Assembly (NCBI GenBank): GCA_965263035.1
Contig: OZ253580.1
Coordinates: forward strand, 1,088,001 to 1,152,000
Direction of reading: 5' to 3'
Length of the DNA: 64,000 nt
DNA from: Acidobacteriota bacterium
GTDB taxonomy: Bacteria; Acidobacteriota; UBA6911; RPQK01; JAJDTT01
Under the pieces are notes generated by a model. It made no database searches. It worked only from the letters and a program-made list of their open reading frames with translations, and had not been told where the DNA came from. A program made the position numbers and the translations under genes. Shown here one piece after another: positions 1 to 64,000 of this stretch (position 1 is the first letter of the stretch; every line of letters begins with the position of its first letter).

Positions 1-459
1 GTCCGGTTTCGCCCCGGCAGTCGCGACCATCGGCTGGCGGAGCTTCGAGACCTGATGCCGACGCTGCTGGACCTTTGCGGCCTCGAGCCTCCCGGCTCCC
101 TCGACGGAATCTCTCTGGCCGGCGAAGCGGACCGCGACCATCTCTACGGCGAGTTTCGGGAGGGTCCGGCATCCACCCGCATGATCCGCGACCGGCGCCA
201 CAAACTCATCTACTACCCGGTCGGCAACGTCTTCCAACTGTTCGATCTGGACCAGGACCCCCTGGAACAACGAAATCTGGCTGGAAATGCCTCCCTGCGG
301 GAGGTACAGGATCGTCTGGTGCGGCTGCTGGTGGACCACCTCTACGGCTCGGACCTCGAGTGGGTCCGGGAGGGCCGTCTCGTGGGGCTGCCGGACCGGG
401 AATACGTCCCCACGGCGGACCGGGGCCTGGGCGCCCAGAGAGGCTGGCGGTTTCTTTGA
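1..459 (+). CDS. Sulfatase-family protein, C-terminal part (5' end lies outside the window)
   Basis: Frame is open from base 1 (..LAELRDLMPTLLDLCG..). RMIRD..KLIYY..QLFDL..DP.E..NLA is the typical sulfatase C-terminus. Confidence 0.8.
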   Translation, partial: VRFRPGSRDHRLAELRDLMPTLLDLCGLEPPGSLDGISLAGEADRDHLYGEFREGPASTRMIRDRRHKLIYYPVGNVFQLFDLDQDPLEQRNLAGNASLREVQDRLVRLLVDHLYGSDLEWVREGRLVGLPDREYVPTADRGLGAQRGWRFL

Positions 460-478
460 CGCGGGACCCGGAGATCTC

Positions 479-1783
479 ATGAGAGCCGGAATCGGGATTT
501 GGGGTTCCTCCACATTGATGCTGGCGGCGACTCTGGTCCCGCTCCTGCCGGCTCAAGAACGGGAGCCCAACTACGACGAGAAGCAAGTCCCCGCCTACGT
601 CCTCCCCGATCTCCTGGTGACGGAGGACGGCCGCCAAGTCAAGACCGCGCGGGACTGGCGAAAGATACGCCGTCCCGAGATCCTGGAGCTCTTCCGCTCC
701 CAGATGTACGGGCGGCGTCCCGGACAGCTCCTGGAGCTGAGGTCCCGGGTCACCTCCGTGGACTCCCGTGCACTCGGCGGCACAGCCGTCCGCAAAGAGG
801 TCTCGCTCTACTTCAGCCCGGAACGCGACCTCCCCCGGATGGATCTCCTGATCTACCTGCCGGTGTCCGGTTCCGGTCCGGTCCCGGCGTTTCTGGGTCT
901 CAACTTCAACGGCAACCACTCCATCCATCCCGACCCGGGCATTTCCCTGACCAAAAACTGGATGCGGCCTTCCAAGGTAGAGGGTGCGGTGGTGGAGAAC
1001 CGAGCCACGGAGAAGGGCCGCGGAACGTTCTCCCGGCGCTGGCCGGTGGAAAAGATCATCGGCCGCGGCTACGCCCTGGTAACGGCCTACTACGGGGACA
1101 TCGATCCCGACTACCACGACAATTTCCGGAACGGGGTCCATCCCCTCTTCTACCGGCCGGGACAAACGCGGCCTGACGCCGACGAGTGGGGCTCCATCGC
1201 CACCTGGGCCTGGGGATTGAGCCGGGCCCTGGACTACCTGGAAACCGACCCGGGAATCGACGCGCACAAGGTGGCGGTGCTGGGCCACTCCCGTCTGGGA
1301 AAGACCGCCCTCTGGGCCGGCGCCGAGGACGAGCGCTTCGCCCTGGTCATCTCCAACAATTCCGGTTGCGGTGGAGCGGCCCTGAGCCGGCGCCGCTTCG
1401 GGGAGACTGTCGCGAGGATCAATCGGGTCTTTCCCCACTGGTTCTGCGGAAACTTCAAGCAATACGGCGGCAAGGAAGAAAGACTCCCCATGGACCAGCA
1501 TCTGCTGGTAGCTCTGGTGGGCCCCCGTCCGGTCTACGTGGCCAGCGCGGCGGAGGACCGATGGGCGGATCCGAAAGGCGAGTACCTGTCGGCTCGCCAC
1601 GCCAGCCCCGTCTACGCGCTCCTGGGACTGCCCGGACTCCCCGGGGACTCCATGCCCGGCGTGAACCAGCCCCTCATGGGTACCATCGGCTACCACATCC
1701 GGAGCGGCCGGCACGACGTGACCGATTACGACTGGGACCGGTATCTGGACTTTGCGGATCGGCACCTGCGCAAAGGACGTTAG
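479..1783 (+). CDS. CE15 glucuronoyl esterase-like serine hydrolase with signal peptide
   Basis: GHSRLGK nucleophile motif, NNSGCGGAAL, DQH, WADP.GE motifs; hydrophobic N-terminus after ATG 479. Confidence 0.85.
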   Translation: MRAGIGIWGSSTLMLAATLVPLLPAQEREPNYDEKQVPAYVLPDLLVTEDGRQVKTARDWRKIRRPEILELFRSQMYGRRPGQLLELRSRVTSVDSRALGGTAVRKEVSLYFSPERDLPRMDLLIYLPVSGSGPVPAFLGLNFNGNHSIHPDPGISLTKNWMRPSKVEGAVVENRATEKGRGTFSRRWPVEKIIGRGYALVTAYYGDIDPDYHDNFRNGVHPLFYRPGQTRPDADEWGSIATWAWGLSRALDYLETDPGIDAHKVAVLGHSRLGKTALWAGAEDERFALVISNNSGCGGAALSRRRFGETVARINRVFPHWFCGNFKQYGGKEERLPMDQHLLVALVGPRPVYVASAAEDRWADPKGEYLSARHASPVYALLGLPGLPGDSMPGVNQPLMGTIGYHIRSGRHDVTDYDWDRYLDFADRHLRKGR

Positions 1784-2505
1784 ACGGAAATGGCCGGAAT
1801 TCTGACGAGCCGGTCCTCTTCCTGGCACCAGGCCGTCAACTCTCCCCCGTACACGCATCCCGAATCGAGGCCCATGGTGAGGCGGTTGCGGTAGAACCCC
1901 CGCGCTGCCCAGTGCCCGTGAACCACCAGGACGTTTCCCCGGTAGAAGCTGTCCCACGGCTGGTAAGGCGGCGTGCAGCCGGCGGGGGGGCCGCTGTACT
2001 TCAGAGGAAGACCCTCGGTGGTACAGCAACGGACCGACGTGGCGAATCGCACGCCGTCACTCTGGAGCCAAGCGTCATCGTGAGGTTCCGCGTTGAGCCT
2101 CCGGGCCAGAGCTGGCAGGTCGTTCCAAGCGGGCTTCAAGCCGGCGTGAACAATCCAGGCCTCGGGGCCGTCTCCCAGGGGCGGGAGATGCACCACCACC
2201 GGGCACGCTCTCAGCCGGGCCATGAAATCGCCTACGTCAGGTGCGGCAAAGAGTGTCCGGAGGGATCTGGGTGGCTCGGGCCTGATTCCCGAGAAGGCGA
2301 GAAGGGCGTGAATCTCGTGGTTCCCCAGAAGCGAGCGCCCGCCAATGTCCAACCAGATTCTCAGCGTCGCCAGCGAGTCGGGTCCCCGGTTGATCAGATC
2401 ACCAAGGCACCACAACTGGTCCCGGTTCGGATCGAAGCGGATGACCGAGAGGAGTTTCTCGAACTCCCGGGCACAACCTTGTATATCGCCTACGACCCAG
2501 CGCAC
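1780..2505 (-). CDS. apaH: Symmetrical bis(5'-nucleosyl)-tetraphosphatase (ApaH-like metallophosphoesterase)
   Basis: GDIQGC, GDLINRGPDS, LGNHE, VHAG, GHWA and LDSGCVYGG motifs. Confidence 0.85.
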   Translation of the reverse strand: MRWVVGDIQGCAREFEKLLSVIRFDPNRDQLWCLGDLINRGPDSLATLRIWLDIGGRSLLGNHEIHALLAFSGIRPEPPRSLRTLFAAPDVGDFMARLRACPVVVHLPPLGDGPEAWIVHAGLKPAWNDLPALARRLNAEPHDDAWLQSDGVRFATSVRCCTTEGLPLKYSGPPAGCTPPYQPWDSFYRGNVLVVHGHWAARGFYRNRLTMGLDSGCVYGGELTAWCQEEDRLVRIPAISV

Positions 2506-2850
2506 GACACTTCCCGAACTCGGTTCCGAGTCGACCGTCCCACGACGGAATCAGACTGCATTTTGGACACGCCGCCTCCCGGAGCGGATGTTCAATCAAG
2601 AAAGAATCGGCCGTTTCGCATCATGGATGTACCCGGCCGCGGATCACAGGCCTCGCAGATCACGGCGAATATCGATGATATCGAGCAGAAACGTGGAAGC
2701 AGCCCTTCCGTCGCCGGTCCCATTCGTGGGAGCTGGCCTGAGTCATTTCCTCATCAACCCCGAACTCATGAGGATCTCCAGTGCGAAGTCTAATCGAAGG
2801 AGATGATTGGAGGATCATGCGGGCCAGTGCTTCAGAATCCAGTCGGAGAC

Positions 2851-5800
2851 TCATTGACCGCACCATTCCCGGGCGTTCTGGAAGAGTCGGAGCCAAGGGG
2901 AAACTTCCAGACGATCCTTCCAATCCTGGGGCATCCAGCCCCATTGCCATTTCAGGAAGGTTCGCTCCGGATGGGGCATCATGGCGAGATGGCGGCCGTC
3001 GGGGGAGCAGAGCGCGGCGATTCCGTCCGCCGACCCGTTGGGGTTGAGCGGGTAGTCGTCGGTAACCTGACCCGCGTCGTCCACAAAGCGGATGGGCGCC
3101 AAGCCCTGATCCCGGATCCGAGCCAGCGTGGACTGCTGCGGAAAGAATGCTCGCCCCTCCCCATGGTTCACCCAGATTCCCAGGACGGATCCGGTCATCC
3201 CCTTCAACATCAGCGCCGGACTCTCCTGGATACGAACCGTGGAGAAACGGGACTCGAATCGTCCTGATCGGTTGCGTACGAATCGCGGTTGGTCCGCGGT
3301 CCCGATTCCCCTCCAAGGGATCCAGCCCAGGAGGGCCATGAGCTGACAACCGTTGCACACTCCCAGGCTGAAACTGTCGGGCCGACGGTAGAAGCGCTCG
3401 AACTGTTCCCAGAGCTCCGGATTGAACCGGATGACGCCGGCCCAACCCTTCGCCGAGTCCAAGACGTCCGCGTAGCTGAAGCCGCCCACGAACGCGACTC
3501 CGCGGAATGAGGAGAGTTGGACGGAGCCGGAGAGCAGGTCGGACATGGTCACGTCCCAGGATTCGAAACCGGCTTGGTGAAATGCCGACGCCATCTCCCG
3601 GTCTCCGTTGCTTCCCTCTTCTCGCAAGATGGCCACCCGGGGACGCCCCTCGCCCGCGAGCCGGTCCGGCGCCGTGGCCCGGGGAGTGAACGAGAGTGAG
3701 TAGGCCGGAGCCCGCCGCCGTTTCAGAGAACGGCGCTCCTGACGGGCGCATTCCGGATTGACTTGAAGCAGTTCGATCCGGTAGCTGGTCTCCTCCCAGA
3801 GATCCCTCAGTTCCCGGACGTCGCCTTCCAGGACGACGGCGCCATCCACCCGAATCTCGACCCGGAGTTCCCGCAACGCGCGGCCGATCACCCGGCAGGG
3901 GATGTCCGCATCCTTCAGGATTCGGCGGACCCGGGCCTCCCCCTCGGGACTCACCTCCAGGATCAGTCCCAACTCCTCGGAGAACAGAAGGGGAAGAACT
4001 TCCTTCCCCTCGGCATTCTCCAGATTCACCTCGACGCCGCAGTCCCCCGCAAAGGCCATCTCCAGAATCGTCGTGAGCAGTCCTCCTTCGCTCCGGTCGT
4101 GGCCGCTGGCCAAGAGCCGCTCTCCAATCAGGGTCTGGACCGCCTCGAAGGACCGGCCCAGGATCCCGGCATCCTCCAGATCCGGGGGCTCGTCACCCAA
4201 CTGTCCGTACACCTGAGCCAGGGCCGATCCCCCGAGACGGTTCCGGCCCGAGGACAGGTCCAGGAACAGTAGACGGCCTCGCCCCGGCAGCTTCAGGTCA
4301 GGTGTGACCGTTTGCGTGATGTCGGAACAGGTGACGTAGGCCGACAGGACCAGTGCCCCGGGCGCCTTTACCGTCTCCTCCCGGCCCGAGTCACCCAGAG
4401 GCGCCAAGGCCGCCATGGAAAGGCTGTCCTTGCCTCCGTCCACGGCGATTCCCAACTCCAGGAGGGTGTCCCGCAAGGCCATCGCGGCGGCGTAGACGCG
4501 GGCTCCCTCCCCCGGGAGCTTGGCCGGCCACATCCAATTGCCTGAGCACTTCACGTCCTGGAGATGACTCACCGGAGCCCAGACCAGGTTGGTCAGGGAC
4601 TCGGCCAAGGACATCCGGGCCATGGCCCCCGGATCCAGCAACCCCAGAATGGGCCGCTCTCCGATGGCCGTGGCGGCGCCGGTGGACCCGAAGTGGCTCT
4701 GGGCGATGACCGAAACGTCTGAAAGGGTCAGCTGGAGAGGACCGACGCACTGTTGCTGGGCGACCAGACCGGTCACGCTGCGGTCCACCTTGTTGGTCAG
4801 GAATCGCTTGGACCCCACCGAAACCAGTCGAAAAACCCGCTCCAGCGATTCCCGGACCGACGCCGAGGCAGGAAGCCGGAGCGGCCTCAGTTGCAGCGGC
4901 AACCGCTCGAGCTGGAAGACCTTTCGCGGCATGGATCCCAACACCTGGTCCAGTTCCAGGTCCACCGGAGTCGACCCGTCCCGCTCGTCGAAAAGGACGA
5001 TGCGCCCGTCACCCGTGACCCGTCCGACGAAGGCGGCCGGCACCTTTTCCCGCCGGCAGAGGTCGAGAAACAGCCGGGAGTCGTCCGGTCTCAGCAACAG
5101 AGCGTCCTGCTCCTGGTATTCGGCCACCCAGATCTCCAGAACCGACAGGGTCTCGTCTCCGACGGGGATCTTTCGAAGTTCGATCCTGGCCCCGGCCGGC
5201 TCGGCGATCTCCTTGAGCACGTTGCAGTTTCCGCCGGCGCCCTGGTCGTGGATGCTGACGATGGGGTTCCCTTCCCCCATTTCCACGCAGGCGCGGATCA
5301 CCCGGTTGACCTTCTGCTCCATCTCGGCATCGCCCCGCTGGACGGCGTTGAAGTCCAGCTCGGCCACGTTCTCACCCTGCACCATGCTGGAGGCGGCCCC
5401 CCCGCCCAGACCGATGCGATAGGCGGGACCTCCGATCTTGACCACCCACATCCCCGCTTCGGGCACTTCCTTGCGCAGGTGGCGGGCGTCGATCTGGCCC
5501 AGCCCCCCGGTGAACATGATGGGCTTGATCCACTCGCGCCGCTCGCCGCCCGGCAACCGCAAGCCGAACGAGCGGGTAAATCCCTGGATCAGCGGTTCTC
5601 CGAACTTGTTGCCGTAGTCGGAGGCGCCGTCGCTGGCCTCGATCTCGATCTGGAGGGGAGAGGCCAGGTTGTCCGGATACCTGAAATCGCTGTCCTCCCA
5701 GGGCAGCTCGTACCCGGGAATACGCAGGTTGCCCACGCAGTAGGCGGCCGTCCCGGCCACCACCAGAGATCCCTTCCCAGTGGCATGGACGTCCCGGATA

Positions 5801-6771
5801 CGCCCGCCGGTCCCCGTCTCCGCTCCCGGAAACGGGGCCACCCCCGACGGAAAATTGTGGGTTTCGGCGGTGAAAATGATGTCGTGGTCCACCTGAGAGA
5901 CCGCCATGGGCCCCGGACTTCCCGGCTCCGAAGGAAGCAGGGTCTCGATCCGGTAGCCGCGAATCGCGCTGGAGTTGTCCCGAAAGGCGAGGACGCTGTT
6001 ACGGGAATTGGCCCGCATCGGCTCCTGGATCAGTTCCATCAATGAGGCCGCCTGCTCCTGTCCGTCTATCACCATCCGGCCCTTGAAGAACCAGTGACGC
6101 GAGTGCTCGCTGTTGGACTGGGCGATGTCGAAGCACTCCACGTCGGTGGGGTTGCGGCCCAGCCGGCCCGCAAAAAGATCCGTGTAGTAGTCCAGATCCC
6201 AGTCGTCGAAGGCGAGACCGGCCTCCCGGTTCAGCCGCTCCAGCGCGCCTCTGCCCTCTTGGAGAACGGGGACCTGGAAGCTGGCCTCGGGGCGGACCGC
6301 GCCGTCGAATGACGTGAGGGGTGCGGAATAGGGGAACTCGGTCATCCGATCGTGGACCAACTCCAGGAATCGTCGCCGTTGACGATCCGAGAGCCGGCCA
6401 GTTCGCCGAAGAAGGTACCGCCGGGATCGTTCGATCCGAGTGATCTCCTCCAAACCGCAGGAATGGCAGACGGCAACGGCGTTGGTGCACCAGGCCGTCT
6501 TGAAGCTCAACCGGGGTCCCACTTCGAGACAGATTCCGTCCGCAGAGAGAAAGGACCGATCACCAAATCCTTCCGGCTCGAAGGTCTCGCCCAGGAGCCA
6601 GGACAAGATCGTTTTTCCTTCTTCGGTCAGCCGGCCGGCGGCTTCCACGTAGAAGCAATACTCGGTTTCGATCTCCCCGATCTCCAAGCCGAGCGCCGCG
6701 CGGACCTGCCGGATCAGCTCCCGCTCCTTCGCGTCGGAGAGCGCCGGTTTCCGGTAGAACTGATTCAGCAC
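2851..6771 (-). CDS. purL: Phosphoribosylformylglycinamidine synthase, large single-chain type
   Basis: 1306 aa; NSEHSRH, ETHNFP, IHDQGAGG, GGKDSLSM; C-terminal glutaminase motifs GVCNGCQ and MMPHPER. Confidence 0.95.
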   Translation of the reverse strand: MLNQFYRKPALSDAKERELIRQVRAALGLEIGEIETEYCFYVEAAGRLTEEGKTILSWLLGETFEPEGFGDRSFLSADGICLEVGPRLSFKTAWCTNAVAVCHSCGLEEITRIERSRRYLLRRTGRLSDRQRRRFLELVHDRMTEFPYSAPLTSFDGAVRPEASFQVPVLQEGRGALERLNREAGLAFDDWDLDYYTDLFAGRLGRNPTDVECFDIAQSNSEHSRHWFFKGRMVIDGQEQAASLMELIQEPMRANSRNSVLAFRDNSSAIRGYRIETLLPSEPGSPGPMAVSQVDHDIIFTAETHNFPSGVAPFPGAETGTGGRIRDVHATGKGSLVVAGTAAYCVGNLRIPGYELPWEDSDFRYPDNLASPLQIEIEASDGASDYGNKFGEPLIQGFTRSFGLRLPGGERREWIKPIMFTGGLGQIDARHLRKEVPEAGMWVVKIGGPAYRIGLGGGAASSMVQGENVAELDFNAVQRGDAEMEQKVNRVIRACVEMGEGNPIVSIHDQGAGGNCNVLKEIAEPAGARIELRKIPVGDETLSVLEIWVAEYQEQDALLLRPDDSRLFLDLCRREKVPAAFVGRVTGDGRIVLFDERDGSTPVDLELDQVLGSMPRKVFQLERLPLQLRPLRLPASASVRESLERVFRLVSVGSKRFLTNKVDRSVTGLVAQQQCVGPLQLTLSDVSVIAQSHFGSTGAATAIGERPILGLLDPGAMARMSLAESLTNLVWAPVSHLQDVKCSGNWMWPAKLPGEGARVYAAAMALRDTLLELGIAVDGGKDSLSMAALAPLGDSGREETVKAPGALVLSAYVTCSDITQTVTPDLKLPGRGRLLFLDLSSGRNRLGGSALAQVYGQLGDEPPDLEDAGILGRSFEAVQTLIGERLLASGHDRSEGGLLTTILEMAFAGDCGVEVNLENAEGKEVLPLLFSEELGLILEVSPEGEARVRRILKDADIPCRVIGRALRELRVEIRVDGAVVLEGDVRELRDLWEETSYRIELLQVNPECARQERRSLKRRRAPAYSLSFTPRATAPDRLAGEGRPRVAILREEGSNGDREMASAFHQAGFESWDVTMSDLLSGSVQLSSFRGVAFVGGFSYADVLDSAKGWAGVIRFNPELWEQFERFYRRPDSFSLGVCNGCQLMALLGWIPWRGIGTADQPRFVRNRSGRFESRFSTVRIQESPALMLKGMTGSVLGIWVNHGEGRAFFPQQSTLARIRDQGLAPIRFVDDAGQVTDDYPLNPNGSADGIAALCSPDGRHLAMMPHPERTFLKWQWGWMPQDWKDRLEVSPWLRLFQNAREWCGQ

Positions 6772-6901
6772 GAATCCTCCCTCCAGCCTCTATTGTAGCC
6801 GTCCCCTCCCGACAAGATGAGAAGTGAGTAGAGCTGGAAGAGATGCGCGAAGGTGGCCTTGGGATCGGTTCCTTCGTAGTAGACTGGACGGGAGGGAATC
6901 C

Positions 6902-7246
6902 ATGACGGAAAGGGACAGCCTGGTCATCGTCTTCGCAGGGAGCGTCTTCGATGCGACACTGGCCAAGAATCTGTTGGAGAGTGTGCAGATCGAGGCGTTC
7001 CTGTTGGACGAGCAGATGGGCCGGCTGATCCCTGCCTACATTTCCGCGTTCGGGGCGGGGGCGGTCAAGGTCGCCGTGAGACCGTCCGATGCGGAGGAGT
7101 CAAGGGAAGTGCTGTCTGCCGCCGCGGAGTCGCCGCCGGTGGTAGACGGAACCTGGGAATGTCCCAACTGTGGTGAAGTCCTGGAAGCTCAGTTCGGGGC
7201 CTGCTGGAGTTGCCAGACAGCCCGGCCCGACAAGGAACAGTCATGA
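6902..7246 (+). CDS. DUF2007-like (PII-fold signal-transducing) protein with C-terminal zinc ribbon
   Basis: A.L.KNLLES.QIEAFL.DE pattern followed by WECPNCGE...CWSC. Confidence 0.7.
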   Translation: MTERDSLVIVFAGSVFDATLAKNLLESVQIEAFLLDEQMGRLIPAYISAFGAGAVKVAVRPSDAEESREVLSAAAESPPVVDGTWECPNCGEVLEAQFGACWSCQTARPDKEQS

Positions 7247-9792
7247 GGCCGAGTCGGTCGATATCAGGAGTTACAACACTGCTTTGCTTGGCTCTGGGCC
7301 CGGTCTTCCTGGCCGGTGGTCTCGCAGAATCGGAGGAACACTGGTTCCTGGTTCGACACGAAGATTACTTCCGTCAGAAGCTGCTCTTCGACTGGCCCAC
7401 GCAAGTGTCTGATTCGTCGTTGGAGGCGCGCCTGACCGTCGTCCAACCCCACGGCTTCAGCCATGAGCTGACCGCCGTTGCGACGCGGGAGAAGGACACC
7501 GGAGCGCTCGAGGTCGACTTCCCCCTGCTGGACGAGGGACGTTATGGACCTCTCCCCGAATGGCGGTGGGACATGGGGCACTACCGCTTTCGATTGGATC
7601 TCTCCAGCGAAGGCCGGTCGGTCGGCGTCCGCACCCTGCAGCTGGATCCTCACAACTTCTTCCCCCTGAATGCGGGAAGGCCACTCTCCCTGGCGGATTC
7701 CAGCCGGCAGTTCATCGAGTGCAGTCCCGAACGTCCCGCCTACATCGATCATCCCGAAATCGGCTACACCATCCGCACCCTCCCGGACCGGGTGAATTCA
7801 TGCCGCGTCGAGATCGATGTGCAGGGTCCCGACCGGACCCGGATGGCGGGCCCGGTCCGGCTGGATCTGGACCACGCCACCCAGCGGCGAAACTTCGACG
7901 GGACGGGTTGGCCCCGGGGCGAGTACTGGCTTCGGGTCCGGGTCCTGAAGAACGAAAAGGCCGTGGGCCCTTACCTGGTCCGCCATTTCTGGGTCGAAGA
8001 TTCGCAGGAGGCGCAGTCTCCCCGACTGCCCCTCCGACCCGGTCATCATGCCCAATACCTGCTGGACAACTGGATCCTGGCCGATTCCAAAGGCTTGAGG
8101 CACCGCCCCGACGGGCTCAGCCGGCTCTCGGACGGGCCCGTCCTGAGACTGGACAAACCCTGGGAGGAAGGCTCTTATGTAGTCTCTCTCGAATCCATTT
8201 CCCGGGACCCCGATACGGGTCAATATCAGGCAACGTACTTTGCGGGCGTGGTGGACGAGGACCCCCTCTACCGCCGCTTCGGCGGATCGGTCGGCCGGCC
8301 CCGTTATCTCTGCCAAGTGGTTTCGGACGATGGAGTCCATTGGCGAAAGCCCAACCTGGGACGCGTCTCCTACGAGGGCTCCCGAGACAACAACATCCTC
8401 CGCGACCTGACCCGGGAGGACTTCCTCCAGGACGGACAGTCCGACAGCTATCCCTATCCCAACAAGGATCGGCCCACGCCTCGCCGTTACCGTTTCCGCT
8501 TCTACGAACCGAGACAGGACGGACCCGTGGACATGGACCGTTTCGTCCTGCGCTATTTCTCCCGGAAGGCAGATGACTCCCCGGCCCAGTATGCAGGCGA
8601 TTTCCGTCCCCGGCCGGGTGAGTTCTGGGGATTGGAGCGGAGGGGCGACCTCTTTCTGGCCCTGACCCGGGAGCCGATCCTCCGCACCGGAACCGGCATG
8701 TCCCTGATGGTAACGACGGAACGGGCGTCCACCTATCCCTTCGAGGGAGAGCCCTTGGCCCTCTACCAGTCGGCGCGGTCCACCTTCACCCACTATGACC
8801 CCAGGTCCAAGACCTTTTTCTACTACTTTCGGCCCGAGTATCCCCCCTATCCTCCGCACGGCGTCTCCTACGAGTATTTCAAGAAGAGCGCCCGGCGCAC
8901 GCGGGGCCTGCTCTGGAGCCGGGACGGGAGATCCTGGAACCGCCGCCACATCGTCGCGCCCGACGAGCACGACCTTCCCGGCACCAGCTTTTACGGCTTC
9001 GGGTTCATCCATCCTGCCGGGCACGTGGAATCGGACACCGGGGGCCAGCTCTTTCTGGGAGCCGTGCTCCACTACAACCTGACCCTTCAGACCCAGTTTC
9101 AGGAACTGGTCTGGAGCCGCGACAAGATCCACTGGCGCCGTTTCGGAGCGGGCCGGACGCCTCTTCTGGAGAACGGACCGGTGGGAGCCTTCGATGCCGG
9201 GTTCGCCAACAACATGTCCGCCTACTTCTCTATTCCGGGTGCCCAGGGGGAGGAGGAGTGGTGGTTTCCTTACATGGGAAACCAGGCGCGCTACATGCTG
9301 GCGGCAGCCCGGGACACGGTGAAGAAACTACGCGTAAGCCTCCGTGACGTGGGCCTGGAGATGTTTCGGGAAACCTATCCCCACTTCCGTCTGGCTCCCT
9401 TCTTCACCAACTGGGAGGACTTCTTCAAGGAGTCGCAAGCATCAGTCTGGATCCCGGGCTTGGCGCGATGCAAGGCGGGGAGGCTGGGCCACGTTGAACC
9501 TACAGATGGCACAGGGGAGTTCACCACTCATCCCCTGGTCCAGGAGGGCAACCGGCTCCTGATCAACGCTCGGATCGAGGACGGAGGAAGCGTGCGGGTG
9601 GAGGTGCAGGACGCTGACGGAAACGTCTTCCCCGGGCTGGAGTTGGAAGGGTCGACCCCTTTGTCCGGCGACTCCGTGGCGCATCCGGTCCCCTGGAAGC
9701 GGGCCGGCCTGAAGGAAGTGTACGGAAGAGTGATCCGGCTGCGGGTCGTCCTGGACCGGGCCCATGTTTACGGCTTCCGCCTGGCCCCTTGA
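7243..9792 (+). CDS. Large secreted hypothetical protein, probably a beta-propeller glycoside-hydrolase-like fold
   Basis: Signal peptide; Asp-box-like repeats SDDGVHW, SRDGRSW, SRDKIHW; C-terminal beta-sandwich (L.INA..G.VRVEV.D..G). Start overlaps the upstream stop (ATGA). Confidence 0.65.
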   Translation: MRPSRSISGVTTLLCLALGPVFLAGGLAESEEHWFLVRHEDYFRQKLLFDWPTQVSDSSLEARLTVVQPHGFSHELTAVATREKDTGALEVDFPLLDEGRYGPLPEWRWDMGHYRFRLDLSSEGRSVGVRTLQLDPHNFFPLNAGRPLSLADSSRQFIECSPERPAYIDHPEIGYTIRTLPDRVNSCRVEIDVQGPDRTRMAGPVRLDLDHATQRRNFDGTGWPRGEYWLRVRVLKNEKAVGPYLVRHFWVEDSQEAQSPRLPLRPGHHAQYLLDNWILADSKGLRHRPDGLSRLSDGPVLRLDKPWEEGSYVVSLESISRDPDTGQYQATYFAGVVDEDPLYRRFGGSVGRPRYLCQVVSDDGVHWRKPNLGRVSYEGSRDNNILRDLTREDFLQDGQSDSYPYPNKDRPTPRRYRFRFYEPRQDGPVDMDRFVLRYFSRKADDSPAQYAGDFRPRPGEFWGLERRGDLFLALTREPILRTGTGMSLMVTTERASTYPFEGEPLALYQSARSTFTHYDPRSKTFFYYFRPEYPPYPPHGVSYEYFKKSARRTRGLLWSRDGRSWNRRHIVAPDEHDLPGTSFYGFGFIHPAGHVESDTGGQLFLGAVLHYNLTLQTQFQELVWSRDKIHWRRFGAGRTPLLENGPVGAFDAGFANNMSAYFSIPGAQGEEEWWFPYMGNQARYMLAAARDTVKKLRVSLRDVGLEMFRETYPHFRLAPFFTNWEDFFKESQASVWIPGLARCKAGRLGHVEPTDGTGEFTTHPLVQEGNRLLINARIEDGGSVRVEVQDADGNVFPGLELEGSTPLSGDSVAHPVPWKRAGLKEVYGRVIRLRVVLDRAHVYGFRLAP

Positions 9793-9815
9793 AGGCTCGC
9801 CCCTACGACTGTTCT

Positions 9816-10290
9816 CTAACGACTCTCTTCTGACGGATACTCCGGCCAATCGGACGTCCACCTCTCCCCGGCGCCAAGAATTCGTATAGGAAGTGTCGAA
9901 GACCAGGAGGATCTCTCCCGGTCCCATCTCCACCATGTCGGTGTAACAGGTGGAGGCTCGACCCTCACCGGGCGGGGAAAGGAGACCGTGGCGTCTTCCT
10001 GGCTCATCCACCGGCCGCCGTCCCGGGAGATGCAGTAGCCCCCGAAATCGCTTCCCTCCGGATAGCGCTCGTCGTTGGACATCCAGCACCCGACCATCAA
10101 CTCTCCGGTGGAGAAACGGCTGATCTGGGGAAACCAGAGCCACCGGTTATCCTTCCAGACCCTGGACGGCTGGCGCGTGACTACGACCGGGCCGCCCACC
10201 TGCACCGTGAGGCGATCCTTCGATTTCGCGGGCGCCGCACCAATCGGAGAGAAGAGCACGACAATCGACGCCAGTAACCAGTTTGCCGAA
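9816..10290 (-). pseudogene. Remnant of a BNR/sialidase-like secreted protein gene (internal deletion, frame break)
   Basis: One frame gives a signal-like stretch plus WLWFPQISRFSTGELMV..ISRDGGRW. A second frame gives STCYTDMVEMGPGEILLVFD, a sialidase-like C-terminus. No in-frame start upstream of the signal-like stretch. Confidence 0.5.
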
Positions 10291-10438
10291 AACGGGAAGT
10301 CTCCCGCTGCGGAGGTGGATGGTCGAATCTTGCACCTGGCTACGCGTCATTCCTTTCCGACGGGACGTGTATCAAGGAGGGAAAACCAGGACAACGGCGA
10401 CAGTTCTGACTTGAAGAGGTCCTTCCTTCCGGAAATTG

Positions 10439-10453
10439 TGACCAAGTTGGTCA
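10439..10453. promoter_or_regulatory. Palindrome TGACCAA-G-TTGGTCA, putative toxin-antitoxin autoregulatory operator
   Basis: Perfect 7-bp inverted repeat overlapping the antitoxin start codon. Confidence 0.55.
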
Positions 10454-10767
10454 TGAACAAAAAGAATCTCAAAGAGTACCCTCGTCAGACCAGGCAGCCC
10501 GGTTCGATGCGGATTCACGGCTGGAAGTTGGGAGAGGCCAAAGCCAAGTTCAGCCGTGTCGTCCGCCTCGCCGCCTCCGGCCAGCCGCAACGTGTGACGG
10601 TTCGCGGCAAGGATGCGGTCGTTATCGTCGCGGCGGCTGAGTTCGAACGCCTCCGTGCCCGAGCTGCGTCGGACAGCCTGCACGAACTATTGTCTCAATC
10701 TCCATTGAACCGCCTGGAACTCGACGATGAGGGAGTGCGGAGTCCGGTCCGTGAGGTCGAGTTGTGA
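10453..10767 (+). CDS. Phd/YefM-family antitoxin
   Basis: W.L.EAKAKFS.VV..A....PQ.VT.RG..AVVIV....F signature; overlaps the downstream toxin gene (GTGA). Confidence 0.9.
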   Translation: MNKKNLKEYPRQTRQPGSMRIHGWKLGEAKAKFSRVVRLAASGQPQRVTVRGKDAVVIVAAAEFERLRARAASDSLHELLSQSPLNRLELDDEGVRSPVREVEL

Positions 10768-11189
10768 ATGGATGGCTGCTCGACACCAACGTTGTGTCCG
10801 AGTTGCGCAAGACCCGGCCCAACCGCCGGGTGAAGGAATGGTCCGATGCGCAGGCGGCAGACGCCTTCTTTCTCAGCATCATCACGATTGCCGAGATCCG
10901 ATTCGGGATCGAGCGACAGACAGACCCCAGGTTTCGACAGGAGCTCGAGGACTGGCTCGCCCACCGGCTGAGACCCTGGTTCGCGGGACGAATCCTGCCC
11001 GTGGACGAGGAGGTGATCCTGGAATGGCGCCGCATGGTCGCGCGCGGCAAAGAGAGGGCGTTGACTTTCAGCCAGCCCGATCTCTTCATCGCCGCCACCG
11101 CCCAAGTGCATTCCCTGACGCTCTGTACGGGTAACGAGAAGGATTTCCCCAGGACGAACATCACGGTCTTTAACCCCTGGTCAGCGTGA
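10764..11189 (+). CDS. vapC: VapC/PIN-domain toxin
   Basis: LLDTNVVSE, S.IT.AEI..G, D..IAATA, N.KDF, NPW motifs. Confidence 0.9.
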   Translation: MNGWLLDTNVVSELRKTRPNRRVKEWSDAQAADAFFLSIITIAEIRFGIERQTDPRFRQELEDWLAHRLRPWFAGRILPVDEEVILEWRRMVARGKERALTFSQPDLFIAATAQVHSLTLCTGNEKDFPRTNITVFNPWSA

Positions 11190-11318
11190 TTCCCGGAAAC
11201 ATGGCGGCCGGAAACCAACTCGCGGCTCGTAGCTTTCCAGAAAGATTGTCGGATTCCGGACGTGCGGACCGTGGCGCTCGGTTCGTGAACGTCCCTGGGA
11301 CGCGGGGAGAATTGCCGG

Positions 11319-12386
11319 TTAGAAACGCTCCGGGCAGGGGACACCCAACTCGGCCGAGAGGCGCTCCAGTGTCTTCCAGGTTGCCGCTTCCAGACAGACT
11401 CCTTCGCGGAGACTCTTCTGGACCATCCTCCAGTCCGGATCACCAGGCACGAGAATCTCATCGAATCCCGGAGCCAGCTCCGACGACTTCAACTGTTCCA
11501 CGTAGTCCTGGACCCTGGCCAGGAAACGTTCCGGCTCCATGAAATGCTCCACCGACAGTGCCAGGAAGAAGTGGCCCGTGTCCTGGGGCTCCTCCTCCTC
11601 AGGCCACGGGTTGATCTGCCGACCGAAGAGAGCCCCGGTCAACACTCCGCTCAGGACGTCCACCATCACGGCCAGGCCGTACCCCTTGTGATTTCCCATC
11701 GGGGCCGGCATCCCCCGGACCACCTCCTCGGGATCGGTGGTGGGCACTCCCTTCCGGTCCAGCACCCAGTCGTCCGGGATCGGCTCTCCCCGGAGCAGCG
11801 TCACCATGATCTTGCCCCAGGCGGCGCGGCTGAGGGCGATGTCGATCATGACGGGAAACTCCCCGCCGGTGGGTACCGCGATCGCGAGGGGATTGGTCCC
11901 GTAGGTGGGCGTGGAGCCGCCCCACGGCGCCATGCAGGCGCCGGTATTGCTGACGGCGAGTCCGATGAGTCCCTGGTCCGCGGCCATGCGCGCGTAGTAA
12001 CCGGCGGTTCCGAAGTGATTGGAACGGAACACGCCCACCACCCCGGCTCCCAACTCCCGGGCCCGGGAGCAGGCCAGGGTCATGGCCCGGTGGCCCGCCA
12101 CCTGTCCGGGTCCACGGTCAGCATCCAGTAGGAGAACGGCGCCCTGGTCGGAGACGACTCGGACCTGGGGGTGCGGGTTGACTCCACCCTTCTGGACCCG
12201 GCCCACCAGGAAGTCGAGGAAGCCCAGCCCGTGGGAGTAGACGCCCCTCAGATCGGCGTCCAAGAGGTTGTCGACCACGCGCCCGGCCTCGGAAGAACCG
12301 AGACCGGCCCGTTCCAACAGGGATTCGGCAAACCTTCGCAGGTCCTCGGCCCGGGCCCGCCTGCCCTTCTCCTTGAGATCCGTCAT
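11319..12386 (-). CDS. Ldh_2 family oxidoreductase (malate/L-lactate/ureidoglycolate dehydrogenase-like)
   Basis: ADLRGVYSHG, SNHFG, GTNPLA, GNHKGYGL, ILVPGD motifs. Confidence 0.9.
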   Translation of the reverse strand: MTDLKEKGRRARAEDLRRFAESLLERAGLGSSEAGRVVDNLLDADLRGVYSHGLGFLDFLVGRVQKGGVNPHPQVRVVSDQGAVLLLDADRGPGQVAGHRAMTLACSRARELGAGVVGVFRSNHFGTAGYYARMAADQGLIGLAVSNTGACMAPWGGSTPTYGTNPLAIAVPTGGEFPVMIDIALSRAAWGKIMVTLLRGEPIPDDWVLDRKGVPTTDPEEVVRGMPAPMGNHKGYGLAVMVDVLSGVLTGALFGRQINPWPEEEEPQDTGHFFLALSVEHFMEPERFLARVQDYVEQLKSSELAPGFDEILVPGDPDWRMVQKSLREGVCLEAATWKTLERLSAELGVPCPERF

Positions 12387-12522
12387 CGACCCTGCACGCC
12401 TTCCTATTGACCCCCCGCCGGGAAATTTCAGTGCCCAACCATTCGAAGCAGCCTCCGACCACGGTCCCCTCTCTCGGATATTTGAACTTGCACGCCTCTG
12501 GGCCCGTGAAAACCAGCCCGCT

Positions 12523-13560
12523 TCATTTCTGCGTTCCGGCTTCGTTGGCGGCTCCTTCGTCCTCCTGGACTCCCAAAGCCGTGGCCGCGTTCCGCCAGAA
12601 GATGCCCTCGATGTCCGACTTGGACAGCTGCGCAATTTCGGCGGCATCCCGCAGGGACAGTAGCTGTTCATAGACCGACAGCACGGGCCGTCCGTCGCAG
12701 TGGGGGAACTTGAGGCCGCCGTCATCGGCATCGTAGTGCTGCCAGGCCCGGCCCAGCGCCGCGTACTGACCGTGAAAGAAGGCGGCTCCGACGCCGTCCG
12801 AGCCCCAGAAGATCCGCTTCGGGTCCTCTTTGGTGAGAAGGGTGATGTAGGGACGCACGTCGGTCACCGCGGAGGTGTCGTAGTGAATGTTGGGCAGATC
12901 CCGCAACCTCTCCACCGCTTGGCGAATGGGCCAGTAGGTGAAGCTCCGGGCGCAATGGGCCAGCAGCCACTTGATCTTGGGGTACCGCTTGGTGGTGTAC
13001 TCGGTCAGGTCATCCAGATTCCACTCGTCGGCACAGCCGTGAAAGCGCGACAAGTGCATGGTGACCCAGAGGCCGTGATGGTCCGCCAGCTCCATCTGTT
13101 CGTGGGGCAGGAACTCGTGGATCCGGCATTGGGCGATGTCCCCGGTCACCGAATACGTCCGGTACGGTTTCAGGCCGGTGAACTGAGGGTGCCGAAGGTC
13201 CCGTTCAATGTCCTCAGTGCGGCAGGAGGGCGTGACCAGCCGGTTATAGCGGATGCCCGGCACACCGTTGATCTCCCTGCGGACCGACTCCACGTGCCGG
13301 GCCACGTCGATGCCTACCACCGGCATGCCCAGGATCAAATACTGCATCCGGCGGCCCGGATAGAGGACCCGGGCCCAGTCGTTCAGCGTGGACAAACCGG
13401 CATCGTCTCGCGCCCCTTGCGGCGGCGGAATGGGAAAATCGGAGGCCCAGAAGAAGTGAATGTGCGCGTCCAGGATCCGGTCGGGAACGAATTCGCTCAG
13501 TTCCTCTTCCCAGATCTGGCGGTCACAGTCTCGGTAGTCGATGGTCGAGTGATCCTTCAT
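12523..13560 (-). CDS. Amidohydrolase family protein
   Basis: DAHIH, GLKPY, LAHCA, YDTS, FWGSD, IFWRNA motifs. Confidence 0.85.
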   Translation of the reverse strand: MKDHSTIDYRDCDRQIWEEELSEFVPDRILDAHIHFFWASDFPIPPPQGARDDAGLSTLNDWARVLYPGRRMQYLILGMPVVGIDVARHVESVRREINGVPGIRYNRLVTPSCRTEDIERDLRHPQFTGLKPYRTYSVTGDIAQCRIHEFLPHEQMELADHHGLWVTMHLSRFHGCADEWNLDDLTEYTTKRYPKIKWLLAHCARSFTYWPIRQAVERLRDLPNIHYDTSAVTDVRPYITLLTKEDPKRIFWGSDGVGAAFFHGQYAALGRAWQHYDADDGGLKFPHCDGRPVLSVYEQLLSLRDAAEIAQLSKSDIEGIFWRNAATALGVQEDEGAANEAGTQK

Positions 13561-13756
13561 TTGCTGCTCCTGAGTTCCGATGAAGCCGGCATGGAGGAGA
13601 AGCTGAGGAACGACTCCTCTTTGGCCGCGACATACGTTACCTTGGTCCGTGACACGAATCCACCAGGGTTCGGAATTCCCCGGGGACTCCTCTGGGGATA
13701 GGATTGAACCGGGTGACCGGCCGCGCGTTCGACCGGTTTTTTCCAGCGGAAACGAG

Positions 13757-14716
13757 ATGGATCCTTTCGTCCAAACTCAAATCGGGGACCTGATCGGCAA
13801 GACTCCCATGATGCGGTTGGGCCGGCTGGGCCGAAAAGGGCAGGCGGCGATCCTGGCCAAGCTCGAGTACCTGAACCCGGGCGGCAGTGTGAAGGACCGG
13901 ATCGCCCGGAGCATGATCGACGCCGCCGAGGCTGAAGGACGGCTGCAGCCTGGAATGGGGATCGTGGAAGCGACCAGCGGGAACACCGGCATCGGACTGG
14001 CCATGATCTGTGCCGAGCGGGGGTATCGTTTGATCCTCACCATGCCGGAGACCATGAGCTTCGAAAGGCGCTCCCTGGTCATCCGTTATGGAGCCGAGGT
14101 GGTGCTGACGCCGGGAAAGGAAGACATCCCGGGAGCAGTTCGGCGCGCGCGCCGGCTGGCGGGGCGAAATCCGGGTTGGATCGAGCTTCGCCAGTTCGAA
14201 AACCCCGCCAATCCCCAGGTGCATCGGGAGACCACGGGACCCGAGATCCTGGAGGCGACCGGGGGAAACATCGACGCCCTGGTGGTGGGCGTGGGAACCG
14301 GGGGGACGATTACCGGAGTCGGCGAGTTCCTGAAGGAACATGTCCCCGGCGTCCGGATCATCGCCGTCGAGCCGGCCAGCTCCGCCGTGCTCAGCGGTCG
14401 GCCGCCGGGACTGCACGCCATCGAGGGAATCGGCGCGGGGTTCATTCCTCCGGTCCTGAACCAGGAGGTGATCGACGAGGTGATTCCGGTCGACGACAAG
14501 GACGCCTTTCGCATGGCGCGGCGCCTGGCCAGAGAGGAATCGCTCCTGGTCGGCGTCTCCTCCGGCGCCGCCGTGCTGGCGGCCCGGCAAGTCGCCGAGC
14601 GTTTGTCCCCGGACCAGAACGTGGTCACCGTCCTTCCGGACACGGGGTCCCGTTACTTCAGCGTGGAAGAGTATTTCAAGGAGGAGCGGGACTACGATGA
14701 AAGCCTGCTGCTTTGA
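13757..14716 (+). CDS. cysK: Cysteine synthase A
   Basis: NPGGSVKDR (PLP lysine), EATSGNTG, GVGTGGT, IEGIG motifs. Confidence 0.93.
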   Translation: MDPFVQTQIGDLIGKTPMMRLGRLGRKGQAAILAKLEYLNPGGSVKDRIARSMIDAAEAEGRLQPGMGIVEATSGNTGIGLAMICAERGYRLILTMPETMSFERRSLVIRYGAEVVLTPGKEDIPGAVRRARRLAGRNPGWIELRQFENPANPQVHRETTGPEILEATGGNIDALVVGVGTGGTITGVGEFLKEHVPGVRIIAVEPASSAVLSGRPPGLHAIEGIGAGFIPPVLNQEVIDEVIPVDDKDAFRMARRLAREESLLVGVSSGAAVLAARQVAERLSPDQNVVTVLPDTGSRYFSVEEYFKEERDYDESLLL

Positions 14717-15867
14717 GCTGGAAATCTGACCTGAGCCGGTCCGAGCGGAGATTCGAGCGACAGTTCCGCAAGAGACTGGCAGTCCCCCAAAAGGCCTTCC
14801 GGTGGCCGGGCCTGCTGGTCTGCGTCCTGTTGACGGTGCTCGCGGCCTGGTTGAACCACCTGCCCTACCCCCCGTTCACCACGAGCGACGGACTTCATCC
14901 CGTCAGCGAAGTCCTGCTGGCGCTGCTGTTGGGCATGGCCATGCGGACTCTGATTCGGGCTTCCGCGGGTCTGAAACCTGGTGTGGACCTGGTGGTCAAG
15001 AAGCTGCTTCCCGTGGGGATCATCCTGCTGGGCGCCCGGTTGGATTTCCACACCATGCTTCAAGTGAGCCTGGACGTGCTGCTGGCCGTCCTGGTCATCA
15101 TCGCCGGCGTGGTGGCGAGCACGTGGCTTCTGGGGCGTCTGCTGGGAATGGGGGAAAGGCTCTCCCTGTTGATCGGGGTGGGAACGGCCATCTGCGGCAG
15201 TTCCGCCATCGTGGCCACGGCGCCCGTCGTGGACGGCGAGGAACGAGACGTGGCACTGTCCATTGCCACCGTCAACCTGATGGGAGTGCTGGCCATGCTC
15301 CTGTTTCCCCTCCTGGGCGCACTCCTGGAGCTGACCGCTTCCGGCTACGGCGTCTGGTGTGGCCTCTCCATCCACGCCACTCCACAGGTGCTGGCCGCCG
15401 GATTTGCCCACCATCTGAACGGGCAACTGGCCGGCGAACTCTCCACGATCGTCAAGCTCACGCGGATTTCCGTACTGGGTCCCGCCGTCTTCGTCATCGG
15501 TTACCTCTACGCCCGCAGGCGGCGCAGGATGGCCGCCTTTCCCCGGCGCACCATCCACTACGGCAAACTCCTGCCGAGCTTCATCCTCCTCTTCCTGGGC
15601 ATGGCGCTGCTTCGGACCCTGGGCTTCTTCCCGGAAGTCACTTTCCACCTGACGGATCGATTCATCCTGGGTCCGGGAGACTACCGGGTGGACATGGCGC
15701 TGCTGCTGGGCAGTTCGGCCCGCTGGATCATCACGGGGGCCATGGCCGGAGTCGGACTGATGACAGACCTGCGGACCTTCAGAACGGGTGGGACCAAAGC
15801 CTTTTCACTGGGTCTGGCCGCCACCGCCGTCATTGCTCTCCTGGGACTGGTGAAGATCAGTCTTTAA
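14713..15867 (+). CDS. YeiH/UPF0324 putative sulfate-exporter family membrane protein
   Basis: GTAICGSSAI, VKLTR, AMAGVGL motifs; many TM segments; overlaps the cysK stop. Confidence 0.85.
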   Translation: MSWKSDLSRSERRFERQFRKRLAVPQKAFRWPGLLVCVLLTVLAAWLNHLPYPPFTTSDGLHPVSEVLLALLLGMAMRTLIRASAGLKPGVDLVVKKLLPVGIILLGARLDFHTMLQVSLDVLLAVLVIIAGVVASTWLLGRLLGMGERLSLLIGVGTAICGSSAIVATAPVVDGEERDVALSIATVNLMGVLAMLLFPLLGALLELTASGYGVWCGLSIHATPQVLAAGFAHHLNGQLAGELSTIVKLTRISVLGPAVFVIGYLYARRRRRMAAFPRRTIHYGKLLPSFILLFLGMALLRTLGFFPEVTFHLTDRFILGPGDYRVDMALLLGSSARWIITGAMAGVGLMTDLRTFRTGGTKAFSLGLAATAVIALLGLVKISL

Positions 15868-15942
15868 TCCATGCGGCGGCTTGATCGGGCAATACCCCCC
15901 GGCGATAATGGCGAATCATCGTCACTTTAAGGAGGAGCCACA

Positions 15943-17232
15943 ATGTCTGAATCCATCGACCGGAGACGTTTTCTGGGCAGTGCCGCCATCGGAGTAGCCG
16001 CTTCAGGACTGTCAGTCTCGGCCAAGAGCGCCACCAAATACGATTCGCCCAACACCCGCGTCGTCGTCGGGATCATGGGGATGAGCCGGGGCAGGCGTTT
16101 GGCCGAAAGTTTCGGGCAACTACCCAACGTCCACATCAAATACGTCTGCGACGTCGACTCTCGCCGTCTGGACAAGGTGGCCCACACGGTCGAGCAACAG
16201 GTGGGAAAGGCGCCTCTGAAAGTCGGAGATTTCAGGCGGATCCTGGATGATCCCGAGGTGGACGCCCTGCTCAACGCCGGGCCCAACCACTGGCACGCCC
16301 CAGCTACCATACTGGCCTGTTCGGCCGGGAAGCACGCTTACGTGGAGAAGCCGTGCAGCCACACCCCCCGCGAGGGAGAACTCGTGGTCGCCGCCGCCCG
16401 CAAGTACAACCGGGCGGTCCAGATGGGGACCCAGCGACGAAGCTCTCCGGGGACCCGAGAAGCCGTTCAACAGCTGCGGGAAGGGGCAATCGGCAGGGTA
16501 TACATGGTTCGCACCTGGTACAACAGCGGCCGGGGCACCCTGGGCCGGGGCAAGCCGACACCCGTCCCTGCTCACCTGGACTACGACCTCTGGCAGGGAC
16601 CGGCCACCCGTGTTCCCTACAAGGACAACCTGATCCACTACAACTGGCACTGGCACTGGCACTGGGGCAACGGGGAACTGGGCAACAACGGTATCCACAC
16701 CCTGGACCTGTGCCGTTGGGGAATGGGCGTCGATTACCCGATCCGGGTGACCTCCAGCGGTGGCCGCTATCTCTTCGATGACGATCAGGAGACTCCCGAC
16801 ACCCACACCGTCTGCTACGAATTCGAAGGCAAGCGATCCATCTCCTGGGCCGGGTTGAGCAACAACCGCCACAGCCCCGGCTTCATCACCTTCTATGGGG
16901 ACCGGGGAGCCTTGGACCTGGGCACGATGGGGTCCTACGCCATCTACGACAAGGACGATAAACTGGTCGCGAAGAAGGGGGAAGACAGCTACGGTGACAT
17001 TCCCCACGCCCAGAATTTCGTGGCTGCAATCCGCAACGACGACCCCACGATCTGCAACGCCGAGATCCTCGAGGCCCACAAGAGCACGCTCATGTGCCAC
17101 TTGGGGAACATCGCTCACCGCACCGGCCGAAATCTCAGGTGCGACCCCGGCAACGGCCATATCCTGGGAGACGATGAGGCCATGGGTTACTGGTCCAAGG
17201 AATACGCCAAGGGCTGGGAACCGAAGGTCTAG
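15943..17232 (+). CDS. Gfo/Idh/MocA oxidoreductase with Tat signal peptide
   Basis: DRRRFL twin-arginine motif; YVEKP, GTQRRS, WQGPA; AAGGAG RBS. Confidence 0.9.
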   Translation: MSESIDRRRFLGSAAIGVAASGLSVSAKSATKYDSPNTRVVVGIMGMSRGRRLAESFGQLPNVHIKYVCDVDSRRLDKVAHTVEQQVGKAPLKVGDFRRILDDPEVDALLNAGPNHWHAPATILACSAGKHAYVEKPCSHTPREGELVVAAARKYNRAVQMGTQRRSSPGTREAVQQLREGAIGRVYMVRTWYNSGRGTLGRGKPTPVPAHLDYDLWQGPATRVPYKDNLIHYNWHWHWHWGNGELGNNGIHTLDLCRWGMGVDYPIRVTSSGGRYLFDDDQETPDTHTVCYEFEGKRSISWAGLSNNRHSPGFITFYGDRGALDLGTMGSYAIYDKDDKLVAKKGEDSYGDIPHAQNFVAAIRNDDPTICNAEILEAHKSTLMCHLGNIAHRTGRNLRCDPGNGHILGDDEAMGYWSKEYAKGWEPKV

Positions 17233-17392
17233 CAGTCCGTGGTGAAAGTCCCGCGAGCACCGAGACCGTTCCTGCGCCCGCCGGACCAGGCGCAACGGAG
17301 GGAGCATACCTGGAGTATGTGACCGAGTCGCAACGCAGTCCGCGCACGATGCAGGGACGGTCGAATGCCGTGACGACTTTTGCCACGGGCTG
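17233..17392 (+). mobile_element. MITE family A, copy 1 (160 bp)
   Basis: Imperfect TIR CAGTCCGTGGTGAAAGTC / GACTTTTGCCACGGGCTG; CTAG on both flanks; near-identical copies at 49954 and 51213. Confidence 0.9.
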
Positions 17393-17482
17393 CTAGCGCC
17401 CGCATTTCTTGCCGGGGGGGCCGTCAGGCTCCCCCGGTTCAGTCCCGCCTCTGTCCGGAAACGGTGTGCGGACCAGGTGTGT

Positions 17483-18202
17483 TCAGGGCTGATACGGCAG
17501 GCGCCGGATCCAGATGTTGCGGAATCGAACCGGACTCCCATGGGCCTGCAGCTTCAGCGGGCCCTCCGAGACCATGGGGTTTCTCCGGCCCCGGCCCGTC
17601 CCTTCCCTGAGGGTGCGCTCGTACTGGACCAGGACTCCGTTGTGAAGAATCGTAAAGCGGGCCGGTTTCACGACCTTGCCTGATCGCCGGTCCAGGCGGG
17701 CGGCTCGAAACAGGATGTCGTAGCTCTGCCACTCGCCCGGCGCCCGGGTCACGTTGACCATGGGGGCGTAGCGGTTGAAGAGTGAGGCGCACTGCTGTTT
17801 CGCGGTGAATCTATTGGGGTTGTGGGAATCCAGAATCTGGACCTCGTACAGGTCGTGGAAATAGAGACCACTGTTGCCGTGGGACGGGTCATCGCCGGGT
17901 AGATTGAACTCGACGTGGACCTGGGCGTCCCGAAACCAATCCTTGCTGATGATGTCGTGATCCCCTGCAATCAGCACGCCATCCTCCACTCTCCAGTCCG
18001 CCGGACTGCCATCCGGTTGGGTGAAGCGGAAGTTGCCGGAGCCGTCGAACAGAACCAGCGCGTCGGCGGGAGGGCGGCCATCGGTATCGGTCTCCACCAC
18101 CGGCAGGACGGGCACGTACTTCTGGGCCGGGACCTCCGTGAGGGAGAACAATGGCAAGACGGACAGAAACCAGGTGGCCAGCGGCCGGTGATGTGGAATC
18201 AT
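17483..18202 (-). CDS. DUF1080 (3-keto-disaccharide hydrolase) family protein, secreted
   Basis: PPADA.VLFDG, GNSG.Y, YEVQILDS, GEWQSYDI, LQAHG..VRFRNIW motifs. Confidence 0.9.
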   Translation of the reverse strand: MIPHHRPLATWFLSVLPLFSLTEVPAQKYVPVLPVVETDTDGRPPADALVLFDGSGNFRFTQPDGSPADWRVEDGVLIAGDHDIISKDWFRDAQVHVEFNLPGDDPSHGNSGLYFHDLYEVQILDSHNPNRFTAKQQCASLFNRYAPMVNVTRAPGEWQSYDILFRAARLDRRSGKVVKPARFTILHNGVLVQYERTLREGTGRGRRNPMVSEGPLKLQAHGSPVRFRNIWIRRLPYQP

Positions 18203-18439
18203 GGACCCGAGTATTCCAGTCCCGGCCCGTTCGAATCAAGGCCCAAGAGGAGGAGTAAGAATTGGGGAGTGAGAGAAGAGGAGGTGTCGCGTGGCTCCGG
18301 GGTGGATCGGTCCCATTCGAGGCATCTGAATTGCGGGTGAGAAGAAGAGAACAGCGTCGAAGCCCCGGCTCCAGATCATATCGATCCTCTCTCCTCTTTC
18401 GTCCGTAGTAGACTGGGAGCCTTGGAGCCCGGTGACACC

Positions 18440-18865
18440 ATGACGATCCGAGACCGTGTCGCTGAAACCCGATTCCGGGTGCGCTACGCCGAGACCGACC
18501 AGATGGGATTCGCTCACCATTCCAACCATCTGATCTGGTTCGAGGTCGCGCGGCTCGAGTTCTTTCGGGAGTTGGGCTTGAGCTATGACCGTCTGGAACG
18601 GGAATCGCAGACGTTTCTTCCGGTCGTGGAAATCAATTGCCGCTACATGAAGCCACTCTTTTACGACCGCGAGTTCGTGATACGAACCCGTCTCAAGCGC
18701 CTGGGCCGGCGGGGCATGACCTTCGGTTACCGGATCGTGGATCCCACCGGAAGCGTGAACTACGCCCGGGGAGAAAGCCGGCACATCGCCACCAACCGGA
18801 ACGGCCGACCATGCACCTTCCCCGACTACTTTCTGCGAGCCTGCCGTCTCGATGATGGTCCGTAA
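18440..18865 (+). CDS. Acyl-CoA thioesterase (YbgC/4HBT family)
   Basis: RVRYAETDQMG..HH.N...WFE.AR motif. Confidence 0.9.
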   Translation: MTIRDRVAETRFRVRYAETDQMGFAHHSNHLIWFEVARLEFFRELGLSYDRLERESQTFLPVVEINCRYMKPLFYDREFVIRTRLKRLGRRGMTFGYRIVDPTGSVNYARGESRHIATNRNGRPCTFPDYFLRACRLDDGP

Positions 18866-18988
18866 CGGCCGGGGTCGGAATCGGTGGGAACGCCGGTGCG
18901 CTACGCTTTTCGTTTATCGGTCCGTCATTCGTCCTTTCTCAGCAGCATGACCGGCCCCAACGAAATCACACCATGGCACCGGCGGACG

Positions 18989-19687
18989 ATGAATCGGCTG
19001 CCCCGTTGGCTGCATCGGCTGATTCTCCGGTTCGAAGCCTTGATCGAGGACCGTGTGGCCGAGTTCGCGCGCTCCCTGCCGGCCGGGACCCGAGTGCTGG
19101 ACGCGGGAGCCGGCGAGTGCCGGTACGCCCGCGAATTCTCCCATTGCCGTTACGTGGCCGTGGACCTGGCCGTGGGAGACGCCGATTGGGACTACTCGCG
19201 GCTTGACGGAGTGGCGGATCTGGCGCGGCTGCCGTTTCGGGACGCCTCCTTCGGCGCGGCCATCAACATCGTGGTCCTGGAGCACGTCCGGGACCCCCGG
19301 GCGGTGCTGGAAGAGCTGAGCCGGGTGCTGGCTCCGGGTGCCCGCTTGCTCCTGGCGGCGCCCCAGGAATGGGGAGTCCATCAGGCTCCCCACGACTACT
19401 TCCGCTATACCCGGCCCGGCCTCCATTGGCTGATGGAGCGGGCGGGTTTTGCCGACATTGCCATCGAAGCCGGCGGTGGATTCTTCACGCTTCTGGGAAG
19501 GCGGCTGCTGGATTCGACACTCTACTTCCAGGGAGGATGGCGGTGGCTGCTGTTCCCATTGGCTGCCGTCCTGGGTGGAGCCTTGGGAATCCTCCTGCCG
19601 ATTCTCGACTTCCTGGACCCAAACCGAAACACGACACTGGGCTATGTCTGTATGGCCAGAAAGCCGAGCTCGGAGTCTGCGCGGTAG
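18989..19687 (+). CDS. Class I SAM-dependent methyltransferase
   Basis: VLDAGAG, LPF.D.SF, VLEHV.DP, HQ.PHDYFRYT motifs. The last codons are supplied by MITE B. Confidence 0.85.
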   Translation: MNRLPRWLHRLILRFEALIEDRVAEFARSLPAGTRVLDAGAGECRYAREFSHCRYVAVDLAVGDADWDYSRLDGVADLARLPFRDASFGAAINIVVLEHVRDPRAVLEELSRVLAPGARLLLAAPQEWGVHQAPHDYFRYTRPGLHWLMERAGFADIAIEAGGGFFTLLGRRLLDSTLYFQGGWRWLLFPLAAVLGGALGILLPILDFLDPNRNTTLGYVCMARKPSSESAR

Positions 19688-19831
19688 AAATGATCGTAGC
19701 GAGAAAGTGGGGAATCGAGGCCAGATTTTCTCGATTTGGAGGTGCATAGTTGTTCTATTCGCCGAGAAATCGAGGAAATATGGACCGATTCTACCGCTTT
19801 CGCAGTAGATCAATTTCTGCGGCGCAGGCTC
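19673..19831 (+). mobile_element. MITE family B, copy 1 (159 bp)
   Basis: Imperfect TIR GAGTCTGCGCGGTAGAAAT / ATTTCTGCGGCGCAGGCTC; flanks CTCG / CTAG; near-identical inverted copies at 37675 and 50981. Confidence 0.9.
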
Positions 19832-19914
19832 CTAGCCCGAGTTTACCGTATTGGAGATCAGGATAAAGATAAGTTGTTTTTTTGCAAAGAGATAGGGCAG
19901 GTGTCCCGTATGAC

Positions 19915-21641
19915 CTACGGAGCCGCACCAAGGGGTCGGATGGCGTGTTTTTCGAGTCCCAGGACTTCGTACATCGTGCGCTGTTCGTCCGTCATCTGCG
20001 AGAGCGTCGTCCGGAGTTCGGGCTCGCCGCCCTCCTCCCGCGCTGGATACAGCACGTCGACCTCGCGGATCCCGCTGAGCGCGCCCAGCAGCGCGGGGAT
20101 CGAATCCTGCACGCCGTGGCGGCTCAGTTCCCGCTGCAGCAGGCCGCACAGCAGCAGCGCCAGCACGCAGCAGAACACATGCACCGCGATCTTCTGGTCC
20201 GTCCAGTGGTATTGTGGCCGGATGGCGATGCAGTTGCTGTCCTTGAGCTGCCGGAAGGCGCTCTCGACATGATGTTGCGCGCGGTAGCCGCGCACCAGCT
20301 CGGCGTCGCTCCAGCCCGCCTGGTCGGTAAACAGCAGGGTCTTGCCCAGTAACGTGCGCTGAAGCTGCTCCCAGGCGCGCCGCTGGAAGCGATAATTCAC
20401 CTTCGGCAAGCCGTCCACCTCACGCACCTGAACGGCGAACAGGTCCCGCATGTGCCGGGCCCGCAGCCAGCCGTCGACCTTCTTGCGCGTGCCGGCCAGG
20501 CTCGGCTTGCGTCCCCCCCGGATCTTGCCCTCGCGCCAGCGCCGCAACTGCCACTGCAGGGCGCGCAGGTGCTGGCGCCGCTTAGCGATCTCGCGCGCAG
20601 CAGCGTCCGACATTGGGCGTCGAACAGCGCTTGGTTCCAAGTCACCAGCACCGTGCGCTGGACGCCGAACACTTTGGACTCGGTGCGGTAGGAGCGCACG
20701 CCGGCCAGCCCGTCGGCCTCCAGCGAGCGCATCTGGTCCGCAGGCACGGCCAGCAGGTGCGGATGCTGGGTGGGGACCAGCGAGCCGATGAAGTGGAACG
20801 GGCTGCGCTCGACCCAGTCCAAGTTCGGGCGCGAGTTGTTGCCCTTGTCGAAGACCAGGGTGACCGTCTCGGTCCCGGCGGCGATCTCCCGGTAGCGCCG
20901 GGCCAAGTCGGCGGCGAGGCTTTGGAACGTTGGCGCGTCGGGGCGGTTGCCGGGATAGGTGCGATGCAGCAGGGGCAGGCGGAAGTCGGCCGTGACCAGC
21001 AGGGCCACGCCGATGATGCGCAACGACCTGCGGCCCTCCTTGCTGTGACCGCGCTGAGCCAGTTGGGAGCGCTGGTTGAAGGAATTGATGTAGGTAAAGA
21101 AGTGGGTGGCGTCAAACAGCACTTGGCCCAGGTCGAGGCGGAACTCGCGGGTCATGGCGGCAACGATGTCGCGTTCAATGGCGGGTAGGGCGGGGACGGG
21201 GACGCGGTGCATATGGTCCCAGAAGCGCTGGCTGGTGAGCTGGTTGGAGCGCAGGGGGAGCAGGCGGCGCAGGGCGGTGGAGTCGAACCAACGGGCGAGG
21301 CTGGCCTTGGAGCCGGGGGCGAGGCAGCGGTTGAGGACGGCGGCGAGCAAGTAGGTGCCGACGGAGGGACCGGAGCCGCGCTTCGGGAGATGGCGGTCGA
21401 TGTGCTCGACCAACTGCAAGCGGCGGGCGAGGGTAAGCAGGGCGGCCGAGGCCCCGAATTCGCGCACGACCGCCTCGAGCGGCTGGGCGGGGGCGGGGGC
21501 GGCGCGGAGCTTCTCGATGATCTTGTCGGCGCGACCGAGATAGGTCTGGGAGACGATCTTGGGTTTGCCGTCGACGCGCTTGCAGACGCGGGCGTAGTAG
21601 TAGGGGCGGCCCCGGATGATCTTCTTGACGAGGCTGGCCAT
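19915..21641 (-). pseudogene. IS1634 DDE transposase, frameshifted
   Basis: N-terminal part: RPYYY, FDAT, RGHSK, VFDKG. C-terminal part: VESAFRQLK, RPQYHWTD..I..HVF. Removing 2 bp in the CGCGCGC run at 20592-98 joins them into a 574-aa ORF. Confidence 0.8.
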
Positions 21642-21827
21642 ATATTTAGGTCATACAATAGCGTATGGATCCGACCGATGTCAAGCGAGTTATCCGTAAA
21701 AACTTCATTTATAGATGGAATAATAGTTCTGGAGAAGACCTGACAAATCCCACCATATATTAGGCCATACAAAAATCAATGGGACGAGAGCAAGGGCCTC
21801 GGCCGGGCTGGGTGATAAACCCTTCCT

Positions 21828-21840
21828 TATCAATAACTTG
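21828..21840 (+). promoter_or_regulatory. IHF-binding consensus site near the IS1634 end
   Basis: TATCAATAACTTG matches WATCAANNNNTTR exactly. Confidence 0.55.
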
Positions 21841-21938
21841 AATCTGAATCGTCGGTCTGCCCACGCGCTAGGGCAATGCTATGCTGGTGCGAACACGGTA
21901 AAGTCGAGCTAGGAGGTCACACCCATGGAGACGAGTAA

Positions 21939-22358
21939 ATGAGCCAAAAAAAACGAGCCGCCATCAATCCGCCGGGGGTGTTTCCTCCGGGTGGAGAATA
22001 CTCCTGCGCCGTGAGTGCCGGAGGCCTGCTCTTCATTGCCGGTCAGACCGCCTCTTCACCCGAAGGCAAGCTGGTGGGAGAAGGGGATGCCGCGGCCCAG
22101 ACGCGGCAGGTCTTCGAGAACATCGGCCGGATTCTCGAAGGCGCCGGCGCCTCCTTCAGTGACGTGGTGGAGTTCACCACCTACCTGGTGGGTGTGGAAT
22201 CGGTCGGTCCTTTCCTGGAGGCCCGCCGGGAACTGTTCCCGGCTCTCTACCCGAAAGGAGACTATCCCACCAACACCTTGCTCAACATCGAGTCTCTGGC
22301 CGGTTCCAAGGCCCTCGTGGAGATCAGGACCGTGGCGGTTCTTCCCGAATCGGACTGA
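21939..22358 (+). CDS. RidA/YjgF family protein
   Basis: YS.AV..G.LLFIAGQ, QT.QVFEN...IL..AG, LVEI motifs. Confidence 0.88.
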   Translation: MSQKKRAAINPPGVFPPGGEYSCAVSAGGLLFIAGQTASSPEGKLVGEGDAAAQTRQVFENIGRILEGAGASFSDVVEFTTYLVGVESVGPFLEARRELFPALYPKGDYPTNTLLNIESLAGSKALVEIRTVAVLPESD

Positions 22359-23994
22359 CCGGAGACAGAGAATCGTCAGGCACGGCATTCGACCGGCCGT
22401 TCGCTGCCGTTTCACGATGGCCGGATGGCAACCAGAGAATTGCCTCGGTGCCGTCGGGCAGCGGCCAGCGCCGGGAGACACGCCAACCGGTCTGCTCCAG
22501 GCGCTCGTACACCGCTGGATTGAAGACAGTGAGATAGCTGATCCCCTGGTGTCCCGTCTTCCCGACCACGACCTGCACTCGTTCCAGTTGCTCCGGCGAC
22601 CCGGCCGAATGGCCCAGCCGGATGACGTCCAGTTCCCTTCCCGACTCCAGAGCCTGGAGACGGAGGGCCAAGAGATGAAAATGCGCCAAGTCGGGGACGA
22701 AGCCGACTCTGGCCCCCTCGGGAATCTGCTCCAGGATCTCCCGGTGGCACCAGTTTTCCCGGCGCGGCGGACCGGCCACGTCGAAGTAGCGGGAGGCGAA
22801 CAAGACCCACTCCCGTCCGGCGCTCCGGTAATCTCCATCGTCCGGGACCTGGAAGAGAGCCAGCTTTCCGGGGACCAGAGGCAGAGGGAACGACACGGCC
22901 AGAAATTGGAGCAGCGCCAGCGACGCCGCCAGACGCACGACCCATCGGCGCCGGTCCCAGGGCAGGAAAATCAAGATCGCCAGCGGTCCGGCCAGCGGAA
23001 GGACATACCTGGGATCCTTGGCCTCCAACAACGTCATCAGAAACAGCCCGCCCCAGAAGGTCCATCGGATCAGGCTCACCTCCGGAGGCCGGTCCTGCTT
23101 CCGCCCGGACTTGAGGAACGCCCCCAGGACGAAGAGTGCGGTGAGGGGAAGGAACAGGTAGTAGCTGGCCAGCGACCGGGGATAGTAGAGCCAGCCCAGC
23201 AGGGATTCCAGGCCCGGGTCCTGTTCCCATCCAGCCGCCTGCATGGTGAGAGTGAAGCGCTCCGACAGGTTCCCGGCGTTGGGCAGGTACCACCAGAAAA
23301 CCAGAGGAGCAGCCACCAGCGCGGCATCGACCAGATTCAGGAGCGAGCGCTTCCGGTCCCGGGAGCGGACCAGCGCCCAAACCAACGGAAACACCAGAAA
23401 CAGGATGAAGGTCCACTTGGTCAAAAGCCCCGCCGCGATGACCAGACCCAGCAACAGGCTAGAGCCCTTTCGTTCCAGATGCCGGCTCTTGGCCACCAGA
23501 CAGAGGGCCACCATGACCCACCCGCTGAGCGCCACGTCCAGGAGAGAGAAGCGGCTGGTCCAGGCCACGAGGGGAAAACACCAGGCCAGCAGCGCTGCCC
23601 AGGGGGCGGTTCCCCGAGTCAGACATCGGGAGGCCAGCCACCAGACGCCGCCGAAGAGCATGACCAGCCCCGGAAGATTGGAGAGGAAGACGAGGGCGTC
23701 CCGGTTGGGCCAGAGGGACAGAACCACCATTTCCTGGAGGTAGTAGAGGGGCGGGTAATAAGAGGAGAGTGAGGGAAAGTCTTCCGGCAGCCTCCCGGCG
23801 TCCAGGGTCCGCAGGGACTCCCAACCCTTGATCTGGTGGTGAGCCATGTCCCAGACCTGAGGCTGCTCATCCAACCCCAGCCAGACCAGGTGCAGCACCA
23901 GGACTCCCAGTCCCAGGAAGAGGACCGCGAATCGATCCGGCGCCGGCCGCGGCCGCTCACCAGTGGGTTGCGGGGTCGGGGACGGGACCATCAT
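22324..23994 (-). CDS. ArnT/GT39-like membrane glycosyltransferase
   Basis: WD, YYPPLY, GLLTK, DPRY motifs; multiple TM helices. Confidence 0.75.
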   Translation of the reverse strand: MMVPSPTPQPTGERPRPAPDRFAVLFLGLGVLVLHLVWLGLDEQPQVWDMAHHQIKGWESLRTLDAGRLPEDFPSLSSYYPPLYYLQEMVVLSLWPNRDALVFLSNLPGLVMLFGGVWWLASRCLTRGTAPWAALLAWCFPLVAWTSRFSLLDVALSGWVMVALCLVAKSRHLERKGSSLLLGLVIAAGLLTKWTFILFLVFPLVWALVRSRDRKRSLLNLVDAALVAAPLVFWWYLPNAGNLSERFTLTMQAAGWEQDPGLESLLGWLYYPRSLASYYLFLPLTALFVLGAFLKSGRKQDRPPEVSLIRWTFWGGLFLMTLLEAKDPRYVLPLAGPLAILIFLPWDRRRWVVRLAASLALLQFLAVSFPLPLVPGKLALFQVPDDGDYRSAGREWVLFASRYFDVAGPPRRENWCHREILEQIPEGARVGFVPDLAHFHLLALRLQALESGRELDVIRLGHSAGSPEQLERVQVVVGKTGHQGISYLTVFNPAVYERLEQTGWRVSRRWPLPDGTEAILWLPSGHRETAANGRSNAVPDDSLSPVSPIREEPPRS

Positions 23995-25627
23995 AGGGCT
24001 TCTTTACCCGGAAGATATTGAACCACTCCCACGGCCCGCCTCCGGAGATGCTGACGGGGAGAATGCCCCAGCCCGTGCTGTAGAACCCAGCGTGGGAAGA
24101 CGGGTCCAGAATGCGCCACGGAGTGTTCAAGCGCGCCGGGCGCTGCTCGAGCAGATCGAGGTATTCGTCGGAATCGTAGAGGGTCACCCACGGGGAGGCC
24201 AGGACCGGCTTGACCAGGATATCTCCAGCCTCGGGACCGACTTCGGACCGCTCCAGTATCCTCGCTCCCTCCTGCTCCAGGTAATGGCGGAAGCCCCACT
24301 CGGCAGTGAACCAGAGAGTTTTCCCCTCGTGCCCGTAATCCTGTGCGATCTCCTGGGCCGCCTGCTGGTAGCTCCGAGCGAAACGGTAGTCGGCATGGGC
24401 TATGGTCAGAGAATAGACGGCGGTCAGGACCACCCCGAGCCAGACCAGGTTCCGGAGCAGATAGGTCTCCTTGACCCGTTTCTCCAGGGAGGCGATCCAG
24501 AGCAGAATCACCGGTCCCGATACCAGCGTCGAGTATCGCACCGATCCCGAATAGTACATGAGGAGGCACGCCAGGCAGCCCCCGAAGAACCAGAGCCAGA
24601 TGGGAAGCCAGCGCCAGTCCCGTTTGGAGAGAAGTTCGGTCCCGCAGCCGGACAGAAAACGCCAGAACACCGCCACTCCACTGGAGAGAAACAGGGAAAA
24701 CAGAAATACCTGGCTCCATGTCCAGTTCTCCCACCACAGGTAGAAGGGGACGAAGGAGAGCAGGAACAGGACGGCCAGAATGCGGGCGCCGATGCGGCCG
24801 GCCAGACCGTACCAGAGCGCCACGGGGAAGAGCACCGTTCCGCCCAGGTTCAGCAGCAGGGAGAGAATTTTCTCCCCCATGATCGAACCCGAATAGATGT
24901 CTCGCTGAAGTGCGTGAATAGCCGTGTTCAGCAGCAGGAAGCGATCGTAGTGGAGAAGGGCACGCAGGTACCAAAGACCCCACAGCAGCAGCGGAGAGGC
25001 CAGGACCAGCAGCATCTTTCCCCTGGAGATCCGGGGAGCCTCAGCCTCCCGCACGAAAAGACAGACCAGCATCAACAGCACCAAGCCGCCCCCCAGGACG
25101 GAGATGAAGCAGGTTCCCAGCAACGACACTCCCCAGATCAGCCAGTCCCAACCCGTGGCGGTCCCGTCCCGCACCCGCAGGAAACGGGAAAGGGCCACGA
25201 TCCAAAGGGACCAGAAGGGGACGTCGGTCATGACGGTGTGGCTGGAAACGAGAAAACCGGGCGCCGCAATCAGGAGGCAGGAGGCAGCCAGGGGAAACCG
25301 GACATAACGCCGAGCCAGATCGTGGAACCCCCAAGCCGCCAAGACGGGAAAGATCAGAAAGCCGAGATGGTAGACCCACTCGGCCTGGCTGTTGCTCACC
25401 CACTTCAGCAGAGCCAGATAATAGCTGACCAGGGGCAGGTGGCTGTGACTGGCGGCATCGGGCGCCCCCATGCCCTCGAAACTGATTCGGAAGTCGTAGG
25501 GATAGAGGGGCGTCTGCAGAATGTTTTCGGCCACCCGCAGATAGATGCGGTCGTCGATGTGGAAGGCCTGGAAGAGGAAAGGGAGCTGAGTCCCCAGAAT
25601 CAGCGGGATCAGAACCCTGGCCCGCAT
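23957..25627 (-). CDS. ArnT/GT39-like (GT-C) membrane glycosyltransferase
   Basis: HIDD, HLPL..YY, MTDVP, VRY motifs; multiple TM helices. Confidence 0.7.
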   Translation of the reverse strand: MRARVLIPLILGTQLPFLFQAFHIDDRIYLRVAENILQTPLYPYDFRISFEGMGAPDAASHSHLPLVSYYLALLKWVSNSQAEWVYHLGFLIFPVLAAWGFHDLARRYVRFPLAASCLLIAAPGFLVSSHTVMTDVPFWSLWIVALSRFLRVRDGTATGWDWLIWGVSLLGTCFISVLGGGLVLLMLVCLFVREAEAPRISRGKMLLVLASPLLLWGLWYLRALLHYDRFLLLNTAIHALQRDIYSGSIMGEKILSLLLNLGGTVLFPVALWYGLAGRIGARILAVLFLLSFVPFYLWWENWTWSQVFLFSLFLSSGVAVFWRFLSGCGTELLSKRDWRWLPIWLWFFGGCLACLLMYYSGSVRYSTLVSGPVILLWIASLEKRVKETYLLRNLVWLGVVLTAVYSLTIAHADYRFARSYQQAAQEIAQDYGHEGKTLWFTAEWGFRHYLEQEGARILERSEVGPEAGDILVKPVLASPWVTLYDSDEYLDLLEQRPARLNTPWRILDPSSHAGFYSTGWGILPVSISGGGPWEWFNIFRVKKPYDGPVPDPATHW

Positions 25628-25633
25628 TTCGGG

Positions 25634-26650
25634 CTAATGATCCCTGAAGATCGGCATCTTGTAGAAGATGGCCAACTTCTCCATCCGGGGAATCCAGCGG
25701 CGGACCTGCAGGGTGTCCACCATGAAGCTGCCCAGGATGATGGGGAGACGGGGATTGGGCGCGTGACAGTCCTGGCACTCGGGATAGTCGGTCAGGTCTC
25801 CCTTCAGATGAGCCTCCCGCATCCGCTCCATCCTCTCCGAATTCCAGAGGTCGTAGATGGAGGAGTCTCGGACGTTGCCGATGGGCTCGGTCTGCCAGGT
25901 GTGGCAACAGGGGAAGAATTCCCCCTTGTAATTGACCATGGCGGGCCCTTGCCAGAGCTGGTAGCACGGATGCCGCCGCCGGGTGTGCTGAATCCTCTCC
26001 TCCAGCGCAACCTCCGGAATGACGATCTCGTCCTCCTTGATCCGAACTTCGTCGACGCCGTCGATGGACCACATCCGCTGGAAGTCCCGGACCTGGTGCT
26101 GATTTTCGGGAAGCCGGACCATCTGGAGAACCACGAACAGATCGGGACGCTGGACCTTCTTCATCTCCAGGAAGCTCAGGATGTTGGCCCTGACCTTCTC
26201 GAAATTGGCCCCCTTGCGGTACTTCTCGTATGTTTCGGGAGTGGTCCCGTCGAAGGCGATGATGAGACTGTCCAGCCCCGACTCCAGGAGTTCCTGGCTC
26301 CGGCGCCGGTCCAACAGGGTGGCGTTGGTCGAAACCACGGTGTAGATATCAGCGTCGTTGCAATATCGGACCATGCGGAAGATGTCGGGATTCATGAGAG
26401 GCTCGCCGCCTCCCCAAGGGAATACCAATTCGGTCTTTTGGCTGATCTCGTCGATGATCTGCTGGAAGAGGCCGAAATCAAAGTCCTCAGGGGGATAGTA
26501 GCCCAGCTCCCGCGGACACATGGGGCACTTGAGGTTGCATTTCCCGGTGTTCTCGATGATGAGGGTGATGGGGTAGGCTTCCAGATCGGCGCGTCCCGTA
26601 AGGTACCCGGAGAGCAGTTTCCACCGATTCTGTGCCTGAGTCAGCCTCAT
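25634..26650 (-). CDS. Radical SAM/SPASM-domain protein
   Basis: CNLKCPMC, GGGEPL; SPASM motifs C..LW, PCC..W, IGN, C..C. Confidence 0.9.
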   Translation of the reverse strand: MRLTQAQNRWKLLSGYLTGRADLEAYPITLIIENTGKCNLKCPMCPRELGYYPPEDFDFGLFQQIIDEISQKTELVFPWGGGEPLMNPDIFRMVRYCNDADIYTVVSTNATLLDRRRSQELLESGLDSLIIAFDGTTPETYEKYRKGANFEKVRANILSFLEMKKVQRPDLFVVLQMVRLPENQHQVRDFQRMWSIDGVDEVRIKEDEIVIPEVALEERIQHTRRRHPCYQLWQGPAMVNYKGEFFPCCHTWQTEPIGNVRDSSIYDLWNSERMERMREAHLKGDLTDYPECQDCHAPNPRLPIILGSFMVDTLQVRRWIPRMEKLAIFYKMPIFRDH

Positions 26651-26740
26651 GTGCCGCTACCTGGAATATGCGGTGCTCATCTTAGCAGAAACACCACCAC
26701 GGCACTTATTTGACGACATGGAGATCCGAGGCGTCGCGGA

Positions 26741-29458
26741 TCAGAGAATTTGCCCTTCGGCGAAGAGAGGGGCCGCCCGGATTGCGGCTTGGGCCGCCGC
26801 CAGGCGGGCCACGGGAACCCGAAATGGGGAACAGCTCACGTAGTCCATCTTGATCCGGTGGCAGAAATCGATGGATTCCGTATCCCCACCGTGTTCGCCG
26901 CAGATCCCGATTTCAAGATTGGGACGCCGGGCCCTTCCCTCTTGTACCGCGATCCGAATCAGCCTTCCCACACCCTCCTGATCCAGGGTCTGGAAAGGAT
27001 TCGAGGGCAGGATGCCCTCGTCCACATAGCGCAACAGAAAGTGCGTCTCCGCGTCGTCCCGGGAGTAACCCAACGTCATCTGGGTCAGGTCGTTGGTGCC
27101 GAACGAAAAGAACTCGGCAACCTCGGCCAGTTGATTCGCGGTGATGGCGGCCCGGGGCACCTCGATCATGGTCCCGAACATGTACTCGAGCCGGCATCCT
27201 CGCTCGTGCATGACCTCCAACGCCACCCGCTCCAGAACCGGCTGGATCACCTTCAACTCGTTCACGTGCCCAACCAGAGGAATCAGGATCTTGGGCCGGA
27301 CCGTCCCGCCTTCCTGGACCACGTTGCAGGCCGCCTCGAAGACGGCACGCACCTGCATGCTGACGATCCCCGGCATCACGATACTGAGCCGAATTCCCCG
27401 CAACCCCATCATGGGATTGCTCTCGTGCAGCTTCCGCAACGTGGCCAGGGTCCGCTGCAACTCGACCACCTCCTGAGTCCGCCCCTCGGTTCAGCACAGC
27501 TGCAGACGCTCCCGAATCTCCTCCTCCGTGGGCAGGAATTCGTGCAATGGCGGATCGATGAGCCGGATCACAACGGGACACCCATCCATCACCCTGAAGA
27601 GACCTTCAAAGTCCCCCCGCTGCAATGGAAGGAGCCGATTCAGAGACTGTTTGCGTTCCGTCTCGTCACTCGACAGGATCATCTGCCGAACGATGGGCAG
27701 ACGGCTGGCTTCGAAGAACATGTGCTCGGTCCGGCAAAGGCCCACTCCTTCCGCACCGTAAGCCAGCGCCCGGACGGCATCCTGGGGGTGGTCCGCATTG
27801 GCCAACACACCGAGATGCCGCCGGCTGTCGGCCCAGGCCAGAAGCGTTTTCAGGTCTTCCTGCGCTTCCAGGTCGGATTCGACGGTCGGGATCTTTCCCA
27901 AGAAGATTTCTCCCGAGGTCCCGTCCAGGGAGATCCAATCCCCCTCGCGCACCAGATGTCCCTTGGCCTTGAGCCGGCGTTTCGTCTCCCGAAGTTCCAT
28001 TCCTCCGGCTCCCACCACGCAGGGTACGCCGAACTGACGAGCCACTACGGCGGCATGGCTCGTCGCACCGCCTTCGATGGTCAGGATGCCTCGGGACGCG
28101 AGCATGCCGTGAACGTCGTCGGGCCGGGTAAAGGGGCGCACCATGACCACGTCGGTTCCTTCTCGACCCCATCTCTCGGCCGTATCGGCGTCGAAAACCA
28201 CCCGTCCGACGGCGGCCCCCGGAGAGGCGTTGACTCCGCGGCCCAGCAAGTTTCCGGCGTCCCTGGCCGTATCCTTGGCACGAGGCGCGAACGCCGGGTG
28301 CGGAAACACGTCGATATCCTCGGGACGGACCCGGAGCAGCGCTTCGTCGCGGGTGACACGTCCCTCCTTGCAGAGATCCACCGCAATGCGAATCGCCGCT
28401 CTGGCTGTTCTCTGCCCGGTTCGCGTCTGCAGGATCCAGAGCTTGCGCCGTTCGACGGTGAACTCCACGTCCTGCATGTCACGATACCGCTCTTCCAGCT
28501 TCCGGCAGATCCGAGCCAGCTCCCGGGAGACTCCCGGCATCCGGGTCCCGAGATCGGTGATCCTCTCCGTATTGCGGATTCCGGCCACGACGTCCTCTCC
28601 CTGCGCGTTGGGAAGGTAGTCGCCGTAGAGAGTCCGGGCTCCGGTCACCGGATTTCGCGTAAAGACCACACCCGTACCGGAATCGAGGCCCATATTCCCG
28701 AAGACCATGGAGACGACGTTGACCGCCGTCCCCAGGCCATGGGGAATGCCCGAGGCATTGCGACAGTCGAAGGCGCGTTTGCCGTTCCAGCTACGAAAGA
28801 CCGCCTGAACCGCCATCCGCAACTGTTCGAAGGCGTCCTGCGGAAACTCCATGCCGGCCTCCGCCCGGATGATCCGTTTGAAATCTGCCGTCAACTCCTT
28901 CCAGTCCGAAGCCGTCAGATCTGCGTCCGACGCCGCCCGCCGGTCGCGCTTCAACCGTGCCAAAAGCGACTCGAATGCTTCGTCGCCCAACTCCAGCACC
29001 ACACTGCCGAACATCTGGACCAGACGACGATAGGCGTCGAACGCAAACCCATCGTCTCCGGAGCCGGCCGCCAGCCCCGCGGCCGTCTCGTCGTTGAGTC
29101 CCACGTTGAGCACCGTATCCATCATTCCGGGTATGGAGTGCATGGCGCCGGAACGACACGAGACGAGCAGCGGGTTCTCCCCATTGCCGAAGCCCTTGCC
29201 GCTGGCCTCCTCGATCCGGTCCATGGCCTCCAGCACCTGGTCCCACAACCCCTCGGGAAGATCGCCTCCCGAGCGCAGGTACTCGACGCACGCTTCCGTG
29301 GTGATGACGAAACCCGGTGGCACCGGCAGGCCGATGCGGCTCATCTCGGCCAGGCTCGCACCCTTCCCGCCCAGCAGAGCCCGCAACGACTCCTTGTCGT
29401 GATGAGTCTCCGCGGGGGGCACTTCGTCAAACCGGAACACCCATTTGCCGACGTTCAT
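26741..29458 (-). pseudogene. ppdK: Pyruvate, phosphate dikinase interrupted by one in-frame TGA (27491-27493)
   Basis: LGGKG, GG.TSHAAVVAR, GLCRTEHM, NPMMG.RG.R, SFGTNDL and GICGEHGG motifs are all present. The two ORFs share a frame and read-through gives 905 aa. Confidence 0.85.
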
Positions 29459-29516
29459 ACAAACCGCCTCAAAGGGAGATACGAAAAGAAAGATCCGAGG
29501 AAGACACCCCGCGGGA

Positions 29517-29554
29517 ACCGGCGGGCGGGCGGGACCCGGTCCCGCGCCGCCGGT
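29517..29554 (-). terminator. GC-rich hairpin after the ino1 stop
   Basis: ACCGGCGG..GCGGGAC-CCG-GTCCCGC..GCCGGT; no immediate U-tract. Confidence 0.3.
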
Positions 29555-29562
29555 GAGGCGGG

Positions 29563-30888
29563 TCAGGATTCATAGTAGTCGAGACCCAGATGGGTGATCT
29601 GCTCTTCTCCGCGCAGATAGCGGAGGGTGTTCTTCAACTTCATGAGCTGGATGAAGAGATCGTGCTCGGGATAGAGCTCGGGCAGGGTCATGGGGCTCTT
29701 GAAATAAAAGGAGAGCCATTCCTGGATGCCCGACATTCCAGCCCGCTTGGCCAAATCCAGGAACAGGACAAGATCCAGCACGATCGGGGCGGCCAATATG
29801 CTGTCCTTACAGAGGAAATTGATCTTGATCTGCATCGGGTATCCCAGCCAGCCGAAGATATCCAGGTTGTCCCAGCCCTCCTTGTCGTCCTTGCGCGGCG
29901 GGTAATAGTTGATCCGAACCTTGTGGTAGAAGTCGCCGTACAGGTCCGGATAGTGTTCGGGCTGCAGAATGTATTCCAGAACCGAGAGCTTGCTCTCCTC
30001 CTTGGTCCGGAAGGATTCGGGGTCGTCCAGAACCTCGCCGTCCCGGTTGCCCAATATGTTCGTGGAGAACCAGCCCGAGAGCCCCAGGAGCCTGGCCTTG
30101 AGTCCAGGGGCGACGATGGTCTTCATCAGAGTCTGTCCCGTCTTGAAGTCCTTGCCGCAGATGGGAACGCCCTGCTCAAGGGCCAGCTGTTGGAAGGCCG
30201 GCGCATCCACCGTCAGGTTGGGAGCGCCGTTGGCGTAGGGAATCCCCAGCTTGAGGGCCGCGTAGGCGTAAATCATGCTGGACGGAATGTCGGGATGATT
30301 GTTCTTGAGACCCTCTTCCAGAGCCGAAACATCCTCGTGAACCGGTCCCTTCTCCAGAAAGATCTCGGTGCTGCCGCACCAGACCATCACCATGCGATCG
30401 ACCTGCTTCTCCCGCTGAAAAGACCGGATCTGTTCCATCAACTGGTGGGCCAGCTCCCATTTGGTCCGGCCTTTCTTGACGTGCGTTCCATCCAGCCTCT
30501 TGACGTATCGGTTGTCGAAGACCGCCCGATAGGGTCGGACTTCTTCCAGCACCGGCCTGAGCTGTTCCAGGAGACTCGTCTCCAGTACGCCGGCCTTGAC
30601 GGCCGCCGTGTACGCGTCGTCGTCGAACAGGTCCCAGGACGCGAATTCCAGATCCTCCAGTTGAGCCAAGGGAACGAAATCGGAGATCTTGGGCGACCGC
30701 CCCTCCGTCCGTTTTCCCAGCCGGACGGTACCGAATTGGGAAAGAGACCCGATGGGCAGAGCCAGTTCCCTCTTGACGGCCTCGACGCCGGCAATGAAGG
30801 TGGTGCTCACGGCACCCAGGCCAACCAACAGCACCCCCAATTTCCCCCGGGGCTCCTCGATCCGTACACCCTTCTCAATCATGTCCAT
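29563..30888 (-). CDS. ino1: Inositol-3-phosphate synthase
   Basis: GLGAV, GKDFKTGQT, NILGNRDG, D.KE.WD, DSILAAP, FYFKSP motifs. Confidence 0.92.
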   Translation of the reverse strand: MDMIEKGVRIEEPRGKLGVLLVGLGAVSTTFIAGVEAVKRELALPIGSLSQFGTVRLGKRTEGRSPKISDFVPLAQLEDLEFASWDLFDDDAYTAAVKAGVLETSLLEQLRPVLEEVRPYRAVFDNRYVKRLDGTHVKKGRTKWELAHQLMEQIRSFQREKQVDRMVMVWCGSTEIFLEKGPVHEDVSALEEGLKNNHPDIPSSMIYAYAALKLGIPYANGAPNLTVDAPAFQQLALEQGVPICGKDFKTGQTLMKTIVAPGLKARLLGLSGWFSTNILGNRDGEVLDDPESFRTKEESKLSVLEYILQPEHYPDLYGDFYHKVRINYYPPRKDDKEGWDNLDIFGWLGYPMQIKINFLCKDSILAAPIVLDLVLFLDLAKRAGMSGIQEWLSFYFKSPMTLPELYPEHDLFIQLMKLKNTLRYLRGEEQITHLGLDYYES

Positions 30889-30947
30889 TCACCTCAAATT
30901 CGTCGTGCCTTGGGCACAGCATGAGTTATTGCCGTTCGATCTTCGAA

Positions 30948-32999
30948 TCAAGTCCTCGCCACCATGGAAATGTCCGCGTAGGACAAGAAAAGTTGCGAGA
31001 TCTCATGGAGGATCCTCAATCGGTTCCTGCGCAGGTCTTCCTCGTGCGACATCACGAGTACGTCCTCGAAGAAACGGTCGACGGGTCCGCGCAGGCGGGC
31101 CATCTGCTTCAGCGCTTCCAGGAACTCCCCCTTCTCCAGCCTGGCGACGACCTGGGGCCGCGTCTCTTGGACCACTCGGTTCAAAGTCCGTTCGGCCGGT
31201 TCCCTCAGTTCGCTGGCGCGGACCCGATCCAACTCGATCGCCTGGCCTGCCAGAATATTCTTGATCCTCTTGTAGGCCGTTGCCAACACCTCGAAATCCG
31301 CCTCGTTCCTCATCTCCTCCAGGGCGACCGCTTTCCTGAGCCGGAGATGCAGGCTCCGACGGGAGTCTACCGCTTGTACGGCCCGGATGACGTCCTCGGA
31401 GACACCCCGGTTCAGAAAAACATGCCGTACCCTTCGCTCCAGGAATGCCAGGACCCGGCCTTCCGACTCCGTTCCGGCAGCATGGTCCGGGAGGGACTGC
31501 CGCGCCATCCGGACCAGGTCTTCAAGCGGGTAATCGAGGCGGTACTCCAACAATAGCTTGACGATACCCTGGGCTTGACGACGCAGTGCGAAGGGATCGC
31601 TGGAGCCCGTGGGAACGATTCCACCGGAAATACAGGCGGTGACGGTGTCCAGCTTGTCGGCGAGAGCCAGCAGGGCTCCGGCAAGTGTGGAGGGAGGGGC
31701 ATCGCTGAGAGAGACCGGCTTGTAGTGCTCCAGGATTGCCTTCCATACCTCGGCGGGATAGCCCTCTCGGCGTGCATAGAGGCCCCCCATGACTCCCTGC
31801 AATTCCGGAAGCTCACGAACCATCTCGGAGGTGAGATCGGCCTTGGACAACAGAGCCGCAAGCTCCAGCTGGGGGTCCGGTTTCAATCGGGAGCAGAGCG
31901 CCTTCAACCGCCTTACCTTGTCCAGGTAACTTCCCAGCCGCTGGTGAAAGACGATCTCCGCCAGCCTCTCGCTCCGCGCCTCCATGCTGGTCTTGAGATC
32001 GGTCTTCCAGAAGAACGCCGCGTCCTCGAGACGGGCTCTCAAAACCCTCTCGTGTCCCCTTCGGATTCGGCCGTCCGAGTCTCCGTCGGTATTGACCACG
32101 GTCAGGAAGTGGGGCCGGAGCTTCCCTCCGGCATCGGTCACCGAGAAGTACTTCTGGTGGTGCCGCATGACCGTGACCAGCACCTCCCGGGGGATATTCA
32201 GAAAGGTCTCGTCGAAGTCTCCGCACAGAACGGTCGGGTATTCGTTGAGCTGAACGACCGTCTCCAGAAGACGTTCGTCCACCACGGGAGACAGTCCGGG
32301 GGGAACCTTATCCGCGAGCTCTCCGGAAATCTTGCTGCGCCGTTCGTCCACACTGGCCAGAACGTAGTTCCGGCGCATCTGATCAGGGTACTCGCCTGCG
32401 TGAGCCAAACGGATCTCGTCCTGCCCCAGGAACCGGTGGCCACGGGTGACACGTCCCGAATCGATTCCTTCGAATCGAAATGAGACGATCTCTGAATCCC
32501 AGAGCGCTGTGCACCAGCGAAGGGGCCGAATGAATCGAAACCGGCTCTCCCGCCAGTACATGCTGCGCGGCCAAGGGAGGCCGGCCACAAGCTGGGGCGT
32601 CTTTTCCTGGAGTATTTCCGGGAGGGACCGCCCCGGAATCCGCTTTCGGAATCCCAGGTATTCACCCTTTGGAGTCTCTACCCTCTCCAGCAGTTCCACG
32701 TTCAGACCCTGGCTGCGAGCGAATCCGAAAGCAGCCCTCCCTGGACCCCCGTCGGGTCCCAGGGCAACGCGGACCGGAGGGCCGAGGACAAGCTCCTCCC
32801 TCCCCGGCTGGCGCTCCGGCAGCCCGTCGGCCAGCAGGGCCAGTCTCCTGGGAGTCCCGTAGGAACGAACCGAGTCGGGAGACACCCCTTCCTGTTCCAG
32901 CAACTCCGTCAGATTTCGGCCAAGCTCGGCCAGCGCCGGAGAGATGACGTCGGCGGGCATCTCCTCCAAGCCCAACTCAAGCAGAAAGCTGTGACCCAT
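30948..32999 (-). CDS. glyS: Glycine--tRNA ligase beta subunit
   Basis: LLELG.EEMP, TPRRL, FIRP.RW, HQKYF, PELQG.MG, DPFALRR, NRL motifs. Confidence 0.95.
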
Positions 33000-33882
33000 G
33001 ATATTCCAGGTAGAGCCGCGCAGTCGCCACCGCCAGGGCGCGCACCCGGGCAATCAGGGCGACACGCTCGGTGACGCTGATTGCGCCCCGGCTATCCAGC
33101 AGGTTGAAGGCGTGGGAGCACTTCAGACAGTAGTCGTACGCAGGGAGAACGCATCTGGCCTCGTGGCAACGGCGGCATTCCTCCTCGTAGAGACGAAACA
33201 GGTTGAAGAGCAGATCCGTGTCGGCTACCTCGAAGCTGTAGCGGGAGAACTCGACTTCCTCCAGCCGCCGGATCTGTCCATAGGTCTTCTCGTGGTTCCA
33301 TCTGAGACGATAGACGCTGTCCTTGCCCGAGATAAAGGCTGCGATCCTTTCCAGCCCATAGGTCAGCTCCACCGAGACAGGCATCAGTTCAATACCGCCG
33401 GCCTGCTGAAAATAGGTGAACTGCGTGATCTCGAGCCCATCCAGGAGCACTTGCCAGCCCACCCCCCAGGCGCCCAGGGTGGGACTCTCCCAATTGTCCT
33501 CTTCGAAACGGATGTCATGACACTCCAATTCCACGCCTATGCTCGCAAGGCTCTTGAGGTAAAGGTCCTGAATGTCGTCCGGCGACGGCTTGAGAATGAC
33601 CTGCAGCTGGTGGTGGCGATAGAGACGATTCGGATTCTGGCCGTACCGCCCGTCCGCCGGTCGCCGGCTGGGCTGGACGTAGACGACCCTATAGGGTTCA
33701 GGACCCAGAACCCGCAGGAAGGTTTCGGGGTGCATGGTCCCGGCGCCGACCTCGGTGTCGTAGGGGTGTTGCGCCACGCAACCCGAGTCCATCCAGAACT
33801 CGAGCAGACAGTGCACGATGTCCTGAAACGTCTGCGGGGCTTCCGCAACTTCCTTGGGTGCTGCACAGACCGATTCGTTCAT
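32977..33882 (-). CDS. glyQ: Glycine--tRNA ligase alpha subunit
   Basis: [30 protein letters not shown] motifs. Confidence 0.97.
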
Positions 33883-33891
33883 CGCCGGGTT

Positions 33892-34533
33892 TCAGAGGAG
33901 TTCCTTCAGTAGTTTCCGAGTCTTCAGCGGTTTTTCGAGGTGGTATTCTATCAACTTCTCCGAAAAGCGCGCTAGCGTTTTGTCCTCCTCATGGGTCAGG
34001 CAATCCGCCTTCAGCGAGGCCGGCGGCATCCGCATCAAGGCCCTCGCCCGGGTCGCAACGGGATGTGGCAGTTCGCTGTCAAGGTCGGGGAGAACGCCTT
34101 CCAATCTGAGAGTCCATAGTTCCAGATAACGAGACAGCAGGGAGGTGGGGACCGAGTCCACCGCCGAAAGCACGGCCAGGGCCAGGCGGAAGAAACGCTC
34201 GCTTTCCTCCTGCTCCCTGCTGAATTCCTGCAGAAGCTCGGTGAAGTAGCTCAGATACAGCGTGGACTCCCACGACGGGGCCCCCTGCGATAAGACCCGT
34301 AACACGTCGCAACTCTGAATCACCGCCAACTCCTGGTGTTCCTTGCGCCGAAAGCTCAACTTCACGTAGTTCAGGGGCTCCAGGCTGCCCCCGAATTTGC
34401 CTCCTGACTTTCTGGCGCCGTGGGCGATGCCCCGCAATTTTCCGAAACTCCGGGTGAAGAAGACGGCAATCTTGTGCGATTCGGCGTAGGGGTAGGTTCT
34501 GAGAGTGAGCGCCTCGGATTGATGGCGGCTCAT
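33892..34533 (-). CDS. recO: DNA repair protein RecO (short form without zinc finger)
   Basis: A..LR..PY.E..KI..FFT..FGK....A.GARK...F...LEP pattern; located next to glyQS. Confidence 0.85.
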   Translation of the reverse strand: MSRHQSEALTLRTYPYAESHKIAVFFTRSFGKLRGIAHGARKSGGKFGGSLEPLNYVKLSFRRKEHQELAVIQSCDVLRVLSQGAPSWESTLYLSYFTELLQEFSREQEESERFFRLALAVLSAVDSVPTSLLSRYLELWTLRLEGVLPDLDSELPHPVATRARALMRMPPASLKADCLTHEEDKTLARFSEKLIEYHLEKPLKTRKLLKELL

Positions 34534-35897
34534 GAGGGGGTGACAACGGTGAGAAAATAGGTTGCCAATCCCAGAAAAGAAAGAAAACCCACCATGTCCG
34601 TGAATGTGGTCAGAATGATGCTCGAGGCGACGGCGGGATCGACGTTGAGCTTGATCAGAAACAGGGGAACCAGGGTTCCGATGATTCCGGCCACCAGAAT
34701 GTTGATGATGAGCGCTCCGCCCAAGACGAATCCCAACTCAAGGCTGCCCTTCCAGGCGAAGGCCACGGCCCCGCACAGCAATCCCAAGACGACTCCGTTG
34801 GTGAGGGCTACCGTCAGTTCCTTGCGCAACGCCGCTCGACTGCTCTTCCAGGTCGCCTCTCCCAGGGCGAGTCCCCGGACGATCACGGTCAAGGTCTGGG
34901 TCCCCGAGTTCCCCCCCATCCCGGCCACTACCGGCAGAAAGACGGCCAGATACGAGAATCGGGCGATGGTGGGTTCGAAGAAGGCCACGATGGTGGCTGC
35001 CATCAGAGCCGTCACCAGATTGATGAGCAGCCACGGCAGCCGCTTCCTCACCGATTTCCGAGGCGGCGTGTAGATCCGGTCGTCACTCTCGACGCCGGCC
35101 ATGTAGAAGATGTCTTCGGTCGCCTCTTCCTTGATGACATCGATCACGTCATCCACGGTGATCACGCCCACGAGCTTGTTCTCCTCGTCCACCACCGGGA
35201 TGGCCAGGAGGTCGTAGAGGGCCACCTGCCGTGCAACTTCCTCCTGGTCCGTGTCGGTCCGCACCGAGAGGATGTCGGTGGTCATGATCTTTCTCAGGAA
35301 GGTGCTGGGCGGAACCATGAGCAGTTCCCGCAAGGAGACGATCCCTACCAGATGGGACCTTTCGTCCACCACATAGACATAGAACGACATCTCCAGGTCT
35401 TCAGTGGTCTGAATGGAGTGGATGGCCTCTCCCACCGTCACTACCTCCCGAAAGGCCAGCACGTTGGGGGTCATGATCCGCCCTGCGGTTTCCGCCTCAT
35501 GCTCCAGCAGCCCCTGGACCTCGGCCGATTCCTCGGTGGCCATCAGATCCAGAATCGCCCCGGCCCGTTCTTCGGGTAGGGCCGAGATGAATTGGGCGGC
35601 GTCGTCGCTCTCCAGCTCCTGCAGGACGCCGGCTGCCTCTTCGGCGGAAAATTGGGCCAGGAGAGCGATGGCCGGATCGAGCCCCATCCCGGTGAGAGTC
35701 TGTCCCGCCAGATCCTTGTCCTGTTTAATGAGCAGAGCGAAGACCCGCCGCTGCTGCAGCTCACCCAGCTCCAGCATGATGTGAGAGATGTCGCCGGGGC
35801 GCAGCTTGGACAGAAGGTTGGTGACGTGCTCGAACGCACTCCGCCTCAGGAGGCGGCGGACGGATTGTGCCAGCAGATGAATCTTATGCGTCTGCAT
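34530..35897 (-). CDS. mgtE: Magnesium transporter MgtE
   Basis: CBS pair; RLPWL, GMGGNSG.Q, DPA.AS, TT.TD motifs. Confidence 0.93.
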   Translation of the reverse strand: MQTHKIHLLAQSVRRLLRRSAFEHVTNLLSKLRPGDISHIMLELGELQQRRVFALLIKQDKDLAGQTLTGMGLDPAIALLAQFSAEEAAGVLQELESDDAAQFISALPEERAGAILDLMATEESAEVQGLLEHEAETAGRIMTPNVLAFREVVTVGEAIHSIQTTEDLEMSFYVYVVDERSHLVGIVSLRELLMVPPSTFLRKIMTTDILSVRTDTDQEEVARQVALYDLLAIPVVDEENKLVGVITVDDVIDVIKEEATEDIFYMAGVESDDRIYTPPRKSVRKRLPWLLINLVTALMAATIVAFFEPTIARFSYLAVFLPVVAGMGGNSGTQTLTVIVRGLALGEATWKSSRAALRKELTVALTNGVVLGLLCGAVAFAWKGSLELGFVLGGALIINILVAGIIGTLVPLFLIKLNVDPAVASSIILTTFTDMVGFLSFLGLATYFLTVVTPS

Positions 35898-36175
35898 ACC
35901 CTCACCCCCGGCAAAAACGGCTCAGATCAGTCTCGCCGCGGCGGACGGCCCGACAGCCTGAGACAGGACAGGTTCGTTCGGCGCCATCCTAACCCAGATT
36001 TCTCGTCGGGTCGCCGCGTGAACACGAAAAAGATCATATAACCAGGCATTTGCTCGTATTCGTCCTGGATCGAAGCCTCCCGGGCCCAGACCGTGCCGGG
36101 AGCGCCCGAGTGAGAAATGCGGGCCGATCGCCACCGAAAACTTCCTGTTTCTGAAACGGAGCAGTGAGTGAGCCC

Positions 36176-36988
36176 TCAGTCCGGACGAACTTCCTGTTCC
36201 CCCAGCGAGGCCGGCTCCTTGAGCCGATAACGCACATACCGGTAACCCTTCAGAACAACACCGCTGAGAAGGTAACCAGAAGCCATGGCCATCAAAGACT
36301 GTCGGGAATAGAAGAACACGGCGGCCACCATCAAGGCCAGGATCACAACCAGAAGATGAGACTTTCTGCCTCCCAGATTGAGCCGCTTGAACGACGGATA
36401 TCGGACCGTACTGACCATGAGACAGGCCACCGCATAGTTCATGCCGACCAGCGAGACCTTGAAGAAGACCGTATCCGGAGGGGTCTCGAAGTAGTGGATG
36501 ATCGCCGCTACGAAGGCCGCCGCCGCCGGGATGGGCAGACCGGCGAAATATTTCATCTCCTTCAACTCGACGTTGTACCGGGCCAGACGCACTGTTCCGC
36601 AGATGAAGAAGAAGAAGGCCGAAAAACGGGCGAAATTGCCCAGGTCGGCCAGCCCCCAGGAATAAATGAGCACCGCCGGAGCGATCCCGAAACTGACCAC
36701 GTCGGCCAGGGAGTCCAACTGGACGCCGAAATCGCTGGTGGCATTGGCGAGTCGTGCCACACGACCGTCCAGTCCGTCCAGGATCACGGCGATCCCGATG
36801 GCGACCGCCGCCGCCTGGAAGTTCTCGTTGAGTATGGATACGAGGGCGAAGAAGCCCGCGAACATGTTCCCCACGGTGAAGAGCGAAGGCAGGATGAAGA
36901 CGCTACGGCGAAATCGCCGCCTGGGGGGCCCGGAAGCCGGGAATTGGCGTTGGTTACGTCTTAACTTGCTCACGGCCCGGGGTTCCAA
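36176..36988 (-). CDS. pssA: CDP-diacylglycerol--serine O-phosphatidyltransferase
   Basis: D.LDG.VAR...S.FG.QLDSLAD, RLARYN, F.GLP.P motifs. Start position uncertain. Confidence 0.9.
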   Translation of the reverse strand: MEPRAVSKLRRNQRQFPASGPPRRRFRRSVFILPSLFTVGNMFAGFFALVSILNENFQAAAVAIGIAVILDGLDGRVARLANATSDFGVQLDSLADVVSFGIAPAVLIYSWGLADLGNFARFSAFFFFICGTVRLARYNVELKEMKYFAGLPIPAAAAFVAAIIHYFETPPDTVFFKVSLVGMNYAVACLMVSTVRYPSFKRLNLGGRKSHLLVVILALMVAAVFFYSRQSLMAMASGYLLSGVVLKGYRYVRYRLKEPASLGEQEVRPD

Positions 36989-37575
36989 TACGCCAGGACG
37001 GTGCTGCCGCCGTAGACTCGATCGCCTTCGCTGACAACCATGTCACAACTCCGTGGGAGGAACATATCGACCCGGCTGCCGAATCGGATCAGGCCTATTC
37101 TATCACCCCTGCCGACCACGTCTCCCTCATTCTTCCAGACCCGGATTCGGCGCGCCAGGATCCCGGCCACCAACGCGAAGGTCAGGGGCCGGTCCCCGGA
37201 AATGGTGAGAATGACCCGTTCGTTCTCCACCGAAGCCCGATCGTCCCAGGCGAGATGAAACCGCCCGGAGCGGTGTTCCTTCCGGACCAGGATACCCTCC
37301 ACGGGTGAACGATTGACGTGCACGTTCCATATCGAAAGGAAAATGCTGACCTCGGTGCCCTCCTCAAACGGTTTCACACGAACGATTTTTCCGTCCGCCG
37401 GGCTGACCACGGCGGCGGGATCATCAGGAATGGAACGGTTCGGATCGCGGAAAAAGTAGGCGACGAAAGCCGCTAGAACCAACGTCACCACGCCCAGGGC
37501 CACTACCTGGAGCCAAGTCAGGACCAAGGTCAATGCGACTAGTGGAAGAAAGAAGTAGTATCCGTCTCGGGCCAT
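36970..37575 (-). CDS. psd: Phosphatidylserine decarboxylase (short type)
   Basis: FFRDP, SPADG, NVHVNR.P, NER and FGSRVD self-cleavage motifs. Confidence 0.92.
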   Translation of the reverse strand: MARDGYYFFLPLVALTLVLTWLQVVALGVVTLVLAAFVAYFFRDPNRSIPDDPAAVVSPADGKIVRVKPFEEGTEVSIFLSIWNVHVNRSPVEGILVRKEHRSGRFHLAWDDRASVENERVILTISGDRPLTFALVAGILARRIRVWKNEGDVVGRGDRIGLIRFGSRVDMFLPRSCDMVVSEGDRVYGGSTVLAYWNPGP

Positions 37576-37674
37576 AGGCGCATGCTCCGGACTCCGGCCG
37601 GGAGTCGACTCCAGATCGGGGTCCCCGGCACGACACGGGGCTCTTGCCAGGAAGGCATTCCCAGCCTGGACTGG

Positions 37675-37833
37675 GAGCCTACGCGGCAGAAATTGATCTA
37701 CTGCGAAAGCGGTAGAATCGGTCCATATTTCCCCGATTTCTCGGCGAATAGAACAACTATGCACCTCCAAATCGAGAAAATCTAGCCTCGATTCCCCGCT
37801 TTCTCGCTACGATCATTCCTACCGCGCAGACTC
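37675..37833 (-). mobile_element. MITE family B, copy 2
   Basis: Near-identical reverse copy of 19673-19831; flanks CTGG / CTAG. Confidence 0.9.
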
Positions 37834-37885
37834 CTAGGAGGCTGTCCGAGAATGGAGCCGTCACCGACGCTTGTCTGTTTAAATA

Positions 37886-38051
37886 GGCCCGTCCGGGTCG
37901 CTCATGAGCGACCCGGACGGCGGTGGCTGGACCGTACCGACGCGGACTGTTAGGAACCGTTTGGGAGTGAGGTCGGCCACCGTCTTTCCCGATGTCCTGA
38001 ATGGATACAAGGGCATCAAGGCCCGAATGACAAGCACAGGAGACAGGAAAG
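37886..38051 (+). ncRNA. IS110 bridge RNA (5' hairpin, target-binding loop, donor-binding loop); ends approximate
   Basis: 32-bp perfect palindrome 37889-37920. Target guides ACCGACGC (37936-43) and TTGGGAG (37961-67). Donor guides ATGGATAC (38001-08) and GACAAG (38029-34). Each pair lies in the internal loop of a closed stem. Confidence 0.85.
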
Positions 38052-38996
38052 ATGAAACAGCATACCGTAGGCATCGACATCTCGAAAGCGCACCTGGACG
38101 CGCACCGGCTGGCCGACGGCCATTCCGCCCAGTTCGACAATGACCCGGCCGGCTTCCGGGCGCTGATCGATTGGATCGGAACTCCGGTCGAGTGCGTCGC
38201 CTACGAGGCCACCGGCCCCTACCACCGGGACCTCGAGGAAGCGCTGTCCAAAGCGAAGCTACCGTTGGCCAAGGTGAACCCCTGGCAGGCCCGATGTTTC
38301 GCCCGGGCGACCGGGAGCCGTGCCAAGACCGACGCCGTAGACGCTCGGAAACTGGCCCAGATGGCCGCCAGCCTGGATCCGCGCCGGACCCCGGCCCCGT
38401 CCAAAACGCAACGCCGGCTCCAGGAACTGCAGTCGGCCCGGGACGCGCTGATCCGCCAGCGCACGGCCCTGCTCAACCGCCGCCAACAGCTCCGCGAACC
38501 CTTGCTCAAACAGCAGAACCAGACCCAGATCAACATGTTCGAGCGCCACCTGCGCGCCATCGACCGCAAAATGCAGCAGCTGATTGCGGCCGACGAGGCG
38601 CGGGCCCGCAAGTTGGAGATCCTCACCTCCATTCCCGGGATCGCGGCCACCACCGCCGGTCTGCTGGCCGAGATGCCCGAGCTGGGCGCCCTCAGCGGCA
38701 AGGCCGCCGCCAGTCTGGCCGGGCTGGCCGCCGTTCCCCGCGAGTCCGGGACTTGGCAGGGCCGGGCGTTCATCCGGGGCGGACGGGCGCGGGCGCGACG
38801 GCTCCTGTACATGCCGACGGTGGCCGCCCTGCGCTGGAACCCCGACTTGGCCGAGGTGTACCGGAGGCTGAGAGAGCGCGGCAAGCCCGGCAAGGTGGCC
38901 CTCGTCGCCGTCATGCGCAAGCTCATCGTCCTGGCCAACACCCTCGTCCGGCAGGACCGCACCTGGTTGCCCGTAGCGCCCCGAGCGACCTTCTGA
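38052..38996 (+). CDS. IS110-family DEDD recombinase/transposase
   Basis: GIDISK, YEATG, KTD.VD (DEDD tetrad); SIPGI, ESG (catalytic Ser), RGGR, MRKL. Confidence 0.95.
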   Translation: MKQHTVGIDISKAHLDAHRLADGHSAQFDNDPAGFRALIDWIGTPVECVAYEATGPYHRDLEEALSKAKLPLAKVNPWQARCFARATGSRAKTDAVDARKLAQMAASLDPRRTPAPSKTQRRLQELQSARDALIRQRTALLNRRQQLREPLLKQQNQTQINMFERHLRAIDRKMQQLIAADEARARKLEILTSIPGIAATTAGLLAEMPELGALSGKAAASLAGLAAVPRESGTWQGRAFIRGGRARARRLLYMPTVAALRWNPDLAEVYRRLRERGKPGKVALVAVMRKLIVLANTLVRQDRTWLPVAPRATF

Positions 38997-39016
38997 GGCC
39001 ACGGAGAGACCCCGTG

Positions 39017-39256
39017 AGGAAAGGGAGCGTGTGGACCCCCTGATGGCCGTCTGTCGAACTTCCGGTCAGGTCTGGCCGGAAGCTTGCTTACGGCCATGAA
39101 AGCTCTTCAGGGCGTATCCGGACCTCCCGGAGGACTGACGTCGACGATCTCAGGCCCCTCGATCCAGTTGATCCGTCCACTCATCGCCCCCTCCACGGCG
39201 CCCGCTGGATCCAGCTCGATCTCCGCCTCACCTCTGGCGGAAGAACGCTCCTCCTA
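39017..39256. ncRNA. Candidate structured RNA in the IS110 right end
   Basis: Nested stems GGAGCGT/ACGCTCC, GTGGAC/GTCCAC, ATGGCCGT/ACGGCCAT and CTTCCGGTCAG/CTGGCCGGAAG; no credible ORF. Confidence 0.45.
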
Positions 39257-39384
39257 ACCCTGTGCCTCTTGGACCGGACAGATCACGTACTAACGACACG
39301 GGATGGAAACACCGATTAGCACCCACCACTTGCAACATGGATACTCCCTAAAATAAGGGGAACAGATCATCAGGAGAGTGTCGG

Positions 39385-40902
39385 ATGCCCCCTCGCTTCA
39401 AAGCCTACCCGAAAGATTACTACCAGAGTCAGCTGTTTCCAGCTAACGTATTCGACTTGTTGCCGGAGGATCACGAGTGTTTCCTCTACCGGGATCTGTT
39501 TCGGCAGCTGGACACGACGGAAGTGGAGGCCCGGTACAGCCACCGGGGTCAGCGGGCCTACGCGCCGCGCCAGATCGTTTCGATCCTGATCTACGCCTAC
39601 AGTCACGGCGTGTACAGCTCGCGACAGATCGAGCAGCGCTGCCGGGAAGATCTCGGCTTCATGTACCTGGCGGGGAGGAACTGCCCGAACTTCCGGGTGT
39701 TGAGCGATTTCCGGAAGGACCGCGGGGAGTTCTTCCGGTCCTGTTTCAAGCAGACGGTGGAGTTGGCGATGGGGCTGGGGCTGGGGCTGGTGAGTTTGGG
39801 ACACGTGAGCCTGGACGGGTCCAAGTTCAAGGCGAACAGCTCGAAGCACAAGGCGATGAGTTACGGACGACTGAAGGAGAAGGAGAAGGAGCAGGAGTTG
39901 TGCGAGGAGATCGAGGCCTTGACCCGACAGGCCGATCGCTGCGACGAGCAAGAGGATCGAGCCTACGCGGAGCGGACCGGGTATGAGTTGCCGGAGGAAC
40001 TGCGCGACAAGCAGCAGCGGTTGCAGAAGATCCGGGAGACGAAACAGTCGCTGGAAGCGCGGGAGGCAAAGCTTCGACCGGGTCGGGAGATCGAGGACAA
40101 GAAGCAGCTCAGCTTTGCGGACCCCGAGGCGCGGATCATGAAGCAAAAAGGGGGGTTCGAGTACGCGTACAACGCGCAGATCAGCGTGGAGGAGACATCG
40201 CAGGTGATCGTGGGTCAGCACGTGAGCCAGCAGGCGAACGATTCCCAGGAGGTGGCTCGGGCGCTGGATGAGATGGAGGAGACGAGCGGTCGGTTGCCGG
40301 AGAAGCTGAGCCTGGACAACGGCTACTATTCGGGAAAGAACCTGCAGGAGGTGTCCGATCGTCAGGTGGAAGCGTACCTGGCGACGGACCGGGGCGAGCG
40401 GCGGGGGAAGGGAGAGCTGGAGGAGAGTGAGCGTCGGCTGGTGAAAGCGGACTTTCGTTACGACGGGGAGCGGGACGGGTTTCATTGTCCCGGCGGCCAA
40501 CTGCTGAGGTTGAAGACCCCCCGCGGCACGGGACAGCGGGTGTATCAGGGGGACATCGAGGAGTGCCGATCCTGTGCCTACTATCGTCGGTGCTGCCGGT
40601 CGAAGTCAGGGGCGGCGCGCACGATCACGAGCGACGGGAAGGAGCCGTTGCGACGGGCGATGAACGAGCGGATGTCGAAACCGGAGAGCCGAGCGCTCTA
40701 CGCGCGTCGCAAGACGATCGTCGAGCCGGTATTCGGGCAGATCAAGAACTCGGGATTTCGGGGATTCGGGCTGCGGGGCAAGGAGAAAGTGGCCGGGGAG
40801 TTCTCCTTGGTCTGCGTGGCGCACAATCTCAAAAAGATCATGCTTGCGGCTCTGCGGGGAGAGGTGTGTCCGGAGTTCGGGAAGCGAGCGGCCTGGGCGT
40901 AA
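39385..40902 (+). CDS. IS1182-family DDE transposase
   Basis: LLPEDH, YAY..G.YSSR.IE, DGSK.KAN.S, DPEAR.M, YNAQ, D.GY, R...VEPVFG.IK motifs. Confidence 0.93.
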   Translation: MPPRFKAYPKDYYQSQLFPANVFDLLPEDHECFLYRDLFRQLDTTEVEARYSHRGQRAYAPRQIVSILIYAYSHGVYSSRQIEQRCREDLGFMYLAGRNCPNFRVLSDFRKDRGEFFRSCFKQTVELAMGLGLGLVSLGHVSLDGSKFKANSSKHKAMSYGRLKEKEKEQELCEEIEALTRQADRCDEQEDRAYAERTGYELPEELRDKQQRLQKIRETKQSLEAREAKLRPGREIEDKKQLSFADPEARIMKQKGGFEYAYNAQISVEETSQVIVGQHVSQQANDSQEVARALDEMEETSGRLPEKLSLDNGYYSGKNLQEVSDRQVEAYLATDRGERRGKGELEESERRLVKADFRYDGERDGFHCPGGQLLRLKTPRGTGQRVYQGDIEECRSCAYYRRCCRSKSGAARTITSDGKEPLRRAMNERMSKPESRALYARRKTIVEPVFGQIKNSGFRGFGLRGKEKVAGEFSLVCVAHNLKKIMLAALRGEVCPEFGKRAAWA

Positions 40903-41094
40903 AAAAGGGGCGGATAAGGGCGGATGAAGTCAAAAATCGGCCGCTGTAGCCTCTTTCCGAGTCGGAATTAGAGCAGCCCATCGATTCCTTCGGCTCCGGA
41001 GGCCAGGCTTCGAGGGTCTTCGGAGCCTTGGGCCATTGCCCCTGAGCATGGTTACGGGTGAAGGTCACTCAATGTCGAGTTCTCGGACAGCCTC

Positions 41095-41325
41095 CTAGCC
41101 AGTCTGGACCTCCATCTGGTGTCGATGGATGATGACCTGCATCTGGTCCTTCAAGGCCAGCTTCTTTTTTTTGATGACGCTCTCACGCATCTTCTCTTCC
41201 GGGTTCAGGTAGACCTTGCGAACGAGCTCCTCCAGTTGGCGTTCGTACCCCTGATGCTCCAAGGCGAGCCGCGAAAACTCCTTGTCCGTTTCCATCAGAT
41301 GATTCTTGAGAGCGGCTTCATCCAT
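41095..41325 (-). CDS. DUF465/YdcH-family small coiled-coil protein
   Basis: EF..L..EH..Y...L...KKKKL.LKD pattern; its TAG stop is the IS target duplication. Confidence 0.8.
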   Translation of the reverse strand: MDEAALKNHLMETDKEFSRLALEHQGYERQLEELVRKVYLNPEEKMRESVIKKKKLALKDQMQVIIHRHQMEVQTG

Positions 41326-41467
41326 CGCGCGCTTCCTCCCGGTTCTTGGACCACGGCACGTAATGCCTCGTGCCGACGCATGAATTTAGCAAACGGGCCC
41401 TCGACCTTCAAGGAGCGGACCGGGAACGGAAAAGTCGATTCGACGATAGCAATGGGCTCGCTTGATC

Positions 41468-42541
41468 TCAGCGCTCGACCGAGAGGCCCTGCCGGGCACG
41501 ATGGCGCTCCAGACCCAGATTGATGAGCTCTTCGATCAGGTCGGGATAGCTCAGGCCGGACGCCTGCCAGAGCTTGGGATACATGCTGATCTGGGTGAAT
41601 CCTGGAATGGTGTTGGCTTCGTTGACCCAGAGCCGGAGGCTGTTCTTGTCCAGCAGGAAGTCGACCCGGGCCATTCCCTCCACACCCAGCGTCCGATAGG
41701 TCTCCAGGGCCAAACGCCGCGCCTCATCCATCTGCTCTTCGGAAAGTGGGGCCGGGACCAGCAACTGACTGATCCCGTCCAGGTACTTGGCTGCGTAATC
41801 GTAGAATTCCCCGGAGGGAACGATCTCGCCCGCTATGGACGCCCGTGGATGTTCATTCCCCAAAACCGAGACTTCGATCTCGCGGGCATCGACTCCCTGT
41901 TCGGCCAGAACCAGCAGGTCATATCTCAAGGCTTCTTCCAGATGTTGCCGGAGCTCCCCGGAGTTGCTGCTCTTCCCGACTCCGATGGACGAACCCATAT
42001 TGGCCGGCTTGACGAATACGGGGTAAGGGAGCTCGTTCTCAATCCGCGCCAGAACCTGGTCCGGAGCCTCCCCCCATTCGGCCTTGGTTGTGCTCACGAA
42101 GGGCAGGACCGGTAGTCCGGCCTGGGCCAGGACCCGTTTGCAGCAGACCTTGTTCATGGCCAGCGAGGAGGCCAGCACGCCGGCTCCCACGTAGGGTAGA
42201 CTCAACATCTCCAACGCACCCTGCACCGTGCCGTCCTCGCCGAACGGTCCGTGCAGGACCGGGAACACCACGGGCAATGGGGGAGGCAGGCCGGCCAGAA
42301 CCGCGAGCCAGTGCTCGGTTCCGGTGGGAAACTCCCAGGGCCCATCCGCCGAGAGCCCCAACTTCCGGCGCAGAATCTGAGGATCGTAGCTTCCGCCCTG
42401 CCGGTCCATGCCGATGACCGAGACCCGGTATCGCCGCTGTTCCAGGTGGTTCAGAATCGATCGGGTCGAGACGAGGGAAACGTCATGTTCGGCAGAGCGT
42501 CCCCCGCAGAGGACCACCACATGAATCCTGCGGTCTGTCAT
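41468..42541 (-). CDS. ddl: D-alanine--D-alanine ligase
   Basis: GG.S.EH.VS, LHGP.GEDG.VQG, KP...GSS.G, FYDY.AKY, NE.NT.PG motifs. Confidence 0.95.
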   Translation of the reverse strand: MTDRRIHVVVLCGGRSAEHDVSLVSTRSILNHLEQRRYRVSVIGMDRQGGSYDPQILRRKLGLSADGPWEFPTGTEHWLAVLAGLPPPLPVVFPVLHGPFGEDGTVQGALEMLSLPYVGAGVLASSLAMNKVCCKRVLAQAGLPVLPFVSTTKAEWGEAPDQVLARIENELPYPVFVKPANMGSSIGVGKSSNSGELRQHLEEALRYDLLVLAEQGVDAREIEVSVLGNEHPRASIAGEIVPSGEFYDYAAKYLDGISQLLVPAPLSEEQMDEARRLALETYRTLGVEGMARVDFLLDKNSLRLWVNEANTIPGFTQISMYPKLWQASGLSYPDLIEELINLGLERHRARQGLSVER

Positions 42542-42621
42542 CGGCGCTGAAAGTCCGCACCCTGGAGGGTCACCGCTACAGTCGTACCGGAATACAACCG
42601 GCCGGGGACCTGCTGTCTTCT

Positions 42622-42642
42622 CTCACTCCTCACTCCTCACTC
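42622..42642. repeat. Heptamer tandem repeat (CTCACTC)x3 spanning the phoH stop
   Basis: Seen directly in the sequence. Confidence 0.6.
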
Positions 42643-43594
42643 CTCTCTTCCCTCCGGATCCCTTGGACTCGTAGGCTTTGATGATGCACTTGACGAGTCG
42701 ATGGCGGACCACGTCCCGGCGATCGAACTCGCAGATGGAGATCCCCTGCAAGCCCTTGAGCAGTCCACGTGCCTCCACCAAGCCCGACCTCTGACCCGGC
42801 GGAAGATCGATCTGAGTGATGTCCCCGGTGACGACTGCCCTGGAATTGAGGCCGATTCGAGTGAGAAACATCTTCATCTGCTCCGATGTACAGTTCTGGG
42901 CCTCGTCCAGAATGATGAAGGAATCGCCCAGGGTTCTCCCTCGCATGAAGGCCAGGGGAGCGATCTCGATGATCTCCCTGTCCATGAGTTTCCGCACCCT
43001 TTCCGCCCCGATCATGTGGATCAAGGCGTCCGAAAGGGGCCTCAAATAGGGATTGACCTTCTCCTGAAGATCTCCCGGCAGGAACCCGAGCCGTTCGCCC
43101 GCTTCCACTGCGGGACGGGACAACACGATCCTCTGGACCCTTTTGTCCAAAAGAAACGAGACCGCCGTCGCCACCGCGAGATAGGTCTTGCCCGTACCGG
43201 CCGGACCGATACCGAAGACCAGATCATTGTGGTAGATGGCTTGGACGTATCGGGACTGGTTCAGACTCCGTGGCGACACTTCCCGTATGGGAGTCTTAAG
43301 CACCAGAGCCTTGGGAAAGAAATCGTGGAGACTTTCGGCTGCCCCCTCGGCAATCTGCTGGAACGCTTCCCTCAACTCACCGTTGGAAAAAGAGCATCCA
43401 TTGGAGACCAGAGACGAGAAATCGGTGAGGATGTTTTCCAGGATCTGTTCGTGTTTCTCATCTCCCTGAATGAAGACCCGGGGGCCCCGGGCGCCGATCC
43501 GCACCTGAAACAGCGACTCCAGCAACCGCACGTTCTGATCCCGGAGGTCGAAGAGAATCTCAGCGCACTGGTCCGGGAGAAGAACCTTCTTCAA
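42623..43594 (-). CDS. phoH: PhoH-family ATPase
   Basis: GPAGTGKT, RPAVEAGE.LGFLPG, MRGRT, DEAQN, DVVRH motifs. Confidence 0.93.
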   Translation of the reverse strand: MKKVLLPDQCAEILFDLRDQNVRLLESLFQVRIGARGPRVFIQGDEKHEQILENILTDFSSLVSNGCSFSNGELREAFQQIAEGAAESLHDFFPKALVLKTPIREVSPRSLNQSRYVQAIYHNDLVFGIGPAGTGKTYLAVATAVSFLLDKRVQRIVLSRPAVEAGERLGFLPGDLQEKVNPYLRPLSDALIHMIGAERVRKLMDREIIEIAPLAFMRGRTLGDSFIILDEAQNCTSEQMKMFLTRIGLNSRAVVTGDITQIDLPPGQRSGLVEARGLLKGLQGISICEFDRRDVVRHRLVKCIIKAYESKGSGGKRGVRSEE

Positions 43595-43658
43595 GAGTGG
43601 GGGTTTTGCAGCCGTGCAAATGGGGACATGTATGGGGTCGGGGTCCAGGCAACCACTG

Positions 43659-43937
43659 CTAGACCGAGGAAGCCGCCAGGATCCGATTCAAAGAATGGGT
43701 CAACCGGGACTTGTACCGTGCGGCCGTCCGGCGATGGATGACACCCTTCTGGGCAGTGTGGTCAATGACGGTGTAGACCTTGGAAAGATGACTCTGGGCG
43801 TCTGCGGACCGTTGCTCCTCCAACATGCGGCGGAAGCGCTTGATTTCGGTCCTCATCCGGCTCAGATAGTGGCGATTGCGCACCCTGCGCCCTCGGCTCT
43901 GACGCATTCGCTTGTCCGCCGACTTGATGTTAGGCAT
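43659..43937 (-). CDS. rpsT: 30S ribosomal protein S20
   Basis: MPNIKSA.KR.RQ...N....S.MRT.IK...ID....KGVIH...AAR.KSRL pattern. Confidence 0.95.
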   Translation of the reverse strand: MPNIKSADKRMRQSRGRRVRNRHYLSRMRTEIKRFRRMLEEQRSADAQSHLSKVYTVIDHTAQKGVIHRRTAARYKSRLTHSLNRILAASSV

Positions 43938-43962
43938 ATGGACTCCCCTGAAACAGCGCGCA

Positions 43963-44910
43963 TTATAGTTGTCCCTGGCGGCAGGTGTCAATGAGCAGGC
44001 GCTCCAGGTGAAACCGGGGTTCGGAGACGCCGCTCTTGCAGGCCCGGTCCGTCTCTCGAATCCGGATCAGGACTCTCTCGATCCATTCCGGTGGATAGCG
44101 GCGCACCTCCCCCTCCTGGCCACGATAGCTCCAGATCTTGAGCTTGCGGAGAACCTCCCGAAAGGATCGTCCCTGGTCCAGCATCTCCCGGGCCACCAAC
44201 AACCGTCTGAAGGTCCAGTAGAGCATGGCCAGGATCTGGGAGAAGTTGATGCCCTTCTCGACGAGCCGGTTCAGAATCAGAAGCGCCGTCGAGGACTGCC
44301 CTTCGGCCATGGCGCCGATGAGATTGAACACGTCGTATTCCCGACTCTCCAGGGTCATTTCCGCCACCGACTCCGCAGTGATTTTCCGGCTTTCCCAACG
44401 GGCCAGAAACTGTTTCTCCAATTCCATTCTGAGGCGCCCCAGGTCGTCCCCCACCAACTCGACCAGGGCGCGGGCGGCCGCCGGTTCCAGAACGTAGCCC
44501 TCCTGCTTGGACCAGGCCCGCAGCCATCGGGCCGGCTCCACCCTCTTGTCGAATTCGACCAAGGGTAGACGGGACCAGGCCCTGGGACGTTTCTTCGTTT
44601 CCAGAACCAGGACGGTCCGGGGCGCCGGGCGCGCCAGATACGCCTTCAGACCGGAGCCGGAGCCGGCGTGATCCCGAACGTACACCCATCGCCTTTTGGA
44701 AACCCATGGAAGCGTGCGAGCGGCGTGGACCAGCACCCCGACAGAGTCCTTCTCCAGATCGAAAACGGACCAATCGAAATCTCGGGCCGACTCCTCGACC
44801 TGTTCCCGGCAGAGGTCGTAAACGCGTTTGAGAAAGAGTTCCTGTTTCGAAACCACGACGTAAACGGGATGAGGCTGCGCCAGGGACTTCTGGAACTCAG
44901 AGAACCGCAT
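43963..44910 (-). CDS. holA: DNA polymerase III delta subunit
   Basis: Conserved leuS-lptE-holA-rpsT order; TLPW...R, ELEK, VF.L, D..CKSG motifs. Confidence 0.85.
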   Translation of the reverse strand: MRFSEFQKSLAQPHPVYVVVSKQELFLKRVYDLCREQVEESARDFDWSVFDLEKDSVGVLVHAARTLPWVSKRRWVYVRDHAGSGSGLKAYLARPAPRTVLVLETKKRPRAWSRLPLVEFDKRVEPARWLRAWSKQEGYVLEPAAARALVELVGDDLGRLRMELEKQFLARWESRKITAESVAEMTLESREYDVFNLIGAMAEGQSSTALLILNRLVEKGINFSQILAMLYWTFRRLLVAREMLDQGRSFREVLRKLKIWSYRGQEGEVRRYPPEWIERVLIRIRETDRACKSGVSEPRFHLERLLIDTCRQGQL

Positions 44911-44946
44911 GGTCCAGGAGGCGAATTGCCCGAAAGCGGGAGGTCA

Positions 44947-45477
44947 TCAGAACCCCTCCAGCAGAGTCGTGACCACACTGGAGGAGAAATCCCGGGCCAC
45001 CCGCTCCAGGGCCGGGCTCAGTTCTGAGAAGAAGTTGCGGACGTCGACGTTGATGACGTACTGCTCCCGAAAGAGGTACTGGTCGTTTTGATAGAGAATT
45101 CGTCCGTCCCTCCGGTCCTGGAGCTGGACGCGGGCCTGGAGCGTGACCAGGAAGGTGGAGCCGAAGGCCTTCTGCCGGAATATGACGGGGTTGGCGGTGG
45201 TGGAGAAGATGACTCCGCTGAAAACGGCGTCGGCCTGCGAAGGATCATGGACCAGACGGTACGAAGACCTCTCCACAAACGCGTGAATCAGCGATCGCGT
45301 GAAGATCTGCTCCACTTGAAACGTCGCGGTTTCATTCTCCAGGGGAAGAACAGCCAAAGTCTGGAGCTGGGGAGCCAGCCGATTCTTGGACGCCACCCGA
45401 TAACCGCATCCGGCGAGCAAGACCGGTACGAGACCCAGCCACAGGGAGAGCAGGCACAAGGGACGGGTCCGCTTCAT
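44947..45477 (-). CDS. lptE: LptE-family lipoprotein
   Basis: Lipobox LAGC-GY; lies between leuS and holA. Confidence 0.8.
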
Positions 45478-47954
45478 CGCGCCACCACGTTCACGAGCCT
45501 CTTCGGGATCACGATCACCTTGATGACGTTTCGGCCCTCGATGTGCCCCCGGACCCGCTCATCGGAAAGGGCCAGTTCCTCCATCTTCTCCGACGCCACA
45601 TCGGCCGGAGCCTGGATCCGGGAACGGACCCTTCCGTTGACCTGCACCGCGAATTCCACCGTCTTCTCCCGAGCCAGATCGGGGTCGTGCTGGGGCCAGG
45701 AAGCTGACGCGATCCCGTGACGATGCCCCAGGATGCAATACATCTCCTCGGCGAAGTGGGGAGCGAAGGGGGCCAGAAGCAAGGCCATATTTTCCAGGGC
45801 CTCACGGAGCAGCTTCTGGTCAGGCTGCCCCCGGTCCACATATTCCTGCACCGAGTTCAGCAATTCCATGATGGCCGCGATGGCCGTGTTCTGGTGCAAT
45901 CGCTCCAGGTCCCGCGTCACCTTCCGGATGGTCTGGTGAAGTTTCCGCTGGAGGACGCGCGCCTGGGGAGACGTCTCTGCCGGAGTCTTTCCGGCGGTCG
46001 GCATGCCGTCGCCGGACCACTCGGTCCGAAATCGATGCAACAGCCTCCATAGCCGGTTCAGAAAACGCCAGCAGCCCTCCAGTCCCCGATCGTTCCAATC
46101 CAGGTCTCGGGCGGGTGGAGCGCAGAACTGGATGAAGAGCCGGAGGGTGTCGGCGCCGTACTTCCGGACGATCTCGTCCGGTTCGACCACGTTCCCCAGG
46201 GACTTGCTCATCTTGGCACCGTCCTTGATGACCATGCCCTGCGTGAAGAGTGTGCGCACCGGTTCATCCAGCTCGACCATGCCCAGATCCCGCATGACCT
46301 TGGTGAAGAAGCGCATGTAGATCAGATGGAGGATGGCGTGCTCCACTCCGCCGATGTAGATGTCCACGGGGAACCAGTAGCGCACTGCTTCCCGGCGAAT
46401 CGGTCCATCCGAATTGCGGGCGTCGGTATAGCGGTAGAAATACCAGGAGCTGTCCACGAAGGTGTCCATGGTATCGGTCTCCCGCCGGGCCGGGCCCCCG
46501 CAGGACGGGCAGGCCGTTTGGACGAACCCGGGGACCTGCGCCAGCGGGGAGCGACCCAACTCAATGCCTTCCATTCGGGGCAGAATCACCGGCAGTTGAT
46601 CCTCCGGGACCGGAACCGTCCCGCATCGGGAGCAGTAGACGATGGGGATGGGTGTCCCCCAGTAACGCTGGCGGCTCACCCCCCAGTCTCGGAGCCGGTA
46701 GGAGACGGTGGCCTCCCCGAAGCCTTGATCGCTCGCGTGCTCGGCCATCTTCCGCTTGGCTTCACCGGAGGTGAGTCCGGAGAAGGGACCGCTGTCGACC
46801 AGTCTGCCCGGGTCCACGAAGGCCTGGTCCGTGTGGACCGGCGGGAGTCCTTCACTCGGTTCGATCACGGTCCGTACCGGCAGCCCGTACTTGCGGGCGA
46901 ACTCCATGTCTCGCTGGTCATGGGCCGGGACGGCCATGATTGCGCCGGTCCCGTATTCCATCAGGACGAAATCAGCCACCCATATGGGAATCATTTCCCC
47001 GCCGAACGGATTCCAGGCGTAGCGTCCGGTGAAGGCTCCCAGCTTCTCGGCATCCTCTGCGGTGCGCAGGTTCTGGTCCTGGCGGCGCACCTGCTCCAAC
47101 AGCGCTTTCAGCCTTCTACCGTCGCTATCGTCTCCCAACCAGGCCTTCACCCTGGGATGTTCGGGAGCCAACACCATGAAGGTCGCTCCGTAAATGGTGT
47201 CCAACCGGGTGGTGAAGATGTCGATCCCCTCTCCGAAAGGGCCTCCCAGCCGGAAACGGACTCGCGCCCCCACCGACTTGCCGATCCAGTTGCGCTGCAT
47301 GGTGATCACTCGTTCGGGCCAGTCCTCGAGCTGGTCCAGATCCTGGAGCAACTGCTCGGCGTAATCGGTGATCCGAAAGTTCCACTGCTCCAGTTCCTTC
47401 TGGACCACGGGACTGTCGTCGCGCCAGCAGAGCCCGTTGACCACCTGCTCGTTGGCCAGGACCGTCTGACACTTCTCGCACCAGTTGACGGACCCCCGGC
47501 TCCTGTAGGCCAGACCCCGGTTGTACATCTGGAGAAAGAACCATTGGTTCCAGCGGTAGTACTCCGGGGTGCAGGTGGCCAGCTCCCGGTGCCAGTCGTA
47601 GGACCAACCCATGCGCAGGCACTGCTGCTTCATCCGCTCTATGTTTTTCAGCGTCCATCGCTCCGGCGGAACCTGGTGGCGAATGGCGGCATTCTCGGCC
47701 GGAAGTCCGAAGGCGTCCCAGCCGATGGGGTGCAAAACGTTGAAGCCCTGCATGGACCGGAACCGGGCTACGGAATCGCCCAAAGAGTAAACGCGAACGT
47801 GGCCCATATGAAGCGCCCCCGAGGGGTACGGAAGCATCTCCAGAACGTAGTATTTGGGCCTGTCCCGGTTCTCAGCGACGACGAATTCGCGGTTCTCCTC
47901 CCAGCGTTTCTGCCACTTGGACTCGATCGTCTGGAAGTCGTATTGCTCCTGCAT
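45474..47954 (-). CDS. leuS: Leucine--tRNA ligase
   Basis: [25 protein letters not shown] motifs. Confidence 0.97.
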
Positions 47955-47966
47955 TGCGAACCGACT

Positions 47967-48539
47967 CTATGCCAGGTCCCGGCCGGCCTGCAGCCGGGAC
48001 AGAGTGATTTCCTGCTGTGCCTGGTACTTGCCTTTCCGGTCGGAATAAGAGACTCGACAGACGTCACGAGCCCGAAGAAACAGGAGCTGGGCAATACCCT
48101 CGCCCGAGTAGATCTTCACCGGGACGGGACCGTTGTTGATCACCGACATGGTCAGGCGCCCTTCCCATTCCGGTTCCAGGGGGGTGACGTTGACGGAAAC
48201 GCCGCACCTGGCGTAAGTGGATTTGCCGACGCAAATGCCCAGGACGTCCCTGGGAATACGAAAGTATTCGTAGGACCGGCAGAGGACAAAGCTCCGGGCG
48301 GGAATCAGACAGGAATCGCCCTCGTAGTCCCGATAGCAGTCCTCCGACGCCTGCTTGGGATCCAGAATCGGATCCACACCCTTTTGCAATAGCTTGTACC
48401 GTCGATCCACCCGAAAGTCATAGCCGTAGGAAGAGACTCCGTACGAGATGGTCCCCTCCCCGACCAGGCTCTCCGCGAATGGTTCGATCATCCCATCCCG
48501 CGCTTGGCGGGCAATCCAGTGGTCCGGCCGTATACTCAT
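47967..48539 (-). CDS. dcd: dCTP deaminase
   Basis: SYG.SSYGYD, GKSTYARCG, TPLEPEWEG, GKYQ.Q motifs. Confidence 0.95.
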   Translation of the reverse strand: MSIRPDHWIARQARDGMIEPFAESLVGEGTISYGVSSYGYDFRVDRRYKLLQKGVDPILDPKQASEDCYRDYEGDSCLIPARSFVLCRSYEYFRIPRDVLGICVGKSTYARCGVSVNVTPLEPEWEGRLTMSVINNGPVPVKIYSGEGIAQLLFLRARDVCRVSYSDRKGKYQAQQEITLSRLQAGRDLA

Positions 48540-48720
48540 GGATTTCACTCAGCGAATCGCGAAAGTCTACCAGTCTCTCACCCGGATTTCCCCTCCCGGA
48601 TAAGCCCACTCCTGGCTCCAGGTCGACTCTTCCTGGGCGGAGCCTAAGCCGAACCTTGACATCCGGAACCTATGCCCAGTATAAGTCAACGGCTAACGAC
48701 TCAGGGAGCATTTCCAAGCC

Positions 48721-48987
48721 GTGATCAAGCGAGATATTGTGTCACGCGTTTCCAAGAAGATGGGAATGACCAAGGTGAGGTCCGAAGAGGCCGTCGACAC
48801 CGTCCTGGAGGTGTTGAAGCGCGCCCTGAAGCATGGCGAGCGCATTGAGTTGCGGGGCTTCGGAGTCTTTCTGGTCAAGCCACGGAAAAGTGGCATCGGA
48901 CGCAACCCCAGGACGGGAGCCGTGGTCCCCATTCCTCCCGGCAAGACCGTTCGCTTCAAACCCGGGAAAGAAATCCGCTCCGGCTGA
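48721..48987 (+). CDS. HU/IHF-family DNA-binding protein
   Basis: IELRGFG.F, GRNPRTG, V.FKPGK motifs. Confidence 0.93.
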   Translation: MIKRDIVSRVSKKMGMTKVRSEEAVDTVLEVLKRALKHGERIELRGFGVFLVKPRKSGIGRNPRTGAVVPIPPGKTVRFKPGKEIRSG

Positions 48988-49017
48988 CACCCCAGCCCCC
49001 GGACGAGTTCAACGTCA

Positions 49018-49953
49018 GTGACGGAACGTTCTCCCCAAGACGAGAACCTGCCGGCGCCGGAAACGGAGAAACCACGTTTCCGGCTGGCCCTTCTGTTGCT
49101 GCTCGTCACCTTCGCCACAACCCTGTGGGCCGGGTCGCTCTGGCACGCCAGCTTTATCATGAGCAGCGGTCATTCCTCACCCGACACGGCGGGTTACGTC
49201 GGGTGGCCCGACCTCCTTCTCGGACTCCCTTATTCGATCACCGTCCTGGCGATTCTCCTGGCTCACGAAATGGGTCACTATCTCGCCTGCCGCTACTATG
49301 GAATCCGTGCGACTCTTCCGTACGCGATTCCGGCTCCATTCCCCTTTCCCTTCGGCACCATGGGGGCCGTGATCCGGATCAAGTCCCCGTTCCGGGACCG
49401 GCGCCAACTGTTCGACGTGGGGATCGCAGGTCCTCTGGCCGGGTTCGTACTCATCGTTCCGGCGCTCATCATCGGGCTCGGCTATTCCACCGACTTCACT
49501 CCACCCAGTCTCGGCGGAACAACCTACGAGTTCGGGGAACCCCTGCTCTTCCGTCTGGCCGCAGAGCTCTTCGTTCCGGCCGGAGAGGACTGGAACATCA
49601 ACCTGCACCCCGTCGGCTGGGCGGCCTGGTTCGGGATGCTGGCCACGGGCATGAATCTCCTGCCCATCGGCCAACTCGACGGAGGCCACGTCGTCTACGC
49701 CCTGCTGGGACGCCGGGGACACCGAACCGTCTCCTACGCCGCCCTGGGTGGACTGGTCGCCTTGGGAATCTGGTGTTTTTTCGGATACCTGTGCTTCGCG
49801 GTGATCCTGGTCTTCATGGGCCTGAGACACCCGCCACCCAGCGTCCCGACCGGACCGCTGGATCGGCGGCGCATCCTGGCCGCCGTCGCCGGGCTGCTGC
49901 TGTTGATCCTCACTTTCACTCCGGCGCCGGTAAGGATCATCGACGCACCTTAA
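49018..49953 (+). CDS. Site-2 protease (M50) family
   Basis: HEMGH, AGPLAG, NLLP.GQLDGGH motifs. Confidence 0.92.
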   Translation: MTERSPQDENLPAPETEKPRFRLALLLLLVTFATTLWAGSLWHASFIMSSGHSSPDTAGYVGWPDLLLGLPYSITVLAILLAHEMGHYLACRYYGIRATLPYAIPAPFPFPFGTMGAVIRIKSPFRDRRQLFDVGIAGPLAGFVLIVPALIIGLGYSTDFTPPSLGGTTYEFGEPLLFRLAAELFVPAGEDWNINLHPVGWAAWFGMLATGMNLLPIGQLDGGHVVYALLGRRGHRTVSYAALGGLVALGIWCFFGYLCFAVILVFMGLRHPPPSVPTGPLDRRRILAAVAGLLLLILTFTPAPVRIIDAP

Positions 49954-50113
49954 CAGTCCGTGGTGAAAGTCCCGCGAGCACCGAGACCGGTCCTGCGCCC
50001 GCCGGACAAGGCGCAACGGAGGGAGCATACCGGGAGTATGTGAGCCGATAGCAACGCAGTCCGCGCACGATGCAGGGACGGTCGAATGCCGTGACGACTT
50101 TTGCCACGGGCTG
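49954..50113 (+). mobile_element. MITE family A, copy 2
   Basis: Near-identical to 17233-17392; TTAA on both flanks. Confidence 0.9.
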
Positions 50114-50142
50114 TTAATAGCGGTCCCGGAACGCTGCAGCGG

Positions 50143-50922
50143 TCAGGAGCGGAAGGTCTCGGTGAATTCCTTCCAGATCCGGGAATATCCCTGCTGCAGA
50201 ATGATGATGGCCGCCCCACAGACGAAGAACCGGGCTCCCTTCTCGTAGTAGGGCTTGGCCGCCTCCGGACTCGCCACTGGAATGCCCCACCACTTGCCGT
50301 GACGGCGGCAGGCCTCGGCGACCCGGTCAACGGCCTGAACGATGAGGGGATGTCCCCCTTGGGTGGGGACGCCATAGCTCTGGGTCAGATCGGCGGGCCC
50401 CACCATGATCCCGTCGAGCCCCTCGACCGCCAGGATCTCATCGATGGCCTCGACTCCTTCCCGGTCTTCGATCTGGATCGAAACCAGGGTCTCCTCGTTG
50501 GCGGAAGCCATGTACTCGGGCATGGCCTCCATGCCGTAGTTGGAGGCAACCTCCACGCCATCCATGCCCCGCTGTCCCACGGGATGAAAGCGGCTGTTGC
50601 GAACCACGTCGCGCGCCTCCGCCGCCGAGCAGACGTGGGGAACCATGATGCCGTTCGCCCCCGCCTCTAGACAGCGGAAATAACTCCAATAGGGTCCCTT
50701 TCTCATTCGGACCAAGGGGTCCATCCCGGAGGCTCGGCAGGCCAGCCCCATGGCAAAGAGCTGGTCGTAGTCGTAGTCCTGATGCTCCATGTCTATCCAA
50801 ACGCCGTCGAATCCGATGAGACCGATCATCTCGATGAGCTTGGGCGAGGGATAGGGCGTGGGACAGGCCAGCATCACCGGCTCACCCTTCCGGAGTCTGT
50901 GCAAGATCTTGTTCCTTCTCAT
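50143..50922 (-). CDS. HpcH/HpaI aldolase family protein
   Basis: WIDMEH, GIMVPH, P.G.RG, QIED, VGPADL motifs; GAGG RBS. Confidence 0.9.
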   Translation of the reverse strand: MRRNKILHRLRKGEPVMLACPTPYPSPKLIEMIGLIGFDGVWIDMEHQDYDYDQLFAMGLACRASGMDPLVRMRKGPYWSYFRCLEAGANGIMVPHVCSAAEARDVVRNSRFHPVGQRGMDGVEVASNYGMEAMPEYMASANEETLVSIQIEDREGVEAIDEILAVEGLDGIMVGPADLTQSYGVPTQGGHPLIVQAVDRVAEACRRHGKWWGIPVASPEAAKPYYEKGARFFVCGAAIIILQQGYSRIWKEFTETFRS

Positions 50923-50980
50923 GACCTCCTCTTGTTCTTCCCGGCTCGTGACGGCGCCGTTCCCGGCAATGAACACCTAG

Positions 50981-51139
50981 GAGCCTGCGCCGCAGAAATT
51001 GATCTACTGCGAAAGCGGTAGAATCGGTCCATATTTCCTCGATTTCTCGGCGAATAGAACAACTATGCACCTCCAAATCGAGAAACTCTGGCCTCGATTC
51101 CCCACTTTCTCGCTACGATCATTTCTACCGCGCAGACTC
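50981..51139 (-). mobile_element. MITE family B, copy 3
   Basis: Near-identical reverse copy with CTAG on both flanks. Confidence 0.9.
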
Positions 51140-51212
51140 CTAGCCAATGTCGGCGGACCCTCGTAAGGTATCCTTTTGGCCGAATCGACTGCAAATTGCG
51201 AGTCGACGCTAG

Positions 51213-51372
51213 CAGTCCGTGGTGAAAGTCCCGCGGGCACCGAGACCGGTCCTGCGCCCGCCGGACAAGGCGCAACGGAGGGAGCATACCGGGAGTATGT
51301 GAGCCGATAGCAACGCAGTCCGCGCACGATGCAGGGACGGTCGAATGCCGTGACGACTTTTGCCACGGGCTG
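51213..51372 (+). mobile_element. MITE family A, copy 3
   Basis: Near-identical copy; flanks CTAG / CTAT. Confidence 0.9.
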
Positions 51373-51397
51373 CTATAACCCCTGACGAGGAGAAAAC

Positions 51398-52129
51398 ATG
51401 AACGAATCCAGCCCGTTGCCGCCGGACGTCCTGGAGATGCTACGGCAATATGACACCCCGACCATCTGCAACGTGATCGAGCTCTTCGACGTCCGTCCCA
51501 GGACCTCCGGCTACATGGACCAGAGAATCAAGGCCCACTTCCCCGAGATGCCCCCCATGGTGGGCTATGCGTCCACCGCCACCTATCGTTCCTCGGCGCC
51601 GCCTCAGGGAGCGGACGTCTACGACGCCATGCAGAAACAGCTCTCCGTTCTACGAGAGTGCTCCGGACCTCATGTCATCGTGTTTCAGGACCTGGACGAT
51701 CCGTCGACGGCGGCCACATTCGGCGAAGTGATGTGCACCTCCTACCAGACCTTCGGCGCCGTCGGTCTCATCACCAGCGGGACGGGCCGCGACCTCGACC
51801 AGGTCCGGGAAATCGGATTTCCCGTCTTCAGCAGCGGCACCAACTGCTCCCACGGCTATTGCCACACCCTGGACGTGGACATCCCGGTGCACGTCGGTGG
51901 GCTCACCGTGCGCGCCGGTGACCTGCTCCACGGCGACGCCAACGGCGTGACCAACATCCCACCGGAAATCGCGGCCGCGGTGGCCCGGCTCTGCCCGGAA
52001 TTCGCCGCTGCCGAGGAAGTGGTGCTGGAGTGCCTGCGCACGCACGGACCCGATTTGCCCAGGCTCCAGCAAGCCCGGAAGGAATGCCGCCGCCGCATCG
52101 CCGAACTCGCAAAACGGGCCACCGGCTGA
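51398..52129 (+). CDS. RraA/HMG-aldolase family protein
   Basis: DTPT.CN, A..GEVM, G.GRD, GDLLHGD.NGV motifs. Confidence 0.88.
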   Translation: MNESSPLPPDVLEMLRQYDTPTICNVIELFDVRPRTSGYMDQRIKAHFPEMPPMVGYASTATYRSSAPPQGADVYDAMQKQLSVLRECSGPHVIVFQDLDDPSTAATFGEVMCTSYQTFGAVGLITSGTGRDLDQVREIGFPVFSSGTNCSHGYCHTLDVDIPVHVGGLTVRAGDLLHGDANGVTNIPPEIAAAVARLCPEFAAAEEVVLECLRTHGPDLPRLQQARKECRRRIAELAKRATG

Positions 52130-52136
52130 GAACGCT

Positions 52137-53006
52137 TCACAACCGGACCAGGGCCTCCGCCAGTCCACGTACCAGAAGCTCCATGGACCGATAGTCCAGG
52201 GTTTCCGGCCGGTCCGTGGAACGGTGGTAGTGTCGATTCCGGAAGAAGGCCGTGTCGGTCACCATCAGGGCCGGGTAACCCTCCTGCCAAAAGGACCAGT
52301 TGTCCGAGAGGTCGACGCCGGGAACGAAGGGGAGGGCGATGTGCTCCACCGGCAGCTTCCCGTGGACCGAGAGCAGACGGGACAGTCTCCGGACCAGACG
52401 CCGGGACGGGTAATTTCCGGCCACGGCGATGAAGTTTCCCCGGTCGGGATAGAACCAGCGCATCAGGGAAATGGGGTGACCCTGAGACCTGCGGGCGCTG
52501 CTGTAGTAGCCCACCATCTCCAGCGAGATCATTCCCCGAATCGAATCTTCCCGCTGCCGGCAGCGTCGGGCGTATACCCGGCTCCCCATGGTATCGGTCT
52601 TGAAATGGGGAGACTCCTCCAAGGTGAACGCCACCCAACGGATCGACGCGGCGGCCGGTTCCTCCACCAGGATCCGTGCCAGTTCAATGAGAACCGCCAC
52701 ACCGCTGGCGTTGTCGTCGGCACCTGGAGAACCCAATGCCGTGTCGTAATGGGCGCCCACCACCAGAACGGGAGCACCGGAGTCGGCGCCGGGAAGAGTG
52801 GCGACGAGGTTGCGATACTCCTTTCCGCCGCATTCGTACAGATCGTGCCCGATCCAGTATCCGGACTGAGTGAAGACTTCTTCGATGTATTCCCTGGCCC
52901 GCTCCAGACGGCGGTAGCGGCGCGAATTTCTCTCCCCCACGACTCCGGCCAGGAACTGGACGTGCCCTCTCAACCTGAATTGAAGCTCACCGGTCAAATC
53001 CGGCAT
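52137..53006 (-). CDS. M28 family peptidase
   Basis: GAHYD, PGADDNASG, EE, SD..SF, YH...D motifs. Confidence 0.9.
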   Translation of the reverse strand: MPDLTGELQFRLRGHVQFLAGVVGERNSRRYRRLERAREYIEEVFTQSGYWIGHDLYECGGKEYRNLVATLPGADSGAPVLVVGAHYDTALGSPGADDNASGVAVLIELARILVEEPAAASIRWVAFTLEESPHFKTDTMGSRVYARRCRQREDSIRGMISLEMVGYYSSARRSQGHPISLMRWFYPDRGNFIAVAGNYPSRRLVRRLSRLLSVHGKLPVEHIALPFVPGVDLSDNWSFWQEGYPALMVTDTAFFRNRHYHRSTDRPETLDYRSMELLVRGLAEALVRL

Positions 53007-53095
53007 ACAGGATCCATTATAGAGAACCTGGTCCCGGCGGCTTGCCATCGGCGGTGCCGGGAGGTCAAAATGTCGTCGACTGCACGGAAATCGAC

Positions 53096-54415
53096 ATGAA
53101 AGATTCACAAGAATCCCGTCCCGTCCGACTCATCATATTGAATCCAGGCCACTTCCACGCGACGCTGGTGATGAAGACCTCCTACTCCCAGGTGTCGCCG
53201 GAAGTGCACGTCTTTGCTCCCGATGGACCGGAGGTCCAGGACCATGTCCATAGAGTCGAGGGTTTCAACCGGCGGGAGCAGGACCCGACCACCTGGCGGC
53301 AGGAGATCTGCAAGGGGCCCGATTACCTGGAACGCATGTTGAGGCGCCGGCCCGGCAACGTAGTGGTGGTGGCGGGAAACAATCGGCGAAAGACGCAGTA
53401 CATCCACGAGAGCATCCGATCGGGGCTCAACGTCCTCTCGGACAAACCCATGTGCGTCAGTCATGAGGCCTGGAAGGTTCTGGAGAGGGCTTTCTCGACG
53501 GCAGAAGAGAAAGGACTCCTGATCTACGACATCATGACCGAGCGCTTCGAGATCACGACGATCCTGCAGCGGGAGTTGGCCCGCTGTCCACACGTCATCG
53601 GCGCACCCGTCGGTGGAGACTCCCGAGATCCGGGATTCGTCAAGGAGAGCGTTCACCATCTCTACAAGGAGGTCGCCGGCCAGACCCTGATCCGCCCTGA
53701 GTGGTATTTCGACATCGATCAGCAGGGCGAAGGGATCGTGGACGTCTCCACCCATCTGGTCGACTTGGTGATGTGGCAGGGATTCCCCGGAGAGGCGGTC
53801 GATCGCTCGCGAATCCAGGTCCTGGCGGCCCGCCATTGGCCCACGGTCCTGAGCCGGGAGCAGTACGGCCAGATCACGGGCAAGGACGATTTCCCTCCCT
53901 ACCTGCGGAAGAAACTGGACCGGGATGGCTGCCTGCCCTATTTCTGCAACGGAGAGATCCTCTTCCGGGTGGACGACCTCCACGCCAGGATCTGGGTGGC
54001 CTGGGATTTCGAGGCGCCCAGTGGAGGCGGCGACACCCACTTCTCGGTGATTCGAGGGACCCAGGCTAATCTCCGCATCCTTCAGGGGGAGGAACAGAGG
54101 TTTCGGCCCGAGTTGTCGGTTCAGCCCGCCGCGGGGGCCGACGCCGGAACGCTGGAGAATGGACTGCGGCGTTTCATCGAGGAAATCTCCGATCGATATC
54201 CCGGCTTGGCCCTGGAGAGATTGGAGTCGGGCTGGCAGGTGTCGATTCCCGACCGCTACCGTGTCGGGCACGAGGCCCACTTCGGAGAAGTGACGAGCAA
54301 GTACCTCGGTTTCCTGGAGTCGGGGTCCATGCCCCAATGGGAGATCACCAACATGATCTCCAAGTACTACGTCACCACCCGAGCGCTGGAGATGGCCCGG
54401 GCGGGCGCATCCTGA
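53096..54415 (+). CDS. Gfo/Idh/MocA-like putative oxidoreductase
   Basis: PGHFHA, DKPM, DIMTER, GHEAHF motifs. Confidence 0.75.
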   Translation: MKDSQESRPVRLIILNPGHFHATLVMKTSYSQVSPEVHVFAPDGPEVQDHVHRVEGFNRREQDPTTWRQEICKGPDYLERMLRRRPGNVVVVAGNNRRKTQYIHESIRSGLNVLSDKPMCVSHEAWKVLERAFSTAEEKGLLIYDIMTERFEITTILQRELARCPHVIGAPVGGDSRDPGFVKESVHHLYKEVAGQTLIRPEWYFDIDQQGEGIVDVSTHLVDLVMWQGFPGEAVDRSRIQVLAARHWPTVLSREQYGQITGKDDFPPYLRKKLDRDGCLPYFCNGEILFRVDDLHARIWVAWDFEAPSGGGDTHFSVIRGTQANLRILQGEEQRFRPELSVQPAAGADAGTLENGLRRFIEEISDRYPGLALERLESGWQVSIPDRYRVGHEAHFGEVTSKYLGFLESGSMPQWEITNMISKYYVTTRALEMARAGAS

Positions 54416-54457
54416 AGACGGATCCTGCCGGACGGAGCAACCACGAGGAACGCCCGG

Positions 54458-56212
54458 CTACCCCCTGCGGTGGGTAGCGATCAGGTAGACCGCCGCCGTC
54501 CAGACGGCCAGCGCCACGAAGACGCCTGCATTGGCCAAGCCACGTTCGGCCGACCAGAGGATCGAATATCCCAGGGCTCCCGGCAGAAGAGCGTAGTAGG
54601 CAAAGGGAATCAGCGTCTTGCGCAACACCAGGCCTTCGCGGCCCACCAGCCCCACGACGGCCGAGGCCGCCACCACGTTGTGGACGCAGATCATGTTGCC
54701 GGCGGCCCCACCTACGGCCTGAAGCGCCACCACCCACGTGGGATCGACGCCGATCCTCTCCCCCACCCCGAACTGGAACAGGGAGAACATCATGTTGCTC
54801 ACCGTGTTGCTGCCGGCCACGAACGCTCCCAAGCCCCCGATGAGGGGTGAGAAGAACGGCCATGCGGAGCCGGCCACGGCGGCCACTCCGTCCGCCAGAA
54901 CGATGGGCATCTTCTCGAAGCCCGAATCCCCTCCCCCGCTGTGGATGAAGACCTGGACCATGGGCACCGTGAAGACCAGCGCGGCGGACGCCGTCAACAT
55001 GGTCCGGGCCGACTTGCTCCAGGCCGACCGGAAGCGCGGCCACTCCATGGAATGGAGAAAGAAGGTCACGCAGCAGACCAGGATGAAGATGGTTCCCGGG
55101 AGATAGAGTGGACGCACCGATGCCGTGATATCGGTCCCGAAAAGGTCGGGAAGGGTGATGGTCCAGGAATTGGCCCACGCCAGTAACGGCAGCTCCCGCA
55201 GACGAGTCAGGACCAGAAGAAACCCCACCAACAGGTATGGGAGCCATGACCGCAGTGCACCCAGGTCCGTGCGGGCGCCGCCGGAGCCTCCGACCCGGAC
55301 CGTGCCGGACCACTCCGACGGCCACCGCGCCCGGTCGTCGAACTCCCAGCACTCCTCCCGGGCGGGCATGAGAAAACCCCTCTTGGCGGCCCCGCCCACG
55401 ACGGCCAGTCCGGCCAGTCCTCCGAACATGGAGGGGAATTCGGGCCCCAACAACCATGCCACCAGCAGGTAGGGAAGCGTCATGGCGAAGGCGGCGAAAA
55501 GCGCGAACCGCCAGACCTGAAGGCCCTCCCGGTAGGAACGATTCCGGCCGAAGAATCGTGTCAGGAGCGCCAGCACGAAGAGCGGAACCAGGGCGCCCGT
55601 CACCGTGTGGAGCAAGGCGACCTTGGTCCCGATCATGATCAGGAATTCCGACCAGTCCGAATAGCCGGCCCGGGTGGCGAAGGCGACGACTGCGGGGTCC
55701 GCAGAGAGCCCCGTGCTCACGCCCACCAGGATGGGGGTCCCCACGGCTCCGAACGAAACCGGAGTGCTCTGAATGATCATTCCGGACATCACGGCGCCCA
55801 GGGCCGGAAACCCGAGGGCGACCAGGAGCGGCACGGCCACCGCCGCCGGCGTCCCGAAACCGGCCGCCCCTTCGATGAAAGAGCCGAAGAGCCAGGCGAT
55901 GATGATGACCTGGATCCGGCGGTCCGGGGTGATCTCGGTAAAGATGCGGCGAATGGTTCCCAAAGCCCCACTTTGTTCCAGGGTGTTCAGGAGCAGGATG
56001 GCCCCGAACACGATGTAGAGCAGGGAGAGGGCAACCACCAGCCCGTTCACCGAGGCGGCCGCCACCTGAGCCGGCGGGACCCTCCAGACCAGGAGAGCCA
56101 GTCCCGCCGCGGTGACGTAAGAGATGGGCATGGCCCGGCTGGCGGGCCAACGGAGGCCGACCAGGAAGAAACCGACGACGGCAATGGGGAGCAGGGACAG
56201 CAGAGCAAGCAC
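54458..56212 (-). CDS. lctP: L-lactate/glycolate permease
   Basis: [32 protein letters not shown] motifs. Confidence 0.9.
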
Positions 56213-56264
56213 GATCTAACGCATCCGATGCACCAAGGGCCGCTGGCCCCGGGAGGTGTAGGGA

Positions 56265-57935
56265 CTAGAAAGCATCCTCACCGGCGGCAATCCGGGCCAG
56301 ATCGCCGCGCGTGTAGGAGCCCAGACTTCTGAAGTCCAGTTCCGTATAGTTTCTGACCCACTGCAGGGCAATCTTGTGGGAGTCCCGATAGCGCTTGGCG
56401 GCGCCGGATCCGGAGGTTGCCGCGCTCAACTCCAGGATACTCTCCAACTCCTCCCCCAGCAGCCGCTTGACCAGAGCAAAATCGTGCTTGCGATCGGTCC
56501 GGGCATCCCGGGCTTCGTGGATCACCCTCTGCGCAATCTGGGCCACCGAGATCCGGGCCGTGGCCAGGTCCTCCATCAGGGCCGGGCGCTTACCCGGCTG
56601 CCCCGCCAGACTGTCGATCCCCTTGGCGCCCCGTCCATTGAGCCAACCCTCCACGTACTCCAGCAACATGCGCGCATTCCGGCGGGTTCCAGCCTCGGTA
56701 ACGATACCCTCCGGGACGGCGATCTCGATGGGGTAGTTCTCGGGCCGGGCCATCTCCGCGGACGGCTTCCAGCCCGAGCTCCTCAGGTCCCGAAAGGGAT
56801 CTGCCGCCGTCTTCATATGGAAGATATGCGCTACCCATCCCCGCAGAAAACCCTGGTCGGCCTCCCACTGCTTGTCCGCCCGAATCGCTTCGCCCGCCAC
56901 CTGGTTCACCTCGGCGTCGCGGCTCGGCAGCGCCGTGGCCATGCCACCGATGGGAACCGCGCCGCGCTTGAGGCAGACGGCCACCAAACGGCGAAATATC
57001 CGTGTGAGAAAGTCGGTGGTCTTGATGTCCACGTCGAAACGATCGGGCCAGACCGAAGCCGGGTCAGCCATCACGTACTCCAGGATGCTGGCCTTGAAAT
57101 CCCATCGAGCTGCGTTGAGACCGGCCGCGTACTCCCCCAGGGCGTACAGGATCTCTTCCATCTGGAACGCGGCCGGAACCGACTCCACCAGGGCGATGGC
57201 CCGGATGGTGGCGTTCCGGAGCCCCGGCAGAGATTCCTGACTTGCGGCGAAGAAGTCCCTCCAGAAACCGGCTTCTTCGGCAGACTCCATCTTGGGGAGG
57301 TAGAAGTAGATCCCCTGACCCCGCCGGGCCTGCGCCTGACCGGCATGAAAAAGAGTCAGCGCCGTTCCCAGGATGCTGGCGGAAATGGGAGCCCCATCCA
57401 CCAGGACTTCCGGCTCGTCCAGGTGAAGCCCCCGTTCCCGATGCATGAAGAAGGGGAGGTCCCCTTCCGCAAGCTCGTACTTCTTTCCCTTGGCGGCGTT
57501 GTAGTAGGTCAGGGTGCGCTCCACAGCACCCTTCCGGTTGGCTGCCGCCTGCAGGGTGTCCACCAGACGATGGCCGGCCGAGTCCTCGTCGTCGTCCAGA
57601 TCGCCTTGGGCCCGGAAGCCCCCCGGACCCGGATTCAGGGCGTTGATGAACATCCCGGTGACGGAGGCAGGACCCGAGATCTCGATCCCCGGCTCGTACA
57701 GATCCTCGGGCACCTCGGGAACGCTCCAATCGCCGGTGTTGGCATCGCTCGGAGGCAGATGGGCCGGTCCGGCGCCGTCCTGGAGCGCTCGCTTCAACAC
57801 CTGTGCCCGCTTCTCGCGGAGCTCATGGATGCGGCCGGCGAACTGATCGTGGAGGACCAGCAGATAGTTCTGAAATTCGGGACTCATCAACTCGTTTGCG
57901 CCTGGAATCGGAGCACATTGAATACGACTGCTCAT
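56265..57935 (-). CDS. Malate synthase-like protein (divergent MSA type)
   Basis: D.EDS, RGLH, YFYLPKMES, RWD, GGM, MED.AT motifs. Confidence 0.8.
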   Translation of the reverse strand: MSSRIQCAPIPGANELMSPEFQNYLLVLHDQFAGRIHELREKRAQVLKRALQDGAGPAHLPPSDANTGDWSVPEVPEDLYEPGIEISGPASVTGMFINALNPGPGGFRAQGDLDDDEDSAGHRLVDTLQAAANRKGAVERTLTYYNAAKGKKYELAEGDLPFFMHRERGLHLDEPEVLVDGAPISASILGTALTLFHAGQAQARRGQGIYFYLPKMESAEEAGFWRDFFAASQESLPGLRNATIRAIALVESVPAAFQMEEILYALGEYAAGLNAARWDFKASILEYVMADPASVWPDRFDVDIKTTDFLTRIFRRLVAVCLKRGAVPIGGMATALPSRDAEVNQVAGEAIRADKQWEADQGFLRGWVAHIFHMKTAADPFRDLRSSGWKPSAEMARPENYPIEIAVPEGIVTEAGTRRNARMLLEYVEGWLNGRGAKGIDSLAGQPGKRPALMEDLATARISVAQIAQRVIHEARDARTDRKHDFALVKRLLGEELESILELSAATSGSGAAKRYRDSHKIALQWVRNYTELDFRSLGSYTRGDLARIAAGEDAF

Positions 57936-58831
57936 TCTCTCCCCTCCTCCTGTATGCAACCTCGAGCGACCGGTCTGGGACGAGGCTTCCGGGGCTGGCA
58001 ACATGCACAGAAATGGCTGCCTCGCTGGCTGATGACCGTCTTCTGGATGATTGAACCGCATTGAGTGCACGGTTGGCCGTCGCGCCCGTACACTTTAAGC
58101 AAAGATTGATACTCTCCCAGGTCACCGTTGCTCCTCCGATAGTCTTGGAGGGTCGTCCCGCCATGGAGCACGGCTCTTTCCAGAACCCGCCGGATCGATT
58201 CGAAGAGCTTCACCTTTTCCCAGCGGCGGATGTACCGGACTCGTCTGGCCGGGTGCACGCCGGCTTCGAAGAGGGCCTCGTCGGCATAGATGTTTCCGAC
58301 CCCGGCAACTACCTTCTGATCCAGCAGCAACGACTTGATCCGAGCCTTCCTCTTGGCCAATTTTCCCAGAAAGTCCTCCAGGAGATAGTCGCTGCCCAAG
58401 GGCTCCGGACCCAGGGAACCAAGCCGGGACCCCAGGCCGTCGCCCTCCTTGGAGAGCAGCATGACCCGGCCGAACTTCCTGACGTCCCGGAACGCCAGCG
58501 TCCGGCCCCGGGACATTCGGGCCACGAGGACGATGTGGGCGTCCCCGCCACTGAATCTCGATCCGTTGTTCTCCACGGGTTCGTCCTGGATCGTGAGCTG
58601 TCCGGTCATTCCCAGGTGAATGATCCAGTACCAGCGGTCCAACTCGAAAATGAGGTACTTGGCCCGGCGGGATACGGCGTGGATGGTCTGTCCCGCGACG
58701 GCCGCCTCCAGGGTGGCCGGATCCAATTGGAAGACCCGCGATGGAAACGTGCTCAGCGATCTGATGACCCGGCCCCGGAGCCGGGGCTCCAGTTCCCGGC
58801 GCAAGGTTTCGACTTCGGGAAGCTCAGGCAA
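57932..58831 (-). CDS. mutM: Formamidopyrimidine-DNA glycosylase
   Basis: TTG start giving PELPEVET; HLGMTG, GVGNIYADE motifs; C-terminal zinc finger. Confidence 0.93.
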   Translation of the reverse strand: MPELPEVETLRRELEPRLRGRVIRSLSTFPSRVFQLDPATLEAAVAGQTIHAVSRRAKYLIFELDRWYWIIHLGMTGQLTIQDEPVENNGSRFSGGDAHIVLVARMSRGRTLAFRDVRKFGRVMLLSKEGDGLGSRLGSLGPEPLGSDYLLEDFLGKLAKRKARIKSLLLDQKVVAGVGNIYADEALFEAGVHPARRVRYIRRWEKVKLFESIRRVLERAVLHGGTTLQDYRRSNGDLGEYQSLLKVYGRDGQPCTQCGSIIQKTVISQRGSHFCACCQPRKPRPRPVARGCIQEEGRE

Positions 58832-59098
58832 GCTTCCGCTCCCGGAGGAACACTGCCTCACACCCTTCATGAAAATCCCAAAGAGGGGAGTCCTGGCCCA
58901 CGATCCAACCCACGGCGGACCTCATAATAGCGGATGACCAGCCTCACGGGGAGATAGCGCCCATCTTTCCGGGCGCACCGTACACCTTGTGGTTGCCCTT
59001 CCTTACGGCCAGCGCAGAATCCGGCACCGTTCAAACTCCGCGACGGCTTCCTACAAGGGCTGATAAACTATCCGGAACGGATGGAAAGGAGTGCCCGC

Positions 59099-59449
59099 AT
59101 GCCTTTTTTGGATCTGGCCCGAATCGAAGCCCGGGAAATCTTCCCCGGGATCAGAATCAGGGCGCCCCATGGCGAGAATCTCATGCTCTCGATCGTGGAC
59201 TTCGAACCCGATGCGCATGTCCCCCTCCATAGTCATCCTCATGAGCAGGGCGGCGTGTTGCTGGAGGGTCGGATGGAACTGCAGATCGGCTCCGAAACGA
59301 GAATCCTGGAGCCCGGAGACTACTACATCATTCCTCCGGACACCCCTCATCGGGCCGCAGCCGTGGGAGGCCCCGCACGAGCCCTGGACGTGTTCAGTCC
59401 CATCCGGCAGGACTACGCCGCCTTGTGGACCAACGGAGCAACCGAATGA
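59099..59449 (+). CDS. Cupin-domain protein
   Basis: H.HPHEQ...IP...PH...DVF.P motifs. Confidence 0.88.
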   Translation: MPFLDLARIEAREIFPGIRIRAPHGENLMLSIVDFEPDAHVPLHSHPHEQGGVLLEGRMELQIGSETRILEPGDYYIIPPDTPHRAAAVGGPARALDVFSPIRQDYAALWTNGATE

Positions 59450-60744
59450 GACCTTCCCGAAACGTGCACCTGATCGGGGGCGCACACAGCGGCTTCATCG
59501 GAAAATTTCATCCCGACTTCATCTGGAAGGGCCATCCGGATTACGGCCGGCGAGTCAACCCGTCGTTGGAAGCGCATCTGAAGAAGGCCGTCATCGGCGC
59601 CCTGAAAGACACCGGTGTCTCGGACCACCAGATCCAGCGGGGCTACGTGGGGAACTTCACCGGCGAGCTCTTCTCCAAACAGGGACATCTCGGGTCCCTC
59701 CTGGCCGGCGTCCGGCCGGGATTCAGGAACAAGGCTTTCTCCAGGGTCGAGGGAGCCTGCGCTTCGGGCGGTCTGGCGCTGATCGCCGGAATCGACGCCA
59801 TTTCCGCAGGCTGCGACTTCGTCCTGGTGGCGGGAGTCGAAGTACAGACCACGGTCAGCGCCAAGGAGGGCGCCGACTATCTGGCTCGGGCCGCCCACTA
59901 TGAAACCCAGCGGGCTTGCGATCCCTTCACCTTCCCCTGTCTTTTCGCCCGCCGCTCCAAGGCCTACCGGCAGGCCTACGGGCTAGCGGAAGAAGACCTG
60001 GCTCGGGTCGTCGTCAAGGCCTATTCCAACGCCAACCGGAACCCCAACGCCCACATGCAGGCCGTCCGGTTGACGCTGGAGGAGGCTTCGACGCCTTCCG
60101 ACCGGAACCCCCAGTTTCTCAGTCATCCCGATTTCCGCGACTACCTGAAGGTAAGCGACTGCTCTCAGGTCTCGGATGGGGCCTCGGCCCTGGTCCTGGT
60201 TTCGGACCGGGGTCTGGAGAGGTTGGGCAAGTCCCCCGTCCGGGACGCCGTTCAGATCCTCTCCTACGGTCACGCCACCGCTCCCCTGGACGAAATCCCG
60301 GATCCCCTGACTTTGTCCACGGCCGCGAGAGCCGCCCAGGAAGCCTATGAGGACGGACAGGTCGGACCCGCGCAGATCGGCGTGGCCGAGGTCCACGACT
60401 GCTTCAGCGTCACCGAGTTGCTCCTATACGAGGCTCTGGGATTCTGCCGTCCTGGCAAAGCGCCGGAGCTGGTCCGGAAGGGGACCACGGAGATCGAAGG
60501 AGATCTGCCGGTGAACACGGGAGGCGGCCTCATGGGCTTCGGCCATCCGGTGGGCGCCACCGGCGTCAAGCAGGCCCTGGAGATCTTCAAGCAACTCAAG
60601 GGCCGGTGCGGCGATTACCAGATCGCCCGTCGTCCCGAGTTCGGCTTGGCGGCGAATCTGGGGGGAGACGACCGGACCGGAGTGGTGACCATCTACGGGA
60701 ATCGACAGCCGGGGAACGGGACATCCGGCGAAGCCCATACTTGA
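59446..60744 (+). CDS. SCP2-type thiolase
   Basis: EGACASG, CSQVSDG, HDCF, GHPVGATG motifs. Confidence 0.9.
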   Translation: MRPSRNVHLIGGAHSGFIGKFHPDFIWKGHPDYGRRVNPSLEAHLKKAVIGALKDTGVSDHQIQRGYVGNFTGELFSKQGHLGSLLAGVRPGFRNKAFSRVEGACASGGLALIAGIDAISAGCDFVLVAGVEVQTTVSAKEGADYLARAAHYETQRACDPFTFPCLFARRSKAYRQAYGLAEEDLARVVVKAYSNANRNPNAHMQAVRLTLEEASTPSDRNPQFLSHPDFRDYLKVSDCSQVSDGASALVLVSDRGLERLGKSPVRDAVQILSYGHATAPLDEIPDPLTLSTAARAAQEAYEDGQVGPAQIGVAEVHDCFSVTELLLYEALGFCRPGKAPELVRKGTTEIEGDLPVNTGGGLMGFGHPVGATGVKQALEIFKQLKGRCGDYQIARRPEFGLAANLGGDDRTGVVTIYGNRQPGNGTSGEAHT

Positions 60745-60760
60745 CCGGAAATCGCCGGAT

Positions 60761-61459
60761 TCACGCCGAACCGAGGGGGCTCCGCTTCAGGACGTAATCG
60801 ATGGCCTCTTGCGGGACCTCGTATTCGGTGAGGTACTGGTTGCCCTTGTAACCCACGTCCTCAAATCCGATGGGACTGGTGTAGAACGCATCCACGATCA
60901 GGCGCCGCGCCCACACGAAGAAGTGGACACCAGGCCCAAGGCGCCGATCGGTGCGAGCCGTGTAATCCCTGAAGCCCGCATACTCGGCGCCGGCTCGAGA
61001 GCCCTTCAGGGGCTCTTCCGATCCGTCGGCAGCGGCGGCCAGATCATCCAGCAGCCGGGTCTGCGCCTCCTCGGAGGCATCCTTGAAGCGGCTGGCCTGG
61101 CGGCGGCCCATCTCGCGGTCGAGCCAGAAGATTCCGGAAATGAAGATCCGAGCCAATTCCTCGTTCTGGTTGGAGAGCACGTCGATGAATTCCGGAGCCC
61201 CGGCATCCAGGGCGCTGCCGGAATGATCGTCGGCCGGAATGATCAACTCGCTCAACCGCTGCAGCGTCTCGTACTCTCCGGCATTGAAGCATTGCGGCGT
61301 GTAGTCTCCGGTCCTTTGCTTCTCCTGAGACACGGTCTTGTGGACATGTTGACCCGCCTTCAGATCCAGCACGCCGGCTGACGTCACCGCCAGGGCAATC
61401 CGCTTGAGCAGGGCGCGGCGGGACACTTCGCTCCGCTTGCGGCCGCCCGGATCAGACAT
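60761..61459 (-). CDS. Gluconate 2-dehydrogenase subunit 3 family protein (Tat signal)
   Basis: SRRALL, IIP.D...A..AG..EFID, FYTS..G...GY.GN motifs; follows the GMC gene. Confidence 0.85.
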   Translation of the reverse strand: MSDPGGRKRSEVSRRALLKRIALAVTSAGVLDLKAGQHVHKTVSQEKQRTGDYTPQCFNAGEYETLQRLSELIIPADDHSGSALDAGAPEFIDVLSNQNEELARIFISGIFWLDREMGRRQASRFKDASEEAQTRLLDDLAAAADGSEEPLKGSRAGAEYAGFRDYTARTDRRLGPGVHFFVWARRLIVDAFYTSPIGFEDVGYKGNQYLTEYEVPQEAIDYVLKRSPLGSA

Positions 61460-63164
61460 GGCCCTTCCTCATCTCCTCGGCGATGTAGTCCGAGGTGCGC
61501 CACGCCAGAGCCGTGATGGTCAGAGTGGGATTCTTGTCGGGGTTACTGACGAAAGGAGCGGCATCGGCCACGAACAGGTTGGGCACCTCGTGGCCCTGAC
61601 AGTACTGGTTGAGGGCCGAACTCCGAGGGTCGTTCCCCATTCTAACGGTCCCCAGCTCGTGGATGATGGTGCCGGGGACTGAAATTCCCTTCCCGTCCAC
61701 TTGCGGCGACCGGTGCCCCAACACCTGCCCGCCCATGGACTCGATGAGGTCGACGAAGGTCCGCTCCATGTGCCGGGCCTGTTTCCACTCGTAGTCGCTC
61801 CATTTGAAGTGGAACCGCAGCACCGGAATACCCCATCGGTCCACCGTCACCGGGTCCGACTCGCAGTAGCTCAGATTGTTGGGGATCATCTCGCCGCGGC
61901 CCGCGAACGAGACGAAGGCTCCGTATTCTCTTCGGATCCGTCCCTTGAGTTCCCGGCCGTAGCCGCCGATCCGGCCCACCTGACCCTGGAAGCTGCCGAC
62001 TCCGGGCATTCCGAATCCGCCTCCGATCTCGATATGGTACCCGCGGGGGAAGTCCTTGTTCTTCTTGTCCCATTCCCACCACGGAGAGTAGACGTGACCG
62101 CCGCTGAATCCGTCCGTGTCGTAACGGGGCATTCCCTCCAGAGCCGGGACATACCCCTGGATTCCAAGGCCCACCGTGTCCATCAGGAACCGGCCCACGA
62201 CCCCCGAATTGTTGGACAGACCCTGGGGAAAGCGGCTGGACCGGGAATTGAGAAGCAGCCGCGTGGATTCGCAGGCGCTGGCAGCCAGCACCACGACCCG
62301 GCACCGGATCTGGCGCTCCGTGCGAGTCTTCTTGTCGATGTAGGAGACGGCCGTGACGCGACCGTTCTCGTCGCTGAGGATCTCCCTGGCCATGGCCTGG
62401 TCGAAGATCTTCAGCTTGCCCGTCTTCAGGGCGGGCAGGATCTGTACCTGGCTGGAGGCGTAATTGGAGGCGGTGATGCAACCGCGGCCGCACTGTCCGC
62501 AGTAATGGCAGGCGGCGCGTCCATTGAGGGGCCGGGTAATGACCGCTCGCCGCATGGGTATGCAGGGGAGGCCCATGCGGGTGCAGGCCTGTTTGATGAG
62601 GTGCTCGTGGGCCTTGGGGGGCGGGCAGGGTTGGAAGATGCCGTCGGGGGCGCTCCGGATGCCCTCGATGCTCCCGGTGACACCGATGAAGGACTCCGCC
62701 TTGTCGTAGTAGGGGGCCAGATCCTCGTAAGTGATGGGCCAGTCGGTGCCCAACCCGTCCATGGAGTAGGGCCGGAAATCGTAGTCGGCGAATCGTAGAG
62801 AGATCCGGCCGTAGTGGTTCGTCCGCCCACCCAGGATCCGGGAGCGAAACCAGCGGAATTCGCTGCCCGGCGCCACCGTGTAGGGTTCGCCCTCCAACTC
62901 CCAGGCACCGTTGGGTGCCCGGAAAAAGCCCCATGGCTGCTTACCGAAGTAGTGGGCACCACCCACTCCGGCGCCCCGGTGATCCACGTGATGCGGGAGC
63001 ATGTGCTCCTTGTAGTCCTTTTCGGGATCCAGCATGGGACCCGCTTCCAGGAGGGCCACCTCAATGCCCTTCCCGGTCAGGACCTGGACCGCAGTGCCGC
63101 CGCCGGCGCCGGAACCGATGACCACGACGTCGTACACCTTGGGAGTTCGAATGACTTCAAGCAC
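61452..63164 (-). CDS. GMC-family FAD oxidoreductase
   Basis: GSGAGGG, GGRTNH, HE.GT.RMG, NPTLT motifs. GTG 63164 start assumed; ATG 63182 is an alternative. Confidence 0.9.
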   Translation of the reverse strand: MLEVIRTPKVYDVVVIGSGAGGGTAVQVLTGKGIEVALLEAGPMLDPEKDYKEHMLPHHVDHRGAGVGGAHYFGKQPWGFFRAPNGAWELEGEPYTVAPGSEFRWFRSRILGGRTNHYGRISLRFADYDFRPYSMDGLGTDWPITYEDLAPYYDKAESFIGVTGSIEGIRSAPDGIFQPCPPPKAHEHLIKQACTRMGLPCIPMRRAVITRPLNGRAACHYCGQCGRGCITASNYASSQVQILPALKTGKLKIFDQAMAREILSDENGRVTAVSYIDKKTRTERQIRCRVVVLAASACESTRLLLNSRSSRFPQGLSNNSGVVGRFLMDTVGLGIQGYVPALEGMPRYDTDGFSGGHVYSPWWEWDKKNKDFPRGYHIEIGGGFGMPGVGSFQGQVGRIGGYGRELKGRIRREYGAFVSFAGRGEMIPNNLSYCESDPVTVDRWGIPVLRFHFKWSDYEWKQARHMERTFVDLIESMGGQVLGHRSPQVDGKGISVPGTIIHELGTVRMGNDPRSSALNQYCQGHEVPNLFVADAAPFVSNPDKNPTLTITALAWRTSDYIAEEMRKGHV

Positions 63165-63205
63165 GGGGCTATTCAAGCACATGCAACCGCCGATAAAAAG
63201 GGGGC

Positions 63206-63907
63206 GTGGATCGGGTCGAGTGCAGGGGATTGCGCCCCTGCACCCTCCCACACCACCGGACGTACCGTTTTCAGTATCCGGCGGTTGGAGTCACTCGAGG
63301 CTCTTTCGAGCCTCGTAAAGGGCCTTTCTTTCCGGTTTTCGCCGCCGCTGGGACTTGATCTCCGCCCTTCCGGCTTGACGGGTTCCACCCTTGGGCCTTC
63401 CGTGCCGGGTCCGAGGGGCCTCCCCCCGCCCCGTTTCCGGAGGTAGTTGCGATCCCGCTGACGAGTCCACCATAGGGCCAGTCCGACTCCTTCGGTCCTT
63501 CGCTCCACCGGCATTATCCGGCTTCTTCGCTACTATGACCTCTGCTGACTTCTCAAAGGCTCTCACCCTTGAGATCTCCCCGAGTAAGGTGCTGCATCTT
63601 TCCCCCCGGGCCGCCCGGCTCTACCTGGTACGTCTGGATGGGGTTCGGGTTTCGCTGTTGCTCGCCAGCTCACCGCCCGCACCCGGCCTCGCTGCCGGTT
63701 CGTGTTCCTGCGGTCGTGGGTTTGCCTTCCGCTTCCTTCAGCTTCACCTCGCGGCTACGCCTTGCGGTTCGGCTAGGGTTGGTCCCATCACCTCCCTTGG
63801 GATCTTTCATCCCTTAGATACAGCCCATGTCGGGCGCACGAGCGGGGGTTTGCAACCCCCGATTCCGGGTCGGTGTTGAAGAGGGGGACAAGAATGTCCC
63901 CTCCCAC
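63206..63907. repeat. Inverted REP pair (REPIN-like) with GTGG feet; the first REP is split by the intron
   Basis: Removing the intron gives GTGG|GAGCGGGGGTTTGCAACCCCCG. The second REP on the minus strand reads GTGGGAGGGGACATTCTTGTCCCC (63907-63884). Confidence 0.65.
63210..63839 (-). mobile_element. ORF-less group IIC intron, 630 nt
   Basis: Begins GTGCGCCC; contains GAGAAGTCAGCAGAGGTCATAGTA; domain V AACCGCCGGATAC-TGAAAACG-GTACGTCCGGTGG (63286-63251) with CGC triad; domain VI ends ACCCGAT; no RT ORF. Confidence 0.88.
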
Positions 63908-64000
63908 CCCCCTCCCAGAGTGCCCCTATGCTTTTCCAAGAAGCATCAAAGCAGCGATCGGGCCTCGGCCAATACCTTGCCGGCCAACTCTGCCTGGCGC

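Follow-up and report, generated by a model that had tools for sequence, protein, structure and literature searches.

An IS110-group element inserted within an IS1182-family left end, and its predicted IS621-type bridge RNA

The best-described relative of the locus reported here is IS621 of Escherichia coli, whose recombinase works with a 177-nt bridge RNA (PMC11208160, PMC11208158; PDB 8wt6-8wt9). Bridge RNAs are predicted in 85.7% of ISfinder IS110-group elements (PMC11208160). In Pseudomonas putida, the IS110 elements ISPpu10 and ISPpu9 insert into REP sequences (bioRxiv 10.64898/2026.03.19.712850; PMC12288879), and their left target lies in the 3′ arm of a stem-loop encoded by the target (bioRxiv 10.64898/2026.03.19.712850). 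A further point of comparison is provided by IS1111-group elements that target the end of another mobile element. Our literature search returned no report in which IS1182 ends serve as the target of an IS110 element; published ortholog tables (Durrant 2024, IS622/ISCro4 preprint) may list the element.

The window, as we call the 64,000-nucleotide stretch of Acidobacteriota DNA that was analyzed, very probably contains an intact IS110-group element whose left end encodes a bridge RNA of the IS621 type, with target and donor spelled out in its loops and serving to guide the recombinase. This reading is based on direct observation of a conserved fold, matches for all four guides, covariation between the left target guide (LTG) and the left flank, an unoccupied site with the exact target sequence, and the catalytic residues of the protein.

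The element, its host site and its recombinase

Window positions 37872-39343 are an IS110-family, IS110-group insertion sequence. The genome holds 13 copies with identical ends, 12 of them full. The element and its surroundings comprise the following features.

37834-37852, + strand: 19-bp terminal inverted repeat at the left end of the host IS1182-family element, 100% complementary to 41080-41098
37863-37869, + strand: left target half ACCGACG, followed by the left CT core copy at 37870-37871 (junction sequence)
37872-39343, + strand: body of the IS110-family element, 1472 bp, with exactly these ends in 13 copies
37872-37876, + strand: right donor half TGTCT at the left terminus of the element; CT plus TGTC pairs with the right donor guide (RDG)
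38052-38996, + strand: recombinase gene, 314 aa, with a DEDD RuvC-like domain and a Tnp domain
38997-39343, + strand: right non-coding end, 347 nt, without significant fold; holds a -35-like TTGCAA at 39330-39335
39337-39343, + strand: left donor half ATGGATA, within the right non-coding end
39344-39345, + strand: right CT core copy, followed by the right target half CCCTA at 39346-39350
39385-40902, + strand: IS1182-family transposase gene of the host element
41080-41098: right inverted repeat of the host IS1182-family element

Both junctions read as the initial annotation had reconstructed them, with the target ACCGACG-CT-CCCTA and the donor ATGGATA-CT-TGTCT, and CT is present at both junctions in all 12 full copies. 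Among the seven inverted-repeat pairs listed, none represents terminal inverted repeats of the element at 37872-39343. A 3-bp sub-terminal inverted repeat (GTT 37877-37879 / AAC 39334-39336) brackets the 14-bp donor; short sub-terminal repeats of 2-3 bp have been described for the IS110 group (PMC11208160).

The insertion lies inside the left end of the IS1182-family element, 40 bp upstream of the ATG of its transposase gene and 18 bp inward of its terminal inverted repeat. IS1111-group elements of the kind mentioned above likewise belong to the IS110 family and have a specific target in the end of a mobile element; however, their guide RNA lies in the right end and their sub-terminal repeats are long, whereas the present element is of the IS110 group with its predicted RNA in the left end, and its site lies 18 bp inward of the host's inverted repeat rather than within that repeat.

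Pfam assigned residues 6-146 of the recombinase to PF01548 (E = 5.4e-23) and residues 189-271 to PF02371 (E = 1.5e-15), and the NCBIfam model NF033542, “IS110 family RNA-guided transposase,” scored 199.2 bits (cutoff 140). Its best match among solved structures is ISCro4 (9t56; E = 3.6e-34, 121.6 bits, residues 3-298), a likeness drawn at the level of protein sequence only; phmmer also aligned it over 296 aa to IS621 (8wt6; E = 1.2e-30, 110 bits). In the latter alignment, D9, E52, D94, D97, S232, and G233 stand opposite D11, E60, D102, D105, and S241, the catalytic residues of IS621, with its G242 (PMC11208158; numbering in the 8wt6 chain is offset by 2 relative to IS621 residue numbers). All five residues of the DEDD-plus-Ser set, which had been reported as kept, are accordingly aligned with their IS621 counterparts. 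The two proteins share their domain order and these DEDD and Ser-Gly residues, but the sequence relationship is distant, and the organism carrying the present element has a G+C content of ~62%.

Fold and guides of the left end

The segment between the left terminus and the recombinase gene contains these features.

37889-37920, + strand: 5′ stem-loop, a perfect 32-nt palindrome with 14 GC-rich pairs and a 4-nt loop
37922-37981, + strand: target-binding loop module, stem 37922-37933 / 37971-37981
37936-37943, + strand: LTG ACCGACGC, identical to the left target plus core C
37960-37967, + strand: right target guide (RTG) TTTGGGAG, with its TTGGGAG part at 37961-37967
37968-37969, + strand: target-loop handshake dinucleotide TG
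37983-38051, + strand: donor-binding loop module, stem 37983-37999 / 38037-38051, inner hairpin 38011-38024
38001-38008, + strand: left donor guide (LDG) ATGGATAC, matching the element’s own end
38029-38034, + strand: RDG GACAAG, matching the element’s own end
38035-38036, + strand: donor-loop handshake dinucleotide CA

The minimum free energy fold of 37872-38055 consists of three modules (dG -88.7 kcal/mol, z -5.68), and 0 of 200 shuffles folded as well. An inverted-repeat search returned the palindrome with 16-nt arms that are 100% complementary and have 0 nt between them. The initial annotation had described this palindrome, two stems with guide-bearing internal loops, and an IS621 bridge-RNA architecture with a CT core; the fold returned the 5′ hairpin and both internal-loop stems at the positions given there, and the order of hairpin, target loop, and donor loop directly upstream of the recombinase gene agrees with the IS621 layout (PMC11208158). 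As in IS621, the left end would encode the RNA immediately ahead of the gene, with a 5′ hairpin of ~32 nt, then a target loop of ~60 nt and a donor loop of ~69 nt. The ribosome-binding region of the recombinase gene (AGGAG/GGAAAG) falls in the 3′ stem arm of the donor module.

In a consensus structure based on 15 sequences from seven genomes, 95.2% of cells were paired, vs. 37-57% when the partners were slid. Six consensus pairs changed on both sides, a number reached by 1 of 500 shuffles; this structural covariation is modest, as most of the sequences are closely related and the alignment that was scored also served to derive the structure. In three relatives (L041, L064, and L042), the position of the 5′ stem-loop is taken by a hairpin that differs in sequence. 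A covariance model built from the alignment found exactly the 13 copies in the genome and no orphan. Scanning 37400-39600 against Rfam 15 at E up to 1 gave no family over threshold; two miRNA models scored 22 bits, far short of their gathering scores (100-128), and are taken as chance hits; a bridge-RNA model may be absent from that collection.

Two further candidates were rejected. An inner stem-loop between LTG and RTG has only 2-3 bp with a one-column shift in the clade of the window copy and was omitted; it is clear in the G006 and G023 relatives (4-5 bp). The 5′ hairpin was considered as an intrinsic terminator, but it is followed by no run of T, and the terminator scan of 37600-39500 gave zero hits.

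The LTG and LDG each match at 8/8 positions and the RDG at 6/6. Based on our own base-composition estimate, the expected number of exact 8-mer matches in 170 nt is ~0.005 for ACCGACGC and ~0.001 for ATGGATAC, and far below 1e-4 for both together. The RTG matches at 7/9 positions at the real site and at 8/9 at an empty remnant (genome position 1954209). The TTGGGAG segment had been noted as carrying one mismatch to the real IS1182 site, and this mismatch falls on the fourth base after the core. Within the core plus 3 nt, the RTG has one or two mismatches in 4 of the 12 full copies. The LTG equals the top-strand left target plus core C, and the RTG is the reverse complement of the core plus right target; the donor guides obey the same layout and strand rules. 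Common to this element and IS621 are the CT core, the 7-nt left arms, left guides that include the core C, and a short right target guide, with the core plus 3 nt reliably paired here and an RTG of 4 nt in native IS621.

The bases after the right guides had been proposed as handshake positions. The first base of each dinucleotide fits the published definition: as in IS621, its pairing partner is position 7 in the non-cognate DNA. The second positions do not fit and differ in this from IS621, as they are unpaired in the donor loop and form only a wobble in the target loop. Position 7 is invariant in both target and donor, leaving the handshake without a covariation signal. The target-loop handshake is UC in three copies of the alignment; as UG it could also wobble-pair with the CG of its own target, an arrangement that the IS621 work regards as unfavorable.

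A very different account would take the loop-flank matches as DNA-level features, such as sub-terminal protein-binding repeats or sequence copied from the target, instead of an RNA guide. The first module is indeed a perfect DNA palindrome, and the donor guides are invariant, with no covariation, in the clade of the window copy. However, the matching segments fall where a conserved coding-strand RNA structure with compensated pairs leaves its loops unpaired; they follow the strand rules established for IS621 (left guide in top-strand sense, right guide as reverse complement); they are separated from the flank, at a depth of 60-160 nt within the element; and enzymes whose structures were solved with such RNAs are close members of the same structural family as the protein. 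We regard the DNA-level account as highly improbable.

In the guide reading, by analogy with IS621, the left end, roughly 37886-38051, would be transcribed into a bridge RNA of ~165 nt. The DEDD/Ser recombinase is predicted to bind this RNA, and the complex should hold two DNAs at once. In the first loop, LTG ACCGACGC would pair with the bottom strand of ACCGACG-C and RTG (U)UUGGGAG with the top strand of CT-CCC on the target; in the second loop, LDG would pair with ATGGATA-C and RDG with CT-TGTC on the joined ends of the excised element. Strand exchange would then take place at the shared CT, with recombination along the IS621 pathway.

Guide variation among copies and relatives

The 13 copies carry four natural target-loop variants. 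Three of the 12 full copies occupy ACCGACG-CT sites and have the guide ACCGACGC, and nine occupy REP-like (A/G)CCGCCG-CT sites and have ACCGCCGC. The LTG of the window copy differs from that of the REP-targeting majority by one base, A for C at 37940. At LTG position 5, guide and left flank agree in 12/12 full copies (A in three, C in nine); over seven positions, they agree completely in 11 and at 6/7 in one (c1745803). We compared guides and flanks at 14 loci of relatives. The LTG matched the left flank at 7/7 positions in eight of these loci, at 6/7 in one (L047), and at 5/7 in five distant loci, which have the unrelated targets GGTATG-CT-CCCTC and GGGTCG-CT-CCCGT and RTGs that match 7 nt. 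In four G007/G004 loci, the third base beyond the core is mismatched to the RTG. Sister species contribute the further guide/flank pairs GTCGCCG, CACGCCG, and GACGCCG, and the close clade holds five LTG variants, each matching its own left flanks. Guide-target covariation, which the initial annotation had put forward as a check, is present both within the genome and across relatives.

That annotation had also predicted the sequence of empty IS1182 ends. One empty left end (genome position 4173833, - strand) reads the exact predicted target, ACCGACGCTCCCTAAAATAAGGGG. Four full-length empty IS1182 copies, which form a 91%-identical subfamily, read ACCGAAG-CT-CCTTA, with two target mismatches; these fit guide specificity rather than refute it. 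Of the IS1182 ends bearing ACCGACG, 4/6 are occupied, vs. 0/4 of those bearing ACCGAAG, a suggestive difference only (one-sided exact p ~0.07, hand calculation). For the REP sites, 91 ACCGCCGCTCC are unoccupied and about 10 occupied. In contigs of other runs, 37869 is joined directly to 39344 and the element is missing, a weak observation with sides of 26-36 nt at a likeness threshold of 90.

In a phylogenetic tree, the three copies at IS1182 sites group together (87/92) within the diversity of the REP-site copies, and from its sequence we place the window copy in a derived three-copy lineage that appears to land in IS1182 left ends, not in REP hairpins. Compared with the IS1182 of the window, the other host copies show 99%, 89%, and 88% identity, whereas the IS110 copies are ~99% alike; this indicates at least two independent insertions into ACCGACG sites. 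We lean toward the view that one A-for-C change at LTG position 5 divided this IS110 into two lineages that share the genome but use distinct sets of targets: an ancestral lineage inserting into REP hairpins and a derived one inserting into IS1182 ends, 40 bp upstream of the transposase start.

The same bridge-RNA element could have arrived at these sites without guide retargeting, by a single off-target insertion of a REP-guided element, with one mismatch, into an IS1182 end, followed by a compensating LTG mutation and spread of the composite by IS1182 transposition. The host IS1182 of the window and that at genome position 3693744 are 99% identical with different flanks and could be one composite, and c1745803 and L047 indicate that single mismatches are tolerated naturally. 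However, the occupied IS1182 ends at 651963 and 4203368 are only 88-89% identical to that of the window although their IS110 parts are 95-99% identical, the matching A is found in all three full IS1182-site copies (ACCGACGC, not ACCGCCGC), and IS1182 ends with two mismatches are empty in 4/4 cases. We consider this sequence of events unlikely and retain the guide change as the preferred reading.

A REP-type ancestral target is shared with IS621; a sub-lineage that targets another insertion sequence is a difference from it. Reading the sequences, we found the REP targets to have the form CGGCGG-N7-CCGCCG followed by CT, the same geometry as described for ISPpu10 and ISPpu9. The left target also lies in a hairpin arm at the IS1182 site (CGTC-ACC-GACG, then CT) and at the G006 site (CATAC-N5-GTATG, then CT); the IS1182 target hairpin differs from the ISPpu10/ISPpu9 arrangement, as described there, in having only 4 bp with a 3-nt loop.

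Right end, transcription and mobility

A left end longer than the right end is a statistical tendency of the IS110 group, not a mechanistic requirement. The present element departs from this tendency and from IS621: its left end (180 nt) is shorter than its right end (347 nt, and 425 nt in 9/12 copies). The long right end looks secondary because right ends are only ~70-100 nt in the G001, G003, and G006 relatives. A second structured RNA in the right end (38997-39345) was considered and rejected, since its fold had z -0.97 and was equaled by 19 of 100 shuffles.

Scanning 37600-39500 in the integrated state identified no sigma-70-like promoter. One nucleotide separates the -35-like TTGCAA from the left donor half; the G000, G007, G004, G001, and G006 relatives retain this box, and the G023 relatives have TTGACA as their -35-like box. 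By analogy with IS621, the RNA would be made, probably mainly from a promoter rebuilt at the circle junction from TTGCAA and the AT-rich block at 37879-37885. The -10 candidates across this junction are only AT-rich (TTAAAT at a spacing of 17, TAAATA at 18), and from a reading of the sequence, they would fail the criteria of the promoter scan; unlike in IS621, the sigma-70 junction promoter is only a candidate here.

Assembled contigs of RNA libraries cover the left end, and such contigs cannot show expression. In two size-fractionated RNA libraries, summed contig depth, which cannot rank parts of a gene, was ~2200, 1600, and 290 over 37883-38065 vs. 65-300 over the gene (X15) and ~2100, 3300, and 1450 vs. 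20-110 (X16); a run of unrecorded library type (X1) had no depth step over the left end relative to the gene.

The architecture could also have been kept in a window copy that is decaying and has lost its mobility. The window copy lacks a 78-bp right-end segment present in 9/12 copies, its RTG has a mismatch to its own site, the reading frame of the sister copy c653131 is truncated (1-272 of 314), and no circle junction (right end to left end) is listed among the contigs of RNA and other runs placed on the window. However, the 314-aa frame of the window copy is open throughout and has all catalytic residues, and it retains undamaged guides, stems, and termini that are the same as in the sister copy at genome position 3695502. 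The 78-bp segment is an inverted-repeat insertion, and since it is also absent from more distant relatives, its absence is not the loss of an essential sequence. We assign a minor but real chance to inactivity of the window copy and otherwise treat the element as intact.

The element belongs to an established mechanism class (Durrant 2024, Hiraizumi 2024) and adds no new mechanism or principle. What it adds is a natural one-base guide change that goes with a change of target class, from a REP hairpin to the end of another insertion sequence, and a candidate bridge recombinase orthologue, annotated from sequence, from a high-G+C, non-enterobacterial genome. Its copies, together with the variants in relatives from six other genomes, form a compact natural data set on guide changes that are tolerated or selected, and the targets keep the left arm inside a hairpin, a point relevant to the recent proposal that IS110 targets are recognized by sequence plus structure. 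If the guide change is what separated the lineages, the genome offers a natural matched guide pair for measuring single-mismatch discrimination; the pair would also probe what the target hairpin contributes, given its decrease from 6 bp at REP sites to 4 bp at the IS1182 site, and the derived lineage would act as a parasite, and possibly a silencer, of IS1182.

Element, recombinase and predicted bridge RNA

The IS110-family element lies in the left end of an IS1182-family host, between the left inverted repeat (18 bp away) and the IS1182 start codon (40 bp downstream). The features considered here are as follows.

37834-52 and 41080-98: inverted repeats of the IS1182-family host (19 bp, perfect)
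37872-39343: IS110-family element, with CT flanks at 37870-71 and 39344-45
37922-33 and 37971-81: target-loop stem, enclosing ACCGACGC (37936-43) and TTGGGAG (37961-67)
37983-99 and 38037-51: donor-loop stem, enclosing ATGGATAC (38001-08) and GACAAG (38029-34)
38052-38996: IS110 recombinase gene (314 aa; PF01548 and PF02371)
39385-40902: IS1182 transposase gene (NF033551, 403 bits)

The recombinase scored 199.2 bits against the NCBIfam model "IS110 family RNA-guided transposase" (cutoff 140), and its residues 3-298 aligned with two structurally solved bridge recombinases, ISCro4 (9t56, E 3.6e-34) and IS621 (8wt6, E 1.2e-30). The initial annotation held that the protein keeps DEDD plus Ser; D9, E52, D94, D97 and S232-G233 indeed lie opposite IS621 D11, E60, D102, D105 and S241-G242 in the alignment. 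Mutation of D11, E60, D102, D105 or S241 is described as abolishing IS621 recombination (PMC11208158). The 14-bp donor is bracketed by a 3-bp inverted repeat (AAC, 39334-36; GTT, 37877-79), which corresponds to the short sub-terminal repeat described as a trait of the IS110 group (PMC11208160).

Folding of the left end, a check proposed in the initial annotation, gave for 37872-38055 exactly the hairpin of a 32-nt perfect palindrome (37889-37920) and two loop modules (dG -88.7 kcal/mol, z -5.68, 0 of 200 shuffles as good); the palindrome, both stems and the loop motifs that it had named were all located. Under the rules described for IS621, the left target guide (LTG) reads like the top strand of the left target followed by the core C, the right target guide (RTG) reverse-complements the core and the right target, and the left and right donor guides (LDG, RDG) relate likewise to the joined ends (PMC11208158). 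All four guides follow this layout, as had been claimed, with matches at 8/8 positions for LTG, 8/8 for LDG and 6/6 for RDG; when RTG is read as 9 nt (GTTTGGGAG), 7/9 positions pair with the real site CTCCCTAAA.

The structure was also compared across 15 target-plus-donor modules from seven genomes, whose alignment yielded 29 consensus pairs forming three helices and left the guides unpaired. Based on this alignment, 95.2% of cells are paired, vs 37-57% with partners slid; both partners changed in six pairs (equalled in 1/500 shuffles), and the covariation score was 0.156 vs 0.105 (0/500), in each case with the structure taken from the alignment itself and rows that are mostly close kin. The 5' hairpin occupies the same place with wholly different sequence in three loci of relatives (L041, L064 and L042). 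A search of the own genome with a covariance model built from the alignment returned the 13 copies and no further site, the copies used in building matching by construction; an Rfam scan of 37400-39600 returned no matching family.

After strand exchange, the two bases 3' of RTG are described as pairing with donor positions 6-7, and those 3' of RDG with target positions 6-7 (PMC11208158). The initial annotation's statement on these handshake positions is borne out for the first base of each dinucleotide and is limited to it, because the second bases give only a wobble or a mismatch: UG in the target loop (37968-69) faces donor T6-A7 (U-A pair, G-T wobble), and CA in the donor loop (38035-36) faces target C6-G7 (C-G pair, A-C mismatch). 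The first bases are invariant in 15/15 aligned sequences and target position 7 is G in 26/26 tabulated flanks; such invariance is consistent with a handshake and provides no covariation test. A wobble pairing of UG with the cognate CG is also possible, a kind of pairing reported as inhibitory in IS621 experiments; four copies in the own genome carry UC instead.

The 3' arm of the basal stem in the donor loop carries the ribosome-binding region of the recombinase gene (within 38037-38054; AGGAG, 38038-42, and GGAAAG, 38046-51). The folded bridge RNA would thus occlude this region, so RNA folding and recombinase translation may be mutually exclusive on one transcript.

Covariation of guides and targets

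The own genome contains 12 full IS110 copies, another that is truncated on the right, and a remnant of a right end. Three full copies occupy IS1182 left ends at ACCGACG-CT-CCCTA(A/G)A sites, and nine occupy (A/G)CCGCCG-CT-C(C/T) sites in a REP-like hairpin (CGGCGG-N7-CCGCCG), on its 3' arm; ACCGCCGCTCC is found unoccupied 91 times vs ~12 expected from composition. The guide-target covariation check bore the proposed guide code out: the only difference in LTG, at the equivalent of 37940, is A in the three IS1182-site copies and C in the nine REP-site copies (12/12 agree). LTG matches the left flank at 7/7 positions in 11 full copies and at 6/7 in one, and the truncated thirteenth copy pairs LTG ACCGCCGC with the flank ACCGCCG. 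No variation is seen among genomic copies in the donor guides or in either terminus. RTG is looser (core plus 3 nt matched in 8/12 copies, one or two mismatches there in 4/12), in line with native IS621, whose RTG is described as pairing over only 4 nt (PMC11208158).

A protein search of 41 genomes (40 relatives and the own genome) gave matches at E <= 1e-40 in 10, own included. Loci were examined in seven matching relatives; 14 were tabulated by left junction, 12 of them also by right junction.

Target flanks and guides at loci (L) of relatives' genomes (G)
G007 L037: left flank GTCGCCG, LTG GTCGCCGC
G007 L047: left flank GCCGCCG, LTG GTCGCCGC (one G-U-compatible mismatch)
G007 L054, L059: left flank ACCGCCG, LTG ACCGCCGC
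G004 L038, L048: left flank GTCGCCG, LTG GTCGCCGC
G001 L039, L049: left flank CACGCCG, LTG CACGCCGC
G003 L040: left flank GACGCCG, LTG GACGCCGC
G006/G007 L041, L050, L056, L064: flank CGGTATG-CT-CCCTC, LTG (G/A)TGTATGC, RTG GAGGGAG
G023 L042: flank GGGGTCG-CT-CCCGT, LTG ATGGTCGC, RTG ACGGGAG

The last two entries have recombinases 57-60% identical and unrelated targets, with LTG matching at 5/7 and RTG at 7/7 positions. RTG covaries in G001 and G003 (UGGAG with CTCCA); as a counter-example, UGGAG stands against CTCCC at four G007/G004 loci. The architecture, guides, covariation and catalytic residues are direct observations.

Several copies carry further changes. An insertion of ~78 bp in the IS110 right end (after 39109) is present in 9/12 genomic copies and in L054 and L059; its 20-nt inverted-repeat arms form a hairpin, one arm with a near-copy of the target motif (ACCCGACGCTCCCC). 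The window copy and two others lack it. In the IS1182-site copy at genome 653131 the reading frame is truncated at residue 272 of 314, and the copy at genome 4765114 has an altered gene 5' end, the protein match beginning at residue 6. In L039, L049 and L040, ~650 nt extra separate the left terminus from the RNA 5' hairpin; in L055 (G004), a ~1.2-kb insertion breaks the target-binding loop. At genome 4205100-4205560, the right-end remnant adjoins an 89%-identical IS1182 copy, and ~380 bp upstream an inverted second right-end terminus is joined to CT-CCTC; this looks like a product of rearrangement or inversion.

Empty IS1182 ends and a retargeted lineage

The own genome is a single contig of 6.198 Mb. 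One empty IS1182 left end (genome 4173833, minus strand) reads ACCGACGCTCCCTAAAATAAGGGG, exactly the target that the initial annotation had reconstructed, and a second IS1182-like remnant (genome 1954209) reads ACCGACGCTCCCAAAT, where the RTG fit of 8/9 is better than at occupied sites. Four full-length empty IS1182 copies of a 91%-identical subfamily read ACCGAAG-CT-CCTTA, with two target mismatches (0/4 occupied). Contigs of three other sequencing runs join 37868/9 to 39344/5 without IS110, weak evidence because of short sides, a likeness threshold of 90 and a variant base in 2/3.

In every sister genome the relatives insert into REP-like NNCGCCG-CT-CC sites, so REP is the ancestral target. 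A tree built on the first 1230 nt of 18 elements groups the three IS1182-site copies as a clade (87/92), which falls inside the own genome's REP-site copies (81/87). Since L054 and L059 share the window's RTG (TTTGGGAG) and carry the ACCGCCGC LTG, the window's target-loop guides differ from a known REP-type loop by a single LTG base. Compared with the window host, the occupied IS1182 hosts show 99%, 89% and 88% identity, and their IS110 parts are 95-99% alike; because the hosts diverged more than the IS110 parts, ACCGACG sites were entered independently at least twice. The 99% host pair may instead represent one composite moved by IS1182. Judged by sequence, the one-base guide difference is a natural retargeting from REP to IS1182 ends; the guide mutation may have preceded or followed the first insertion into IS1182.

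The IS1182 copy with the empty target (genome ~4172064-4173820) is split by another insertion of ~1.7 kb, with CCCTAAAATAAGGGG on both sides, a possible 15-bp target duplication. Adjoining the IS1182 left repeat in the window is a dispersed repeat of ~162 bp (37674-37835) with ~165-174 blastn-short matches in the own genome. Its coverage drops midway through the palindrome CTCCTAGGAG, all four runs likewise have contigs piled up on it, and it overlaps the 5' end of a minus-strand ORF (36970-37770), in which a Pfam phosphatidylserine decarboxylase match covers only residues 99-259. Exact solitary copies of the right-end 24-26 bp of IS1182 (41075-41100, with the 19-bp inverted repeat) are found in at least 20 genome places, and ~19 matches of the left repeat reach 37852; such copies could represent solo ends or a repeat targeted by IS1182.

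Proposed mechanism and relation to known systems

We infer the expression and chemistry of the system by analogy. As in IS621, the element would excise as a circle joining 39343-CT-37872, which would set the right-end TTGCAA (39330-35) 17 nt upstream of an AT-rich block (37879-84). This -35-like motif has a conserved position in relatives (TTGACA in G023); the junction -10 is weak on our own reading, and a sigma-70-like promoter scan of the integrated state (37600-39500) found none. Transcription from the circle junction would yield an RNA of ~165 nt, whose first loop would engage the target and whose second loop the donor junction, both held by a recombinase tetramer that would exchange strands after CT.

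By its sequence features, the element is an IS110-group bridge recombinase system. All sequence-testable defining features of the group were found except a left end longer than the right: the left end is 180 nt and the right end 347 nt, the reverse of the group's tendency. Relatives with short right ends indicate that the long right end is secondary.

Partridge and Hall (2003) reportedly described an IS1111-group member of the IS110 family whose target is the end of a different mobile element. Published accounts describe bridge RNAs, their guide code and covariation over thousands of elements, as well as REP targeting, handshake guides and junction promoters (PMC11208160, PMC11208158). Because these bridge RNA traits and the targeting of mobile-element ends are already known, the mechanism class is not new; the worth of the element lies in its single-base natural retargeting and in a useful set of natural guide variants.

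Follow-up and report, generated by a model that had tools for sequence, protein, structure and literature searches.

An ORF-less group IIC intron at the foot of a REP-like palindrome in an Acidobacteriota genome

Introduction

Group IIC introns are the least understood intron class with respect to target choice, reading only four to five bases together with a hairpin. Terminators and attC sites are the two established kinds of target. ORF-less group II introns occur in families that are mobilised in trans, e.g., the introns of Thermosynechococcus elongatus and the ORF-less IIC intron of Oceanobacillus iheyensis. In the accessible text of Toor et al. 2006 (PMC1702495), IIC introns typically follow terminator stem-loops, and the hallmarks of the class are a CGC in place of the AGC triad, a distal domain V stem shortened by 2 bp and an AGGAA epsilon' bulge. 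IIC-attC introns insert at the hairpin that the bottom strand of integron attC sites forms, with the consensus TTGT/T, as stated in the available portion of PMC7923331. REPs serve as landing sites for the insertion sequences ISPpu9, ISPpu10, ISPa11, ISPsy8 and IS1397, according to the accessible part of Tobes and Pareja 2006 (PMC1525189). Within the accessible text of the papers retrieved, a literature search returned no description of a IIC lineage specialised on REPs; nearest was a table row in the same study, in which a group II intron of Pseudomonas putida KT2440 is REP-associated in two of nine copies. Related work includes Robart et al. 2007, Dai and Zimmerly 2002, Nunvar et al. 2010, Bertels and Rainey 2011 and Ton-Hoang/Messing 2012, and extends to the strand bias of RmInt1 and to the Thermosynechococcus introns.

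Here, an intron in a 64,000-nt stretch of an Acidobacteriota genome (contig OZ253580.1, positions 1,088,001 to 1,152,000; hereafter the window) is compared with these systems. It is very probably one copy of a proliferating, mostly non-autonomous IIC family that targets the foot of a REP/REPIN-type palindrome.

Results and discussion

The window copy and its empty orthologous site

Intron and interrupted repeat are arranged as follows (window coordinates):

63210 to 63839, minus strand: ORF-less group IIC intron, 630 nt, identified by Rfam, genome blastn and the empty orthologous site.
63843 to 63861, minus strand (read 63861 to 63843): REP hairpin 2 with an 8-bp stem, CGGGGGTT-GCA-AACCCCCG, which serves as recognition structure 5' of IBS1.
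63840 to 63843, minus strand: IBS1, GCTC, the terminal tetranucleotide of the 5' exon, with G as the final stem base; 24 of 24 copies end in GCTC.
63206 to 63209, minus strand: remainder of the REP foot, CCAC, which the intron has displaced, with C at 63209 as putative IBS3 (23 of 24 copies have C as first base of the 3' exon; intact foot CTCCCAC in the sister genome L053).
63862 to 63884, minus strand: spacer of the REP doublet, about 22 nt, kept in the empty orthologous sites.
63885 to 63907, minus strand (read 63907 to 63885): REP unit 1, GTGGGAG plus GGGACA-TTCT-TGTCCC, the inverted partner; feet outward, a REPIN-like doublet.

The intron begins with GTGCG at 63839 and ends with ...GACCCGAT at 63210. 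A genome copy at 312469..311840 is 100 % identical to it (blastn against the genome). On the minus strand, CTC (63842 to 63840) joins the stem of hairpin 2 to the intron start. The original prediction described this architecture correctly: excision of 63210-63839 restores GTGG/GAG-hairpin on the plus strand exactly to the base, the 5' exon on the intron strand reads hairpin then CTC (63861 to 63840), and a second, inverted GTGGGAG unit, described as some 20 bp away, lies behind the spacer of about 22 nt. Folded as DNA, the two hairpins reached -18.8 kcal/mol (z = -3.17), a stability equalled by none of 200 shuffles. The stem family of hairpin 2 has 23 loci in the genome. That no U-tract follows the hairpin, as had also been proposed, holds for the bases directly 3' of the stem but not beyond them: a T5 run (63199 to 63195) lies 14 nt past the stem of hairpin 2, 11 nt into the 3' exon. 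The lack of an ORF in the intron is not mentioned in the original prediction.

The orthologous site is empty in the sister genomes L053 and L054, where it reads hairpin-CTCCCA(C/T)G...; these sites differ from the window solely by the intron. The Rfam matches, the uninterrupted orthologous site and the hairpin fold lend independent support to the intron boundaries. Compared with three further sister genomes (L057, L059, L060), which lack it at the locus of the window, the doublet too is inserted. This variation among sister genomes is indirect evidence that the repeats may be mobile.

Ribozyme and reverse transcriptase

The intron belongs to class C by its ribozyme and by the protein of its family. 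It matched RF02001 with 81.4 bits and RF01998 with 47.2 bits, and RF00029 (domains V-VI) with 39.0 bits against a cut-off of 40, the latter match spanning 63210-63286 and ending exactly at 63210. The group II boundaries GUGYG ... AY are present as GUGCG at 63839 and ...GAU at 63210, and domains V and VI form the 3' part of the intron. Within the ribozyme were located:

63660 to 63663, minus strand: EBS1, GAGC, in the loop GCGAGCAA on a stem GCUG/CAGC of domain I (RF02001 alignment).
63733 to 63737, minus strand: AGGAA motif within CUGAAGGAAGC, the region of the IIC-type epsilon' bulge, placed at the sequence level by the RF02001 alignment.
63253 to 63284, minus strand: domain V, 32 nt, with CGC (63283 to 63281) replacing AGC and a shortened distal stem (RF00029 alignment).
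63210 to 63250, minus strand: domain VI, in which the RF00029 alignment suggests the A at 63216 as candidate branch point, at a distance of 7 nt from the intron end.

Relative to RF00029, two positions are deleted in the distal stem of domain V. An RT ORF is present in two of the 24 genome copies and absent from the window copy. The IEP of 409 aa carries the Pfam domains RVT_1 and GIIM only; an endonuclease domain is absent. It scored 363 bits against TIGR04416. The top four PDB matches were IIC reverse transcriptases, led by the GsI-IIC RT (E 1.6e-133) and followed at 2.6e-101, 2.3e-85 and 1.1e-82, versus 8.5e-35 for LtrA (IIA) and 1.2e-30 for TeI4h (IIB). Contigs of four public runs (three RNA libraries and one other) contained neither a 63840/63209 joint nor a sequence spanning the whole stretch and are uninformative either way. 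RNA libraries and the remaining run had similar depth ratios of intron to flank, in line with a repeat of 24 copies. We infer that the intron is mobile and splices.

The repeat family and its RAYT-like gene

The hairpin with a GTGGGAG-type foot is repeated in the genome, as its interpretation as a REP demanded: the family comprises some 370-500 units, which share CTCC as conserved foot. Among the 8616 flank readings from 4308 perfect hairpins, 355 had CTCC as 3' flank, while the next 4-mer reached 93. A looser census, which permitted one mismatch, had a high background (1.1-1.4 % of any 4-mer) and served solely for comparison with the mirror control GGAG, over which CTCC had an excess of 467. 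The foot, (Y)(R)GGAG / CTCC(Y)(R), is common to at least seven stem families; variants in the perfect-hairpin flanks were CTCCCAG (39), CTCCTAC (18) and CTCCCAC (9). Of the GTGG-type REP foot first envisaged, the palindrome with a foot was confirmed, but the conserved foot is YRGGAG, and GTGGGAG is only a minority variant. Enterobacterial REPs carry a GTAG/GTGG tetranucleotide, which differs from the CTCC(Y)(R) foot found here. By crude gene calls, 234 of 373 perfect-stem units were intergenic versus 16.7 % of the genome being non-coding. These calls were long ORFs picked by GC3 bias (4145 ORFs, 83 % coverage), so intergenic and orientation figures are approximate; at least the gene adjoining the window copy was missed. 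Pairs of units within 80 bp were feet-outward in 33 cases, feet-inward in none and tandem in 36. The family thus presents the traits of a REP system: hundreds of mostly extragenic palindromes, an asymmetric foot beside a variable hairpin, and inverted doublets.

A RAYT gene had been proposed as a further mark of such a system, and a RAYT-like gene was found in one intact (L038) and one interrupted copy (L001/L050). The protein matched Pfam Y1_Tnp with 35.1 bits (cut-off 23) and NCBIfam REP_Tyr_transpos with 73.9 bits, below the curated cut-off of 80; it aligned to TnpA-REP 4er8 with an E value of 0.0011, and the alignment includes the HUH and YI..NP motifs. A doublet of the window type, belonging to the stem family of hairpin 2, stands on either side of the interrupted copy. 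No perfect-stem REP lies within 400 bp of the intact copy. Across the genus, a REP unit was located within 100 bp of the RAYT-like gene at 7 of 12 loci, with feet outward in L043, L049 and L050.

Copies in the genome and target specificity

Blastn revealed 24 intron copies in the genome, two with and 22 without the class-C RT. Nineteen of the ORF-less copies are clean at 630-632 nt, three are broken by other insertions. The ribozyme of the ORF-less form differs by 8-9 % from that of the ORF-bearing copies in the same genome, and the ORF was lost independently in three sister species, as seen from three different junctions. The insertions in the broken copies measure 2415, 2401 and 5182 nt and appear IS-like by eye.

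A hairpin followed by GCTC precedes all 24 copies, with C at +1 in 23; in relatives, a hairpin and (G/C)CTC stand before the intron at 15 of 15 readable 5' junctions. The original prediction of a REP-homing IIC lineage exploiting an abundant repeat is supported by the flanks: 23 of the 24 hairpins are members of the repeat family with the CTCC foot, and the introns sit at the repeat feet, at one fixed bond. The remaining copy (436 kb) occupies a unique hairpin inside a gene of the alcohol dehydrogenase family, antisense to the gene. A 406-codon frame on the intron strand at this copy had no Pfam match and was dropped; the plus-strand frame is the alcohol dehydrogenase-family gene. As this copy lies at a unique hairpin within a gene, the specificity is for a hairpin plus GCTC/C and not for REPs as such. 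REPs supply almost all hairpin-GCTCC sites of the genome, about 200 of them empty, and the intron is thus in effect REP-homing.

All 18 occupied perfect-stem units end in G, versus 194 G and 145 C among the empty units. C-type units are never occupied in the source genome. The overall occupancy of G-type REPs is about 11 %. Two patterns are unexplained: units with the stem CGGCGGT are all empty (0 occupied versus 46), and a composite element of about 170 nt is occupied in 9 of 22 copies, always with the intron at the same end.

The guide agrees with the target. EBS1 is GAGC, complementary to the exon end GCTC, in 23 of 24 genome copies, the remaining copy not being evaluable, and sister species with introns behind CCTC have GAGG instead; wherever both partners were visible, EBS1 and IBS1 covaried concordantly (13 of 13). 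The short IBS1-EBS1 pairing agrees with the 3-4 bp typical of IIC introns, and the +1 C would provide the IBS3 side in 23 of 24 copies. No simple link between the guide type and the commoner REP subtype was apparent: G-type patterns outnumbered C-type patterns in all five genomes tested, including those of CCTC readers, in a count covering two stem families only.

With dnaA at the GC-skew minimum, the sense strand of the intron is on the leading-strand sequence in 19 of 24 copies (binomial p 0.0066). Empty G-type sites have this orientation in 84 of 194 cases (Fisher p 0.001 against the introns). The copies are biased to the lagging-strand template.

Terminators, passive copying and by-products

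Known IIC introns are typically found behind terminator stem-loops (PMC1702495, accessible text), and the present intron might be an ordinary member of this group, if the hairpin-CTCC units were U-tract-poor, perhaps bidirectional terminators of a high-GC lineage and the name REP a mislabel. The gene upstream of the window intron is co-directional and the T5 run follows 14 nt past the stem; 79 of the 234 intergenic units lie between convergent gene ends by the crude gene calls; and, of the 41 IEP relatives at greater distance (<59 % identity), 24 have a T-rich 5' exon end. The units themselves are poor candidates, however. As a rule they do not show the T-tract of an intrinsic terminator, directly past the stem and oriented with the upstream gene: a run of at least four T within 25 nt occurs in only 20 of 373 units, and, by the same crude calls, the upstream ORF is co-directional for just 130 of 234 units and for 11 of 24 introns, while 37 units are situated between divergent genes. 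Also against terminators are the feet-outward doublets (33 versus 0) and tandem arrays, the bracketing of RAYT genes and, at the locus of the window, the insertion of the doublet relative to three sister genomes. None of the eight closest IEP relatives (at least 59 % identity) has a T-rich exon end; their introns follow a hairpin and 3-4 nt. Finding other copies behind ordinary terminators would have spoken against homing to REPs, but 23 of 24 hairpins are repeats. The terminator explanation is therefore improbable, although some occupied sites could also act as terminators.

Homing need not be assumed if intron and flanking repeat were copied jointly by recombination, segmental duplication or mobilisation of composite REPINs. 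The constant intron position in 9 of 22 composite elements, far above the G-type occupancy of about 11 %, is suggestive of such a passive association, and many 5' flanks are near-identical over 70 nt. Joint copying is nevertheless hard to reconcile with 3' exons that are unique immediately past the foot and with a distribution of the copies over at least four stem families and one non-REP site. Thirteen empty composite elements keep the same right end, the empty orthologous sites differ from the window by the intron alone, and the replication-strand bias fits retrohoming. We regard passive copying as very improbable. The reverse relation, in which the repeats are a by-product of the intron, e.g., 5' exon sequence carried along in retromobility, is scarcely credible. 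It would account for the joint occurrence of intron and repeats in five of eight other genomes of the genus, but is contradicted by the genome G007, with 207+121 = 328 matches to the repeat pattern and RAYT genes and no intron match. In addition, about 355 perfect-stem units are empty versus 18 occupied, and C-type units carry no intron in the source genome.

Comparison with known systems

An endonuclease-less class-C RT is shared with the terminator-homing IIC introns B.h.I1 of Bacillus halodurans and GsI-IIC of Geobacillus stearothermophilus. As far as the partly accessible sources describe these introns, the CGC triad, the short domain V, the AGGAA bulge, an IBS1-EBS1 pairing of 3-4 bp with IBS3 and a stem-loop that would take the position of IBS2 are likewise in common. 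Unlike in those introns, the target stem-loop is a dispersed, RAYT-associated repeat mostly devoid of a T-tract, and the bases read are the conserved foot of that repeat. Stem and intron are only 3 nt apart, in contrast to 6-8 T-rich nt in the relatives from Alicyclobacillus and the Burkholderia group.

The IIC-attC introns offer a parallel, to the extent that they are covered in the available portion of PMC7923331: a sublineage has settled on one abundant class of single-stranded DNA hairpins, themselves substrates of tyrosine enzymes, in place of the terminator. Here, however, the target is GCTC/C (or CCTC/C) at the REP foot and not TTGT/T at attC; the role of the integron integrase would fall to a Y1 HUH transposase (RAYT), and the copies are spread chromosome-wide rather than in cassette arrays. 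With the REP-targeting insertion sequences and the KT2440 intron, as listed in the accessible part of PMC1525189, the family has in common that a mobile element lands on REPs. In contrast to the KT2440 intron with 2/9 copies tabulated there, 23/24 copies are in repeats, always at one fixed phosphodiester bond. Further distinctions from the REP-targeting elements are an RNA guide that fits the foot and changes together with the repeat subtype from one species to another, and, relative to the insertion sequences, a putative retrohoming instead of DDE transposition.

Like the trans-mobilised ORF-less families, the ORF-less copies outnumber the ORF-bearing ones (22 to 2) and retain intact ribozyme ends; distinct from those families are the independent loss of the ORF in three sister species and the ribozyme divergence of 8-9 % from the ORF-bearing copies.

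Proposed mechanism

A family of REP-foot introns could spread as follows. The RT of the two autonomous copies would be supplied in trans to the RNP of the ORF-less intron. This RNP may reverse-splice into the single-stranded lagging-strand template where a REP hairpin extrudes, reading the hairpin shape and five bases, of which EBS1 would read (G)CTC and EBS3 the C; together these bases make up the invariant part of the REP foot. Synthesis of cDNA would be primed by nascent lagging-strand DNA. The insertion divides the foot that a RAYT would presumably read. Going further, two mobile systems that act on hairpins of single-stranded DNA might be coupled, with the lineage as a hyperparasite of the RAYT/REPIN system that retunes its 4-nt guide between the REP subfamilies of sister species (GAGC for G-type, GAGG for C-type units), splits the RAYT-read foot and may ride composite REPINs (9 of 22); this reading is tentative and, on balance, rather unlikely. 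If it were true, occupied REPs could be disarmed, and the number of REPs and the load of introns would influence one another at the replication fork.

Conclusions

The natural statistics of this case are unusually clean: all 24 copies share one insertion bond, the orthologous site is empty in sister genomes, the guide has changed in a compensatory manner between species, and the insertions are biased as to replication strand. To terminators and attC sites, it adds the REP foot as a third class of IIC targets. REP feet present a ready natural target series (G-type, C-type, varied stems and loops) for the study of hairpin reading by IIC introns. The findings bear on the safe spread of introns in compact genomes, on decay or policing of REPs and on the retargeting of IIC ribozyme/RT pairs, and suggest that any abundant extruded hairpin may be colonised once a short guide matches a conserved flank. 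Such introns can thus specialise on an abundant genomic repeat rather than on the terminators of genes.

The intron and its insertion site

The locus was read on the minus strand, and the following features were assigned:

63907 to 63885, minus strand: REP unit, GTGGGAG followed by GGGACA-TTCT-TGTCCC (sequence reading)
about 22 nt, minus strand: spacer between the two hairpins (sequence reading)
63861 to 63843, minus strand: second hairpin, CGGGGGTT-GCA-AACCCCCG
63842 to 63840, minus strand: CTC after the second hairpin
63839 to 63210, minus strand: 630-nt element, 5' GTGCG at 63839, 3' end GACCCGAT at 63210
63209 to 63206, minus strand: CCAC, 3' of the element

The original prediction, a group IIC intron inserted at the foot of a REP palindrome (GTGG|GAG), described this site exactly to the base. 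Its statement that no U-tract is present holds for the bases immediately after the hairpin, but a T5 run starts 14 nt beyond the stem. Folded as single-stranded DNA, the two hairpins flanking the element yielded -18.8 kcal/mol (z = -3.17). The element was recognized by the Rfam group II domain I-IV models RF02001 (81.4 bits) and RF01998 (47.2 bits) and, at a relaxed threshold, by the domain V-VI model RF00029 (39.0 bits, cut-off 40), with the end exactly at 63210. The base of domain V is CGC instead of AGC and its distal stem is shortened (RF00029 alignment), the AGGAA motif is present (RF02001 alignment) and the guide loop EBS1 is short; these features are given as marks of class C by Toor et al. 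(2006). The element is a class C group II intron. Summed over contigs of RNA libraries, about 35 nt of domain II/III (63492-63528) had a depth 30-fold over the rest of the intron, probably a segment common to many group II introns of those communities.

Copies in the genome and loss of the reading frame

A blastn search with the element against the 6.198 Mb genome, a single contig, revealed 19 full-length copies without ORF (630-632 nt, 95.1-100 % identity). Further pieces assembled to five longer copies of 1848 (two copies), 2415, 2401 and 5182 nt, giving a total of 24. The last three are ORF-less introns split by other inserted DNA (contig positions 3923178-3925592, 3067627-3070027 and 5180457-5185638; inserts of about 1.8, 1.8 and 4.6 kb); judged by eye, the ORFs of the inserts resemble IS transposase genes. 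The two 1848-nt copies have identical open frames with a 409-aa product from the likely start, containing the domains RVT_1 and GIIM only and matching TIGR04416 with 363 bits. Compared with solved structures, the protein had IIC reverse transcriptases as its top four hits, the GsI-IIC enzyme (E 1.6e-133) followed by three at 2.6e-101, 2.3e-85 and 1.1e-82, whereas LtrA (IIA, 8.5e-35) and TeI4h (IIB, 1.2e-30) were far weaker. A tblastn search with the IIC reverse transcriptase also hit four other loci at 34-36 % identity, indicating another intron family.

Domain IV of the window copy is without a reading frame. The ORF-less form has multiplied in this genome and now accounts for 22 of the 24 copies; nine of these share 99.8 % identity or more. 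Its ribozyme shares just 91-92 % identity with that of the ORF-bearing form across the first 517 nt. The deletion junctions of ORF-less derivatives differ in all three species of the genus compared (loci L007 and L008, window 63290-63330), thus the ORF was lost recurrently, on three or more occasions within the genus. In the genome of the window a short GAAA-capped stem stands in its place (63290-63330).

Insertion sites and the repeat family

All 24 copies are preceded by an inverted repeat ending in G and by CTC; a C follows the intron in 23. The stem CGGCG(A/G)C with the loop AAGAAA was present at 19 sites, some with a mismatch, the CGGCGGC stem with a different loop at one, the CGGGGGTT stem at two including the window, and a GGGGACA stem at one. 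The sole copy outside the repeat families (436206-436835, minus strand) follows a unique hairpin and GCTC|C. It lies antisense in the 3' part of a gene of the zinc alcohol dehydrogenase family (ADH_N, ADH_zinc_N; L141:254-1204, plus strand), an ectopic insertion that disrupts this gene and presumably inactivates it. Thus a REP-family hairpin with GCTC was found at 23 of 24 copies. In related genomes, a hairpin with (G/C)CTC preceded the intron at 15 of 15 readable 5' junctions.

Hairpins with a perfect stem of at least 7 bp and a loop of 3-8 nt numbered 4308, equal to 8616 flank readings. The abundance expected of a REP was confirmed: the 3' flank was CTCC in 355 readings, the next 4-mer reached 93, and a one-mismatch census had 467 CTCC-flanked hairpins above the mirror control GGAG. 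The foot CTCC(C/T)(A/G) is common to at least seven stem families. The predicted form GTGGGAG (CTCCCAC, 9 units) is only a minority variant, and CTCCCAG (39 units) is the commonest. According to rough ORF calls, 234 of 373 perfect-stem units are intergenic in a genome with 16.7 % non-coding sequence, and 130 of these 234 have a co-directional upstream ORF. Only 20 of the 373 are followed by T>=4 within 25 nt. Pairs at most 80 bp apart were arranged feet-outward (33) or in tandem (36), never feet-inward. The hairpins at the intron sites are a REP-type family. Five sister genomes contained 158-241 G-type stem patterns (G before CTC) and 20-121 C-type patterns each, with 0-2 for the reversed control. 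One of them, G007, had no intron match, therefore the repeats are independent of the intron.

Two sister genomes (L053, L054) possess the orthologous intergenic region with the same doublet intact: the site reads hairpin-CTCCCA(C/T)G and continues as downstream of the window intron. In three others (L057, L059, L060) the doublet is missing. Judged from presence and absence, the doublet would have been inserted first and the intron later.

The expected RAYT gene is represented by two RAYT-like genes, one intact (224 aa) and one interrupted by a stop; the intact protein is above the Pfam Y1_Tnp cut-off, but with 73.9 bits slightly below the cut-off of 80 for NCBIfam REP_Tyr_transpos. It aligns to E. 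coli TnpA-REP (4er8) over the HUH and YI..NP motifs. The interrupted gene has the window-type doublet on both sides, GGGGACA... then CGGGGGTT...-CTCC. RAYT homologues occur in all eight other genomes of the genus; across the genus a unit lies at most 100 bp away at 7 of 12 RAYT loci, with feet outward on both sides at three. A few bases past the stop codon of the intact gene begins another group II intron, one without relation to the IIC family (RF02005 group-II-D1D4-6, 166.5 bits; L002 1121-1344, minus strand, contig position about 2,482,544-2,482,767).

Target recognition

In domain I, a stem is closed by the loop GCGAGCAA (63665 to 63658), whose GAGC is the complement of GCTC at the end of the exon. 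This GAGC is conserved in 23 of 24 copies, the 24th being broken at this point. In sister genomes, introns with a GAGG loop follow CCTC and those with a GAGC loop follow GCTC; loop and exon agreed in 13 of 13 sequences with both visible. Such compensation between loop and exon demonstrates that base pairing reads position -4 of the exon. The occupied perfect-stem units all end in G (18 of 18), the empty ones in G (194) or C (145). Five bases are thus read, (G)CTC|C, and they coincide with what is invariant in the repeat foot. The hairpin itself is probably recognized as well, judging from its constancy here and from the part that the stem-loop of the 5' exon plays when IIC introns splice (Toor et al. 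2006). Units with a CGGCGGT stem were empty (46, none occupied).

A composite element about 170 nt long was observed at 24 loci, e.g., contig positions 324519, 2447188 and 4234181. Its ends are inverted REP units (left GGAG-GGGCGAC..., right CGGCGRC-AAGAAA-GYCGCCG-CTCC), and its conserved core contains GTGTAGAGTGGGGACTCCGTCCCC. The right end is intron-occupied in 9 of the 22 copies having it, versus about 11 % of G-type REPs overall.

Origin and terminus were set by the minimum (2,873,574) and maximum (5,540,849) of the cumulative GC skew, with dnaA at 2,872,067. The sense strand of 19 of 24 introns lies on the leading-strand sequence, hence on the template of the lagging strand (binomial p 0.0066). 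Among the 194 empty G-type sites, no more than 84 had this orientation (Fisher p 0.001 versus introns). Endonuclease-less group II introns are reported to rely on the replication machinery (PMC7923331), and the bias fits this; it also fits a target that needs hairpin extrusion from single-stranded DNA. Neighbouring ORFs followed no comparable rule, the upstream one being co-directional for 11 of 24 introns (rough ORF calls). Empty units are biased in the opposite direction, with hairpin-CTCC on the leading-strand sequence in only 133 of 355 (C-type 38 of 145), which may reflect the working mode of the RAYT.

Relatives and known systems

In a scan of species-representative genomes the closest relatives of the 409-aa protein (59-72 % identity) were from Acidobacteriota, Bryobacterales and Verrucomicrobia MAGs. 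Of the 79 loci inspected, 49 had a readable 5' junction and 30 nt or more of exon. A T-rich exon end was absent from all eight relatives of at least 59 % identity, which had a hairpin with ctc, gctc, gcca or cta instead, but was present in 24 of 41 below 59 %, among them Alicyclobacillus and Burkholderia-group relatives with the classic hairpin and T-run sites. The window intron thus belongs to a sub-branch that departed from terminators. In three genomes of a neighbouring genus (G009, G011, G012), many stretches of 40 nt resembled the intron at 85-90 % identity, all confined to its positions 305-344, a short dispersed sequence rather than full introns.

IIC introns insert after terminator stem-loops "or other inverted repeats" (PMC1702495), and one sublineage is specialized on attC hairpins (PMC7923331). 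Several IS elements use REPs as landing sites, and a group II intron of P. putida is REP-associated in 2 of 9 copies (PMC1525189), in contrast to 23 of 24 in the family studied here. In the literature searched, no description of a IIC lineage specialized on REPs was found. The proposed REP-homing lineage exploiting an abundant repeat gains support from the site counts and from the guide matching the foot. New are the near-total specificity, with 23 of 24 copies at the repeat and one bond used throughout, an RNA guide that matches the conserved foot of the repeat and covaries with the repeat subtype between species, and the dominance of ORF-less copies.
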